From positions 3,088,849-3,152,848 of the forward strand of contig NW_003314261.1 of the NCBI RefSeq assembly GCF_000143415.4: a DNA stretch of 64,000 bases, given 5' to 3'. How positions within the stretch are numbered: position 1 is the first letter of the stretch; every line of letters begins with the position of its first letter. Under the pieces are notes generated by a model. It ran no database searches, was not told the origin of the DNA, and saw nothing but the letters and a program-made list of their open reading frames with translations. A program made the position numbers and the translations under genes. Origin of the DNA: Selaginella moellendorffii. Its lineage: Eukaryota > Plantae > Lycopodiophyta. Positions 1-64,000 of this stretch are shown in pieces.

Positions 1-36
1 TCCACATGAAAAAAGAAGAATAAACAACAGAAACTA

Positions 37-3000
37 TTAAAATGCACTTGTAAGTACCTGAAAGAAAGTTGCGAAACTCCGAGCTCTCCCCGACCTTGGT
101 TTCCGATCAAAACTGCTCATTCTAGCTCGCTGAATGAAGCTATCACGTCCCAAGCTAGAACGGCGAGGAAGCAGCGACATGGAAGACGTCGCGGTAAACA
201 AATCGCATCTAACAATGATCAGGCGTGATCGTGCCACGACGTCAAGAACACTTCCATAGTAACTTCCATCTGAAAACCGCAAAACGTTTAGATATGTGAA
301 AGAATGAACGCATGTCGTGTTACCAGATGCCTGCAAACTAGCACGATGCGGACAGACAACAGCCGAAGGGGCAGCTATAATCTCGTCGCTTTCGTCTCTT
401 TTGATAAATCCATCAACGAGCAAAGCTGTTTCACCAGGCCGAAGCTCGACAACCTCACCTCGGAGGCAGGATACTGTGGTACTAGAGCTTTCAAACACCA
501 ATCGCAGTTCATGCATTGCGAGCAACTCAAATGTCTCGGGAAGAATTATCTTTGATATCGCAAGTGTACTTTCCTGCAGACAAAAGCTTTGAAATGGCAC
601 CAAGAAAATAGAGGAAACAAAGAGTGTACCTGCCAAAAGTAGTGTTCTAGCCTTGGCTCGGATCGACAAATTGAAAGCACTTTGGATGCCTCCAGAAAAA
701 AACACTGAACCACAGAATCCGCAGTCAACTCGCACAAGTAAGGCATCCCCATGAGAACTTCATAGAGACCCAGCGTGCTCCCATGGGCAAAAACTGGATG
801 AAGAGAGCGGTTCTTGTCCAAGTTTCGCTTGCTCCACTGTGCAAACACAAAATGCTCGTGAGACGAGGAGTGAAGAACTTAACGTACTTTGACAACTCCG
901 TTTGCTATAAGCCACAGGCCATCCGCTCGCGAGCCTTCTTCGCAAATAACATTACCACGTAGTTTCAAGCACTGCTTCGCACAGCTCACAAGTTGCGCCT
1001 GGATGTGATCGGGGAGGGCAGCAATGAAAGGATGATCACGCAAAACCTGAGAGCCTTTGGGTATCTTTACAGTAGGAGGTTTTCTTAGTAGTTTTTTTAG
1101 CTCTAGCTGCAATAAAACGTAATCTGTCAAGTTACTCCAGAAAGCTTGGTACCTTACCTGAATAGCATCACTGAGCTGCACAGTTTCCTTCTCTTCCAGC
1201 AGGCCTGATTTTTCCAGGCTTCTGATATAGTGATGGAGGCGTACTAGAATTGCATGTACAACTTGCTTAGTTTTAACCACTCGTAACACCTGCATTGCAA
1301 TACTTACTTAATATGCAAGTTCATAAGAACAAGAGGAAAAGCTGTGACATACCTGTGAAAATGTAAGTCGGATGTCCTCTAGAAATCGTTTAGCTTCCAG
1401 CTCCTCGTCCTCGCTTTCTTTTATAACAGCTTTTGTTACCTCGGTTTCACCTGAAAGGCAGAGCTGCTGATGTAGGGAAATTTCAACTGTAATGCAGGAG
1501 CTTACCAATAAAATCCCGAATATGGCGCCGAACATATACATGCGCACGTAAAAATGCTGCGGTGACATAGCACCCAAGTTCTAGCCTCTCTACTACCAGA
1601 TAGTGCACTAGTTTCTGTGGAAAGAAGGGGCGTTTGCTTTGCAAGAGCTTTAAGTATTTCGGAATGTGAACGTATGGCCGCAAACCAGTCCAATCCGAAA
1701 GCTCCTCCTGCTTGGCGACTCCGTCGAGAGCTTCGTCTACGGATTGCATTAGCAACAATGCAGCATTCTCCGAAATCCTCCCTTCCTCTAGCATCTGCCA
1801 ATATGCAGCTTGTACTCCTGTGTCACAGTTGTAACTGGTCACATCCAAAAGGAGTTGAATTGGCGGTGCATACCGTTTAGAAATCGCAAGCGCGTATCTT
1901 GCAATTGTATACTCCGTGAATCCTCGACATTTGGCGCTAATCCATGGGGATGATGACCCCTCCCAAACTGGTTCAAGCAGCCAATGTACTTATATACAGT
2001 TGTCATGTCGGCAGGTCCGAGCTCCTCGTCTTCTCCAAGCTCTTCATACGCTTCAACCGCTTTCATATTCATATCATGCATGACATGCTCTAGTACAAGC
2101 CTCTACAAGTTCAGACCGTGAGAACGCGTCAGTGAATTGCAAAGAACGTAGCGTTTACCTTAGTATCCGTTGTCTTTTCCATGCGAAGGAACCTTAAGAG
2201 GAATTGTGTTGTAGTCCCGTTGATAGTAAGCGTAAGAAACACCACCCCACCCGTGAAAAATACAAACTAGAAAACCGAATAAGGATATCCATTGAGAAAA
2301 ACAAACTATCAGCTAGCTAGCTAACCTTTGCTCGGGTGATCTCCGAGACGTTCCCAGAAACCTGCATAAACAACCTGAATTCAGCGAAGCACGACTACTT
2401 TAGGCACTTACATTGACAGAAAGTGATAGCGCTAGAGCAACAGCCCCTCGCAGACCAGCCCAAACAAGAACTGTTGCCTCCTTCAAACTTAGACCATATC
2501 CGTAGTATCTTAAACCAGGATACAGAACTACCACCACAAGAGCTCTTGACAGTTGGACAAAGAGGTAAAGAAGGACCAGATATCCCCAGTCTCGGGCTGG
2601 AAACAGCATTGAACCGCGAAGCTTAGTACGAGGAATTCCACCACTAGATAATAGATATCTACCTTCAATAAACGATTGACTTCGTAGGATGTTCTCGGCA
2701 ATGACAACGCCGCTGCGCAAGAACCGGGACGATGTAAACATTTGTCTTGCTGAGAAACACACTTACCTTAGCAAGAAGATGATAGTGTTGGCAAAATAAG
2801 CGACCATGTTCCTGAAAGCTAGTTTATTTAGTTCCTATTCTCAGCGGCTGATATACACACTGTACCAAAAGTGATGCATAGCTTGTTGACTTTCACCTCT
2901 AAAAGCAGTCCTGGCAAAAGCTGCAAGAAACCTTGAAAGCAAAGGCATTATGAGCTTCAACACGGGAATCTTACATGCCAACTGTCATGACGGCCAAGAC

Positions 3001-4210
3001 ACCGGAAACTTCCGCCACAGATTGTGCCTAGTACAAGAAGTTGTTACAAATATAGCCTCAAAGCCTCTCAGGTAAATATCTTACTAGAAAGAAAGCGAAG
3101 TAGCTTGCTGCGAATGTCAATGTAATCTCCATAACAGTATCGTTGAATATAAATCCCAGCCATAGTACCGTTATCATCCCAATAATCAAACCCAGTCCCA
3201 AGCTGCGAGCAAAACTCCAGCCAAATCAATTGAATCCGAAAGAGAGAGTAAGAGAAGTAAAAATCCTTACGCAAGAAGTGAGACTTTAGACAGGAACTCG
3301 ATCACATCGCCTGGAGAGAAATGCTTGCCCATTGCCATCTGATGAAACAGCTCAAACACAACCATTGCAGTCCTGCAGCACATGAAACGACTATCACACA
3401 TGTATAATTTGACACCAAGTTTCACGCACCCGTCGTTCATCAACGCTTCTCCATCGATGATGGTGTTGAGCTTCTTACTAGCTCCAAGGTCCTTGAGCAA
3501 GGCCACCACAGCCACGGGATCTGTAGCGCTTAGCAAGCCTCCCAAGAGCAAGGAAATGCTCCAGTTCCATCCATACGGAAACACACACTGGCAAACAGGA
3601 GAGCCAAATATACACTTTAGTTCCAAACAGGCTGAACTTACGTGATGCACGAGGGCGAGACAAAGAGTCGATATGATCACTCCAGGGACCGCGAGCAACA
3701 ACATCTGGATTATACATCTCTGTCCGCATGACCAGAAGAATCAGGACACTAGCGAAGCATTACTTGAAACCAGTACCTTTATTTGGTGGAACTCCATGGA
3801 GAAAGAACTATCGAAGAGGAGAGCAGGCAAAAACACGAACAGTATGAGGTTTGGATTGATCTTGGACCCTGAAAACATTTTATCTCGCGGGAATTTGTGA
3901 CACGAGAGCTGGAGAGAGAGTTTACTTACACATTCGTATACTCTGACCAAGTGCTCCAAGGCCACGATGAGTTCCATGCTCTGGAAATTGGGACAAAAGA
4001 TAGCATAAACAGTGAGAAGGAGAGAAAAATAAACGTACCGAGAGAACCAAGTCCGATTCCAATGACTAGCAAAACAACAGTGTAGGGAACTTTTATCTTG
4101 CCGACCATCTGGCGAGAGAGCGTCCCAATAAAGAACGCTACAACCACGAAGAGAATTGCAATCTCTGGACCCTCTCCTCCATGATCGCTTTGATCATCCT
4201 GCGAAGCCAT
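37..4210 (-). CDS. SOS1: SOS1/NHX7-type plasma-membrane Na+/H+ antiporter, paralog A (about 20 exons)
   Basis: Exons encode CPA1 transmembrane motifs (VFLPALLFDSSFSMEFHQIK, LLLGGLLSATDPVAVVALLKDLGASKKL, GEALMNDG, WAGLRGAVALALSLSV) and the SOS1 cytosolic region (VQAAYWQMLEEGRI, LRVVKTKQV, CNBD-like EGSRADGLWLIANGVVK). The 3' end may continue beyond the window via a possible donor after ...FFQ. Confidence 0.93.
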
Positions 4211-5009
4211 AGCCTTTGCTAGAAGAAAACGAGGACGGGGACTCGTGGTGCCGCTAGATTTTTAAGCACCAATGGTCAACGATGGAGAAATCCTCACGTT
4301 CCCAGCTACTGTGCCGCTGTCACCGTATTGGCGCGATCGCTCGAGACGATGGATCGATATATTATTTTGTGGAAATCTAGAATCGATAGGATTCCTCGTC
4401 CGGCCTGCCCTATCTCACCGTTGAATCGAAAACTAAAGATTAGGGATGACGATCGATAAGAATGCGAGGGACAAGGATCCCTTTTAAAACGTTAAAATTT
4501 CATGACCACAGGCAAGTGACAACTACGTGCCAGAAGTCGCGGTTTGGCGTACGGCACGTTCCTTTCTCTCAAGACAATGCTTGCACCACCGAAGAACGAC
4601 CTTCTGCAAGCACGCATCATTGACCAATCAACCAATAGCACCGGAAAAAAGAGGCTATAAGGGGGAAAGTGATCTTCAATGCTCTCTCCAGCGACGTGGT
4701 TTTTCCCGTGCTACAACCGACGTCCTCTCCTCCTGCATATGTTACTTCTTACAGCTTTGACGAAACTATGAAATACATTACCGGTAAGACGAGTCTTTTT
4801 GTATCTGACGGATCATGGTTAGCCACTCTTCTTAGCTCGTGTTTTCTGTGTCTGTTGATCAAGCTCTGAATCAGCAAAGAGAAGATAGATCATCCATTAC
4901 CAATTTTATTTCGCTGAATAGGCGCATAAGCGAAGCCGACGAAGCCTGAGAGAAAAAAAAAGGATTCTTTGAGGAAAAAAAAAAAGAAAGAAAGAAAAGT
5001 TTTGTGGCC

Positions 5010-7285
5010 GCACCTCAAGGACGGACATGTTTTCTACTGTCCCGTGAATAATCACGGAACTCAGCCACGAATATGTGTTTTTGCCATCACTAGGAAATTC
5101 TTTTTCTCGTCGCAAATCATCTGCAAGAGCAGCGTTAACATGCATTGATATAAGTAACAAAACGCAGGACTACCTCTAGGCACGAGCATTGCGCTCATGT
5201 CTTTGACAGGAACCGGGCAGCTTTCATGGCCAAGCTTGCGCCGTTGTCGACCTTCAGCAAAAGAAGAAAGAGTAAAGAGAAAGTAGTCAAGATTGAACAG
5301 AGGTACCTCTTGCCTGCTCGAACTTCCGATTTGCTGCAACACAGCCTGTAAGAAGCGAACATGATCGATGGTTTTCTCAAGAAGTGCGTCGATGCTACAC
5401 TGATCAGCAGACATTTATGAGCAGTTGAAAAAAGATACGTAGACAAAAAGAGAAAAAATCATACCTTTTCTGCGTTTGGAACAATGCCTCTGAGCTCCTT
5501 CACTCGGTCTAGAATTTGCGGCCTGCCCCTTGATTGTGGTTTTCCTTCTTCTTGAGGCCTAGCTCGCTTGACACCAGTCGGCTGCTGCTCATCTTTCTGT
5601 AGTGGTGATGGCGACGACGAGAATAGCATACTTGAAACAAAGTCTGAGCTTGCACCAAGCGCATGATCCCGCGCAACAGACAAGTTCATATCGTCTGCCA
5701 TCGCTTGCGTTTCAATGCCTGCTTCTGGAACCACCTTTGGCAAATCTTCTTCTCGGTAATCGTTACTATCTTTTGGCAGCAGAGCGAAGAATTGGTCGAT
5801 GTCTTCAACACCTCTGGGCATTAGACTGTCAAACCCGCGGTCGTGAAATGCATCTGCTGGGAGTAGCAAGCTGTCGAGATCAGGAAGCTCAGTTGCACTA
5901 CCGGAGCTTCCTACACCATGAGCTTCATCTGTACTTTCTTCCGTATTAGAATATGAGAGTGTAGTAGTCGGTGAAGTTCCATCATGCCGAGCCTCACAAG
6001 GAAAACCAACGCCCCCAAAGCTGCTGCAAGCTTCATTCGTTCCTCTCGATCTATGACGGGCTTGATCCAGAATCGTTGTCCCGGTGGATAGAAACATAGC
6101 AGGAGAACTTCCATCACAAACGTTCTTCGGACCTGCTAACAAGTTTTCCATGTCTCTTAAGTTTGACGCCGCAACACCTGCATTCATGAAGAGATTTCCA
6201 CCAGAAACCTGTGATCTCGAAGAACAGCTGAACGGGAACGGTGGCTGATGTGTAAGAAGGTTTGGCGCCGGTGCTGCCGTAAGCGCCTGGATGGGAGTCA
6301 TATACCGAAAAGCTCCTCCTTGAGTTGCTGCTTGGGCATTCACGTAGTCAGGGAAAAATGCTCCAGGCACCCTTTGAAGCGTGCAAAACATAGTCCTGAC
6401 GTGCGAAACCATTTCCAAGTCTTCCATGATCTGCCAATAGACATCAAAAACGAAAAGAATGAAGTGAAAAGATTGCTCACTCTCTGCGTAGATCCCAGCT
6501 GAACAACACCCTGCGGCACGGATATAACAGCTATTGTCTGCAGGCATATTGCTATTCAGAAACGAAATGAGAGAAGGATCCTCCCAAGAACATGTAAACT
6601 CACTTGAATCCCTGCAGCAAATTGGCTCGCCCATCCAGCCGGGTACTGCTCATCAAACAGGTGGATCTTGTCAGTGATGAACAAGAACAAAAAAAACTTA
6701 TAAAGAAGGCAAACCACAAAACAACAAGAAGAATGCGAAGACCTTTTCATGTAACGTTCCGTCCACTCGTCCAAAGACCCATTGGTGCTTCTGTGTGAAA
6801 GCCACACGACCAATTATCCTTGAAAAAAAATCGCACAATTAGAGCTCGCTGCTAAAAACGCAAAACAAGACAAAAAAAAATATCCTAGAGCAAGGTAATG
6901 CTCGTTACCCTTCGCCCAAGGAATAGACGTGGTAGCACATCTTGGCCACCGCCAAGCCAATCTGATCGTGAGAAAAAGAACTCGTCCCCGGAGCGCCAGA
7001 GTTTGCCGCTCGATCGAGAGGATTTCCTCCAGCAGCAGCGGCGGCGGCGGCGGCGGCGGCACTGGCGGCCGCCGCTGCGGAGTAATCGCAGTAGGCATCC
7101 TCCCAAGTAAGAACCCTGGCATCCATCGATCGCGAGGGAGAAATTCGCGAAACGTAGGCGATCGATAGCGATCCAAGCGAAATCCAAGAAACTTACATGC
7201 GATTGCGGCGCTTGAGGCGCCAGAACACCGCGTAGCACCAGCCGCTCTTGCCGCACAGGCTGCGCAAGCTCTGCTGGAGAAGCAT
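5010..7285 (-). CDS. LONESOME HIGHWAY (LHW/LHL)-like bHLH transcription factor
   Basis: Spliced N-terminus MLLQQSLRSLCGKSGWCYAVFWRLKRRNRM|VLTWEDAYC...VAKMCYHVYSLGEG|IIGRVAFTQKHQWVF (MYC-N domain); atypical bHLH QILDRVKELRGIVPNAEK|CSIDALLEKTIDHVRFLQ; ACT-like MICDEKKNFL. ATG at 7285 has an in-frame stop just upstream. 3' end uncertain. Confidence 0.88.
7030..7080 (-). repeat. (GCC/GCT)n trinucleotide tract encoding poly-Ala in the LHW-like gene
   Basis: cagcagcagcggcggcggcggcggcggcggc on +, read as SAAAAASAAAAAAAAAAGG on -. Confidence 0.85.
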
Positions 7286-7554
7286 CGCTCACACGAGGAG
7301 AAGAGATCGAGCGCCAACGCCATATCTATCTTCCCTATCCCTCCTTTTATACTCGCATAAAAAAATAAAAACAAAAAATCCAGCGATGGGGTTGACCACA
7401 GGGTAAAATATAGTCAGGTGGCTTTGACACTCACTACTAGCTTAGTTTATCAACTGACGAGCAAACTTTTTTTATTCTCAAAAATTTTCTTCCCGCAAAA
7501 ACTAGCTAATAAGCAGCACGAACAAAGACCTGCAAAGACAATGGAGACGATCGA

Positions 7555-9879
7555 TCACGACTGTGATAGAGAAAAGCGAAGAAGAGAGCTCTCTCACCAT
7601 GGTAGCGCCTAGAACAACGAGAAGCGCCACTCCAATGGCCGCTATGATCTGCCAGTGATCCTGGAGCGAGCGCTTCTTCCTCAGCTGGAGCTTCACCGGG
7701 GTGTTCTTGGCCGGTTTCTTCCCGCGGCGTGTCACGCTCGATGGCTTCTTCTCCTCAGGCGATGGCTTCTCGCCGTTCTCGGCAGCCACGGGCGGTTCCA
7801 AGTTTTCCTTTTCCTGCTCGGAGGGCGAATCGGCGCCTTCTCCGGCTTGGTCTGTGGCGGAAGTTTTCTTCCGGAGTCTCTTCTCCCTTTCCTGCAATGG
7901 AGGAGAGCTTGAAGTCAGACAAGAGTGGGGAGAGAGACTTGACGAACCTTTTCCCTGCGTTGGAGTTCCTTCTCGATCCGGGCCTGGGCCTTGGCTTGCT
8001 TCTTCTCAGCTTGCCTCTTCTTCCTGGCCTCGGCTTCCTTCGCCTTTTGAATCTCCACCTCCCTTCGCTCGAGCTGTTTCGCCAGCTCCGAGATTGCTGC
8101 TCGCTCCGCCTCCACCTCATCCTCGGCTTCCACGACATTCTCGCTCTCCTCAGAGACAGGCTTGGCTTTGGTTCCAGCTTCCTTGGCTTCCTTGGCATCG
8201 GACTTCTGCTTCGTTTTCGCAGCAGTCTTCGATGGCTCAGCCTTGACTTCAAGTGTTGGCTTCGGCGCTTCCTTCTCTTCTACTACAGGTGCCGGTGCAG
8301 CAACGGGAGGTTCATCTTTCGGGAGCTCATACGGTTGTTCGTTAGGTCCTAGCGACCTGCCGTCCGGGGTTGCCAAGCGCCTGATTGTACTCCGGAGATT
8401 GTTCTTCATATACTCCGACCGGAAGGAGGTATCGTTGTTCCAAAGTTCCATCACGCGCTCCACCTGGTGAAAAATGTCAAAAACAAATGACACTTCAACT
8501 TCACCAGACCTGGGCGGAGCAATATTCTTTCAAGGCCCCTGTATCTTTGGCGTACGCAAGCTGCTTGGCCGTGTTGATATCCCGCCTGTTTTGGTGGAAA
8601 TCGTTGTTCTGCATGGACAACAACACCGTTTAGCCTTGAAATCAACACTGGTTTATCCAACAGCCGCACCTTAGCATACTCTTGCGCTGACAAACTTCTA
8701 CGCTCGTTGAAGACTTCGTCAATAATTTCATCAAGCGCCTTCCTCTGAGACGAAAGAATCTTAATCTCCTCCGTAAGGGCCGAAACCCTGTCTTCCAACG
8801 GTTTTACTTTGGACCACGCCAGGTTCTTTTTCTTTGACAATTCTTCAATCTCCTCGTTCAGTGACTACGCCACAATTCAAAATCCTGTTAGCCTGGACAC
8901 TAAGTTACATGAAAAGCATTACCTTGAGTCGCGTTTGATAGCCTTGCTTGGCATCCTGTTTGGAAGCACGAAAGCTTGCATTGATAATTACCTGCTCGCG
9001 AGTGGCTTTAAGAGCCTGAATCTCGCGAATAATCTGTTTCTCTTCTCGTAAAGTTAACGGACGATCAAGCTGCTGTAAGTCATGCTCTAAGCCCGCAAGC
9101 TGAAACTCATTAGCAATTGGTCAGTAAACTATCCACAAGCATAGTGGGAGCTTCACCTTTGCATCGAGATCTTCCTCCGATCTACAAACATTAGACATAC
9201 CCGCATAAGGCAACTCATTGATTTTCTTAAGCTCCGCGGCCACAGGCTTGCTCTCTTCTATTTTCTCCTGGAGCTCGCCTCGGCACTCCCTAAAATAATT
9301 TCGAGGCTCGACAAGCTTGTCAAGCAGTTCCTGTTTCTCCGCCTGCAAACAAAGAAAGAAAACAGTGAGAGTTGTTCTTCCTTTTCTCTCTTTGGAACTA
9401 GGGAGTGAAGAACTTACTCTCTTTTGCTGGAGCTTTGCGATAAGAGAATTTTTCTTCTCAATCTTATCCTTAACTTGTGCGTCCGTCGTCGTCCTAAAAT
9501 CCACTAGATTGTCCCCACGTTTCGGAATTCTCACGAGGTAATACGTGAACACCGATTTTGTCGTGGGAGCTACTGCGGCCACTCCCCCGGGCGGATCACA
9601 GGAAGCAAATCCTTGCTCCGGCCATTCCGAGCTCGCCTCGCTGGGAGTAGCCCCGCCCACAATCGGAGCCTTCGCTATATTCTCGTCATTGTCGCGCTGC
9701 ACAGCTTCCTCGAGAATCCCACTCTCCGCGTGATCCTCGATCCCATCGGCAGCGTCATCGACCGAGGAGGGTGCTTCGTCTTCCACCGCCTGGTGATTCT
9801 CCTCCTCGGTATCGGCCGCCGCCACGGCATGCAATTTCTCGGCGGTGTCCGCCGCGATCGCCTCCGACACTGCTCCCAT
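7555..9879 (-). CDS. Proton pump-interactor (PPI1/BIP131-like) coiled-coil, tail-anchored protein
   Basis: YYLVRIPK motif, long coiled coil, family motif QVERVMELWNNDTSFRSEYMKNNLRSTIRRLATPDGRSLGPNEQP, KAQARIEKELQRREK and a C-terminal TM IIAAIGVALLVVLGA. Stop at 7555 if a 37-nt terminal intron is spliced, otherwise 7502. Confidence 0.85.
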
Positions 9880-10345
9880 GGCCGAGAAAGAGATCCAAAT
9901 CTTGATCTTAGGTCCCTAGAGCATCCGAAAGGGTGAAGGCCACCGAGATTCTCTCCCTTTCTTGCGAAATCTTCCTTAGATCTGCGAAAATCTGCTGTGG
10001 CGCTGCTAGCGCTCGGGATTCGAGCTACGAGGAAGACGAAATTACTTACCAAAAATTTTCCCCAAGATTGGATCCAGAACGCGGCACTTGCGAACTGTTC
10101 ACCCAAAAAAGCCTAAAACCTTCCCTGACCAAATGGGCTTTTAACACCACTTTTAACGCCAAAAGGGATAAACACGGCCCGTCCGATCGGCCAAGTTTAG
10201 GGCAGAGAATCCCGTCCGTCCGATGCAGGAAAAATCCAACGGTCATCGCAGGGTCCCACGTGAAAAATACGAAAGTCAAGACTATGCCACGTGGCAAGCC
10301 CTAGTTTAGGGTACAATGGAGGTTTAGGGCTTGCGGCGAGGAGGG
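9880..10345. promoter_or_regulatory. Bidirectional promoter PPI/LTV1 with site II, G-boxes and telo-box-like motifs
   Basis: TGGGCT near 10134, CCCACGTG near 10255, GCCACGTGGC near 10286, and TTTAGGG twice at 10305-10329 between the divergent ATGs. Confidence 0.5.
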
Positions 10346-11983
10346 ATGGGCAAGAAGAAGAAATTCATCGACAAGAAGAAATCCGCCACATTCGCGCTGC
10401 TCTACCGGGAATCTGGCGATGGCGAGGAGATTGGGGGTGAGCGAGTGTACACGCGAGTGGACGGCAATACCGCGATCCGGTTGCCAGGTTTCGAGCAAGA
10501 CGACGACGATGATTCCAGGTTTGCTGATGCTGAGGAGGAAGAAGAAGAAGGGGAATTGGAGGCGGCAGTGGCGAAGATGGAGATTACTCCGCAGGGATTG
10601 CCGGAGCATGTAAGGAGAGAGCTCGTGGAGATGGGATTTCCAGACGATGGCTACAATTACATGAAACATATGAGGAGCATTGGTGCTGGAGGCGGTAGCG
10701 TCTTTGTTCCCACGACCAGTGAGACGAGTAATGTTCTTCCAGCCGATTTTAAGGTATGATTTTTTCTTTCTTCCTTCGCTTGCGATCCAATAGAGTTTCG
10801 TTCTTCAGGCTTATGATGCTTCCAAAGTTCCTGTCAAGGAAGCGGTTGCGGACGAATCTGCCAGTAACACGATCAATCTCAGGCAGATTCGAAGTGCGTT
10901 TGTCAAGGTGGGAGGCTTGGATCCCGAAGTTGCTGCTGTTCTCGAGGAGAGTGATTTCTCAGACGATGATGGGGACGAGTCCGATGGTTTGCAAGACGAT
11001 TTTATCCTCATTGCAAACAAGGGGGTGGAGGAAGAGGCCAAAGCCGAAACTTCCAACAGGAAGGATTTGCCACCCGTGAAAAGGTTCGAAGAAGAGGAAG
11101 GGGAAGAAGTTCGGTCTTTCGCAGCGATGGCCATCACCGACGAGCGAGCGAATGGTATTCTCGACGAGCAGTTTGAAGTGGTAAATCTCTTGCCGCAACT
11201 TATCGAGATCGTGACTGACTATCGTTTCTTTTGCAGCTCACCTCGAAAGAATACGACTGTGATGTTGCGGACTTCGGGGACGACGATCCGCGAGCCAGAG
11301 GCCAGGCCCACATTTCGGAATTCACGTCGATCTTTGACGAGTTTCTTGCGGAAAATCCGAGTTTCGTGAGCAAGCCAGTTCAACCGACAGTGAAGCAAGA
11401 GAGACTGGAAGAAGTGCTAGTGGTGCAAGAGTACGAGGAGTTTGGAAAGAGCAGTGAGTCTGCGGAGGAAGAGCTGGAAACAGTCTGGGTTGACGAAAGC
11501 GACGCTGACAAAAAGGCGAAATGGGACTGTGAGACGATCGTGTCTACACTGTCGAACCTCGACAATCATCCATCGAGGATCGGAGCTCCAGTCGGCAAAC
11601 GGGTCGACTTCTCCTCGATTCGCCAGGCGCAGCAGCAAGTGATTCGCATTGGCGGCAAGCAAAAGTTGCCACTGGATTTCGTGACGCCAAAGACGAGCGA
11701 AGTGTTGAGCGAGCGGAAGAAAGAGTCGGAGCCACACAAGAAAACCGCTCCGCTGCGACAAAAGGGAGAGAGCAAAGAGGAACACAAAGCTCGAAAGGTG
11801 AGTTTGATATTTTCTTTGGAACTTAGTTCTCAGTTGCTGCTTTGGTTTTGGCAGAGCGCAGTGAAAGACGAACGACGAGCTGCGAGGATGGCCAAAAAGG
11901 AGCTCAAAACTCGATTCAAAATTGAGTCACAGAGAGCACAGTCTGGGGCCGCAGTAGCAGCACCACCAACAATTCACCTCTAG
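10346..11983 (+). CDS. LTV1: LTV1 (low temperature viability protein; 40S ribosome biogenesis factor)
   Basis: MGKKKKFIDKKKSATFALLYR, GFPDDGYNYMKHMR, LDPEVAAVLE, WDCETIVSTLSNLDNHP, ESKEEHKARK|SAVKDERRAARMAKKELK; three short introns. Confidence 0.92.
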
Positions 11984-12053
11984 GTAGCTTATTCTCGTTC
12001 GAATTCCATGACAAAATCGACCATATGCTCCACTTTTCTTCTTCGCTTTTTTC

Positions 12054-14337
12054 TTACAGGATCGGCTCTTTTCTATACTCCCTGAGAATGACAGGGACGC
12101 TCGTCGGTGGAACCTGCACAACCGGAAAACTCAGTCACTCAAACTTCTGTTTTCAATGATGCAACTCACCATCCCGTGCTCGGTGATGATCATCGAGACG
12201 TAGTCGGCAGGAGTTGCGTCATACCTGGAAGTAACGCAATATGAAGAAAGGGAGAAACGAATCTCATTTGCGCACTCACGTTAGATTCAGCAACCGGAGA
12301 TGCTCGCTCTCGTCCCAGCCAACAAGCTCGCGAAATTCCTTCCTCCCGGCAACTCCAACGAGAGCATCTGGATCGCCTGGAAGGAAGAACTGAGCTCAGA
12401 CCCAAACCAAACAAAGCTTACCGAGCTCGTTGGAGCAAATGGAGTCGAGCTGGACTCTCTCGTGGAACTTGTACGTCTCGCAGCAGATCATGACGGGTAC
12501 CCGGTAACCATGAGCGACCATTGCGGCCGCAGCAGTGCCGACTCTCGAATAAACAGTGCCGTTCGCTAGAATCGAAGCAGCTCCCAGGAAAACCTTCGTC
12601 ACCTCTTGCATGATGTAAGTGACAGCGTTGATGTGCGTGTACGTGCACTTCAGCCCCTGGGCCAGAAGGCTGCGAAGAAGAATTCGTCCCTCGAGCCTGG
12701 GCCTGGAATCCACGACCACCACCCGGAACTTCTTCCCAATGCTGTGCGCGTGAGAGAGAACCATCTCGACGACGCACGAGAAGCCGTGCGTGAGAACCAC
12801 GTCCCCGTCGATGATCTTCGTCACTGCGTGCTTCACTATCTCCTTGTCGGCCAGAATGATCTTCTCCTGAGCAAACGTCTCCAGGTGAGAGACGAGGCTC
12901 GACTTTGCCTCCGCCTCTGTGAGCGTATCCCGCAGCTTCCCGATCTTCAACTTGAACGATCGTATCGCGTTTCCCATGCTGATCGAGAGCGGCCGGCATG
13001 TACTGAGAAACGAGACGTGGCTGTTGATCTTGGCTGTGAGATCTCGAGACATGACCTTTTGAGGCGGTGTTGTGTAGTCTCGGATCATCTCCTTGAAGGC
13101 CTCCAGCATCGCAACGCACCTCGCATTTCCGCCGACGATGTCCCACGTCAAGTACTTCAGTCCAACCTGCAACGCTTTGCGTTTTAGCCGACGAAGGAAA
13201 AGAAGAAAGAAAGCTAGCCTGATACACAGCCGGGTGTATATGCATCGTATCATTCTGGAGGTACTTCTCTTCCAGCGCTTGGAGCTGTGTAGGCGGCACA
13301 AACTGTGGAAGATGCCGGAAGAGCTCTACTCGATGCTTGGTCTCGGTGGTTTGTTCCACAATTGCTCGTCGCCTCGCTTTCGCCACCTTTTGCTCGTCAT
13401 CGAACTGCAGCCTCGGAGCCGGGGCATCCTTCCTTTTGTCCTTCTCCGGAACGACTACTTCCTTCTTCTTGTCCTTCTCGCCGCTCTTGTCCACGGGCTT
13501 CTTGTCAACTCCTTTCTTTTCGTTGCTGCCATCTTTCTTCTGCGGTGGTGGCTTGGCCTTTGCTACGGCCGCTGTGCTAAACACGGGTTAGTCCCAGCTT
13601 CCCACATACCAGGCATGAAGAAGGTTTGATTACCAGAAGCTCTGGCCGCTTCTTTCGCTGCTCGCTGAGACTCTTGCAAAGCCCGCCTCTCCGCCTTGGA
13701 CGTCCGATCCTTGAGTTTCCTTTGCCGTGCATCGTTCTCTGGTCCTGGAAAACACTTTCGATCATCCCAAAAGTTCCTCGAGAAAAAGGCTACCTTCGTT
13801 GTTGTTGATCGCTGGAACTTCCACTCGCTCACTGATAACGTCGGCTGTGCTCTCATTCTCCTTCTCCGGCACCGGAAGCTCATACTTGCTTCTCTCGAGA
13901 CTCATCTCCATCATGCTGCTATTCAACTCTGCCACCATCGTGGGAGAGAGGTCTCCAATCTCGGCCTTCTCGCTGCTAGCCTTCCCATACGAGCTATTCG
14001 GGCTCCCCGCAAGAACTCCCTCTCCACCGGGGTTATAACTCCCCAGTGGCATTTCATCCTCGGCATCGAAATTCCGGGGCGGCAGGGGCGGAGAGCGCGG
14101 CGGGATTGGCACGGGAGCCGCGGGCTTTGGAGGAGAATGATCCGCCGCCGCCGGCACTGCTACGCGAGGCGCGGGCGGGATCATCACCGGCGCTGGCGAA
14201 TCCGGGGCATTTACCTGCGCTGACGACGACGACACCCCCGCGGGGCCGTCCTGCTCGCCCGGCGTCACGAATCCAACCTGCCGGACCTTGGGATCGATCA
14301 CCATCCGCCCTCGCCGGGCTCCTCCTCCACTCTCCAT
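12054..14337 (-). CDS. Translation initiation factor eIF2B subunit delta
   Basis: IDPKVRQVGF, TSKAERRALQESQRAAK, RVELFRHLPQ, IVGGNARCVAML, CRPLSISMGNAIR, NGTVYSRVGTA, CETYKFHERVQLDSICSNELG; last exon VPPTSVPVILREYRKEPIL*. Confidence 0.95.
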
Positions 14338-14407
14338 CGCTAAAACCCTTGCCCTATTTTTTTTTTCTTCTTCACTTCTTCAGGGGTTTAGGGTTCTTCA
14401 TGGATTT

Positions 14408-17146
14408 ATGATGCGGCGATCCGCCAATCCTAAATCCAGCAGCGCGATCGCGGGCGCGGCGAGCACAGCGCAATCGCTCAAGGCGGATTTCCTCAGCCGC
14501 ATCGCAAAGTGGGCGTCGGCCGCGGTTCCTCCTCTCGGCGCTCTCTGGGGCCATCGATTGGCAGCGTCGTGCGAGAAAACGGGCGCTTCGATCAAGAACC
14601 AGGTCCAGTGCCAAAGGTACGCCCTCTTTCCCTCTTGCCTGGATCATGGAAAGGATTTTCCAGTGTGGTTTTCTTCTTCGATCTTGCAGTTGTTCCTTTT
14701 CCTTGCATGCTGGCTGATCGTCGTGCTTGCAGGCTGTGTCTACTTTAATCCAACCTTTTGATACAGGTGTGAGACGATCATCGCCAGCAGTGACGAGCTC
14801 TCCGCCGCCAAAAAAGCTGGTTTCCGGATTTGCAGCTACTGCGGTCACCACAACACACTCAAGAAATCCAAGCCGAGCTCCAACCCCGCTACCCCGGATC
14901 AGCAAACTTCTACCGCGAAGAAGAGGAAGAGGAAAAGCTGGTCGACGCTCAAGGACGTCGCGGCCACGCAGGGACAAAAGGTGATACGCTCCGCTGCCAA
15001 ATCCTCGCCGAGGAGCGAAAAGGTCGCCAAGAAAAAGAGCAGGATGTCTTCTCCGAGCGTTGCTGTGACTCCGATTCCTGCAGAGGACGAGAAGAGAAGC
15101 AATGGAGACTCAAATCTTGTGGAGTACAGGGTGGTGGTGACGGATCACGAGAATGATGGCAATGGTGGCGAGGCCGACTTTAAGCTCTCGGCTCTCAGGA
15201 AGGTGGTCGAGTTTGATTCCAGTATGTGCGAGACTCAAGAAGTTATTGCCGAGTCCGGCCACGTGAAGGTGCTGTGCGTGGAGAACGTTGCTGCCGAGCT
15301 TGGCGAAGCTGTGATCACGACGGTAGAGCAACAGGAAACAAATCCAGATGAGAAGGGAAAAGATCGTGAAGTAGTCGAGTCCAGAGTGACGACTGCTGAG
15401 CTTGTGGAGGTGGACATGGTTACTGAGGCGGAGATGAGTGCTCCAATGGATACTGAGGCCGAGGTGATTGCTCCAATGGATACTGAGGCCGAGGTGGCCG
15501 CAAAGGACGCAAGCGAGAACGAGTTACCACCTTCGAAAGAAAAGGAGTTCCTTGTTTCAGTGGAACTGGTCTCTGCCAAGAACCAAGTGGAAGTGGACTC
15601 TATAGCACCTGTTGTGGAACCTCAGCTTGTCCCGAATCAAATGGAGGGCAGTGAGCTTCTTCCAAGAGAAGTCGAGATGCCTGCCTCAACGGACGCTGTG
15701 AAGGATTTGGATTTGAACAGCAAACCTGAGACGCTGGACGAGCTTCCCTCGCAGACAGAACTAGCCTCACAGACTGCTGGCTCGGAACTGGTTCCAGAGA
15801 AGGAGGAGCTGCCAGCTTCAGAGCAACTTGACAACTCTTCTTTAGAGCAGAAGGACCTTGAGGTGCCAGCTGAAGAAACTGAGCTGCCACAACGGGAAGA
15901 AGAAGACGAGCTGCCAGTTTCTGAAAACGCTGAAGAGAAGTCTACGATGGAGGAGCTTGAACCAGAGAAACCTGAAAACACGACTGCGGAGAATCCTGGA
16001 AACTCTACTACCATGGAAGAGGAAATGCGTGCTTCCGTACAAGAGGAACCTGACCTTCATACTTCGATGGAAGCTGAAGTGCCATCTGAGCGTGCTACTC
16101 CCATTGAACCTGAACGGCCGGACGACATAGCGATGGCAGCACCTGAGACTGCATTTGACAGCTCGCATCGACGTGATCCTGCCAAGATGAAGAGACGATT
16201 TGTGCGTCAACGTGATCCTGCTGGTGCCTTGAAGAGCATTGTCCGGTTTGTGAGCTTGAGTCTAGCTGTTACGTTTCTCTCATTCTTGGCATTTGCAGCT
16301 CGTATTCCCACGCGAGGACCGTTCGAACGGCATGCCATGACGCACACTTGGGTGCTATCAAGCGACAATGCAAGGTACAAGCATTGTTTTTCCTTGGCAG
16401 CGCACTTTCTCACCTCCAGATTGTTAAAGGCTCTGCTTGCTCGTAGCAAGAAGGAGAAGGAGAAAGCTGCATCAGAGAAGAAGCGTGCTGACGAACTCTT
16501 GTTAGCTCTCAAACTTTATAAATCCGCGCGGTAAGTCTCCCAAACTTCTCCGTGTGTCAAGCTAAGTTTTTTGCCCTGCAGGAAACCTCAACGCGGCCAT
16601 GTAGCTAAGTTGGAGGGCAGCTTGCCGGTAAGTGACTAGTTTGGCACTTTCTTTGAACTTGCGTGACAATGGATCTCCAGGAACTGAGGAGCGAGATGAA
16701 CAAAGTTTCGGACGAGGTGAGCACGCTGTCTGGCACAGTGACGCATCTCATCGCGGCAGTGGAAGAACTCAGATCGAAAATCGCTGGTATGAGTAGTAGT
16801 TGTTCATCCAAACTCAAGTAACTCGCGTTGCATTGATGTAGCTGAGAAGAATGCGTCTCCTCACGAAGCACACGATCGAGACGTCGAGCAGCAAGACACG
16901 GCGGCGGCAAGCTGGGAGGAAGATGGCGTGAAACCTCCCGAGAGATTGGAAGCTATTGATGCTGGGAACAAGGACGACAAAAAGAATCCCGGAGATGGCG
17001 ACAAGATCTCCCAGAGGCTTGGAGTTTCAGGGCTCTCGCGAAAGATTTGCAAGAAGAACCTGAGGACCATCTCGCCAAGCTTACGTCTCAAAGGCAACGT
17101 CACGCTCACGAAGATTGGTAGACGATGGAAGATTGGCTCCCATTGA
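14408..17146 (+). CDS. Rpr2/Rpp21/Snm1-like zinc-finger protein with long acidic region and C-terminal coiled coil
   Basis: Exon 1 (14408-14616) spliced to 14767 gives QCQR|CETII...CSYCGHHN followed by KKRKRKSWSTLK, in frame with the 517-aa ORF at 14981. Further GT-AG exons read through to the stop at 17146. Confidence 0.72.
15421..15500 (+). repeat. 30-bp coding tandem repeat (about 2.6 copies, TEAE-x-x-APMD)
   Basis: tactgaggc(g/c)gag...gctccaatgga starting at 15421, 15451 and 15481. Confidence 0.85.
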
Positions 17147-17227
17147 TTGATCCAAGCAAGAGTTTTTTTGTTGTATATAATAAGCATTAAGGTGAAGCGT
17201 TGCTATATTAATCGATGTTAGGTTAAC

Positions 17228-17620
17228 TAAGACACGTTTTGGTGGTTTCTTGTGCCACAAGTAACCGCGTCTCTCCAGAATCTTCCGGCGTCCGCGATAC
17301 GCCCACGTGGCAGATATTACCCTCTCTCACTACGTGTCTCTTTCTGGCCCGCACAACTCTCCACGTGGATGCTTTCGTGTCCGGGCAGCATCCAGCCACG
17401 TCTGCCCGATAGCCGGAAAAGGTAGCTCATCGCCGGTGCATCCACGGCGAAGATTCTTCCAAATAACACCGCGCTTTTTGGGGCGTTGGATTAGCACGGT
17501 ATAAATTAGGGTTCCGTGTGGCATCTTTAAATGCGCTAGGAAAGGATCACAAGAAAAGAGAAGAAGCAAGAGGCAATTGGATTTGGAGCTGCTAGCTTGG
17601 ATTTCTAGAAGCTTTCTAGG
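17228..17620 (+). promoter_or_regulatory. ABRE/G-box cluster, TATA box and HSE-like site upstream of the DREB2-type gene
   Basis: GACACGT near 17231, CCACGTGGC near 17303, TACGTGTC near 17331, CCACGTGG near 17361, GCCACGTC near 17395, TATAAAT near 17500, TTCtaGAAgcTTT near 17603. Confidence 0.6.
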
Positions 17621-17719
17621 GCAGCAGCGGCGAAGCTTCCAATCGGTGGGGGATATAATCCGCGATAGGGTTTCTTCTCGAGCTCTTCCCATCGATCCGA
17701 TTTGAAAAAACGCGATTGC

Positions 17720-18922
17720 ATGACTGTGAACGGCGCGGCCAGGAAGAAGATTGCTTCCCCTCCCAGCAATCTCTTGGTAAGAATCTCTCCGCGCTCCTCC
17801 TCCGCTCTTCTTTCTTTCGATTCCTCTCGAGATTGCTTTGCGCGCAAGCTAGGGAAGCACTCACATTTCGGCTTCCCTCTCCAGATATCTCATGAAATTG
17901 GCGATCGCCCGGAGGAGCAGCAGCAGCGGCGGCGGGCAGGGATCAAGCGGAAGCGCGCGCTCCAGGAGTCAGCTCCGATGATTCTTGCCAGGGTTTCATC
18001 CTCGCTCCCTCCAATGTCTGGGGGTGAATCGGACTCCCCGTCTAGCCGGGCGAAATTCACGCGCAGCCGGCGCAAGAACTCCACTGGGATGATGCATTCC
18101 ATCCAGAACGGCGCGGCCGCCGACGCGCTGGCATCCTGGGCGTGCTCTCCAGCAGGATCATCGATCAAGAAGGCGCCGGCCAAGGGTTCCAAGAAGGGAT
18201 GCATGAAGGGCAAGGGCGGGCCGGAGAATCCCCTGTGCCACTACCGTGGCGTGCGCCAGAGGACGTGGGGGAAATGGGTCGCGGAGATTCGAGAGCCCAA
18301 TCGAGGATCGCGGCTGTGGCTGGGGACCTACGCCACTGCCGAGGAAGCGGCGATGGCCTACGACGATGCAGCGCGGGTGCTCTATGGATCGTGCGCGCGC
18401 CTCAATCTCCCAGTCTCTGGGAGCGCCGGCGGCCAGCGATCGCAAGCGATCAACTTGGATTCATCGCGGCAGACTTCGTCCAGGAAGAAGATGGCGATCA
18501 AGGAGGAGGAGGAGGAGGATTGTGACTCGGGTGTCAAGATGGAGGAGGACGATGGCGAGAGCAGCATCTCCACGTCGTTCCAGTCGATGCAGTCGCCATC
18601 CTCGTATGATTCGTCGTCGGTGGAGCAGGGCGTGAGGGTGAAAGAGGAGCCAGGGGAGATGAAGCAGGAGGATTCCTCGTCGTCGTCCCAGCAGCAGCAG
18701 CAGTCGCAGGGGCTGGCGATCATGGACGACTTGGGTTTCAGCGAGTGCGAGGACTTCCAGGAGCTCATCGATCCGGAGGAACTCATGCGGATTGTGGAGG
18801 GAGAGGACTATGACAGGAACACGAGCCAGATTTGGCAGCAGCAGCAGCAGCAGTGCCAGCAGCAGCCAGCGGCCATGGACGATTTGATGCCGTGGGAGGT
18901 GTCGTTCGATCCTCCCAGCTAA
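17720..18922 (+). CDS. DREB2-type (A-2) AP2/ERF transcription factor
   Basis: DREB2 signature [20 protein letters not shown]2 domain [49 protein letters not shown], and an acidic/Gln-rich C-terminus. Probable intron 17777-17884. Confidence 0.93.
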
Positions 18923-19259
18923 TACTTCGCCCCCAACTCCCTGGTCAGCGCGGGGAAAGATTTTGAGCAAGGGCGATCGTTCTTTCTATGTTCTTCGATC
19001 GTTCTGTTCGTTTCACGCTTGGTGGAAAACTAGCGGGTTGGTCGGTTCAGTTGGATGGTCGGTAGGAGGGAGTGTACACTAGGAACAAGAGAGGGAAAAG
19101 GAGAAAATTTTGCTTGGTAGGTAGGAAGGAGGGTGCTAAAATTCCTCCTTTTGTAATTACCTATAATGAAAAGAAAAAAATGCGTAGAAGCGTTTGAAAA
19201 GGCCCATTTGAAAATTTCTTTGTGATTATATCGTTCTTTAGAACCCTAAGCTTGGGAGG

Positions 19260-20628
19260 ATGATTCTTCGATTGTGGTGTTGGCACGCGCACGGGGCACT
19301 TGTTCTGGGCGCGCGGCAGCGATGGCGCGCTCCAGCAGGTCAGTCGCATTGCTCGGATTTGATACGAGGATGAGTGTGTGGAGGAAAGTGTGTGATTTGC
19401 AGCGGCTAGATTGTACTGTTCTTGTCAAGCGGATCTTTCGCGTGTGCTTGAGAAGGTAATCTCGCCGTAGATGTTTGACCAGGTAGTGAGTGATGTTTTC
19501 TTGCTGGCAAACAGGCAGACAGAGCTGTCGAGAGGCAAGAGGTTTTGCACACGGATTTCCTGACACCACCCGCATTGCAAGAGTCGCTTGCGTGCGTGAG
19601 AAAGCTCGCGGATGTTGGAGTGGTTGTCTCTGGGGGCTACGCTCAGGTAGAGACGATCAAAACAAAAACAAAAACAAAAATGGAAAACTTTGTGGAACTT
19701 TGTTCCAGGCTGAAAGATGTCGTCTATCACTTGGCCCTGCCGATCTGATAAGAGCTTCCCAATGCAGCGCCGGTGGATATCCTGGAGCAGTATCAGCATT
19801 GAGGTACCATTCCATATATCCCAGCTGTAGCTTTCATGTTGCTCGATTTCTTTGCAGTGTTTCTGGCAAGTTCGTCCATGATGCAGCCAACCATGGGGAT
19901 TTTCTTGGAGCAGTCCTGGGAACAGGAATTGTTCGCGAGAAAGTTGGAGACATTATCGTTCTGGTAAGTTCTATCTTTGCGACTGTGTAAGATGACATTT
20001 ACTGTTGCAAGGATTGTTCTCAAGGTGCGCAAATCCTAGTCGCCCCGGAGCTCGTCGAGTATCTTATCGCCTCTCTCAAGCAGGCAAGTGGTAGAATTCG
20101 TCGTGAGGATTTTCACTTGCTAGTTATGTTTCACACAGGTGAGAACCATTTCAGTCCAATGCAAAGAAATACCACTCGCCGAGATAGAAATCCATAAACC
20201 AAGGTAGAGCTAGTACTTTGCTGAAGGTTGCTAACATTCGTGTTGAAAAGGGTGAAGGCTTTGAAATCTGTGGAAGCATCGTTGAGGCTGGACGCTGTTG
20301 CCAGTGCAGGGTTTAAGCTCTCGCGTTCTAAGCTTGCAGACTTGATAAGGTAGAGTTGAAGAGATGGAAGCTAATGCATCGGACTGTTTGGCTTCGGCTT
20401 TTACTCTGAACAGCAAAGGGGACGTAAGATTGAATTGGAAAGAGGCAACAAAGAGCAACACGAGCTTGAAATCTGGGGATGTTATCTCCCTCGCTGGTAA
20501 AGGAAGACTCCAGGTTAGTATCAAACTTGCTGGAATGCTTTTGAGACGAACTCTCTTGTCTTTAGATCGGTGAGATCGAAACAACAAAGAAAGGAAAATT
20601 TTCCGTGGAAATGATCTGCTATGAATAA
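19260..20628 (+). CDS. YlmH/Sll1252-like S4-domain RNA-binding protein (organellar)
   Basis: HTDFLTPP, SGGYAQ, HGDFLGAVLGTGIVREKVGDII, SVEASLRLDAVASAGFKLSRSK, GDVRLNWKEATK..LKSGDVISLAGKGRL, IGEIETTKKGKF. Start codon approximate. Confidence 0.88.
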
Positions 20629-20749
20629 AGAGCAAACCAGGAAAAGTTGTTTGAAGATCAACATCAAGCCGTTGTCACCATTTGCGACCACACAAATTAC
20701 TTTGGTGGCCTATTAAATTGAATTAATTATGTTTTATAATTTTTGAGTT

Positions 20750-20911
20750 TGTGAGGGCCAAGTGTACGGCTATGATGCCGTATATTAATATTAGTGTAGT
20801 GGGATTTTGGTAGCCGTTGGATTAGTTTCAATTTGGACCACTCGCTCTTGTATATAAATTAGGGTTTTTGGGCTAATTGATATGCACATTTCTATATTCC
20901 AAACATTCACA
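20750..20911 (+). repeat. 5' LTR (162 bp)
   Basis: tgtgagggccaagtgtacggc...acattcaca, matching 25566-25740. Confidence 0.93.
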
Positions 20912-23900
20912 TTGGTGAAGTTGAAGGGCACCTTTGATTGTCCCTGAGGAATGCTTGGATTTGGGATTTTGGTTTAGATTTAGCTTTTGCATTGTCTAGA
21001 TTTAGCTTTTTCCATTTCCTTCTTTTTATTCTTTCCTTTCAGGATTTTGGTTTAAATCTAGCTTTTTGCATTGTCTAGATCTACCATTTCCTTCTAGCTT
21101 TTTGTTATTTCTCTTCTTTTACTCTTTTTTTTTCATTCATCTCCATGGCAGATCAGCAATCTCCTCTTTTGACTCTTGAGCAGCAGTTGGTCCAATTGCT
21201 TGATGCTATGCACTTGCAATTGAACAACCAAACTCAATTGATGGCGGCATTCACGGCACATGGTCCAACTCCTCCTGCTCTTGGTGCCAATCCTCGCGTT
21301 CGGCCGGAGTTCTTTCGTGGGAATCCCGGGGATGATGTGTACCATTAGTTTGATCACTTTACGGTGATTGCCACATATCATTCTTGGGATGATGCTCGAC
21401 GTTTACGTGAGTTTCCTACGTGTCTCCAAGGGATGGCATTGCAATGGTACAATGGATTGAGTGCGGCCACTCGTGAGGATTGGAGTGTTCTTCCGGACGT
21501 CTTCAAAAGCGCCTTCGGACATGCCGACGATTGTGATGATGCCTTCCAACAATTGCATTGTCTTCGCCAAGGGCCATCTGAGTCGGTGATGCAATTTGGC
21601 ATTCGTTTCCGAAGTCTTTTGCTTCGTGCGGAGCCCAATATGTTGGAGCGGATCAAGCTAGGAATGTTGTGGCCAGCACTTCGTCAAGATCTTGCCGGCC
21701 TTGTGCATGCACTTGCTCCTGCCACCCTTGACGATGCTCTTCGCTTGGCACAACGTTATGAGACGTCGCCTCTTCCACTTCTCGCTGCACATCCTTCCAC
21801 TCCACTTTCTATGAGTGATGGTCCTGTTCCCATGGAGGTTGATGCTGCTGCTACTCGAGTCCAAGGACAAGGACGAGGACGTGGTCGTGGCCGTGATGTT
21901 CGTTGCTGGGCGTGTGATGAAGTTGGTCATACTTATCGGCGTTGTCGGCGCTTTCCGGATTGGTGACCTCCATTTCCTGGGGGAGACCTTGGCGTCAACA
22001 ACGTCCTGTTGGTGCTGCTGCAGTTGAAGGTTTGGACACCGAGATGAATCTGGGAAACGAGGAGTCGCGCGAGTAATGGAGGGACCTTGCGCGAATAAGT
22101 TAGTGACCCCTCCATCTTTCTTTCGGGAGTATCATCAAGGGGTTCACTCGGCACTAGTTCATCCAGTGTTTACTTTCCAAGCTCATCTTTATAACAAGAG
22201 GTCTCCTATTATTTTCTCCGTGTTGGTTGATACAGATTCGAGTTTATCTTCTATTGCTCGACCTGTTGCCACACGTTATCGTCTATACTTGCGTCGTGCG
22301 GCAGAACCAGTTTTCATTCTTTATGGCAATGGCTGTACACATGCATGTGCACGGGATGAGGCAAACCTGGTTGTGCGTGTGGGCGATCTCGAGCTTGAGT
22401 TGCAGTCGTTGCAGGTGGTGCCGAGTCAAGCTTTTGACCTCATTCTTGGTATGGATTGGTACAGTGCAATCATGCCAAATGTGACTTTGAGGTTTCTCCC
22501 CCTTGTCTCATACTTCCTTATGTTTCCTCCATTCCTCTCACATCCGTACCTCTTCGTCCCTCTACTTCTACCTTTGCTTCCATTACTTTTGTTCCCCCAC
22601 TATTTCCTCCTGTGTTTCCATCTTGTTCTGCTCTTCCCTTTTCCGATCCCTCCGACGATCTTTGTGTTCCAGCAGTTGACCGGCTCATGAAGGAGTATTC
22701 TAATCTCTTTGACTTTGACCTATCGTCTGAAGCCAAGATTGCTACACATCATCCGATTCCAACTGGGGATGCTCGTCCAATCAAGGTTCTTGTTCGTTGT
22801 CGGTCACCAAAGAAGATCAAGATTTTACGTGCAAATGTCCAGGAGATGTTGGAGAAGGGTGTTATTCAGAAGTCGTGAAGTCCTTGGGCATGTGAACCTC
22901 ATCTTGTGACGAAGCCTGATGGGAGTATTCGTTTCTGCATCGACTATTGTCCGTTAAACGACGTAACAATCCCGGATGTGTACCCTCTTCCTCACACTGC
23001 TAATCTCTTGGATCGTTTGGGGCGAAGTCGTTGGTTCACCAAGCTAAATCTTGCTTCTGGGTACTGGCAAGTACCGATGGCCGAAGAAGATATTCCTAAG
23101 ACTGCTTTTCGTACACCATTTGGTTTGTATGAGTTCTTGGTGATGCCATTTGGTTTGAACAATGCTCCAGCAACTTTTCAACGGATGATGGACGAGGTTC
23201 TTTGAGATATGCCGGAGGTGACTGCTGACTTCATTGATGATGTCTTGATCCACTCGGAGGGGACGTGAGAGGAGCACGTTCGTGATGTTTGTAAAGTGTT
23301 GGATCGGCTACGCGACGTTGGTTTAAAGCTGAAGCGGTCAAAGTGCATGTTTGGGTCCAAGAACACAACTTATTTTGGGTACCGTATTTCTCGTGAGGGT
23401 TTGCAAGTTGATCCTGACAAACTTGTCGCTGTTCTAAAGTTCCCTACTCCGAAGTGTGTGAATGATATGTAGCGCTTCTTGGGCAAGGTGCAGTATCTCA
23501 GGCGTTTTGTGGATCATCTTTCTGATCGCACTGCACCATTGCGAGCGTTGCTGAAGTCATCAACATCATCTTTCATCTGGTCTCCGGATTGTGAGCATTT
23601 GGGGATCTCAAAAAGTTATTGACAACTCCTCCGGTTTTGGCACATCCTGACTACACTCAACCTTTTATTTTGCGCATGGATGCTTCTGACATTGGTCTTG
23701 GAGGTGTGTTAATGCAAGAGAGCTCAAGTGTGCCTGGTTAGCACCATCCCATTGCATATATAAGCCGTACATTACAACCAGCGGAGATGAACTACTCCAT
23801 GACAGAGAAGGAATGTTTAGCAGCAGTTTGGGGTTTTGAGAAACTTCATGCATATCTACATGGTTCTCGGACGTTACTTGAAGGTGACCATGCTGTTGTT

Positions 23901-25565
23901 ACTTCGTTATTAAAGCGAAAGAACCTGGTTGGTCGTACTGCTCGGTGGGCTTTGAAGCTTCAGATATATGATTTTGATGTTGTTCACCGCCCAGGGAGTT
24001 CTATGGCTGATGCTGATGCCCTTTCTCGAGCTCCTCTTCCTTCTTCATTCTCTTCTCATGTTTCTAACGAGCCTGTCGTTCCAGCATCTGTGGATTTTCT
24101 ATACGAGGATTCTGTGCCGTCAGCAGTTGCTATACTTAATGTTCAGTGTCCACAAGGTGTAGAGCAAGATCTACCTTCGCTTGATGAGGTTCGTGAGGCT
24201 CAAAAGATTGAGCCATAGATTCGAAGGCTTCGAGATGGGTTTGAGAATCCTGCATCACTTGCTGATGACTTGCCTTTCTGGCATTTACATTCTCAATATC
24301 GTCTTGAAGGTGGCCTTCTTTATTTTGTGGGGACAGATCCTGATGATCATTACGGCTGGTGGTGCCTTCTATCTTTATTCCGCGGTTTCTCCATACCTAC
24401 CATGATTCTCCTGTTCTAGGTGGGCATATGGGACATCGTCGTGTAATCGAGAAGCTACGTAGGTCTTTCTATTGGCCGGAGATGCGACGTGATATTATCC
24501 GGTATGTGCGTAGATGCATTTGGTGCCAAGCTCGTAATACTCCTCCTCGGACTGCGAAAGGACAGTTAGCGTCAATTGCAATTTCCCGTCCATTTGAATT
24601 GGTGGCATTTGATCTTATGGGACCTTTTCCACAGTCAACTGCTAGCAATGAGTATGTTATTATTGCTTTTGACTATTTGACTCGTTGGGTGGAAGTTGGT
24701 GCTCTTGCTAGTGCCTCTGCAACTGCTGTTGGATACTTCCTCTTCAATCGAGTGGTGTTCCAACATTCTTGTCCAGAGCGGATTCTTTCGGATAATGGTC
24801 CCGCTTTTATGGCTGAGGCATTTCATGTTTTGACGTCTCGGTTGGGGATTCACCACACTTTCACGAGTGCTTATCATCCACAATCAGACGGTCTGGTGGA
24901 ACGGCTCGTTCAGACGTTCAAGGGGATGATTGCGAAGTATGTGAACTTTCAGCATTTGGATTGGGATGGTTATTTGCCGTCTCTTCGGTATGCATATGTC
25001 ACTGGGGTGCAGAGTTCTGTTGGTGCTTCACCATATAAACTCCTATATGGTCATGATCGAATATTACCAATAGAGCTGGGTTTAGCTTCGCAATTGCCAC
25101 GAGTTGCGGATGCTAGGTCATGGGATCAATATTTGACAAGCATTCTTCCACTTGTCCGAGCGAAGTCTGCCAAACACTTAGGCCGCGTACAAGTGGGACA
25201 ACAACGCACTACAACTCCCGTTATCGTCCACCTGCGGAGTATAAAGTGAATGATTTGGTGTTAGTCCGTTTTCCCCATCTTATGGTACGTGGTTTATCTA
25301 AGGGGCTCCTTGCACAGTGGAAAGGACTGTATCGGGTGTTGTGGCAAGTTGGACCACAAGTTTATAAGGTTTGGCATGACGTCCAGCAGGCCGATCCTCC
25401 AGAGATTGTGCATGTGCAGCGGTTGAAACGCTTCATACAAAGGGATTAGGAACAGTTAATACCATCTACAGATCCGCCGATGCCTCCTCCTGATGTTCCT
25501 CCAGATCCCGGCCCGTCTACAAAAGAACCCTGATGGTCTTCCATTATCCTGAGAGGGGGGGATGA

Positions 25566-25740
25566 TGTGAGGGCCAAGTGTACGGCTACAATGCCGTATA
25601 CTAATATTAGCGTAGTGGGATTTTGGTAGCCGTCGGATTAATTTCAATCCGGACCACTCGCTCCTGTATATAAGCTAGGGTTTTTGGGCTAATTGATATG
25701 CACATTTCTGTATTCCCTTTCCATATTCCAAGCACTCACA
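25566..25740 (+). repeat. 3' LTR (175 bp)
   Basis: tgtgagggccaagtgtacggc...gcactcaca; 13 bp longer than the 5' LTR. Confidence 0.93.
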
Positions 25741-27186
25741 AGTTGTGAAGTCTAAATGTAATATTATTTAGGTTGATAGAATAATTCTCTCACTTGGGTT
25801 CTTAGACATTGATATTGAAATCACTATCAATGAGTTGTTATAGCATCATATATTTCTCTGGCCATCAGATAGAATATATTATTTAGGGACTGGAAGCTTG
25901 GATGATATGGAACAATTTGGTCAAGATTATGTTAGTTGTCAAATATTTGTAACACTTTCAAGGAGAAAGTTAGAGGCCACAGTCTTGTGAGTTCATTGGC
26001 TCCAGCTCAATCCTTTGTTGGGAGCTCTTATGACACACCTTGGATCCCACTATATCAACTAGGATGGCAATGTTACTTTGACTTGGAGGATTGGAGGGTG
26101 AGCTATCCAAATTACACAGCTATGTTAGATTGTAGTGGTGCTCTTTTTTGGTTGATATCCAAGTCTAGAAATATTCATGAAAGTATTCAAATTTCTTCTA
26201 TGCCCTAGAAGAAAGGAACACATCCAAACTTTTTGAGAATTACTATGATAAAACATTGCTCTAATAGAATTACCTAATACATGTATAATGAGCTTTATTC
26301 CTTTCTTTTTCTTCGTGTGATAAATGAGTATTTTGTGGATTGCAATATGGAAACAATGTAGAGATCTGTCCATCTACCAAGACATTACTTTACCATAATC
26401 ACAATTTATCATTAGCCAGTACAAACAAAAACTATGTATGCACAAAGCTACTACAGCTAAAAAGTAATTGGGATTTAAGGTTGGGCATTTTGTCCAGATA
26501 CTTGGGCTTACATACTATTTCACAATCTTATAGAGGATGTAAAGGCAGACAAATATTCGGAAGGTGATGGATTATTGGGCTTACAATTTGAAAAAGAAGA
26601 CTGGTTTTATCAAGTTGAAGAATCAAGGAGCAACCTACTACATGAACTCACTAATTCACATACTTTAGGTAGCTTTTGTCTCTTATCACTAAACAAATGA
26701 AACACACTATTCATTCAATGAGAAGATTGACAATTCTAAGCATTGAGTAGTTTTTTTGCAGATCTGAGGTGTACCATGCCACTTATCCCCAAAGCAACCA
26801 AGATTTTAAAACTAGTTTGATAATGTTGTTAGGAAATTCATCTTAAGGGATATTGGTTATGCTTATAAAGTGTCCAAGTTTGTCTCTAGAGCAACTTGGC
26901 CACAGCTGGACAAGCACAAAAGTGCATGCTTAGATGCCATGCTTGCAAGATAATATCCCTCTAATCTAGATGAGACAGTGTTCCTAAAGCTAGCACTCAT
27001 ATTGGAATTAAAAGGCTCATCCTCCTCCTCCTCATCATTGGCTTCCTAGCCAGTAAATGCCATGCTCAAGATTAAGACCATGAAAGCAAAGAGACAAACA
27101 CACATTACTGTATATATAGCTATATATGATTGGGTATATATACATGTACATAACTTAGCTATGATCTTTACTATCTGACAGATACC

Positions 27187-28400
27187 TTGTCAAACTCCAC
27201 AACTGGCCACCAGCACATTCAATGTGATCCAGATTCTGAAGTTCCACTCTTGGAATACTCTCCTTGTGGCAAGTGCCTGAACTGGGCATTTGTCACACTT
27301 TTAGGCTACTTTTCACACAATGCCCACCGCGACATTGTCTCGTGGAACACTATGCTGGCTGCGCTTGACTCATGCTGGGACCTCTGCATCATTGAAATTC
27401 TCTTTCAAAGAATGCCATGCAGGGACGAGCATATTGCAAGCAAATGCTTGTCAAGAGCATCCTGTGGCCGTACTTGAAATATTTGCTGCAATGCCCCAGT
27501 GCAATGTGATCAGCAGGACAGTTTAAATAAATGCATGTGCACGAGTGGCAGTTCACTTGTACTGTGGTCCTTACCAGGGTTCTGTTGTAGGGGCATGGCA
27601 GAAGTACATGCTGGTTTCTTACCTAAATGCTGTCCATGTTGCCCTCAAAAGCAGCAGTCACAAATTGGTAAAAAAGGACAGATTTACCTTAATCACTTAG
27701 GAGGGACTTTGGGAGCTGCACCAGGCATCATTTACAAGCAATACAATGCTTTGAAGGGATGCAGGAAAGAGATGTTGTGTCCTGGACTGTGCTGCTCCTA
27801 TTCCTGGTAGACGTCAGTTCAATCCAACCTCTTCTCTTTGACGCACTGTGATTGCAGTATATTCTCTAAACGGACAGCTCAGCAGGAATTTGAGTCTATG
27901 CTCGACTGAGATAGTTTTTTGGAATCTGGTTATGCAGGCGAGTTCTCTGGTGGGTGATCTTGAGAGGCGAGGCTGCACATGGAAAAGATGCCTCCAAGAG
28001 ATTCCGTCTAGTACTCTTCAAGAATATCCCTCGGCACGATGCTGTATCGTGGAATCTTATCTCCCAGGAAGGGTATCTAGGTGATACGTTGCCTCGGGGA
28101 ACGATCCAAATCACAATCCGGCATTGCAAGCAAGCAAAAAGTGTTTTTGACTCGATGCCCTTTGTCAACCTGCTGTCGAGAACATGACTGCTACGGACGT
28201 GGACGTCTCTTGCCGAGGCATATGCGTGACGGCTGGGAGCGACATTTGACGCCGTCCTTGTCGGCTACACCCACGAGGACGGGAGACAGTGCTTCCTGTC
28301 GCTGCGCTCCAGCTTTGGGATATCTCTGACACACGAGCACTACTGGTGTGTGGTGGATTGCTGAGAAATGGTAGCTCGACAAATGCTCGAGCTCGATGAA
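27187..28400 (+). pseudogene. Degenerate PLS-class PPR gene
   Basis: Frame-broken PPR motifs: RDIVSWNTMLAA, LFQRMP, HDAVSWNLI, AKSVFDSMP and E-domain-adjacent EHYWCVVD. Confidence 0.75.
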
Positions 28401-28859
28401 GCCACTGCTTACTTGCTGCTTGCGAACACCGAAATTTTGTTCTAGCCGAATGTTTGGCTCGAAGTGAAAGTGCCTCCATTCTCTCTGCTGCTTCTCCCGT
28501 TTCGTTGCTCGGCAGGGCTAAGATTGTCGCTTCCGGCATCTCTGCACAAGAAAGCGTTTCAAATTCTGTAAGATTGAAAAAGCTTTACCCTCCAGTAGAA
28601 CAGGAGTTACATCGAGCTCATGCCACCAGAAACGCCCACCTTCTTCTTCCGGGAGCAGCCTCGCGGCCACGTAAAAATTCCAGGCTCTGCTTCAGAATGC
28701 GTCCTCTTCAACGTAGCCGCCAGTGGCTTGTGTACAAGTCCTAGACCCAGGAAATAAAAATGCCCAAGTTATATAAAAGATCGGACAGCCCTTAAGCTTT
28801 TTAATTTAGCTCAGCAGCAAAAACCCTAAACCTCTTTTTCCCAGCTGCAGCAAAGGTAG

Positions 28860-31650
28860 ACATTCTTAGTGGAGAAGTGAACGGCGTCAAGTGGGTGAGG
28901 GCCCAAAGGAATCACCTGAAAACTGCAAGGTTTTGGCAACACCATCGAATAGTTTCCCTAATCGCTGGCTAGCAGCAGGAAGTGTTGCAGCTAGATTGCC
29001 AAGGAGGGCCGACTACGGTCCTTCACCTGCATGAAGCCTGGTGGAGGGAACATAGAGGTTTATCACCATATGATCCTCAGATTGCCAGAGGCCCTTCCTT
29101 TTATGGAAGAGAAAATCGATGTCATGGGGAACGAGCTCGCGACATCTTTTGGAAAGTATGGCTTTTGTGAGAGCCATACGGACGGCTTTCTCCAAGTAAT
29201 GCTAACATACTAAGCCAAAACCTTTTGCCGATAGATGAACCTTATATTGATGGGGAGCGGCCCATTGAAGTATTCAAATCTAAGGTAATCCAACTGTTTT
29301 GGCTGGTCCTTTCTTGATTGTTCCCGTTGTACTAGTTCCGGTTGTGGCTGGCGAACTACACAACTACGATGGTATCTATACGACTTCTTGCTGCGGGTGA
29401 AGGCAACTTTGTTGTTGTTGTAGATGAAGGAAAGGTACGTGATTCTCGGCTCGATCTCCATATTGAGTTACAGAGCAAGATTCTAAACCCGCTGGAAGTA
29501 CATATGGTATCTGACTTCAGTTCATTGATCTTTTTGTTGATATTCTCCTTGCGCTGCAGCACATATTGGACAAAAAGCAGTTTCTCGTTTTGGCTCATCG
29601 TGGCAAGGCTGTCGAAAATGTAATGGCACTTCCTTCGTGCGAGATTGCTCGGCAGTTGGTAGCTGCTCCTGAAGGTGACACTAGCTCGCTAGTAGCAATA
29701 GTTCTTGAGCCTCAGAGGTACGATGCGGTGAATGGTTGCTTTTGTGTTGATCTTTCAATTAGTTCGAGTACAGACCGCTCTCGAAGACGCCGGCATAGCC
29801 GGAGCCGAAGTCTCAGTCGGGACCGTTCTCGAAGACGCCGACATTGCCGGAGCCGTAGTCGCAGTTGGGACCGTTCTCGAAGACGCCAACATAGCCGTAG
29901 TCGCAGTCCTCGATGATTTGCAGAGTTGGATGCACAGCTCGTGAGCTGAGATGCTATGTAAGGAGGCTGTATCCGAGCGTCGCGGCCCTTTTAATCTGAG
30001 CCATGGGGCATAACAACTCCTGAATCCATTGCGCGCAATCACGGAAGCTCTAATTTCAAACAAGCCTACTTCCAATCACTTCAGACATATTACTTAGTTA
30101 TATTATGAATGGTTGGCTTACTCCTGGCTAGTGCTCCTACTCGATCAGAAGCGTCGATGTAAAGATAAGAGTTTTCTGGTTTGATCTGGCTCCATCAAAC
30201 CCGTTGCTTGTCCCAGGATGCTAGAAAAGAACCATATGGAGAAATACCAAGGATCTGGCGTCATCTCACTAGTTCTAAACCCTCCAACTAGAATTTGGAT
30301 AGCCAAACCCTTCCTACCAAGTTATCCAAGTCTCCTACTTCGTATCGCCACCCTGGGTAGACTTTATTGTGCGTACCTTGCCCACACAATTCTCCCGAAG
30401 CCCACAGCAACTTAGAAACACCGATGTAGGTTGCTGTGCGGTGTCTCGCTAGGAACATATGTAATCTCAGCTCTGTATGGAGTTTGGTTGCATAAAAGTA
30501 CTTCCTTTTCCTCAGTTGAGGAATTAAAGTATCATCACGTTGCAAAGAAGGTACCCATCATACACTTGTCCTTTGCAGGATTCTTAGCGTCTATGTGAAG
30601 GGAAGCTACGGTTTTGTGGAATTTGCACGACCGCAGGAAGTTGCATTCGAGATTCGGGATCTGGATGGGTTGCTGGTTCAAGTCATAGTTGAGTATGTTC
30701 GATCTTCCCTCCCTGTCTTCTTGACACAGGTCTCGTTCTCATTCCCGTTCCCGACACAGGTCGGAGAGAATACCGTTCTCCTGTCAAGCCTGAGCCTTTT
30801 GGCACTTTTGTGTTCTCCTTTGCGGGTTGATTGTGTTGCAGCCAGTGTTGCGTACATGTCCGATCAGAAACTCCTTATTCTTTCCAAAACTCTAGCTTGG
30901 ACAAATGATGTGAAACAATACGCTGAGAAACTTCTACGACTTCTATTCTCGAAAACGGAAGAAAAAATGGTCGAAGAGCTTGAACGAGATCACTCATTCC
31001 CACTTGGAGATTGTACAAAAGCTTACCACACTGCAGACGGTGCCATTCATCATGAGAACCGGATATATCTATAAGGCTGTGAATATCAAGCTCCACTGCA
31101 GGGAGGTCTTCCAAGGTCTGACAGGAAGGCCAACATTTTTATCTGAGGGATGTTGATGAGTCTTGCATGCTCGATCAACCAGATCTCTTAGAACACTACT
31201 TCAAGTTGATAGCTGAACTGAACGTTGGAAAGTATGGCTTTTGTGAGAAAGCCATACGGACGGCTTAGCTTTTATTCTCGATCTCATCGAGTGTTGTCAA
31301 GCTAATGAAGAACGTTTCAGGAAAAGAACTACAACAAGGCAACAGGCTTCTTGCTGCGGGTGGAGGGGACTTTGCTGTTTTTGTTGTAGATGAACAAAAG
31401 GTATGTGATTCTTGAACTGACCTCCATATTGAGTTACAGAGCAAGACTTTAAACCCGCGGGAAGCCCTGGCCGGGACTGTGTTCATGGTATGTGACTTCT
31501 CAGTTCATTGCTATTTTTGTTGATATTCGCAGCACGTATTGGATCATGCTGTCAAACACTTCCTTCGCGCGAGATTGCTCGGCAGCGAGTAGCTGCTCCC
31601 GAAGGTGACACTAGCTCGCTAGTGGCAGTAGTTCTTGAGCCTCAGAGGTG
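28860..31650 (+). pseudogene. Chimeric, partially duplicated SR/RRM-like sequence
   Basis: RS-rich segment (DRSRRRRHSRSRS x3), an RNP1-like KGSYGFVEF near 30598, and an internal duplication of about 29149-29718 at about 31225-31648. No clean continuous gene model. Confidence 0.45.
29773..29916 (+). repeat. 48-bp tandem repeat x3 encoding an RS domain
   Basis: Units start at 29773, 29821 and 29869 (gaccg(c/t)tctcgaagacgcc...). Confidence 0.9.
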
Positions 31651-31777
31651 TGTGAGCGCACAGGGTGTTTCTTGGCATCTATAGCGTGTCCGGGAGATCC
31701 TGAGAAACCACGCATGGATACTCTAAAAACCTTAGAATTTACAATCCAAAAAACTTGGGCTCTTCTGTTAACGCCAT

Positions 31778-33580
31778 TCACCACTTGAACTTTGTTGCCG
31801 CCTTGAACCTCAAGGCTTCCCGAGTGTAGCCCTGGGACATGGCCAAGTTAAGAAAGCTATACGCCGCGTCCGCTTGCCCGACCATGAAGAGCCCCGCCAC
31901 CAGCGTGCTCCAAGTCGCAACGTCGGGCTGCCGGCCCCTGCTAACCATGGTGTGGAGGAGCTCGCCAATGGCCTCCACCTTCCCCTTCCTACAGTGGTGG
32001 CCGACGAGCGTGTTGTAAGTGACGATGTTTGGAGGGAGTCCACTCTGATCCATGTACCTCACCATCTTCTCTGCCATGTCCAGCCTATCCGCCTTGCAAA
32101 ACCCGTCCACCAGAACGTTGTAAGCCACCATGTCCGGCTCTATTCCCTGCTCGAGCATCCGCCTAAACTCCCGGTACGCTCGCATTCCCTCTTTCCAGTC
32201 GCCCAGCCCCTTGAAGAACGCGGTGTAAGTCACAACGTTTGGAGGGACGCCTCTCCTGGCCATCTTCTGTAGCAGCCTTGCCGCACGGTCAAAGCCTCTC
32301 CTCCTCCCGAGTTCCCTGAAAATGGGAGTGTAAAGAATCACTGCCTCGGGACAGGCCGGATAGTTGCGTACCACACTCAAGGCCGGGCGGAGCTTCCGCA
32401 GGATGCACAGCTTGGAGACGAGGACGGTGTGAGTGACGAGGTCCGGAGCGCATCCCTGCTTTGCCATGCCTTGGAACAGCACGAAGGCTTCCTTGATCCG
32501 ATCCGTCGTGCAAAGGCCCTCGATGAGTGCCGTGAAAGTGATCTTGTCCGGCTGGAAGCCATTCTCCACCATGACCGTCAGGAGGTCCTTCGCTTCGTGG
32601 AGCCTCTGCTTGACGCAAAGCCCGTGGATCAGAGTGTTGTAAGTCACTCTGTCCGGCTTACAGCCCGCTAGCTTCATCTCCTCGAAGAGCTGATACGCTT
32701 GATCCACCTTCCTGTTCTTGCACAGCCCGTTGATGATCGAGCAGTACGAGTAGACGGTCGGCGAGCACTTCCTCGACGCCATCAGCTGGAGGAGGCCGTA
32801 GGCCGTCTCAAACTGGCACATCTTGCAGAAGACGTCGATGAGAGTGGTGTAAGTCACATCGCTTGGGGTGATACCAGCGCCCTCCATGCTTCCAAACAAC
32901 GAGCACGCTTGAGCCACTCTGCCGTTCTTGCAGAGCCCACCGAGCAGCGTGTTGTAGGTGACCACATCCGGCTCGGGCATTGTCTCGAAGAACTCGATCG
33001 CTCGAGAGATCCTCCGTGCCTTGCAGAGTGTGTCTATCACCACGTTGTACGTGAAAACATCCGGGACCAGCTTCTCCCTGGCCATCTCGGCTATGGTGCT
33101 ACACGCCTTGTCAATCTTCCCCGTCCTACACAGGGCTTTCACCAGGTAGCAGTAGCTGAGAGCGTTGGGCTTGCAGTCCTGCGAGAAGATCCTCCTAAAG
33201 ACCACCACAATCTGCTCGCTCCGGCGAGCTCTCTCCAGCAAATCGAGCAGCGCATTGCAAGTGACTTGCGTGTGGAGGAAGCCCTGCTGTGCGCCAGCCC
33301 AGTCGAAGAAGATCACCCACGCATCGGAGTCCCTGAGGCTGCGAATCACCTTGAGGAAGAGGAAGAGCGTGAGGCGTCCGCCGATGTGCGTCAGCACCTC
33401 CCCGTGCTGGCTGCTGCGCAATGCGGCGGCGATGGCGTCGAGATTGGGCAGAGTCTTGGAAATCCGGGGCGGCGATGGAGTGGAGAACCTAGCAGCGGAG
33501 GAGGATAAGAACCTGAGAATCGCCGCATCGAGAGTGGCAGCCGAGGTCCGTCGAGCCAGCGCCGCCAGGGAGAGCGCCAT
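31778..33580 (-). CDS. Intronless P-class pentatricopeptide repeat protein, probably mitochondrial
   Basis: 600-aa ORF with about 13 tandem 35-aa repeats (PDVFTYNVVIDTLCK, PDVVTYNTLLGGLCK) and an Arg/Ala/Ser-rich N-terminal presequence. Confidence 0.95.
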   Translation of the reverse strand: MALSLAALARRTSAATLDAAILRFLSSSAARFSTPSPPRISKTLPNLDAIAAALRSSQHGEVLTHIGGRLTLFLFLKVIRSLRDSDAWVIFFDWAGAQQGFLHTQVTCNALLDLLERARRSEQIVVVFRRIFSQDCKPNALSYCYLVKALCRTGKIDKACSTIAEMAREKLVPDVFTYNVVIDTLCKARRISRAIEFFETMPEPDVVTYNTLLGGLCKNGRVAQACSLFGSMEGAGITPSDVTYTTLIDVFCKMCQFETAYGLLQLMASRKCSPTVYSYCSIINGLCKNRKVDQAYQLFEEMKLAGCKPDRVTYNTLIHGLCVKQRLHEAKDLLTVMVENGFQPDKITFTALIEGLCTTDRIKEAFVLFQGMAKQGCAPDLVTHTVLVSKLCILRKLRPALSVVRNYPACPEAVILYTPIFRELGRRRGFDRAARLLQKMARRGVPPNVVTYTAFFKGLGDWKEGMRAYREFRRMLEQGIEPDMVAYNVLVDGFCKADRLDMAEKMVRYMDQSGLPPNIVTYNTLVGHHCRKGKVEAIGELLHTMVSRGRQPDVATWSTLVAGLFMVGQADAAYSFLNLAMSQGYTREALRFKAATKFKW

Positions 33581-33675
33581 TCCAGCGCCTTGGTCGTCAT
33601 CGCCGCCGTCGCCATAGCCGGCAAGAGCGCATTAATCAAAAATATTTTAGGGTTCTTGCTAGCTAGAGTTTGGAG

Positions 33676-36600
33676 ATGGCAGCGATCACCAGGGGATCGC
33701 GATTGAACGTCGCAGCATTGGACGCCGAAAATCCGCCCTCTGCGATCGAGAAATGGGGGCCGGAGACGGCGATTCTCTTCGTCGTCGTGTCGCTGGCGAT
33801 TGGGACGGTGTCGAGGCAACTCTTGCACAAGACCAAGGTTCCCTACACTGTGGCGCTGCTGGTGATTGGAATGGGGCTGGGCGCTCTAGGTAATCAATCG
33901 ATCACCTTCTTCTTCTTCTTTGTCTTCTTTCTCTTCACAATCTATCGCTTATTGCTATGGTTTTCCACCTAGAATATGGAACTCAACGGGGCCTGGGATC
34001 TCTCGGCCATAGCATTCGCTTGTGTAAGCTCCTCCATTGTCTCTTTTTTTCTTTGTATGGTTTTCAATCTCTTTCGCAGGGTCGAACATTCATCCCAATC
34101 TCATTCTCTACGTGTTCTTGCCGGCTCTTCTTTTCGAGAGCTCGTTTTCCATGGAAGTCCATCAAATCAAGGTAGGAGAGAAGCCATCTTTCTCGTGAAC
34201 TGGATCAAACTTTGCTCTTTGCGTGGAGATAGAGGTGCTTGGTACAGATGGGACTCCTCGCGGGCCCTGGAGTGGTCATTTCAACATTTTGTCTGGGGCT
34301 TTTCAGCCACGTAAGACCTCTTCCTCACGTTTTTTAAGAGTTTACTATCGTTTCACAGTGTTGTGGTTGTGTAGTTTATTCTTCCTTATGGATGGAGCTG
34401 GAGTGTGTCCTTATTACTGGGAGGGCTTCTCAGTGCCACGGATCCTGTAGCGGTTGTCTCTCTTCTCAGAGATGTGAAGGCAAGCAAAAAACTGAGCACG
34501 ATAATTGAGGGGGAAGCATTGATGAACGATGGGTTTGTACCTTCAGCTTTTCTCATCAGCTGCTCATGTGTTTTCGTGAATTTTGTTGGGAAGCAGAACA
34601 GCAATGGTGGTGTTTGAGCTTTTCCATCAAATGGTGCTCGGGAAACATTTCTCTGCTGGCGACATTTGCAAATTCTTGTCTCAAGTTGCATTGGGATCGT
34701 AAGTGCGAAGAGATGAATTGTTTTGTGTTTTCTCTTACTTGTTTCTCGTTGCTGCAGCGTGGCGCTGGGCATGACTTTTGGAATGCTGTCGATCTTTTGG
34801 CTCGGGATCATGTTTAACGATACCGTTATAGAAATCACGCTGACTTTCACAGCAAGTTATTGTGCGTTCTTCATAGTATGTTTTTTGATTGTTTGCATCT
34901 TCGCTGCTGCAATGTACTTAGTCCGTTTTATGTGGAAATAGGCTCAGCATGTTGCTGGTGTTTCTGGAGTGCTGGCAGTCATGACGGTTGGCATGTAAGT
35001 GAGATCTTCGAACATTGTTTTCTTCTAACTATTTATGCGATCCAACTTATCAGGTTATTTGCAGCGTTTGGGAGGGCCGCTTTCAAAGGTGAAAGCCAAC
35101 AGAGTATGCATTGCTTTTGGTATTGGAACTAAAACCATATTAAATTAAAACAATGAAGGCTTCTTATTCCACAATTAATTTTACAGGACCATCATTACAT
35201 ACTTTGCAAATACCGTTATTTTCATCCTAAGGTATGTAGTGCTCGGTAGAGTTGATCTCAGTTCTTTGTTAATCAGTGGCGTAGTCATTGCGGAAAGTTT
35301 CCTGCGAAGTCAATCACAAATTGAAGGTGCTTGGCATGTAGGGTCAACTCTTTGCATCTTCTTCACAGCGTTCGACAGGTCGCGACTGGGCATATTTGCT
35401 GTGTTTGTACTTCTTTCTACAGCTATCACGGGCATTGGTAGTGATTGCACTGTATCCCGGCTTGAGTTATTACGGATATGGATTAAGTTTCAAGGAGGCT
35501 CTTATACTAGTCTGGTCTGGTCTTCGAGGTGCTGTAGCACTTGCTCTGTCACTTTCTGTAAAGGTAATTTACTGTAAGATCTGAGCTTTCTGAATCAAAG
35601 CTCTTTTTATTCCAGGAAAGTGAAAATGATGAGAGTGTCGCAGGAAGAATACAAGCAAAGGTTAGATATCATTGTAAGCTGTGTAAGCCGTCCATCTGAT
35701 TGTGCTTCGTCCGCTAGTTTGTCTTCTTTACAGGGGGCGTGGTTTTCCTAACGCTCATTGTGAACGGTACGTCAACACAGTTTCTTTTGAAGTTTCTCCA
35801 CATGGAGAAAACCTCGGAGACGAAGGTGTGTACAGTTTTTGCAGCACAGTGCATCGTATGCTGACGTGTGTTTCTTCGCAGAGGCTTGTGTTGGAGCACG
35901 TAAACTACGAAATGAATAGCAAGACAGCTGAAGCATTCGAAGAGCTTGGAGAAGACGAAGAACTTGGTCCCGCTGATTGGCCGACCGTGCGCAAATATAT
36001 AAGCTGCTTGAATCGACTTCCAGAAGACGAAGCGCGTATCCATCCCCATGATGCCTCGACTAGCGAGGGTGACACGCGTAAGACACAGCTGCAAGACCTC
36101 CGTCTCCGCTTCCTAAATGGTGACCAAGCGACTCTTTCTTCTGGCCATTGAAGCCGCGGTTTCGTGCTTTGCAGGAGTACAAGCGGCTTACTGGGTGATG
36201 CTTGAAGAAGGAAGAATCACACAGACGGCTGCCCTGCTGTTAATGCAGTCCGTGGACGAGGCTCTGGATAGAGTCGCCAAGCAGGATGTTCTTTCGGACT
36301 GGAGCGGTGTGCATCCCCACGTTCACTGCCCCAGCTACTTGAAGCATCTACAAATAGGAAATTTGTTTTTGCCGCAGAAGTTGTTAACTTACCTGGTTGT
36401 GGAGCGTCTGGAGCTTAGTTGCTACATTAGTGCTGCGTTTCTTCGTGCTCATCTCCTTGTTCGACGTCATCTACGAGCTTTCATAGGTAACTGGTGAATT
36501 AGCTGCCTTTGCGTGCTCCTAATGCTAAAAGTTTTTGTTTGGCAGGAGAAACGGAAGTTGGAGAGATTGTGATTAAAGAGAGCGAGGAAGAGACTGTCGA

Positions 36601-38323
36601 AGCTAAGCAGTTTTTAGAGGGTATACGTCTCACATTTTCACAGGTATCCATTTCTCATTATGGCTTTGTAAGCGTGTCGAACACATGTTTGCAGGTATTG
36701 CGTGTTGTGAAAACCAAACAAGTTGTCCATGCAATTTTACTTCGCATCTCGGACTATATTCAAAGTTTGGAAAAATCCGGTCTGCTCGAGGATAGCGAAA
36801 CAATGCATCTTCATGATGCTGTGCAGGTAAGTGTTTTCATTGTATAAGGTAATAGAGCTGACAGAAGCTCACTTGCAGGCTGATTTGAAAAGGTTACTGA
36901 GAAATCCTCCAAGCGTTTCAATGCCGAAGGGAGCAGATCTTTTGCGTACTCAGCCTTTTATAACATCTCTTCCGAGCCAAATTCAAGCCTTGATTTTTAA
37001 TTCCTCGAAGGAGTTTCTAAAGCTGAGAGGCAGCGTTCTCTATAAAGAAGGCTCTCGTGCGGACGGCCTTTGGCTTATAGCGAATGGTATTGTCAAGGTA
37101 CGTAAATCCTGGATGATGCTACCATGCTTGAAGTATGTTGAGTTTGCAGTGGAACACTAGTCGCAATTCCAGGCATCTATTGCATCCAACGTTTTCTCAT
37201 GGCAGTACTTTGGGTCTTTACGAAGTTATCATGGGAAAGTCGTTCCTCTGTGATTTGATCGCAGACTCGGTGGTTCAGTGCTTTTATCTGGAAGCATCTA
37301 AAGTAATGTCTATCTTACAAGCCAACACAGAGCTGGAACAGTTTTTTTGGCAGGTAAAGCTAAGAAGACTGAGTTGAATTCTCACCGCATTTAATTGCAG
37401 GAAAGCACCCTTCCGGTTTTGAAGATAATTTTACCGGATTTTTTCGAAGCAATGCCTATGCATGAGCTCCGAGTCACTGTCCAGAATTCTAGCATGATAT
37501 CTTTCATCCGCGGAGAGATTATTGAAGTACCAGTTGGCGAGATAGGCCTTCTTATTGAAGGATTTCTCAAGCAGGACGGGGAAAACGAAATAATCGGAGC
37601 CCCGGCTGGAATTGTTTGTCCCAGCCACGAGACAGGTTCCTTCTTTCTAAATTTCTCGCCCTCTAACAATCTAATTTTTCCTGGCACAGAGCGGAAGGTT
37701 TCTGGCAACGGTGTCTTTTACGGAAACATATTTCACGTAGAGACGCGCTCTCGTCTGGTTCTCATCAGGCACAACGTCCACACGAGAGTTTCTTCGCAGT
37801 CCTTGCTTTCCCGTCGATCCAGTGCAATTGGGCATGGCAGCAGCTTCAGCTTGAGGTACCGAGGAAGGCACGGGTCGGATCAAAGCCGGAACTCGGAGCA
37901 GCAGATCCTTGCCCGGATGAGGCAAGGCTCGGCAACAACGAACGAAGCCAACGTTCTTGAAGAAATCAAGGTACGCTTCCTCGTTTTTATGTTCGTCACT
38001 CAAGTTCTAGAGATACATACACGCAGATGGAGAGCGCGTGGAAACGAGGAAGCACGGGCCAGATATGGCCACAGCAGCCTCAAGCCGTCCCACCTTTGTT
38101 CCCGGGAGGAGTCCGGCGACGCTCGCTCGAGAGGCCGCGGGAACTCCAGCCTCAAGGAAGCCTGCCGCTCATCTCAGCGCCGCCGGTTCCGCCACTCCCG
38201 GCCCTGAGAACGCGGCGGAAGCTCCGGAAGAAGCAGCTGTCCAGCGATTCCAGCGACGAGGAGGAGGAGCACATCGTGCAAATCGAGTCGCCCAGCAGCC
38301 TCTTCCACAACGCTTTCAAGTGA
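33676..38323 (+). CDS. SOS1: SOS1/NHX7-type Na+/H+ antiporter, paralog B (full-length)
   Basis: Same motifs and intron positions as paralog A. Ends SSDSSDEEEEHIVQIESPSSLF, matching the SOS1 C-terminal regulatory motif (IVRIDSPS). Confidence 0.95.
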
Positions 38324-38477
38324 AACAAGAGTTAGTTTGTACGGGCGGTGGGGCTGGCGACCGTACGCTTCTAGGGCGCGCGGATTTGGGCCACTCGATG
38401 CTTTTGCCCTAGGGTTTGAGCTGTTTGTGATCTTTGCCATAGCTGGTTGCGCGAGAGAGAGAGGAGAGAGTGCCGCC

Positions 38478-40878
38478 ATGCCATATATTCCTCCACATCT
38501 GAGGTCGGGAGCCTCGTCCAATTCAAGAGCCGCCACGCCCGCGTCGCCATCGCCGTCGCAGCGATCGTCCTCTGGGGATTTTGGGAGCAGGGATCGGGAT
38601 TATGGGGGCAGCTTTGGGAGCTACAGCAGGAATCGGCCCGACGCGAATGGATTCGCGTCGGGGAATGGCTACGGCCGCGAGAAATGGCCCTTCCCGAGCC
38701 GCGATACCCGCGGCTTGCCGCCGCCGGAGGCGGTGTGGTCACGGTGGCAGCCATCGGAGCGCGTGAGGAGAATGCAGAGCGATCAGGTGAGTATCTCTCC
38801 CCGGGGTAAAACCCTAAACCCTCGTTTGCTGGATCTCTCCCCTGTCTCTCTGGTGCTAGATCGCGGATGTGAGGGCGCGTCTCAATGTCGATGTGGAAAT
38901 CACTGACGGCACGCCGGCTGCCCAGGCGCCGGTGGAAACGTTCGAGGACATGGTAAGAGCATACTGCTACTTTTAGTGACTAAGATCTGGCTCTGGCTCT
39001 TTCCCTTGCAGTGTTTACATGCGAATATCATGAAAGACATTGCGTTCCACGAGTACACTAATCCAACTCCAATCCAAGCGCAGGCTATGCCTGTGGCTCT
39101 TTCTGGAAGAGACTTGCTCGGATGTGCTGAGACTGGAAGTGGCAAAACTGCTGCTTTTGCTATCCCGATGATCCAGGTTTTCTTGCTGTTTTGATACGAC
39201 TTATTTGCTTACTTCTCGGTGCCCGTTTCAGCATTGTCTAGCTCAACCTCCTATTCGTCATGGTGATGGGCCTTTGGCCTTGGTGCTCGCACCGACTCGT
39301 GAGCTTGCCCAACAGATCGAGAAAGAGGTGCGTGTGAAGCAATGAATTATTCTCACTGCCTAATGTATTGTTTAGGTGAGGGCATTCAGCCGATCCACAG
39401 ATGGCTTCAAGACTGCTATAGTTGTGGGTGGAACTCATATCGGAGAGCAGGTAATACTTTAGTTTCAAGTGAAAGTTTTGTTTATCTTTTCTTTCGCCGT
39501 TTCTTAGAGATCCGAGCTGCGATCTGGAGTTCAAGTGGTTGTAGCTACACCTGGCCGTTTTATCGACCATCTTCAGCAAGGAAATAGTTCTTTGTTGAGA
39601 GTATCGTATGTTGTACTGGACGAAGCCGACAGAATGCTTGACATGGGTTTTTTACCCCAGATTAAGGAGGTATGCTGCATTTGGTACTTTTTCTTTCATT
39701 GCTGAGTGGTCGTCGTTGTAGGTGATGCAAAATCTTCCTAAAAAGCATCAGACGCTCCTTTTCAGTGCTACGATGCCGGAGGAGATTGAAGCTCTTGCTC
39801 AGGAGTATCTGACAAAACCTGTTCAGGTTAAAGTTGGGAAAGTGAGCAGTCCAACCTCAAATGTTCTACAGTCTCTCGAGAAAGTTGATGAGAAAGACAA
39901 GGTAAAAAATGATCCTATATCACGGACATTATTTTTCTATGATACATGTATACGTAGATTGACTACCTTCTCGCGATGCTTGTGGAGTCGTCAAATCAAT
40001 CTGAACGAGCAGGGCAGCCTCCGCCTCTTACGATTGTTTTCGTGGAAAGAAAGGTAAGTTCGCAAGATGAAAACGTCGTACGTTCTTAGTCCAGTTTATT
40101 ACAGGCAAGGTGTGACGATGTTGCGGATGCTCTGTTAGCTCAGGGACTCAAAGCAGCTGCCCTTCACGGTGGAAGAACTCAGGGCGAAAGAGAAGCTGCA
40201 TTGAGAGATTTTCGAAAGGGTGCAATCAGTATCCTGGTTTGTTTTCTATATCGCATTTTTCGAACGGTCGCCACTTTTGTGTTTTTCTTTCTTGATAGGT
40301 CGCAACTGATGTCGCCTCGCGTGGTCTTGATGTTACCGGAGTTGCACATGTTGTGAACTTGGATCTTCCAAAGGTCCGGTGGTAGTGTTACTTGCTTTGT
40401 CCTGACTTATTAGTCAAATTGTTCAAGGTTATGGAAGATTACGTCCACCGCATTGGAAGGACAGGGCGAGCTGGTGCAAGCGGTCGAGCGACATCTTTGT
40501 ACACCGATCGAGATGCTGTATGTCGCTCTAGATTTCCAGTGCGCTTATTAATGTTGTTTTATCATTGTTACAGTTTCTGGTCGCACAGATTCGGAAAGCA
40601 ATAGCAGAGGCAGAGGCTGGAAATGTTATGGCTTTTGCAACTGGAAAGGTATGTTTTTCTGAAGCTTTCTAAGGCTCGACATTACCATTCATTGATAGGC
40701 CGCACGAAGGAAAGAGAGAGAGGAAGCTGCCGCTTTCAAGGAAGGCCGGCTAACAGGGACCTCCGGCGTCGGTACGTTTGGCTCTACCACTGTCCGGGTA
40801 GATGACAAGTACAAGCATATGCTGGTAGCTTCGGTTGATCCGAAGAAAGGCGTTGCGGATGATGCCTGGGATGATTAA
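38478..40878 (+). CDS. DEAD-box ATP-dependent RNA helicase
   Basis: MPYIPPHLR start, Q motif [61 protein letters not shown]; ends ADDAWDD*. Confidence 0.95.
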
Positions 40879-41364
40879 GAAAAACGAGTAGAACACACAA
40901 GTACGTCTCACCACAATTTTGGCGGAACATGTACGATGGGAGGGTGCTCGGATCAGAATTTCTTGACAATAAACTACCCCGTTCGATCAGCAACACAGAT
41001 TTTGGACAGGCATCGTGGCTGGAAGGAAATCGTGTTTGGGGGTTTGAGGTGATGCGAGACAAATGGTTCCACCAAAATCCAGGGGGAGCTTAGAGTCGTG
41101 TGGAAGCATAAAAGGAAATGTGTATACCACCGTAAGCTTTAAGAAGTCACTGGGTCTGGCTTTGGCTTTTCGATTCAGTAAGGTAGCAGGCTTTTCGTTT
41201 CAGTAAGGTAGCAGGGTGTCTTCACGAGATCAAAGGTGGCGGTGTGTGACAGCAAAGGCCGGGCTACATCGGACTCGGGACTTGGCTGTAAGTACTTGTC
41301 AAGTTTTGTGTTTTCTAGGTACTCACTTCTTCTTGCGTGTGCGTCTTTCAAGGATTGCGGGAGA

Positions 41365-42333
41365 ATGGGAAACTTGACTATGAGGGGCATGATGTCCGAG
41401 GAGCTTCCGACTTGGCAGTCCCTGGAGAAGAGTGAGCCTTCTCCACGCAAGTCCTGGTGGGCGGGCAAGTTTCCGAGGAGTCCGAGAACGCCAAAGCCTC
41501 CGAAAAGTAGCAAAGTTCCGGGTGCTAGTTCAGCAGTAGATCCAGGGGATAGCAAACTCTTAGAAACCAGCCAACATCCCGGGCCCAGCACTCCTCCAGG
41601 ATCAATAGGCAAGTCTCCAAAGAAGAGCAAGTCTCCAAAGAAAAAGCAGCAGCAGCCAGCGACCACTGGAAGCCCAAGACATAGCACGCGTGGACACGAG
41701 TCTACCCCCAACGGCACGTCGTCTATGTGGTTTACGCTGTCCATCCTGGCGGCACTGCTGCTCCTCTTCATCACGGTCTTCTTCCTGGTCATTATACTGG
41801 TGGACGCTCGAGCAAGGCTGCCTTCGATCGCTTTACAGGGTGGCGAGATCCATCAGTTGGATCCGGTTTGTGGAGACTCACTCTCCCAGCTTCTACACAT
41901 CAGCATGGCCTTCTCCTTGAACGCGAGCAGTGCTTACAGCGTCAACTTCAATTTCCCGCCCGGCAAGCTGTCTGTGGCTTACAAGATGAACTCCACGGTT
42001 GCCTACGACATCAGCGACGGCCAGACTCCGAGGTTTAGCGTCGGCGGTGGTAACCAGTACGAGAGGTTCACGGTGGTGTGCAACAGCACAGTGGAGGTGC
42101 CCCAGAACGTGGTGAAAGACTTGCAGAACGAGCGCGCGGGGCTGATGACGCAGCGTGTTTATCTCCACGGCATGCTCAGGGCCAAGTACCGCGCGTCACC
42201 TTTGCTGTCCAACTTCAAGAGGAGGATCTACTTTTGCCAGAACTTGACCATCGGCTTCACCCCCGGCAGCGGCACTGTGGACTGCCCGAACTTCACGCCA
42301 TCGCTGGTGAAGCACGGTGATTGCCACAACTAG
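41365..42333 (+). CDS. LEA_2/NHL-like single-pass membrane protein with SP-rich N-terminus
   Basis: Pro/Ser/Lys-rich N-terminus, one TM (FTLSILAALLLLFITVFFLVIILV), then ARLP and a beta-rich domain; intronless CDS. Confidence 0.65.
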   Translation: MGNLTMRGMMSEELPTWQSLEKSEPSPRKSWWAGKFPRSPRTPKPPKSSKVPGASSAVDPGDSKLLETSQHPGPSTPPGSIGKSPKKSKSPKKKQQQPATTGSPRHSTRGHESTPNGTSSMWFTLSILAALLLLFITVFFLVIILVDARARLPSIALQGGEIHQLDPVCGDSLSQLLHISMAFSLNASSAYSVNFNFPPGKLSVAYKMNSTVAYDISDGQTPRFSVGGGNQYERFTVVCNSTVEVPQNVVKDLQNERAGLMTQRVYLHGMLRAKYRASPLLSNFKRRIYFCQNLTIGFTPGSGTVDCPNFTPSLVKHGDCHN

Positions 42334-42534
42334 CCGGAGGAGAGGGTTTGCTTACGCTAGAGCTTTGGGACTTGGAAGTCTTGGAAGTGGGACAAGCATC
42401 CAGAGACAGATACCTTCCTTGGAGAGCGAGCTCAAGGGGCTCGATCATACGTAAAGTGGGGGATAAACGGGGACTCAGACTTAGATTTAGCTAGCGCAGG
42501 AGGAGGACGAAGAAGGAACGAAGAACTGACAGCC

Positions 42535-43149
42535 ATGATCGTGAAGTCGGCGGTGCTCAAGAAATGCATCAAGGACAGGGACAAGCGACTGCTGGCGGTG
42601 TGCCTCATCCTGGGATTCTTGATGCTGGTGATGGTGATCAGCCTCTTCGTCGTCGCCATCTATCTCGATCTTCATCCGAGGCTCCCGATCGTGGTGATGA
42701 CCAACGCTACTATCGGGAGATTCAGTCTGGGAGACACTGGTGGCGAGCTCACGGTGGAGGCTTTCATGGATTTCACGATGGAATCCAGGAACCGCTATGG
42801 CATTCCATTCCGTTACACGGGCGACAGTCTGCTGCTCGAGTATAGGGGCCGAGCTCTGGCGACGGTGGCGACGACGGCCTTCCTCCAGGGTCCCCGGAGC
42901 AATCTCACCTTTGCGGCGCTGGTGAGTGACCAGTCGACGGTGGTGCGCGGGGACGATGTTGTGAGGGCGCTGCGCTACGACTTTGGAGTCAACCGCGTGG
43001 TCGTGTTGCTGGCCGGCACGCTCAAGGCGCGATTCACGGCGTCAAAGGCGGTGTCTTCCGCGGTTGTGGGTGTCCCCGTGAGCTGCGAGCTCGTGATCCA
43101 GCCCGTGAGCTTGTCGGCCAAGTTCAAGTGCAAGGAGTTTGTCTCGTAA
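42535..43149 (+). CDS. LEA_2/NDR1-HIN1-like protein
   Basis: N-terminal TM followed by LHPRLP, SRNRYGIPFRY, AFLQGPRS and C-terminal VSCEL, the typical NHL layout. Confidence 0.8.
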   Translation: MIVKSAVLKKCIKDRDKRLLAVCLILGFLMLVMVISLFVVAIYLDLHPRLPIVVMTNATIGRFSLGDTGGELTVEAFMDFTMESRNRYGIPFRYTGDSLLLEYRGRALATVATTAFLQGPRSNLTFAALVSDQSTVVRGDDVVRALRYDFGVNRVVVLLAGTLKARFTASKAVSSAVVGVPVSCELVIQPVSLSAKFKCKEFVS

Positions 43150-44149
43150 GACTGCTATTAAGATCAATAATATTCGTAGAGTTTTATTTTTTTTCTTATT
43201 ATAACAAGGAAATACAACTGTTTGGAGTAACAAGGATAGTGACACTCTGCAGAAGCTGGATAGTTGTGGTGAGGCTCAAGATGGATCAACTTTGATTAGA
43301 GTCCGCATTACCCAGATACTTGCAGATGACGCCAATGATAATTGGGCGAAGGGAAACCAGCGGGGATGTAGATCAAGGATGATAATCACCGGATATCACA
43401 AAAGAACTTTGAGGATGAGGTCCTTTAAACTAGCTATAATTCCAAATACTTTGTCAACTAGATTCAATGGGACAATTCCATTTATAGCCTCATAATGCCA
43501 TGCATTAACATTTAAAACTTTAAACCAATTTATATAACGTAAGGTCTCCACTAACATCATTGTCTAAAGCTGAAACGTGAGCAACACTCGCAACGACGGT
43601 TTTGCCATAGCTGCTTGATTTTGGCAAACCACAGCTGCAATGCCCTTAAAAACTATGGCAGCAGCAATGCCCAGGAAGTCTTAGTATTGTTTTAGCTACG
43701 TTGGTAAAATTTATAGTGGTTGGGATTAAGCTTTTATCACCTCTTTGTATAATCACAAAATTGAGAAAAACTCCACATTGCTGATTTCTACATTCTAGCG
43801 CTCCTGTCGTCACAATCAATCTTACTTACTATCATACCCTATATGGGACAAAGAGCATACATCCATTTTGTTTAAATCAATCACTAACCCAGCTTTCATA
43901 GGGGTTGAGTTTGGAATACAATGGAGTGATCCAATGAGAACTAGGAGCCACTAGAACTTAAAGTCTGAACAAGTTACCAAAGAAAACAATAATATAACTA
44001 TAAAATAACATAACTATCTCAGAAATATAAAATTCAAATAAGCTACTTTTGGAATATTTGGAAAATAAAGAAACAAACTTCATTCTTATAAGCTAAAACT
44101 GGGATTTGTCATTATCCTATATAGTTTAGTAAGGAAAATAGTTTATAGC

Positions 44150-44310
44150 CACATGCCAACACAAAGAAAAGCTGGGAGAAAGAGACTTGGCTTGTGGCAA
44201 ATTCCCTATACCAGCACAAGCATCAATCATTGATAGTAGTTTGAGCTTGATACCAGTTTGATCTATGAGCCTGGAAACTTTAAGTGCTTCCTTGCAATTG
44301 CCATTTTGGA
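44150..44310 (-). pseudogene. Short PPR relic
   Basis: Minus strand reads EALKVSRLIDQTGIK..LLSMIDACAGIGNLPQAKSL. Confidence 0.45.
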
Positions 44311-44929
44311 CGTAGATGCATTCTAATTTGTAGTGTTTTTTTTAGCTCATGCTCCAAAAGACCTTACAAGCTCATGATGATACAAAGTAAAAGTTTATAA
44401 ATTATAAATATAAGATTAATTTAAATGAATAAAAATATCTTAGAATATCCAAGAATATTCTAGGTATATTCTAGTCCCTTAGTGAAGTTTCCATTGTTAA
44501 TATAACAAATAAATTATAAAAATAATATAAATATTAAGTGAACTAAGACATGGCATGTGGATAGATTCCCATTTTAGTATGAGAATCCCACTCTAACAAA
44601 AAAGTTTGTTTATTCCTAGTTTCGTTCTATTTATATTTCTATTTTTTTTCACCTAAGATAGAGAAAAAAGAACTAAGTATATTTAACTAAATAAAAATTT
44701 TAGATATCCTTCCTTATACTCATCTGGCCAAGTATATATATTAAACCCAATTTATGAACATTTGAACAAAATGTGTTAACAAAAAGAACTATCAATCTTT
44801 TAATAAAGAAAGAGTGTCCAAAAGGATTATCCAATAAATATCTTTTAATACTATAACATCAATCCTTTCAAATCAATCCTTTCAATGTCTTACTCACTAA
44901 ACCTTCAATGCCATATCTAAAAATCTATT

Positions 44930-45560
44930 ATTTTCCTTGGTCTTGCAAAGCATGCCCACTCCACCTTCTGTGAGTGATCATCCCCTAGGAAAATCTTTTT
45001 ATTTCTTAGAACTGATCTAAATTATCTAAGGTGTGTCATATACTTGTTTGCCCCTGAATCAACCTCTATTCTTGCCTCATCCTGGAAGTTGGTGATTTGC
45101 TTCTTGATGCTTATGGCCATGAACAAGCTACTATAGTCATCCCAATCATCCTTATTGCCTTCCTTTGCCATGCTAGCAAAGTTGGCCGACTTTCTCCTAC
45201 TGCCCACTTTCTGTGCCTTCGGATTTTCTCGCCTCCTTTGCTCTTTTGGCCTCCTTATCTATACAATCTCGCCAGGGCCACATTATTGGCACAAAACAGG
45301 CCAGACTCTCTAGCGAAAGTCAGGGCAAGTCACGCACAGCCAAGTGCTTACTCTGTTCAACGAGGCAAGCTGCTCCTCTTCTGCCGCAGCTTCTTGTTTT
45401 CTTTCCACAGATACTTCCTCTCCTCCCTTAGATTTGCTTGCCGGATCATCCACAGATCCCATAACCCTAGATCCTTACCAACAAGGCCGTCCAAGAACCG
45501 ATCGTGCAGTTCGCTGAGTTGGCACGCTTGGGCGTCGACCACGAAAAACTCATTGAAAAT
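44930..45560 (-). mobile_element. Ty1/copia gag-protease relic
   Basis: Broken zinc knuckle (CF..Q*CG..WRDC), then SANFA and copia-type protease motif VDSGANKYMT, followed by GGVGM. Confidence 0.6.
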
Positions 45561-46212
45561 GATATCCTGGACACCGCGATCACAGGGAAAACGGAATCAA
45601 GACCCAGCTACGTAAGTAATGCAAGCAAGCCCGAGGCAAGGTGCCATGGAAATAGCTTCGCAATGACCAATGCACGCAAGCCGTCACTAGATTGACCGGG
45701 ATATTCCTGTGGATCTTTGCTAATAAGAGACGACATTTGGTTTAAAATGAGGAGGACGATTAAAGGAGCCCTTTCTTATAATAATTGTGTTTAAAGTGTG
45801 CATGTGAGATGTTCTTGACTGCTGGGACTGGTAATGTTTGTGCCCGTTTCTAAATCACTTCCTGTGGAATATTCGTCAATGGTCCAAATTTGCAACCTAA
45901 CATTTGAAACATTGGCACATTAGCACATGGCATGCCACCTCACACATATAACCTCACACGTATCACCTTTCCAAGTTTGACTGACCTTTGACTGGATGTG
46001 GGAATATGCTTTAACGTGTTCGTTTGTCCTTAGGGTTCTTGAGGTCGTAAGAAATGTGGACCCCCGAAGCTTTTTACCCTCGTTCTTTGGGAATGAAGGA
46101 CGGAGGTCCGGGCGGCGGCAGCGCAAGGCGTGGGAATCGTCCACTCCCCCGATCGGTGAGTCCGGCGCTAGAATTGGCATAGAATTTTCCCGCGCATCAC
46201 CGCAGCCGGGGA

Positions 46213-47585
46213 ATGAATCGCAATCCGCCGCTTTCGAGCGCCAATGGCGAGCAGGATCGCGCAAGAACGCCGGCGGCGGTGACGAGCGACAATATTTCGG
46301 ACGAGATCCGCGAGTCTGTCAATGGCGGCGATGGCGGCGGCTACTCGTCCTTCTCTCCCTCGGATCCAAACGAGCTCCTCCTCCGCCAGGGCCCCCGCCA
46401 CGCGCCGCTCACTCCCCTCCGGATCGTCCGCGGCCTGGCGTGCCTCCTCGTCCTCCTCTCCACCGCCTTCTTCATGCTCATCTTCCTGGCCCCATTCTGC
46501 TGCGTCCTCGTCCGGATCTTCAGCCGCCACCACAGCCGCGAGCTCGTCGCCTTCTTCTTCGGCCACTGGCTCGCAATGTGGCCCTTCCTCTTCGAGAACA
46601 TCAACGAGACGAGGGTGGTCTTCTCGGGCGATCGCGTCCCGGGCGGCGAGAGGGCGATCGTGATTTGCAACCACAGGACGGAGGTGGATTGGATGTACAT
46701 CTGGAACCTGGCGCTGCGCAAGGGCCGGATTGGGCACGTCAAGTACGTGGTCAAGAACAGCGTCCGCGATCTCCCCGTGTTTGGCTGGGCGCTCTACGTG
46801 ATGGAGTTTCTCCTCATCGAGAGGAAGTGGGAGGTGGACGAGCCCCTCATGGAGCGCTATCTCTCGAGCTTCAAGGACGCCAGGGATCCTCTCTGGTTGA
46901 TCCTCTTCCCGGAAGGAACTGACTACACGTAAGTTCTTCTCTCCTGTGTTTTCCTTCTTTGTTTCGAGTAACGTTTTGATCGATCGACACGCGCAGGGAG
47001 CAGAAGAAGCTGGCTGGCCAGGAACTCGCCGAGAAGAAAGGCTTGCGCAAGCTCAATCACGTACTCATGCCAAAGACCAAAGGATTCCAATCGTGCATGA
47101 AGAACCTTGGCAGCTCTCTCGACGCAGGCAAGCATCATCCATCCAAAAACTTTGGCTTTAAAGTTTAACTTCTTTCTTCTTTTTTTCCAGTCTACGATCT
47201 CACGATCGGCTACAAGAACCGCTGCCCTCTCTTCATCGACAACCTGTTTGGAATCGATCCATCCGAAGTCCACATTCACATCCGGCGCATACCCGTGGAG
47301 CAAATCCCCTCCGATGGAAACGGGTGCTCGTCGTGGCTGTACAAGGCGTACGAGCGCAAGGACGAGCTCCTCAGCTCCTTCATCAAGAAGGGTTACTTCT
47401 CTCCCGGAGGAAGCATCGAGGACAAGCTCCCGACGAGCAAGTCCCTGGCAAACTTCACCGGAGTAGCGGCGTTCACGCTCGTCCTAGGATACCTCGTCGC
47501 CTCCTTCCTCTGGATGAAGCTCTACATCGGCCTCAGCTGCCTCTACTTCGCAATCGTGAGCCACTTTGGCTGGAGACCGGCTTGA
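46213..47585 (+). CDS. 1-acyl-sn-glycerol-3-phosphate acyltransferase, LPAT4/5-type
   Basis: NHRTEVDWMY (HX4D), FPEGTD, VLMPKTKGF, AVYDLTIGY and C-terminal TMs; two introns. Confidence 0.93.
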
Positions 47586-47696
47586 GGGGAGGTCGTTCTT
47601 TCCTTCTTCGCTTAGTTTCCTCGGTTCTCCTTTTTTTCCTACTTCGGTATCCTCGTTTCTCTTTTTTCTCCTCCTCTTTGTAAATGTGTACCTCGT

Positions 47697-50450
47697 TTAA
47701 TACCACGACGCCTCCTTGAGAGCGATTGCCGAGACAGTTTGTTGCTGTGTGAGCTCGTCTTTGGGCCTTTTGGTGAACTGTTTCGTTCCCAGGTAAGTCT
47801 CGAGCCGGTTAAGCACGGAGCGAGCATCCGGATCGTTGTGCTTCTGGAGCAGTGGAACGAATCTTGTCACGATGGTGTTCATCAGCTTCATGAAAGGCTT
47901 TGGATACGACTGGTAGAGCCGGAATCCTGCAGTCTACACCAAAAGAAAGAAATAAAGTAAAGACTTGTGGCACAAAAAGCAGTCAACCTCGAGAAAAGCA
48001 AACAAAGCGGACGCGCTGTAGCGATTTGCGGGAAGATGGTTGAGGAGTTGCGCGCACCATTTCCATCCATTTGCAATGCCGTGCCCGTTTGTTCCTCCTG
48101 TCTGCGTGATGGCGGCATATAGAGTTACGTACGCAGTCATCCGTGCAACGTAATCATCTGCCGTCTCCAGAGTGCCAGAATCGTCCTCGCGAAATCCCAG
48201 CATGTTGTAATAGCTCTTGTCACTCTCGTAATCACCCTGACAATTCTCATCCGTTAGTACCAGGGGAAAAAGAAGCTAGAGAAAGTTACCTTCTTGTACA
48301 TGAAGTACTTTGGAACAGTCAAAATACACACCACATTCAGATGCGCAAGAACAGCGTCCATGACAACCGGAAGCTACCAAGAAGAAGAAATCAAGTCCAG
48401 TTTCGATAACATCGGTATGGATTACTTACCTGACTTGACACGTTAACGACGATTCGAGCGAACACAAAGGCATATGACGGGGCCCTTAAGACCTGCGCCT
48501 CACACTGAGACATAAGCTGCCAGCAAAAGATTCGACCGCGTCAGGCTGTGAAACTCGAGATATCATGTGTAAAACCTTCGACGCTAGTGTTGAAACGACA
48601 AAAGGCTGGCTTTGAGGATTGTTCGCCAGCTGCAAAAACTCCATTGACACCTTTCTTCAAGAACAAAAACAAAACAAAAAAGCATTACGACGATCAAACT
48701 ACAGTTGTTTTTGTACCTCACTTGCTCCTCTGTAGCGGCAACTTGATTCCACAGTTTACCTATTTGAAATCCCAAAGCCTTGAGGTTCTGGGGAAAAACA
48801 TCCATTTGCTCATCATCCAAAAAACAGAAGAGAAAAAGCAACTCTACCTTCCTCAACACAGGATTCGCCTGCAATGACTTTGAAGCTTCATTTAGTTGTT
48901 GGAGTATCTTCTTTCTTCCCATCTCATTGTCCGCTGCAGATTTTGAGACTCTTAGTTGAGGCGCTCCTCGCGACGGTTTCGCGCTTTCGTTCTCCTTTCG
49001 GTCTGCCTCAGCTTTCTGGGCAGCCTCGGCTTGCCGTTTCTTTTCAGCTTCGGCTGCCACTTGTTCCTCCAGTTTTCTTATTCGCTGTGCTTCAGCCGCC
49101 TTAGCTGCTGCAATCTTTAAACCCCTCGTCAGTGTGCGCCTAAAGCTAAAACCCTGAAAAGAATACCTCTGCGTCAGCCTTCGCTTTCTGTTGCCGTTCC
49201 ATTTCTTCTCGAACGGAGTGTTCTCTTCTCTGTGCCTCCTCGTCTTTTTTAATTTTCCGCTCTTCAACTTGAGAACGTTGTTCATGGTCACGCTGCAATG
49301 CTGATAGGTGCTTATCACGCTGCTCGGCACTGCCAAACCGCATTTCAATATCCGTTCAGAAAAATAAACAAGAGAAGGCACACACACATTAAGCGCTGGT
49401 ACTGCTTATCACTTCGACGAGTCATCTCGCATTTCGCCTCCTCGTCTTTCATAACTTGTGCAATTTTTTCAGCTGACCGTTGTGTCTCCTCCAAAAGAGC
49501 GGATTCTAATTGAAACCTCTTTTGTCTCAATTCCTCCTAAGATCACGTTTAACACCAATTAGAGAAGAGTGTAAACCAACCTGGACTCGAAGAATTCTCA
49601 ATCGCTCAGCTTCAAAAAGAGCTGCTTCTACTTTGCTTGTAGTTAAGAAGATGGCGTCTTCGTCATATGGAGATTTATGCGTTAGAACCCTGTCGAACGC
49701 TGTGAATTTTTGCCTTAAACCAAGAGAAGAAAAGTAAATCTCGCAACCAACCTTGAAGAGTTGTGGACAACAGGAGCTTGTCTATCACGTCCCGGATCAT
49801 TTTGACTGAACACGTCCTCCTCCTCATCATCGTCATCGTCATCCGAGCTCTCAAAGTCTTCATCATCGAGCCGCATGACGAAAGGTTTGCTGATCCTGTT
49901 AAAGTCGGCTACTTCTTCGCTCAGCCCCCAGCTACAGACAATGCACACAATCTATGATCACCAACACAACGCTCATTCACGAATACTAAAGACATGATCC
50001 ATACCGTTGCTGAGGAACGCTTTCACTTTCTCGCAAGTCCCCCTCCTCGCGAAGCCGCGACCCGCTCATCTTCTCCGTCAGTTCCTCCAGCTCGTCCCTG
50101 AGATCGCCCAGCGTCCAGTCGGGCTGCGGATCAACCATACCCAGCAGCGCATCCCGGCCTCTCCCGGACGCTGCGAGCTTCGCCACATCCTTCGGCACAA
50201 GCCTTGCTAGAGAATGCGGCGACAGCCCCTTGGAAGGAGACTCGTCGGGATCCACATTCTGGGAACAATCGTCGCTGCCAGCGGTCGCAGCTCGCGTACC
50301 TCTCTCCTCGGACAGGGCCACATTGGTGAAGAGCGGCGCCAAAACCCTGGGCCGCAATGGCGATTCCGGGCGCATTAGCGATTCCACCATCGCCGCTGGA
50401 GATCCAGACTTGCGCCTCCTCATCGGTTCCAGAAGCGGGCTCCCGCTCAT
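47697..50450 (-). CDS. GLE1: GLE1 mRNA export factor
   Basis: DPQPDWTLGDL N-terminal motif, coiled-coil middle, and GLE1 domain (ECVYFDCSKVLH region, LGFREDD..LETADDYVARMTAYVTLYAAITQT, HGIANGWKWCAQLLNHLPANRYSASALFAFLE). Confidence 0.87.
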
Positions 50451-50454
50451 TGCT

Positions 50455-50590
50455 TCCTGCCCTAAAGTAAGAACCCTAAACTCCCAACTTTAAACCCTTA
50501 AAAACATTCTTCTGATAGCCCTAATTTCGAACTTTACACCTTTTAAAATTACATTGTTACATTAGCCCTAACCCTAAAAACAGGGTTTCC
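50455..50590. promoter_or_regulatory. Telo-box cluster upstream of GLE1
   Basis: AACCCTAAA near 50472, AAACCCTT near 50492, CCCTAACCCTAAA near 50566 and AGGGTTT near 50582. Confidence 0.5.
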
Positions 50591-51259
50591 TTCTGTGGGA
50601 GATAATGGTGACAAGTAACATGGATTCTGAGTGTCAAGACAAATGCCAGCCCAAAGTGAAGAATTCCCACGCGCTACCCCCCGTGCTTCTAGCAGCGAGA
50701 CGATGCCGAGATTATTCCAAAAGATCCTCTGGGTGATCGCCTTTGTCCCCATCCTCCTTTGATTAATACATTGATCTTTACAAAGGAGAGAAAAGAAAAA
50801 TCTATAGTACCATTCGCTTGGCACGGCTGACAGCCACCACAGGAAATTTGAGGCCCGACATCGCGGAGAATATTCCCATCGGTGGGGGAATCTACGGCTG
50901 CGGTGGCCCGTCACCCGTCAATGCGCTATTCGTCTCATTTTCTTTGTTTCTCCCTCCATTTTTTCTCGCGGCCAGAGCTAGGGCAGATCGAGCGATCAGT
51001 CGGTGCGCGTGGATGCGGTGGCGCGAGGGATCTCTGCCAGCAGCGCCGTCGCGCGCGTGAGGGAATTCGAGGTTTTAGGTTGCTTCTCATGAGCGCCGGC
51101 GGATGATCGGAAAGAGGGGGAAGTGGGCGATTCACGTCTCCCATTTTCCTCCGGCGCTTGGGATTTGTGTCGCTTATGGCAGGAGATGTAGTGCATTCTT
51201 GCCTAGCACTAGACAAGTTTTCGATTCCAGCAGCTGACTGACAAGGGTCTGGCGAAAAA

Positions 51260-53484
51260 ATGCCAGGAAACATACGTGTTGCTGGTGATTATTTCTTCTT
51301 CTTTGTTCTTTGAAAGAATCAGCTCGAGTGATTTATTGTTTTCGTGGCTTGCAGTTTTGGAAGCGATCGACTTGCCTTCCACTGTCACAGGTAATTGATT
51401 CGTCCAGCTTTCCTCCACCGATTTCTTATGGTGTTCTATATTTTCATAAACAGATGGGAAGTCTGTCGCTGTGAAAGGTCCGATGTTCCTCACTTCATCG
51501 TTTCTTCGTTCTCACTTCTCACCATTTGTTTGTTTACTCCTCATTATTTAGTTTCTGTTGGAAGGCGAGAGTTTCAAACATCGTCTGTAGAGCCACAAGA
51601 TGGTCGAACGCAGCCTTGGAACTTGGAGTATCTGTTGTACGTGTTTTCATTCGAGTGGCTCACTTCTCTCTTTAACATACTTCGTGATTTTTTCTAGTCC
51701 TGTGCTTAATCTCCGGGACAACCTTCTGGTTTCTTTATTGGATAGCAAAGGAGATGTCGTTGCTAGAGCTGGTAAGCTTTGGAGAGTGGGAACGAAGTTT
51801 TGCTAACTCTTGCTTCTTTCTAGAACTCGAGACGCCTGGAATTGTACAGAAAGGCTTTCAGGATTCGTTCATTGCTTTAAAAGCCGGTGGTCGCATACAC
51901 GTAAAAGTCAGCTTCGTGCTATCGGAGGAGGAGCGAAGAAAAATCGAAGCAATGGTATACAAACAGATCTGTGGTAACTTCCATAACTTGTTCATCTGCA
52001 GAGATTGGCAGCCACGAAGAAACGGAAAGGACTCGGTCAGTCGTTCAAGTCTCGCCGAGCACCTGTCTCTAACGTTAAGATCACTGAAATCAGTTCCGAG
52101 GAGGCCGAAAACTTGGATACTGTTCCACAAGAGATTTCCAAAGCGGGTACTCGCAGTGGTCTGCCCGACGACGAAGATGCTTCTGGCCGTGGAACGGAAA
52201 AGGTTGAGGAATTATCACGGAAACATTCTGGTCCAAAACCCGAGCTGGCAACTACCTTGAAGCCGGATCTTCCTCCTAAACATTGCGATGTAACAGCTCC
52301 CACTGCTACTGACACTGCAACTCCAGCATCAAATCCCGCTGCGGCTGAGGCTAATTCTGATAGTAGCAGGCGCAAGGTATCGTTTCTCTGTTTCTTTTGA
52401 ATCTCACTCAGAACTTTATCGCAGAATTTCAACTGGCTGTCTAGAAGACAACACGAGAACAGGGCAGAGTCTGGTGTGGAGAAAGCTGAAGATAGTAAGT
52501 GGCTGGAGGACTTGAAGCTGAAGAGTAAGATCGACAAATCTACGTCTGCCAAAGCAGCTAAAGCAGACGAGTGGATAAAAAATCTAGACCGATCGAGTGA
52601 GAAGGCCGGATCCTGTAAACAGGAAGGCTTGAGATCGAAGACGCACTCGCAAGAGGAAGGGAAGTTTCGCGATCAAGTGAAACACTCGCAGAAAACAGTC
52701 AAACAGAAGCTTGAGGATTGGCGAGCCAAGGAGCTGGGACCTTGGAGGCGTACCTCCAAGGTCAGGCATGCAAGTCCTCCGGGATCAGAGCATGGTACAA
52801 GGTGGTCACTAAAACACGGGAGGAAGCACAGAATTGAGAGAGAACTTTCGGCGGCTCAACATCCAGAACTGATGGCTGCAACGGACAAACCCCTGGAACA
52901 AGAGGTTGGAAAAGAAATTCTCTTTGAGTGTTGACGTGATTTCGCATTGTTTGAAGAGTTCGAGCTCGGGCAGTTCCTCTCCTTCATCTTCTCCGGCAAA
53001 CCATAGGAAGGTGTCCGGGGGTGTAAAGAACTTCGTGAAGCAGGTGTATCAATTTTTCTCACTTCTTCCCATCTTATGCGCTGGTCCCTCGCAGGTCCTG
53101 AGTGGAGCAGCTGTTGTAGCTGGTGCCATCGTTGTGTGGCCAAGGTAGTCGTATTTTTATATAAATCCAAAGTATAACATTTTCCTGCTTTGTCCCGTGT
53201 AGAAGAGGATCCTCCAAAATCAAAGAAAGGTATACTCTACATGTTTGGCCTTTCTACGCAGCGATAACTGACTCAAAGCCCGCAGGTATCACATTGTGCA
53301 AAAGGGAGAAACTTTGAGCAGCATCGTTCCCGATGAATGGGAGGACCCCGACTCCAATTTCTATCGTCTGAATCCTCAGGTAAGGCTTGTAAAACTCGTG
53401 GAAGTCCCGGACTGAGCTTCAGGTTTGTGACAGATTCGCGACAAACATGTTATCTATCCCGGTCAACGAATCCGGCTAAGCTAG
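51260..53484 (+). CDS. C2-like N-terminal domain, disordered linker, TM and C-terminal LysM domain
   Basis: About 13 GT-AG exons: MPGNIRVA|VLEAIDLP...VSVGRREFQT...FPVLNLRDNLLVSL...GGRIHVKVSFVLSEEERRKIEAM; TM VLSGAAVVAGAIVVW; LysM YHIVQKGETLSSI...FYRLNPQ|IRDKHVIYPGQRIRLS*. Confidence 0.82.
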
Positions 53485-53814
53485 AAGCGAGCTAGAGTTC
53501 TGCGTGCTGCGTTATCGGCTGTCGGTAACGTCTAGAAAGGTTGTTGGTTTGTTGCTCTTGACCTTCCAGTGAGGAGGAAGGTGGAGGCTCTCTGACGGTA
53601 AATTCGTGTAAAATAATTTCCCACTTCTCGCCCGCTTTCTCGCTTTCCAGTCGCTTCTTTATGACTCATTCTTTCGTTAGTGCGCGACAGTGGTGCCCGC
53701 TTCTGACTGGTGAGTCCACCTTTGATTTTCTTCTGCTTTTTATAGACGTTTCTAAAGCCTTGGTTTTTTCATGCTTTCAGGAGAGCGGCAGTCCAGATCG
53801 AAGTCCTCGAGAGA

Positions 53815-54309
53815 ATGGAGGTGCTCCAAGCGGCAGTGCTTGGCCTCTCGATCTTCTTGCTAGCTCAGTGGGGGTATGCCGCGCCTTCCAGAATGCAGTT
53901 CTATATGCACGACAACTTCAATCTCTCGCCGAGGACGGTGCTCCGGGTCGCGGGCTCCGCGAACTCTACAGCCGCATTTGGAGCGGTGATGGTGATCGAC
54001 GATCTGCTCACCGAGGGCCCCTCGCCCGCGTCGCAGCCGGTTGGAAGAGCGCAGGGGACTTACATGATCAGCGCGCTGGACGGCTCCAGCTTGCTCCTGA
54101 CGTTCACGGCGGTGTTTAGCCGCGGGAGTGAGAATGGCAGCACCATAAGCTTTCATGGCGCGGACAGGTTCCTGCTAGCGGAGCGCGAGATCGCGGTGAT
54201 CGGAGGCACTGGAAAGTTTCGAATGGCTCGAGGATTTGCAGTACTCAACACGACATCGAACACCAACAGAGCCACAATCGTGGGCTTCGATGTTACTCTC
54301 CAAGTTTGA
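53815..54309 (+). CDS. Dirigent protein
   Basis: Signal peptide, FYMHD, FGAVMVIDDLLTEGP, VGRAQGTY, REIAVIGGTGKFRMARGFA. Confidence 0.95.
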   Translation: MEVLQAAVLGLSIFLLAQWGYAAPSRMQFYMHDNFNLSPRTVLRVAGSANSTAAFGAVMVIDDLLTEGPSPASQPVGRAQGTYMISALDGSSLLLTFTAVFSRGSENGSTISFHGADRFLLAEREIAVIGGTGKFRMARGFAVLNTTSNTNRATIVGFDVTLQV

Positions 54310-54366
54310 TCGCTACCGTTAAAATGTTTTAAATTCTAGCATATTCTACAGGTTGCAATTCTTTAG

Positions 54367-55872
54367 ATGCGCGATAGTGACGAGGCTCTAGCCATTCGAT
54401 CGTGTAGGAGTGTGAGCGAGCTCCAGGACGCGCAATCCCGCCTCGTCTTGCGCCATGGCAATCGCGTCTTCCTTTGCAATCTCCTCGTCCAGATGTATGG
54501 GCGATTCGGCGCCATCGCCAACGCGCGCCTCGTCTTTGATCGCCTCATCCCGGACGAAGCCAAGAACGCCTTCTCCTGGGCGTCGATCATCTCCGCCTAC
54601 ACCGGCGCCGGTGATCTGGAGGGCGCACGGCACCTCTTCCAGGCCATGCCCGCTCGCGATCTCGTCGCATGGAACGCCCTCCTCACGGCGTACACGCAGC
54701 GCCAAGGCGAGATCAGCACCGCGCGGGACGTTTTCCATTCCATCCCCGAGTGGAATGGCGTCTCCTCCACGACAATGCTGGCGGCATTGGCGCGCGAGGG
54801 GATGGTGAGCGAGGCCCGGGAGATTTACGAGAAGGACATGGAAGAACACGACCTCGTCTCCGCCACTGCGATGCTCAACGTCTATGCCAGAGCCGGGCAT
54901 TTGCGGGACACTCAAAGTTTCTTCGAATCCATGCCCCAGCACAATCTCATCTCCTTTACAACAGTGCTACACGCAATGGCAGAAAATCGAAAACTGGAAG
55001 ACAGCATTAAAGTATTTGATCGAGCTCCAGAGCTTGACATTTTCTGCTGGACGGCCATAGTTTCTGCAAATGCCGTTGAAGGGCATTTGGACCATGCCTG
55101 GAGTCTCTACCATGCCATGCCCTGTTGGAGCCAAGTGACGTGGAATGCCATGCTGGCTGGGCTCTGCCGATGTGGCCAGGCCAGTGCCGCTAAAGCGTTT
55201 CTGGATGGCCTGCCTGAATGGGACACGGTGTCCTGCCTCGTCACCATCACCGGGCTTGCCGCGTCTGGGCATGTGCAGCAGGCCTGCCAGCTCTTCAATG
55301 ACGTGGCGGAGAGGGACGTAGTGTGCTGGAATGCCATGCTGTCGGCATACTGCAGGCATTGCCACCTGGAGCGGGCTCGGGCTTTCTTGGCGATGATGTG
55401 GCAGCGCGACACTGTGTCGTGGAACGCCATGGTGGCAGCCCATGCGCGTAAAGGCCAGGTGGAGGCATCTAGGCAGCTCTTGCAAGACATGGCCATGGAG
55501 GGTGTAAGCCCCGACGAGACCACCTTCACCAACATGCTCATTGGATTTAGCTACGCGGGAGATGCTAGCCTGAGCTACTGGTGCTTTGGATCCATGGTTG
55601 TGGATCACCATCTACAACCAAGTAAACAGCACTACTCTTGCCTCCTGGATGCCATCGCTAGAGCTGGAGATGTAGCGGCTGCTGAGAGTGTGATCAAGGG
55701 CATGCCATCGGAGCCACAGCCTGTAGACTGGCTGTGCCTGCTGGGAAGCTCGATGAGTCAGATCAACCAGATCCACAGCGGGGCTCGAGCAGCCCAACAC
55801 GCTCTCACTCTGGATCCTCTCAACGAAATCACATACCTCCACCTAGCAAATGCGTGCCATCGATGGCCTTGA
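54367..55872 (+). CDS. PLS-class PPR protein with E domain, no DYW (RNA-editing specificity factor type)
   Basis: Short tandem repeats (RDLVAWNALL, RDVVCWNAML, RDTVSWNAMV) and E-region HYSCLLDAIARAG...MPSEP..VDWLCLLG...LDP...YLHLAN. Confidence 0.93.
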   Translation: MRDSDEALAIRSCRSVSELQDAQSRLVLRHGNRVFLCNLLVQMYGRFGAIANARLVFDRLIPDEAKNAFSWASIISAYTGAGDLEGARHLFQAMPARDLVAWNALLTAYTQRQGEISTARDVFHSIPEWNGVSSTTMLAALAREGMVSEAREIYEKDMEEHDLVSATAMLNVYARAGHLRDTQSFFESMPQHNLISFTTVLHAMAENRKLEDSIKVFDRAPELDIFCWTAIVSANAVEGHLDHAWSLYHAMPCWSQVTWNAMLAGLCRCGQASAAKAFLDGLPEWDTVSCLVTITGLAASGHVQQACQLFNDVAERDVVCWNAMLSAYCRHCHLERARAFLAMMWQRDTVSWNAMVAAHARKGQVEASRQLLQDMAMEGVSPDETTFTNMLIGFSYAGDASLSYWCFGSMVVDHHLQPSKQHYSCLLDAIARAGDVAAAESVIKGMPSEPQPVDWLCLLGSSMSQINQIHSGARAAQHALTLDPLNEITYLHLANACHRWP

Positions 55873-55989
55873 TTATTTGTTGAAGTTTCTAAAGAGGATG
55901 GATATTCTCTTCTTTATGCTTTTAAGATGTGATTTTTAATTAAATAAATCATAACTATAAGATTGGTCAAGTCCAAATTCCGCTTCCAG

Positions 55990-57760
55990 GAGATTGAATC
56001 CATCGCGAAGATCATGACGCCTTCCCAGGTGCTTGATCAAAAGAATCACTGACTCATCTTCTGCAATGCAGACCAATAAGGTATCACTCCCTCACCCTGT
56101 GAATTTCGGGCCAAAGCCTCCGTCAACCACAACACAAGATTTCTTCCCGGGATCATGCTCGTCCACGACCTCTCCGGCATCTCCGCATTGGCCATTGGCC
56201 ATTCACTTGTGGTGCCCAATGTCTCGATTGTCTGGGCAACTTGGCAGGTGCGCAGTAATTTCCAGCGAGCAGAGAGAGAGACAACAACAAAACAATGAGA
56301 GGATTCAGAGGAACACGACTGTGCTACACAATATCATCGAGCATTATCTTGAGCCTAGGCTTTGCCTCCTCCATGGCATGGTTCTATGAGTGCAACAACA
56401 ATCTTGAACTTTCATTGTGATGTTTATTAAAGCTTGGTGATGTTTAGTTTTTGCGGTCAGAGGTCGACCTTTTGGAGCGGAGATTTCTGTCGTGGACTGC
56501 AAGCTCGCAAAAGTTGCAAGAAAATTTACGTCCTTGGCCTGTTGAGTTGATTGTGAGGTATATGCAGTCTATATGGCGGCCACGCTCTACTTGCAGTCGA
56601 TGTGCCCCACGGCAATAGGTAGCCAGGGTCGTCCTCACCCAGGGTGCGACGCAGCCTAACCTGTGGGGTTGAATAGATGTCATATTTAGTGGCACCGCTA
56701 GCCATTGGTGCAACGCTTGATGCATTCATGTTGAGTAGTCATCGAGTGGGTCGGAGACCACCAGTTCCAGATCCAGGCCTTGTTCGGTCCATGCTTTGAG
56801 TTCATGCCACCATCCTCCCTTTCGTTCATATATGAATCTTCCATCGCTCAAGAGGCTAGCTTTTCCCGAGGGTCCCTGCGCAATGCCTTCACCAGAGCAA
56901 TAGTTCGTTTCCATGCCAGGATCTCTAGTGGAAGCAAACAGCTTTCCAGTACCATGATGGTGTAGGCATGTAGCTCTTGGATGTTCAAGTCCTATCCCGT
57001 ATGTAGCATGGGAGCCCCGACTCAGTGGCGTACAATGCCACCAAGACCACCACAGCCATATAGAAAGATCGCTTTGCCTTAGAATTGGTTATGGCATTGT
57101 TGTGACAGTCAGATTGGAGGCTGTAATAACCCAGTTGTGCAGCTTTAATGCCCTGCGTCCATGCGCGCTGCTGATGCTGTATAGCCGAGGTACATGTATT
57201 CGATGGTTTCCACCACAGATTCCCCGTTGTAGAGGCATTCACGAGATGATGGATTGCCAAATATCATGACTTGCGTCTTGGACGCATACCCGCTGGTATG
57301 CAGAATCGTGCCAACATGTCAAAGCAGGCAATAGCAGACCCATCATTGAAGGTACTGTTCCCCCAGCAAACATCTAGGGTATAGTTTCAATGAGGAGATT
57401 GCGAGGCACCAAGTCAAATACCTGGGCAAAATCCACAAACCACAATATGAAGACTTTGCTGTGGCCTAGCCTGATTCATAAGCAGGTGGTCCAGGCACGA
57501 GTGATGTCTCTGAAAACCTGCTTCGAGATTTGAATTTCCTCCGCCCATACCCGGGCAAGGATTTTTGTGAATATGCTAGACACAGTGATAATTGGTCCCC
57601 TGTTCATGTACATGCACAACCCTGTTGATCATCCATAACTCCGGCAAACTGGTGGTCCAGAGACGGTTGACAATCGGCGTGAGTGCAGCTGCCACCCATG
57701 CTGTGTTTGTTGCCCACAAGAGCTCTACCGTCATCCCTCTCTTTGTTCGCTGGAAGCCTG
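55990..57760 (-). pseudogene. Degenerate PPR fragments
   Basis: Minus-strand fragments such as NGQCGDA, EMPERSWTSMI and FAQVFDLVPRNL in broken frames. Confidence 0.45.
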
Positions 57761-59349
57761 TACTACTTTTCATCTCATAAACTCAAAAAGTCAATGACAG
57801 TTAATTAAAGTCAATGAACGTTTTTGAAGATGGCTTAAAATGAGCTCAACTCAAATTTTGGACAGCCCCGTTAGCTTGGAGGGATTTTATCTCAGTCTGC
57901 TCTTGTGTGAATTCTAGAATCGTGTTCTCCACATTTAGCTTATTGTAGAGCTTGGCTTCGATCTTGCAGGTGAACAATTGGTCATGGTCTCTTAAAGATC
58001 TTATATGCCTAGTGGGGTCACTCCGTGCAAATTGGTGATTGTGCTTTTGAAAGACAGGGATGCCTTAGCTTCTTCTTCTTCTTCTTCTTATGTATGCCCA
58101 GGCACAATTGTCATCCCACGAACTTCTAGAAGTAGTGGCACTTTTTTGTTCTTCTTGCTCATTCTTTCTCCCTTTTCCAGAACTATAGTTAATGCTGATT
58201 TGGCATTGTCCTGGATTTGACGCCATTGCCATGGGTGGAACCATTGAAGTGCCAACACTAGCAGGATCAGTCATGTTGAGGGTAGGCTATACTTTTCAAG
58301 GACATGGATTTTGATCTTGGTTTTACGAACAGGTCAAGCTTGGTACTCAACCGGGTCAGAAACAAGTGATGCAAGACAATTTGAGAGTTTAGTTTCTCTG
58401 TCTTCCGAGTTACGCAATGACATACTTATGGCAATCAATACATGCACTTCCATGTAAACATATAAGTTTTTGTTCTATTGTTCTTGCGAGTGCTCTGTGA
58501 TCTTGTGTTGATCACTCACTTTCTCTTGATTCTCCAGAACCATGAGTGATAGCTAGTTGGCAACTTCTAGAGGAATTTGCGAGAGAAGAATCTAACAAAT
58601 ACGAGAATGCTTAGCTTCTGATTCACAAAAGGTATATAATTAATTTATAGGTTCTTTCTTCTCTTTGATTTTGCTTGCTCTAGTCTCTTGGGCTGTGATG
58701 AGCAAACAAATCACCGAGAAGGACAAGCAAACCTTTGCTAAATGGCTGCTCACTTGCGCTCTGATGCTCTCTTCTTTTTTTTCTTGTCCTTCCTTCCATA
58801 GCTACTTCTTTGTTTAACCTTTGTCGTGTTTGTGACTTTGGCAGCTTTTTGTATGGCTACAGATCAAAGATCGCACGCTTCCAATTCTCCTAGACCAAGC
58901 AAGGTACATTTCGTCCTCTTCTTCTCTTTTTTCCAGCTTTTCATCATGCTTGCTTCTTTGTCTGATCCACAGCCTCCACTAGAAGTGTGATCTTGACCAA
59001 GATTTACTACGCTTGTCAAAAGGCTATGTTTTATAGGAACTTGGAGCTCGACAATAACGCTAACATACTGGGATAACCCTTGCATGGCTGACACTAGTCC
59101 ACTTACAGACAACTCCCTCTCCAAAGGTATCCAATCCTTAAGCTGCTTTGCGTGGAAATGTAAGAAAGTCTTGCTTTTGTTTCAAGGCCGGAAAATCAGT
59201 TATCATTTTTACTATTCATGACCATCAACAGGAATGCAGATAGCTTTCTAAGTGTGCTGGATTGGTTTTCACTAATTTCTTTATTTGCAGATGCTGAGGA
59301 GACTCGTGCAAAACTGAGAAGTAGCTCTGACTCTGATAGAGTACTAAAA

Positions 59350-62300
59350 GATTTTAATATGAAACTAACAACTGAAATAAAAGATAAAGAATTTTTTTTT
59401 CTATTTTTTCTTTTTAATTTTTTAACAATTTATATCACTTTTAGATTTATTTTTATAAGAAATAATAATTTATGGATTAAATATAAATATAAATATAATT
59501 ACATAATTATTATCTTATGGTTGATATTTAAGCTTTAAAAACTTTATCCTATAAGTTTTCTAACCAAATTATTCATTCTATAATTTAAGGATGTGAAATA
59601 ATACATTTTTCTTAATTTTAGTTAATTCAGTTTACACATATTTAGGTATTATACTAATTAACAAAAATGGATTGACTAAATTTAGTCTTAAAAGGATGGG
59701 TGTAAACCTTAATTAATATACTCGCATTGGTGGCATTGAAATTTGTTCCTAAAGGGTAAATATTTTGGCAGTGCTTTATTATAGCATTTGGGACTTATGT
59801 TATTATTTTTAATCCTTTATATTCTTTTAAATCTAGATCTGTATTAGCGTTTTGTAAAATTTAAAATTTTAGCTATCAATATGCTTAAATTTGCTCTCCC
59901 TTTAATGTTCATTGCTTTTTTTTAATGAAAAACTTATGTTATTGGTTTGCATTTGCTAGTGTTGAGAACCCCCACAATATTGAGTTTGATCTTTCAATAC
60001 TCATTGCATAATACCTAATATATATATATACCAAGATAAATTAAAGATTTCGTAAGATAGGTATCAATCCTTTAATTTGTTATTTGATATTTTATCTTTA
60101 CGATTTGCTCTTCCCAACCTTTTCTTATTTTTTTAGCTTATACCACCTTTTTATATTTATAGTGAGGTTACATGCTGTGAAATTAAGAATTTTACTTTTG
60201 TTTTTTTGACAAAGTTTTTGATCAATTATAATGTTAAGTATTTCTTTGTTCCAAGGGTTGAGTCATTTTTGTAAAACTTTTAGATTTGGTGTGTATTCTT
60301 GATTATAAGTCCCATTGAAAGCCTTTATTTTACCATTACTACTGAGGAGTTTATATATTCTCTTGAGAGTATATACTTTTCAATTAAATTTCATATTTAA
60401 ACTATTGAGTTGTGTATTGAGGAGGTTGAGTAGTGTGAATCTTATACTTATATAATGGTAACCGAAGTATTTTATAACAAGAGATCCCTTTTTTTTTAAG
60501 CTTGGTAAAAATTCTTCTTTTATTGTTTATTTTTCCATTTTTTTTCACAATGTTTCTTCCTTAATTTTTCTTTCTTTCTCCTTTTTATCTTAACGTTCCA
60601 ATTTTTTTTCTGTGGAAGAGGGGGTTAAAGGGGATGGTAAAGTGTTTAACCCCAAAAATAGAGTGAGGACAAGTGATTAAAATATAATATAAAAATCACA
60701 TTAACTAATTCATCAATCAAGCAATACCATAAACAACATTAATATCAGCACTTGAAAATTACATGAGTATCAAGTGCCAATTTTATTTGATAAAATACAA
60801 CATAAATACCCCACTTTATTAAAAGAGATTTACAACACCTAGCACTATATACTTCATTCACAATATAGACAAACTCATATTACTCTTTTTCTTACTAAAC
60901 TGAAAACTAATTAAATACTAAGCTACTTAAAGAGTAAGGTCTTTGAAAAAGAATTAATTATTGTAACTCAAGCGTTTCAATAGTAAAACTTTATCACTAT
61001 CTATCATATGACTCACCATTTGTATAATTGTTATAACTAACATGCATCATTACAAATCATATTTTTAAGAAAAGAAGATGATTTATATATTTGACCCTTT
61101 GTCTTTGATAACTCTTTTTTCAATTTTAACTCACTTAAATCTCAAGCTTGCACTTGCACTTTCTTCAGTTTAATATAAGAAAAATGTATGAGAGAGCATA
61201 GCGATGATTAATTGAACCAATAGACTAAACTCTAGATTCTTTATTAATCCACTCACAATCGTGCTTAATTAGAATCCATTAGTGTTGTGTTAAAAAATTA
61301 CAGATTAGCTTATTCACCATTCATAATAAATCTATGAGAGATTTACTTTTACCCATAGTAATATAGAATAACTCATGGTAACCACCTATAAGCTAATATT
61401 AATCCTTCCAACTCAAAATTTAACCTTAAGTTGTTAATATGTCTCATTTATAAACCAAACACAAACTCATGCAAATTGTGTATAAAAAAAATCCATCCTA
61501 TATTGTTCAGTGGGATTAAGTTTTAAAACTTGAGTTCCACTCCACTACCCTTGACCCACATATTTAAAGGTTAAAATTTTATTATCCTATGGTAAGTCAC
61601 TATAATTAAAGAGTGAAATTATGTGTGCTATATTTGGTTTACAAAAATGTATTTTAGCATGTACTATCCAATGAGAGTGGACAATTAGTCTTATTGCATA
61701 CACAAAAATAAAAATAGTGATCCAAATAAGTCCATATTTGGGTATTATAGATTTACATGCATCCCTAGGTATAGATTTTGATATATATATTTTTGTATTA
61801 TATTGTGTGAGCTTTCTAGGGATAAAGCCAAAATCCTAATCATACAACCTAAGGAGTGAAAATATAGAAGCATAGAGTGACATTGAAACAATTTTAAAAT
61901 ATTGAACATTTGCAAGTTATATATTTTTCCTTTTCAATTTGTCAACTTTCCTCATCTATCCTACCACTACTACCTTGGCCTTAGTTATGTTCCATTGTCA
62001 AGGTTCCCACTTATTGTACCAACTTCTACTTAGTCTTACTTGGATTCAATTACTTATTGCATACAAACCCTAAGCACACAAGATGTGATTCTCATTATAT
62101 GCTACTTCCCCTTAGATAAGAGGACAAAATGTTAACCATCCATCCACAGATTCTTAAATTCCTTCTTAATCCACCTTTCTGGGTTAGATTAGACTTGAAG
62201 TTCAATTACACTCCCTACAAGCACAAATAGCTAAGCACACCAAACTAACATCCTTTTGTTGATCATAAGACCTCTAAATCCTAGCCATGCATCCATTATA

Positions 62301-64000
62301 TAGGTGTCCATATCAAACTATTACACTATAGTGTTTCCCCTTGAGGTCCCAAAGTAAAAGATACACCTAAAGTTTACACTTCCATCCCAAAAGGATGGCT
62401 CAAGCCCCTAAGTAAGAGTGAAGACTAATAAGTTGTATAGTACTCAAGTGAGGCATCATTCCACATGAGCCAAGAGTATTACAGTTGGTTTCCTTTCCAA
62501 GAGTGGGAGTTGCTCTTGATCACTTCTTTAGGTAACTTCTTTGGCATCACCTAAGTCCATGCTCACTCCCACCCAAAGCCTCTAACCCCTAGTCCCAACT
62601 TTAAGTCAGTTTAGAAGTACTAGTAGAAAGTTCCTTCAAGACTAATTCCTAGAATTCACTATCTTTACTATACTTTTGGAACCCTTGCAGTACCCCCACT
62701 CTAGAGACAATCATGTTAGGCTTTCACCCCATGACCTATATTAGTATTTGAATTTGGTCTTAGACTCGATCGTGGATTCAACCTCGGACTCGATCTCGGA
62801 CCCAGGCTCAGACCTGGTCTTGGACCCGATCTTGGATCTCAGACTGCATCTTGAACTCCATCTTGGAGTTGGTGTCGGACTCAATTTATTTGATGAACTC
62901 TTTATTGTTCTGGTTATAATTTTGGGATCCTTTAGCCTATGACACCTCAGAGAATTTGATTCCTTACAACATCATAATGCCATAACTATTATGCAAAATG
63001 GAGTCAATTAAAGTCTAATAGTGGTTTAATATAAAAATATAAATACTCTACCAAAAGCTTGGACTTAAACCTAAAACAAATGTAAAATAAAGATAGGCAT
63101 ACCTAGTTAAGATAATATCTTATATTAATTGGCTATGTCCAATTTACCCACTATTCTTAGAATACATTTAGAACACCCCCCCTCGCCCCCTCCCCCTCTT
63201 TATATGAAAACACACTTTGGGCTTTCACCCTAGTCCCAAAAGCTAGTTTTTGGGATAATTATGAAAACTTACTAAATATGAAATTGCACTAGATTGTGAA
63301 TTTGGATGTGGGAATAATATTAGAACAATTTTTACATTCCATAGATATGCCTCACTAATAGATTTAGACACTTTCTATAAATGATCAAATCAAATAGGAC
63401 TAACATATAAGGCATGATAACAAAGGTGTTTTGGCAAAGATAGTAAGATATTATGTAGTGGTATTAAAAGACTAGAGCTTAATATATAAGGGTTCTTGTC
63501 AAGATAATTCAAGACAAAGCAAAAGAGAACTAAAGCTAGTTTAAGTATGTTCAACAAAAAACAAGAGTTTCTACCTTATATTTATTTAACTAAGTATAGA
63601 TTTTAAACTCAATTTACTAATGCTTGAATAAGAGAACTATAACAGAAACTAGTAATACCAATTTTTTACCATCGTAGTAAAAAAAGAATACTTGAAAGCA
63701 CTCACTAATAGATAACTATCATTACCTACAATCACATTCATGACAATGGTAGAGTAAAGATAAGCAAAATAAGTCTGAATGAAGCTAGTGCTTCAAAATT
63801 TTTTTTCCTTTGAGGAGGGGATAAAAAGCATATAAAATATGAATAGAGTGAATTTGACTTTTTATATGCAATGCAAGATAAAAATGAAGGTTTTGAGTAC
63901 AAGTTAACATGGGTCTTCAAGGTTGACTAAAGAAAGACACAAAAGTGGGTTCTACTAATAATTATGAGTTTGAGTTAATAACTATCTTATAGGATGGCTA
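59350..64000. mobile_element. AT-rich, CpG-depleted degenerate transposon/repeat region
   Basis: Sharp GC drop and almost no ORFs. A polypurine tract on the minus strand (63176-63200) directly followed by TGTT suggests an LTR boundary. Confidence 0.4.

Follow-up and report, generated by a model that had tools for sequence, protein, structure and literature searches.

The gene LOC112345562 of Selaginella moellendorffii is probably (we put the probability at about 0.6) the member in this species of a MIN1-type family of green plant proteins, in which an N-terminal C2 domain is followed by a single putative transmembrane segment (TM) and a C-terminal LysM domain. The C2-TM-LysM architecture is already known; what is modestly new is a family member retained in a vascular plant, one that the 2009 LysM survey overlooked and that RefSeq names "uncharacterized". 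The gene offers a land-plant handle on the role of the family outside the eyespot, which likely consists in bridging membranes or compartments, either at the plastid envelope or at the plasma membrane.

Gene model and isoforms

The window analyzed was a stretch of 64,000 nucleotides of S. moellendorffii DNA. Joining of 13 exons on the plus strand, from 51260 to 53484 (Table 1), generated an open reading frame of 1539 nt, starting with an ATG at 51260 and ending with a TAG at 53482-53484, that codes for a protein of 512 amino acids; every intron is of the GT-AG type and 47-74 nt long. RefSeq contains an S. moellendorffii protein of identical sequence, XP_024528382.1 ("uncharacterized protein LOC112345562 isoform X2"), which was retrieved by HMMER from 1.84 billion representative proteins using exon 8 alone as the query. 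This identity confirmed the spliced model proposed in the initial annotation and, together with domain searches, the domain order deduced from it (C2, linker, hydrophobic segment, and LysM). RefSeq isoform X1 retains intron 9 in frame, and consequently contains 17 extra, mostly hydrophobic residues before the hydrophobic segment. A counterpart of LOC112345562 with the identical pair of isoforms is present in the second S. moellendorffii haplotype.

Since no in-frame ATG exists between Met400 (exon 8) and the LysM coding region, the LysM domain could not be translated by itself, and the existence of a separate small LysM gene was ruled out. A short product starting at Met400 is conceivable, with nothing in its support. 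The two longest minus-strand open reading frames across the gene gave no Pfam match. We conclude that the gene is real and that it encodes a putative membrane protein in which, as predicted from its sequence, a lipid-binding C2 domain would lie on one side and a sugar-binding LysM domain on the other.

Table 1. Features of LOC112345562 in the window.
Feature	Position	Strand	Evidence
Exon 1: start codon and C2 strand 1 (aa 1-8)	51260..51284	+	Spliced model = RefSeq protein; Met1 aligns with Met1 of Chlamydomonas cr156645
Exon 2: C2 (aa 9-20)	51355..51390	+	Spliced model = RefSeq protein; 0 substitutions between haplotypes
Exon 3: C2 (aa 21-28)	51454..51477	+	Spliced model = RefSeq protein; haplotype comparison
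Exon 4: C2 (aa 29-56)	51552..51636	+	Spliced model = RefSeq protein; MCTP2 C2 match; haplotype comparison
Exon 5: C2 (aa 57-81)	51698..51771	+	Spliced model = RefSeq protein; MCTP2 C2 match; haplotype comparison
Exon 6: end of C2 and subsequent helix (aa 82-125)	51824..51954	+	Spliced model = RefSeq protein; AlphaFold/Foldseek
Exon 7: linker part 1 (aa 126-250), KKRK near start	52002..52376	+	Spliced model; no Pfam family
Exon 8: linker part 2 (aa 251-410), Lys/Ser/Glu-rich	52425..52904	+	HMMER query exon
Exon 9: Ser-rich and basic region preceding membrane segment (aa 411-439)	52957..53043	+	Spliced model
Intron 9: 51 nt, in frame in isoform X1, inserts VYQFFSLLPILCAGPSQ immediately before hydrophobic segment	53044..53094	+	X1 versus X2; isoform pair in both haplotypes
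Exon 10: sole hydrophobic segment VLSGAAVVAGAIVVW (aa 440-454), then PR	53095..53144	+	Kyte-Doolittle scan; aligns with cr156645 TM-Trp-basic stretch
Exon 11: 27-nt micro-exon, completes basic stretch PRRGSSKIKER	53203..53229	+	Spliced model = RefSeq protein
Exon 12: LysM, first two thirds (YHIVQKGETL...NPQ)	53286..53379	+	Pfam LysM, 14.4 bits alone, 29.9 with exon 13
Exon 13: LysM, last third (IRDKHVIYPGQRIRLS), and TAG stop	53434..53484	+	Pfam LysM; end YPGQRIRLS resembles cr156645 end YPGDRLRIR

Domains and similarity to Chlamydomonas cr156645

The main evidence for family membership came from cr156645, a Chlamydomonas protein of 322 aa that in the data set of Zhang et al. (2009) is labelled c2, is flagged as containing a TM, and bears a LysM domain at residues 277-322. 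By BLASTP, residues 1-42 of the Selaginella protein (C2) matched residues 1-42 of cr156645 (E = 1e-5), and the hydrophobic segment, the Trp, the basic stretch, and the LysM domain matched those of cr156645 up to its last residues (E = 1e-5); the comparison covers these two collinear segments, with 23-36% identity. MIN1 is a C2/LysM-domain protein of the Chlamydomonas eyespot (Mittelmeier et al., 2008), for which a link of the cytosolic face to the chloroplast envelope has been postulated; such a link would bring the chloroplast envelope and the plasma membrane into apposition. Since cr156645 is the sole c2-labelled Chlamydomonas entry among those listed, it is most likely MIN1 itself. Word-indexed searches require shared 5-residue words and are blind to relatives with 25-35% identity (they missed cr156645 and the Selaginella protein SmLysMn6). 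With residues 1-130 as the query, the matches among proteins of 282-896 aa were limited to the protein itself and isoform X1, and those of 72-227 aa gave none; with residues 430-512, only bacterial multi-LysM proteins were added.

The N-terminal region scored 17.5 bits against Pfam C2, below the curated cut-off of 22, and its top sequence match in a phmmer search of the PDB was the C2 domain of MCTP2 (E = 0.006). An AlphaFold single-sequence model of this region consisted of an eight-strand sandwich (pLDDT 68), and a Foldseek search with this model returned C2 domains in all 50 of the 50 best matches, with TM-scores of about 0.6-0.7. The initial description of the domain as "C2-like" was correct: despite the sub-cut-off Pfam score, the predicted fold is that of a C2 domain in all top Foldseek matches. 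The protein also lacks an N-terminal signal peptide, as had been proposed, because it starts with strand 1 of the C2 domain. No substitutions were found between haplotypes in exons 1-6 (0/375), in comparison with 6/367 in their introns (Fisher p = 0.014). In the alignment with the MCTP2 C2 domain, Val replaces the Asp of the "SDP" motif and Lys replaces the central Asp of "DEDGD"; three further acidic positions look retained. Since two acidic loop residues typical of C2 domains are missing, the classical calcium site is probably absent, and to judge from its sequence the C2 domain would probably bind a membrane surface without it.

The linker that follows comprises about 310 aa, and is basic, Ser-rich, and fast-evolving: the haplotypes differ by nine substitutions and a 6-nt indel in exon 7, and by nine substitutions and a 3-nt indel in exon 8. 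A Pfam search assigned no family to the linker, and the HMMER search with exon 8 against the 1.84 billion representative proteins yielded only the protein itself and one weak repeat-protein match. The linker is unconserved and probably disordered.

Exons 12 and 13 joined scored 29.9 bits against Pfam LysM (E = 5.5e-7; curated cut-off 20.9; range 27-30 bits). Exon 12 alone reached just 14.4 bits, and because of this the domain is invisible in single open reading frames; the earlier observation of a LysM domain split over two exons and hidden in the ORF track therefore held. Its alignment to bacterial LysM repeats required one 1-residue insertion, with the G, T, I, N, and P residues kept, and AlphaFold predicted a beta-alpha-alpha-beta fold (pLDDT 81-89). 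Nearly all of the top matches listed by Foldseek against the PDB with this model contain LysM, and PDB matches include the bacterial BON-LysM protein Kbp, which is cytoplasmic. The protein terminates one residue beyond the last LysM strand. The domain contains no cysteine, shows 35% identity to the secreted angiosperm LysMe protein AtLysMe3 (E = 1e-6), and its exons carry 2/222 substitutions between haplotypes, too few to gauge constraint.

Predicted membrane topology and location

Residues 440-454 constitute the only hydrophobic segment of the protein (mean Kyte-Doolittle value 2.27, next window 1.21). This segment is 15-16 residues long, Gly/Ala-rich, and ends in a Trp that is followed by the basic stretch PRRGSSKIKER; V453M is the sole haplotype substitution in exon 10. 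Its best 19-residue Kyte-Doolittle window is 1.77, the classical threshold for a membrane span being about 1.6. The 12 residues past the hydrophobic run carry a net charge of +4, likewise in SmLysMn6 (Selaginella) and PpLysMn5 (Physcomitrium), whose hydrophobic runs contain 25-26 uncharged residues. In the topology that we predict, the segment crosses a membrane that separates the C2 domain and the linker, both cytosolic, from the LysM domain. The position of LysM opposite to C2, as put forward in the initial annotation, holds on condition that the segment does cross the membrane. The term "tail-anchored" was apt in part: there is a single TM domain near the C-terminus and the N-terminal domain is presumed cytosolic, but the tail is not short, since it has 58 residues and a folded LysM domain. 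By definition, tail-anchored proteins bear a short tail and a TM domain that leaves the ribosome only after termination (the tail of OEP9 has 32 aa), and 58 residues exceed what classical tail-anchor insertion would allow.

Anchoring of this MIN1-type protein in the plastid outer envelope is the variant that we favor, because the segment is short and moderately hydrophobic, and is followed by a dibasic, Ser-rich stretch. According to a targeting review, short and less hydrophobic TM domains with basic or RK/ST C-terminal elements target proteins to the outer membranes of organelles, and those that are long and hydrophobic target them to the ER; the review notes many exceptions to such general rules, on which the outer-envelope assignment relies. 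In this case the intermembrane space would house the LysM domain, the linker would be long enough for the C2 domain to reach another membrane, and the ligand of LysM would be a GlcNAc-type glycan or a glycoprotein, not necessarily peptidoglycan.

Other locations and topologies were weighed against this one. Instead of crossing a membrane, the segment might be a buried helix or, particularly in isoform X1, serve as a monotopic or hairpin anchor. Both C2 and LysM would then be in the cytosol or nucleus, as in the non-secretory LysMn proteins of plants or in bacterial Kbp. Its length of only 15-16 residues, the stretch of about 32 hydrophobic residues broken by Pro/Gly in X1 (a hairpin-compatible length), the KKRK stretch after C2, the cysteine-free LysM domain, and the presence of Kbp among the PDB matches would fit such an arrangement. 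We consider it very unlikely, given the unambiguous hydrophobic runs of 25-26 residues at the same position in relatives, the segment-Trp-basic order common to Selaginella and Chlamydomonas, and a best 19-residue window above the classical threshold. Unlikely too, though less so, is a type II protein of the plasma membrane or a secretory membrane, whose LysM domain would face the apoplast or lumen, with chitin, peptidoglycan of bacteria, or a glycan of the wall as its ligand, and whose C2 domain would sit on the inner leaflet or on an adjacent organelle. Such a protein would act as a sensor without a kinase or connect wall and membrane. The 35% identity to AtLysMe3, the in vitro binding of the secreted LysMe proteins to chitin, chitosan, and cellulose, and the long hydrophobic runs of SmLysMn6 and PpLysMn5 (25-26 uncharged residues) speak in its favor, and of two sites reportedly considered for MIN1 one was the plasma membrane. 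However, the basic cluster is C-terminal of the segment, so that the positive-inside rule disfavors translocation of LysM at the ER, the segment here is short and Gly/Ala-rich, and LysMe proteins have four Cys versus none in this LysM domain.

The initial annotation had proposed a protein of the plastid outer envelope whose LysM domain binds peptidoglycan in the intermembrane space, tethering cytosolic membranes or the cytoskeleton, in a family that tracks the Mur and PBP genes; we hold this to be about as unlikely as the type II protein. In its favor, and as it had stated for lycophytes, S. moellendorffii contains the full Mur set, with MurA-G, Ddl, MraY, and PBP present. The segment and its basic flank match outer-membrane targeting rules, the LysM domain is canonical and most similar to wall-binding LysMs of bacteria, the PPASP protein represents a comparable proposal, and the "NPDLIYP" form of LysM is confined to moss and spikemoss proteins (one of each) in the 2009 data set. 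On the other side, the proposed link to peptidoglycan was based on co-occurrence, and Chlamydomonas, which lacks MurA, MurB, MurC, MurD, MurF, MraY, and PBP, has in cr156645 a homologue of the same architecture with an intact LysM domain, so the family keeps LysM without the peptidoglycan pathway. Retention of LysM independently of Mur genes, named beforehand as an observation that would count against the tether, was in this way seen at the family level, in one alga. For this reason, a LysM domain across the membrane in a peptidoglycan-bearing plant does not constitute evidence for a peptidoglycan tether. In addition, the LysM domain resembles LysMe, which angiosperms secrete (E = 1e-6), as closely as it does the moss and spikemoss proteins, and the protein is not a PPASP. 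Nor is the tether idea new: C2 together with LysM was noted in 2009, and a TM with LysM tied to plastid peptidoglycan was published as PPASP in 2016. A MIN1-type protein might have been co-opted in those streptophytes that keep plastid peptidoglycan, with LysM gripping peptidoglycan from the outer envelope and the linker and C2 domain reaching a cytosolic membrane; this we judge quite unlikely. If true, it would be the first physical link between the cytosol and the plastid wall, and would act in the division or positioning of plastids.

Comparison with known LysM proteins

PPASP is a bi-domain TM and LysM protein associated with the peptidoglycan pathway (2016). It resembles the protein studied here in having one TM and a C-terminal LysM without a transit peptide, and it has been proposed to reside in the outer chloroplast membrane, where LysM would contact GlcNAc, an idea that is also that of the initial annotation. 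However, PPASP, presumably a small protein, starts with a conserved, almost wholly hydrophobic TM of 21 aa, whereas here the segment lies at aa 440-454 of 512, behind C2 and the linker, and PPASP tracks the peptidoglycan pathway, being confined to taxa in which it is complete or nearly so, which the C2-TM-LysM family is not. The Selaginella PPASPs are other genes (JGI 438100 and 438219). BLASTP gave no alignment between the LysM domain and that of SmLysMe1, which from its layout appears to be PPASP-like. Membership in PPASP was rejected based on the non-N-terminal TM, the lack of a LysM alignment to SmLysMe1, and the homologue in an alga without the pathway.

LysMe proteins share the LysM subtype and a hydrophobic segment followed directly by the C-terminal LysM. 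They differ in having a signal peptide, about 100-120 aa, and four cysteines forming two predicted disulfide bonds, in contrast to 512 aa, about 440 residues before the segment, and no LysM cysteine here; the N-terminal C2 domain, the length, and the cysteine-free LysM led us to reject this assignment as well. The module formed by the TM, the basic stretch, and the C-terminal LysM is common to SmLysMn6 (E = 6e-5) and PpLysMn5 (E = 5e-7), which were compared over short segments; in both, a long N-terminal region precedes this module, which includes a single TM and a LysM of the same subtype. Their N-terminal parts differ from that of the Selaginella C2 protein: by eye, the start of SmLysMn6 resembles a calponin-homology domain, and the N-terminus of the 2009 model of PpLysMn5 looks unreliable. 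Nothing relevant to the C2-TM-LysM architecture was found in a preprint on Marchantia LysM proteins.

Proteins with C2 and LysM had been described in Chlamydomonas and moss and as lost in angiosperms by Zhang et al. (2009; BMC Evol Biol 9:183), who discussed this loss alongside the shift to vascular life; the Selaginella gene, in contrast, shows the architecture in a vascular plant. The initial annotation had suggested that the angiosperm relatives stop at the TM, whereas the survey states for angiosperms just the loss of the combination. LOC112345562 was not found in the sequence tables of the supplement of that study.

The closest known system is MIN1/cr156645. Both proteins start with C2 at residue 1, followed by a low-complexity linker, one hydrophobic segment with a terminal Trp and then basic residues, and a single C-terminal LysM. 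They differ in size (322 aa in Chlamydomonas versus 512 aa in Selaginella) and in the linker, which is Ala/Pro-rich in the alga and basic, Ser-rich, and about twice as long in Selaginella. The study of MIN1 is said to have described C2, TM, and LysM and a location at the plasma membrane or the envelope. Selaginella is not known to have an eyespot, so the function of MIN1 is not directly transferable, and the cellular role would differ or be more general. While peptidoglycan as the binding partner found no support, the other part of the initial proposal, a link between the cytosol and the chloroplast envelope, would by analogy parallel what has been postulated for MIN1.

Gene Model and Domain Organization

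Splicing LOC112345562 gave 13 exons running from an ATG at 51260 to a TAG at 53482-53484, with a reading frame of 1539 nt and canonical GT-AG introns of 47-74 nt throughout. Exon 8, the longest at 160 aa, served as HMMER query against 1.84 billion representative proteins, and its sole strong match was a 512-aa protein (P0001) in which it occupies residues 251-410. This protein is XP_024528382.1 of S. moellendorffii RefSeq ("uncharacterized protein LOC112345562 isoform X2"), and its sequence was identical to the 13-exon model, confirming the splicing proposed in the initial annotation. The only other match to this linker exon, a 379-aa protein with tandem repeats of ~80 aa (P0002; E = 1.3e-5), looks like chance low-complexity similarity. 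Isoform X1 (P0005, 529 aa) differed from X2 solely in keeping the 51-nt intron 9 (53044-53094) in frame; this intron is stop-free, and RefSeq annotates its retention in both haplotypes. The retained intron would put 17 mostly hydrophobic residues immediately ahead of the membrane segment, and it could change the seating of this segment in the membrane. The two longest minus-strand ORFs across the gene matched nothing in Pfam.

The N-terminal 125 residues scored 17.5 bits against Pfam C2, under the cut-off of 22 bits, and matched the C2 domain of MCTP2 in the PDB (E = 0.006). AlphaFold, run without an alignment, predicted an eight-strand sandwich (pLDDT 68, pTM 0.63), and the best 50 PDB structure matches obtained with Foldseek were all C2 domains (probability 1.00, TM-score ~0.6-0.7). 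These results bore out the C2-like fold initially proposed. Two canonical acidic loop positions of the MCTP2 alignment are occupied by Val and Lys in the Selaginella protein, and therefore classical calcium binding appears doubtful.

The LysM domain had been described as split over two exons, and this was corroborated: exons 12 and 13 joined scored 29.9 bits against Pfam LysM (cut-off 20.9 bits), versus 14.4 bits for exon 12 by itself. The score was exactly at the cut-off in the full-length protein and 27.4 bits for residues 430-512. The domain aligned with bacterial LysM repeats with one 1-residue insertion and at most 40% identity, retaining the signature Gly, Thr, Ile, Asn, and Pro, and AlphaFold with a bacterial-repeat alignment predicted a beta-alpha-alpha-beta fold (pLDDT 81-89). 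Among the best listed PDB matches of this model in Foldseek nearly all contained LysM, with weak E-values because the domain has only 48 residues.

Between both domains, the linker (residues 126-439) matched no Pfam family; it is rich in Ser, Lys, Ala, Glu, and Arg, with a net charge of +16. The sole hydrophobic segment of the protein, VLSGAAVVAGAIVVW (residues 440-454), is followed by PRRGSSKIKER and then by the LysM. Since 58 residues including this folded domain lie beyond the segment, a classical tail-anchored protein was rejected, and the earlier term "tail-anchored" does not hold in its strict sense.

Haplotype Comparison and Neighboring Sequence

In the second haplotype the gene is annotated as LOC112345392, again with both isoforms. 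Over window positions 47262-55960 this locus, L001, is collinear and 97.6% identical, the gene at 51260-53484 corresponding to L001 4001-6244. Judged from the substitutions, the C2 domain is constrained and the linker is not. The linker accounts for 11 of 13 amino-acid changes and for every inserted residue, three in total from two in-frame indels; the remaining changes, V453M and D487N, are in the TM and LysM exons.

Features of the locus (window coordinates) and nucleotide substitutions between haplotypes
Feature	Position	Strand	Substituted nt	Remarks
Acyltransferase gene end	~47262-47585
GLE1-family gene	~47700-50870	minus
C2 exons 1-6			0/375	Introns of same region 6/367; Fisher p = 0.014
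Linker exons 7-9			19/942	Not distinguishable from introns
TM + LysM exons 10-13			2/222	Numbers too small to judge
Dirigent gene	53815-54309	plus		No introns; Pfam Dirigent 154 bits
Pentatricopeptide-repeat ORF	54367-55872	plus		501 aa
AT-rich region	58001-64000			G+C 0.27-0.35 vs 0.45-0.56 elsewhere in window

The GLE1-family gene, assigned by Pfam PF07817 on the product from the other haplotype, is transcribed divergently from LOC112345562 with ~390 bp between them, and the dirigent gene begins 330 bp past the stop codon of LOC112345562. The dirigent ORF falls in a cluster in which the named protein is a dirigent protein of S. moellendorffii; the window is nuclear DNA of this lycophyte. The exact 501-aa pentatricopeptide-repeat product was not found in the protein collection; the corresponding gene call on the other haplotype encodes 418 aa, so that annotation and plain ORF disagree in start or structure. 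Collinearity ends at 55960 and returns only at 57387-57478, over 93 bp, suggesting that 55960-57387 harbors an insertion or rearrangement specific to one haplotype.

Relatives in Green Algae and Land Plants

Word-indexed searches, a method blind at 25-35% identity, retrieved no homologue outside S. moellendorffii. "C2+LysM" has been listed among the architectures that Chlamydomonas and moss possess and angiosperms have lost (Zhang et al., 2009); the LysM of LOC112345562 was not found in the sequence tables of that study. These tables include the Chlamydomonas protein cr156645, labelled "c2" and flagged for a TM, with 322 aa and a LysM at 277-322 (Zhang et al., 2009). In BLASTP segment comparisons, residues 1-42 of the Selaginella protein matched residues 1-42 of cr156645 (36% identity, E = 1e-5), and the hydrophobic segment, a Trp-basic motif and the LysM aligned up to the final residues (E = 1e-5), YPGQRIRLS in Selaginella and YPGDRLRIR in cr156645. 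Because these are two independent, collinear, end-anchored matches, the simplest reading of the alignments is that the architecture as a whole was inherited from a common ancestor. Eyespot-field papers describe MIN1 as a C2/LysM-domain protein belonging to the Chlamydomonas eyespot proteome, and we infer that cr156645 is MIN1.

The module of TM, basic stretch and C-terminal LysM is shared with two further proteins of the 2009 tables (Additional file 3), SmLysMn6 of Selaginella (E = 6e-5) and PpLysMn5 of moss (E = 5e-7), which suggests that it has been combined with varied cytosolic heads. The head of SmLysMn6 resembles a calponin-homology domain by eye, and in PpLysMn5 the N-terminal model preceding the module is doubtful. 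Secreted LysMe proteins of angiosperms match the LysM just as closely (AtLysMe3, 35% identity, E = 1e-6).

Proposed Membrane Location and Glycan Ligand, and Comparison with Known Systems

The hydrophobic segment would span a membrane, with the C2 domain and linker cytosolic and the LysM on the opposite face. Segment position, terminal Trp and downstream basic cluster are kept from Chlamydomonas to Selaginella in the cr156645 alignment, and relatives have hydrophobic runs of 25-26 residues at this position. According to a tail-anchor review, short, less hydrophobic TMDs with basic or RK/ST-type elements direct proteins to mitochondrial or plastid outer membranes, and long hydrophobic TMDs with neutral or acidic tails to the ER. 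The Selaginella segment (15-16 residues, Gly/Ala-rich, then PRRGSSKIKER) fits the outer-membrane class. Since segment and basic stretch match these targeting rules, the plastid outer envelope is the favored predicted location, the plasma membrane being the main alternative.

The initial annotation had proposed a tether to plastid peptidoglycan, an idea with published precedent in PPASP. This protein combines a TM at the N-terminus with a LysM at the C-terminus, is restricted to embryophytes whose peptidoglycan pathway is complete or nearly so, and has been placed tentatively in the outer chloroplast membrane. Identity of the Selaginella protein with PPASP was rejected: its TM position is wrong, the S. 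moellendorffii PPASPs are other genes, and the LysM of the PPASP-like SmLysMe1 gave no alignment. In Chlamydomonas, MurA, MurB, MurC, MurD, MurF, MraY, PBP, and PPASP are listed as "not found" (table in the PPASP paper), and a chloroplast atlas likewise reports most peptidoglycan genes absent, proposing other glycans as ligands of an envelope LysM protein. A C2-TM-LysM protein exists there without those Mur genes; therefore, the LysM has been kept independently of them, an outcome that the initial annotation had itself named as refuting its proposal. Of that interpretation, the architecture and topology were partly supported and the peptidoglycan link was not supported. Because S. moellendorffii has the full peptidoglycan pathway, its LysM could conceivably still bind peptidoglycan.

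By analogy with the hypothesis for MIN1, the Selaginella protein would bridge two compartments: on one side its LysM would hold a glycan or glycoprotein, and on the other the C2 domain, at the tip of the long flexible linker, would bind a membrane surface. MIN1 itself reportedly has an N-terminal C2 and a C-terminal LysM domain with a transmembrane sequence in between. With LOC112345562, this known, little-studied C2-TM-LysM family gains a new lycophyte member that had been overlooked.
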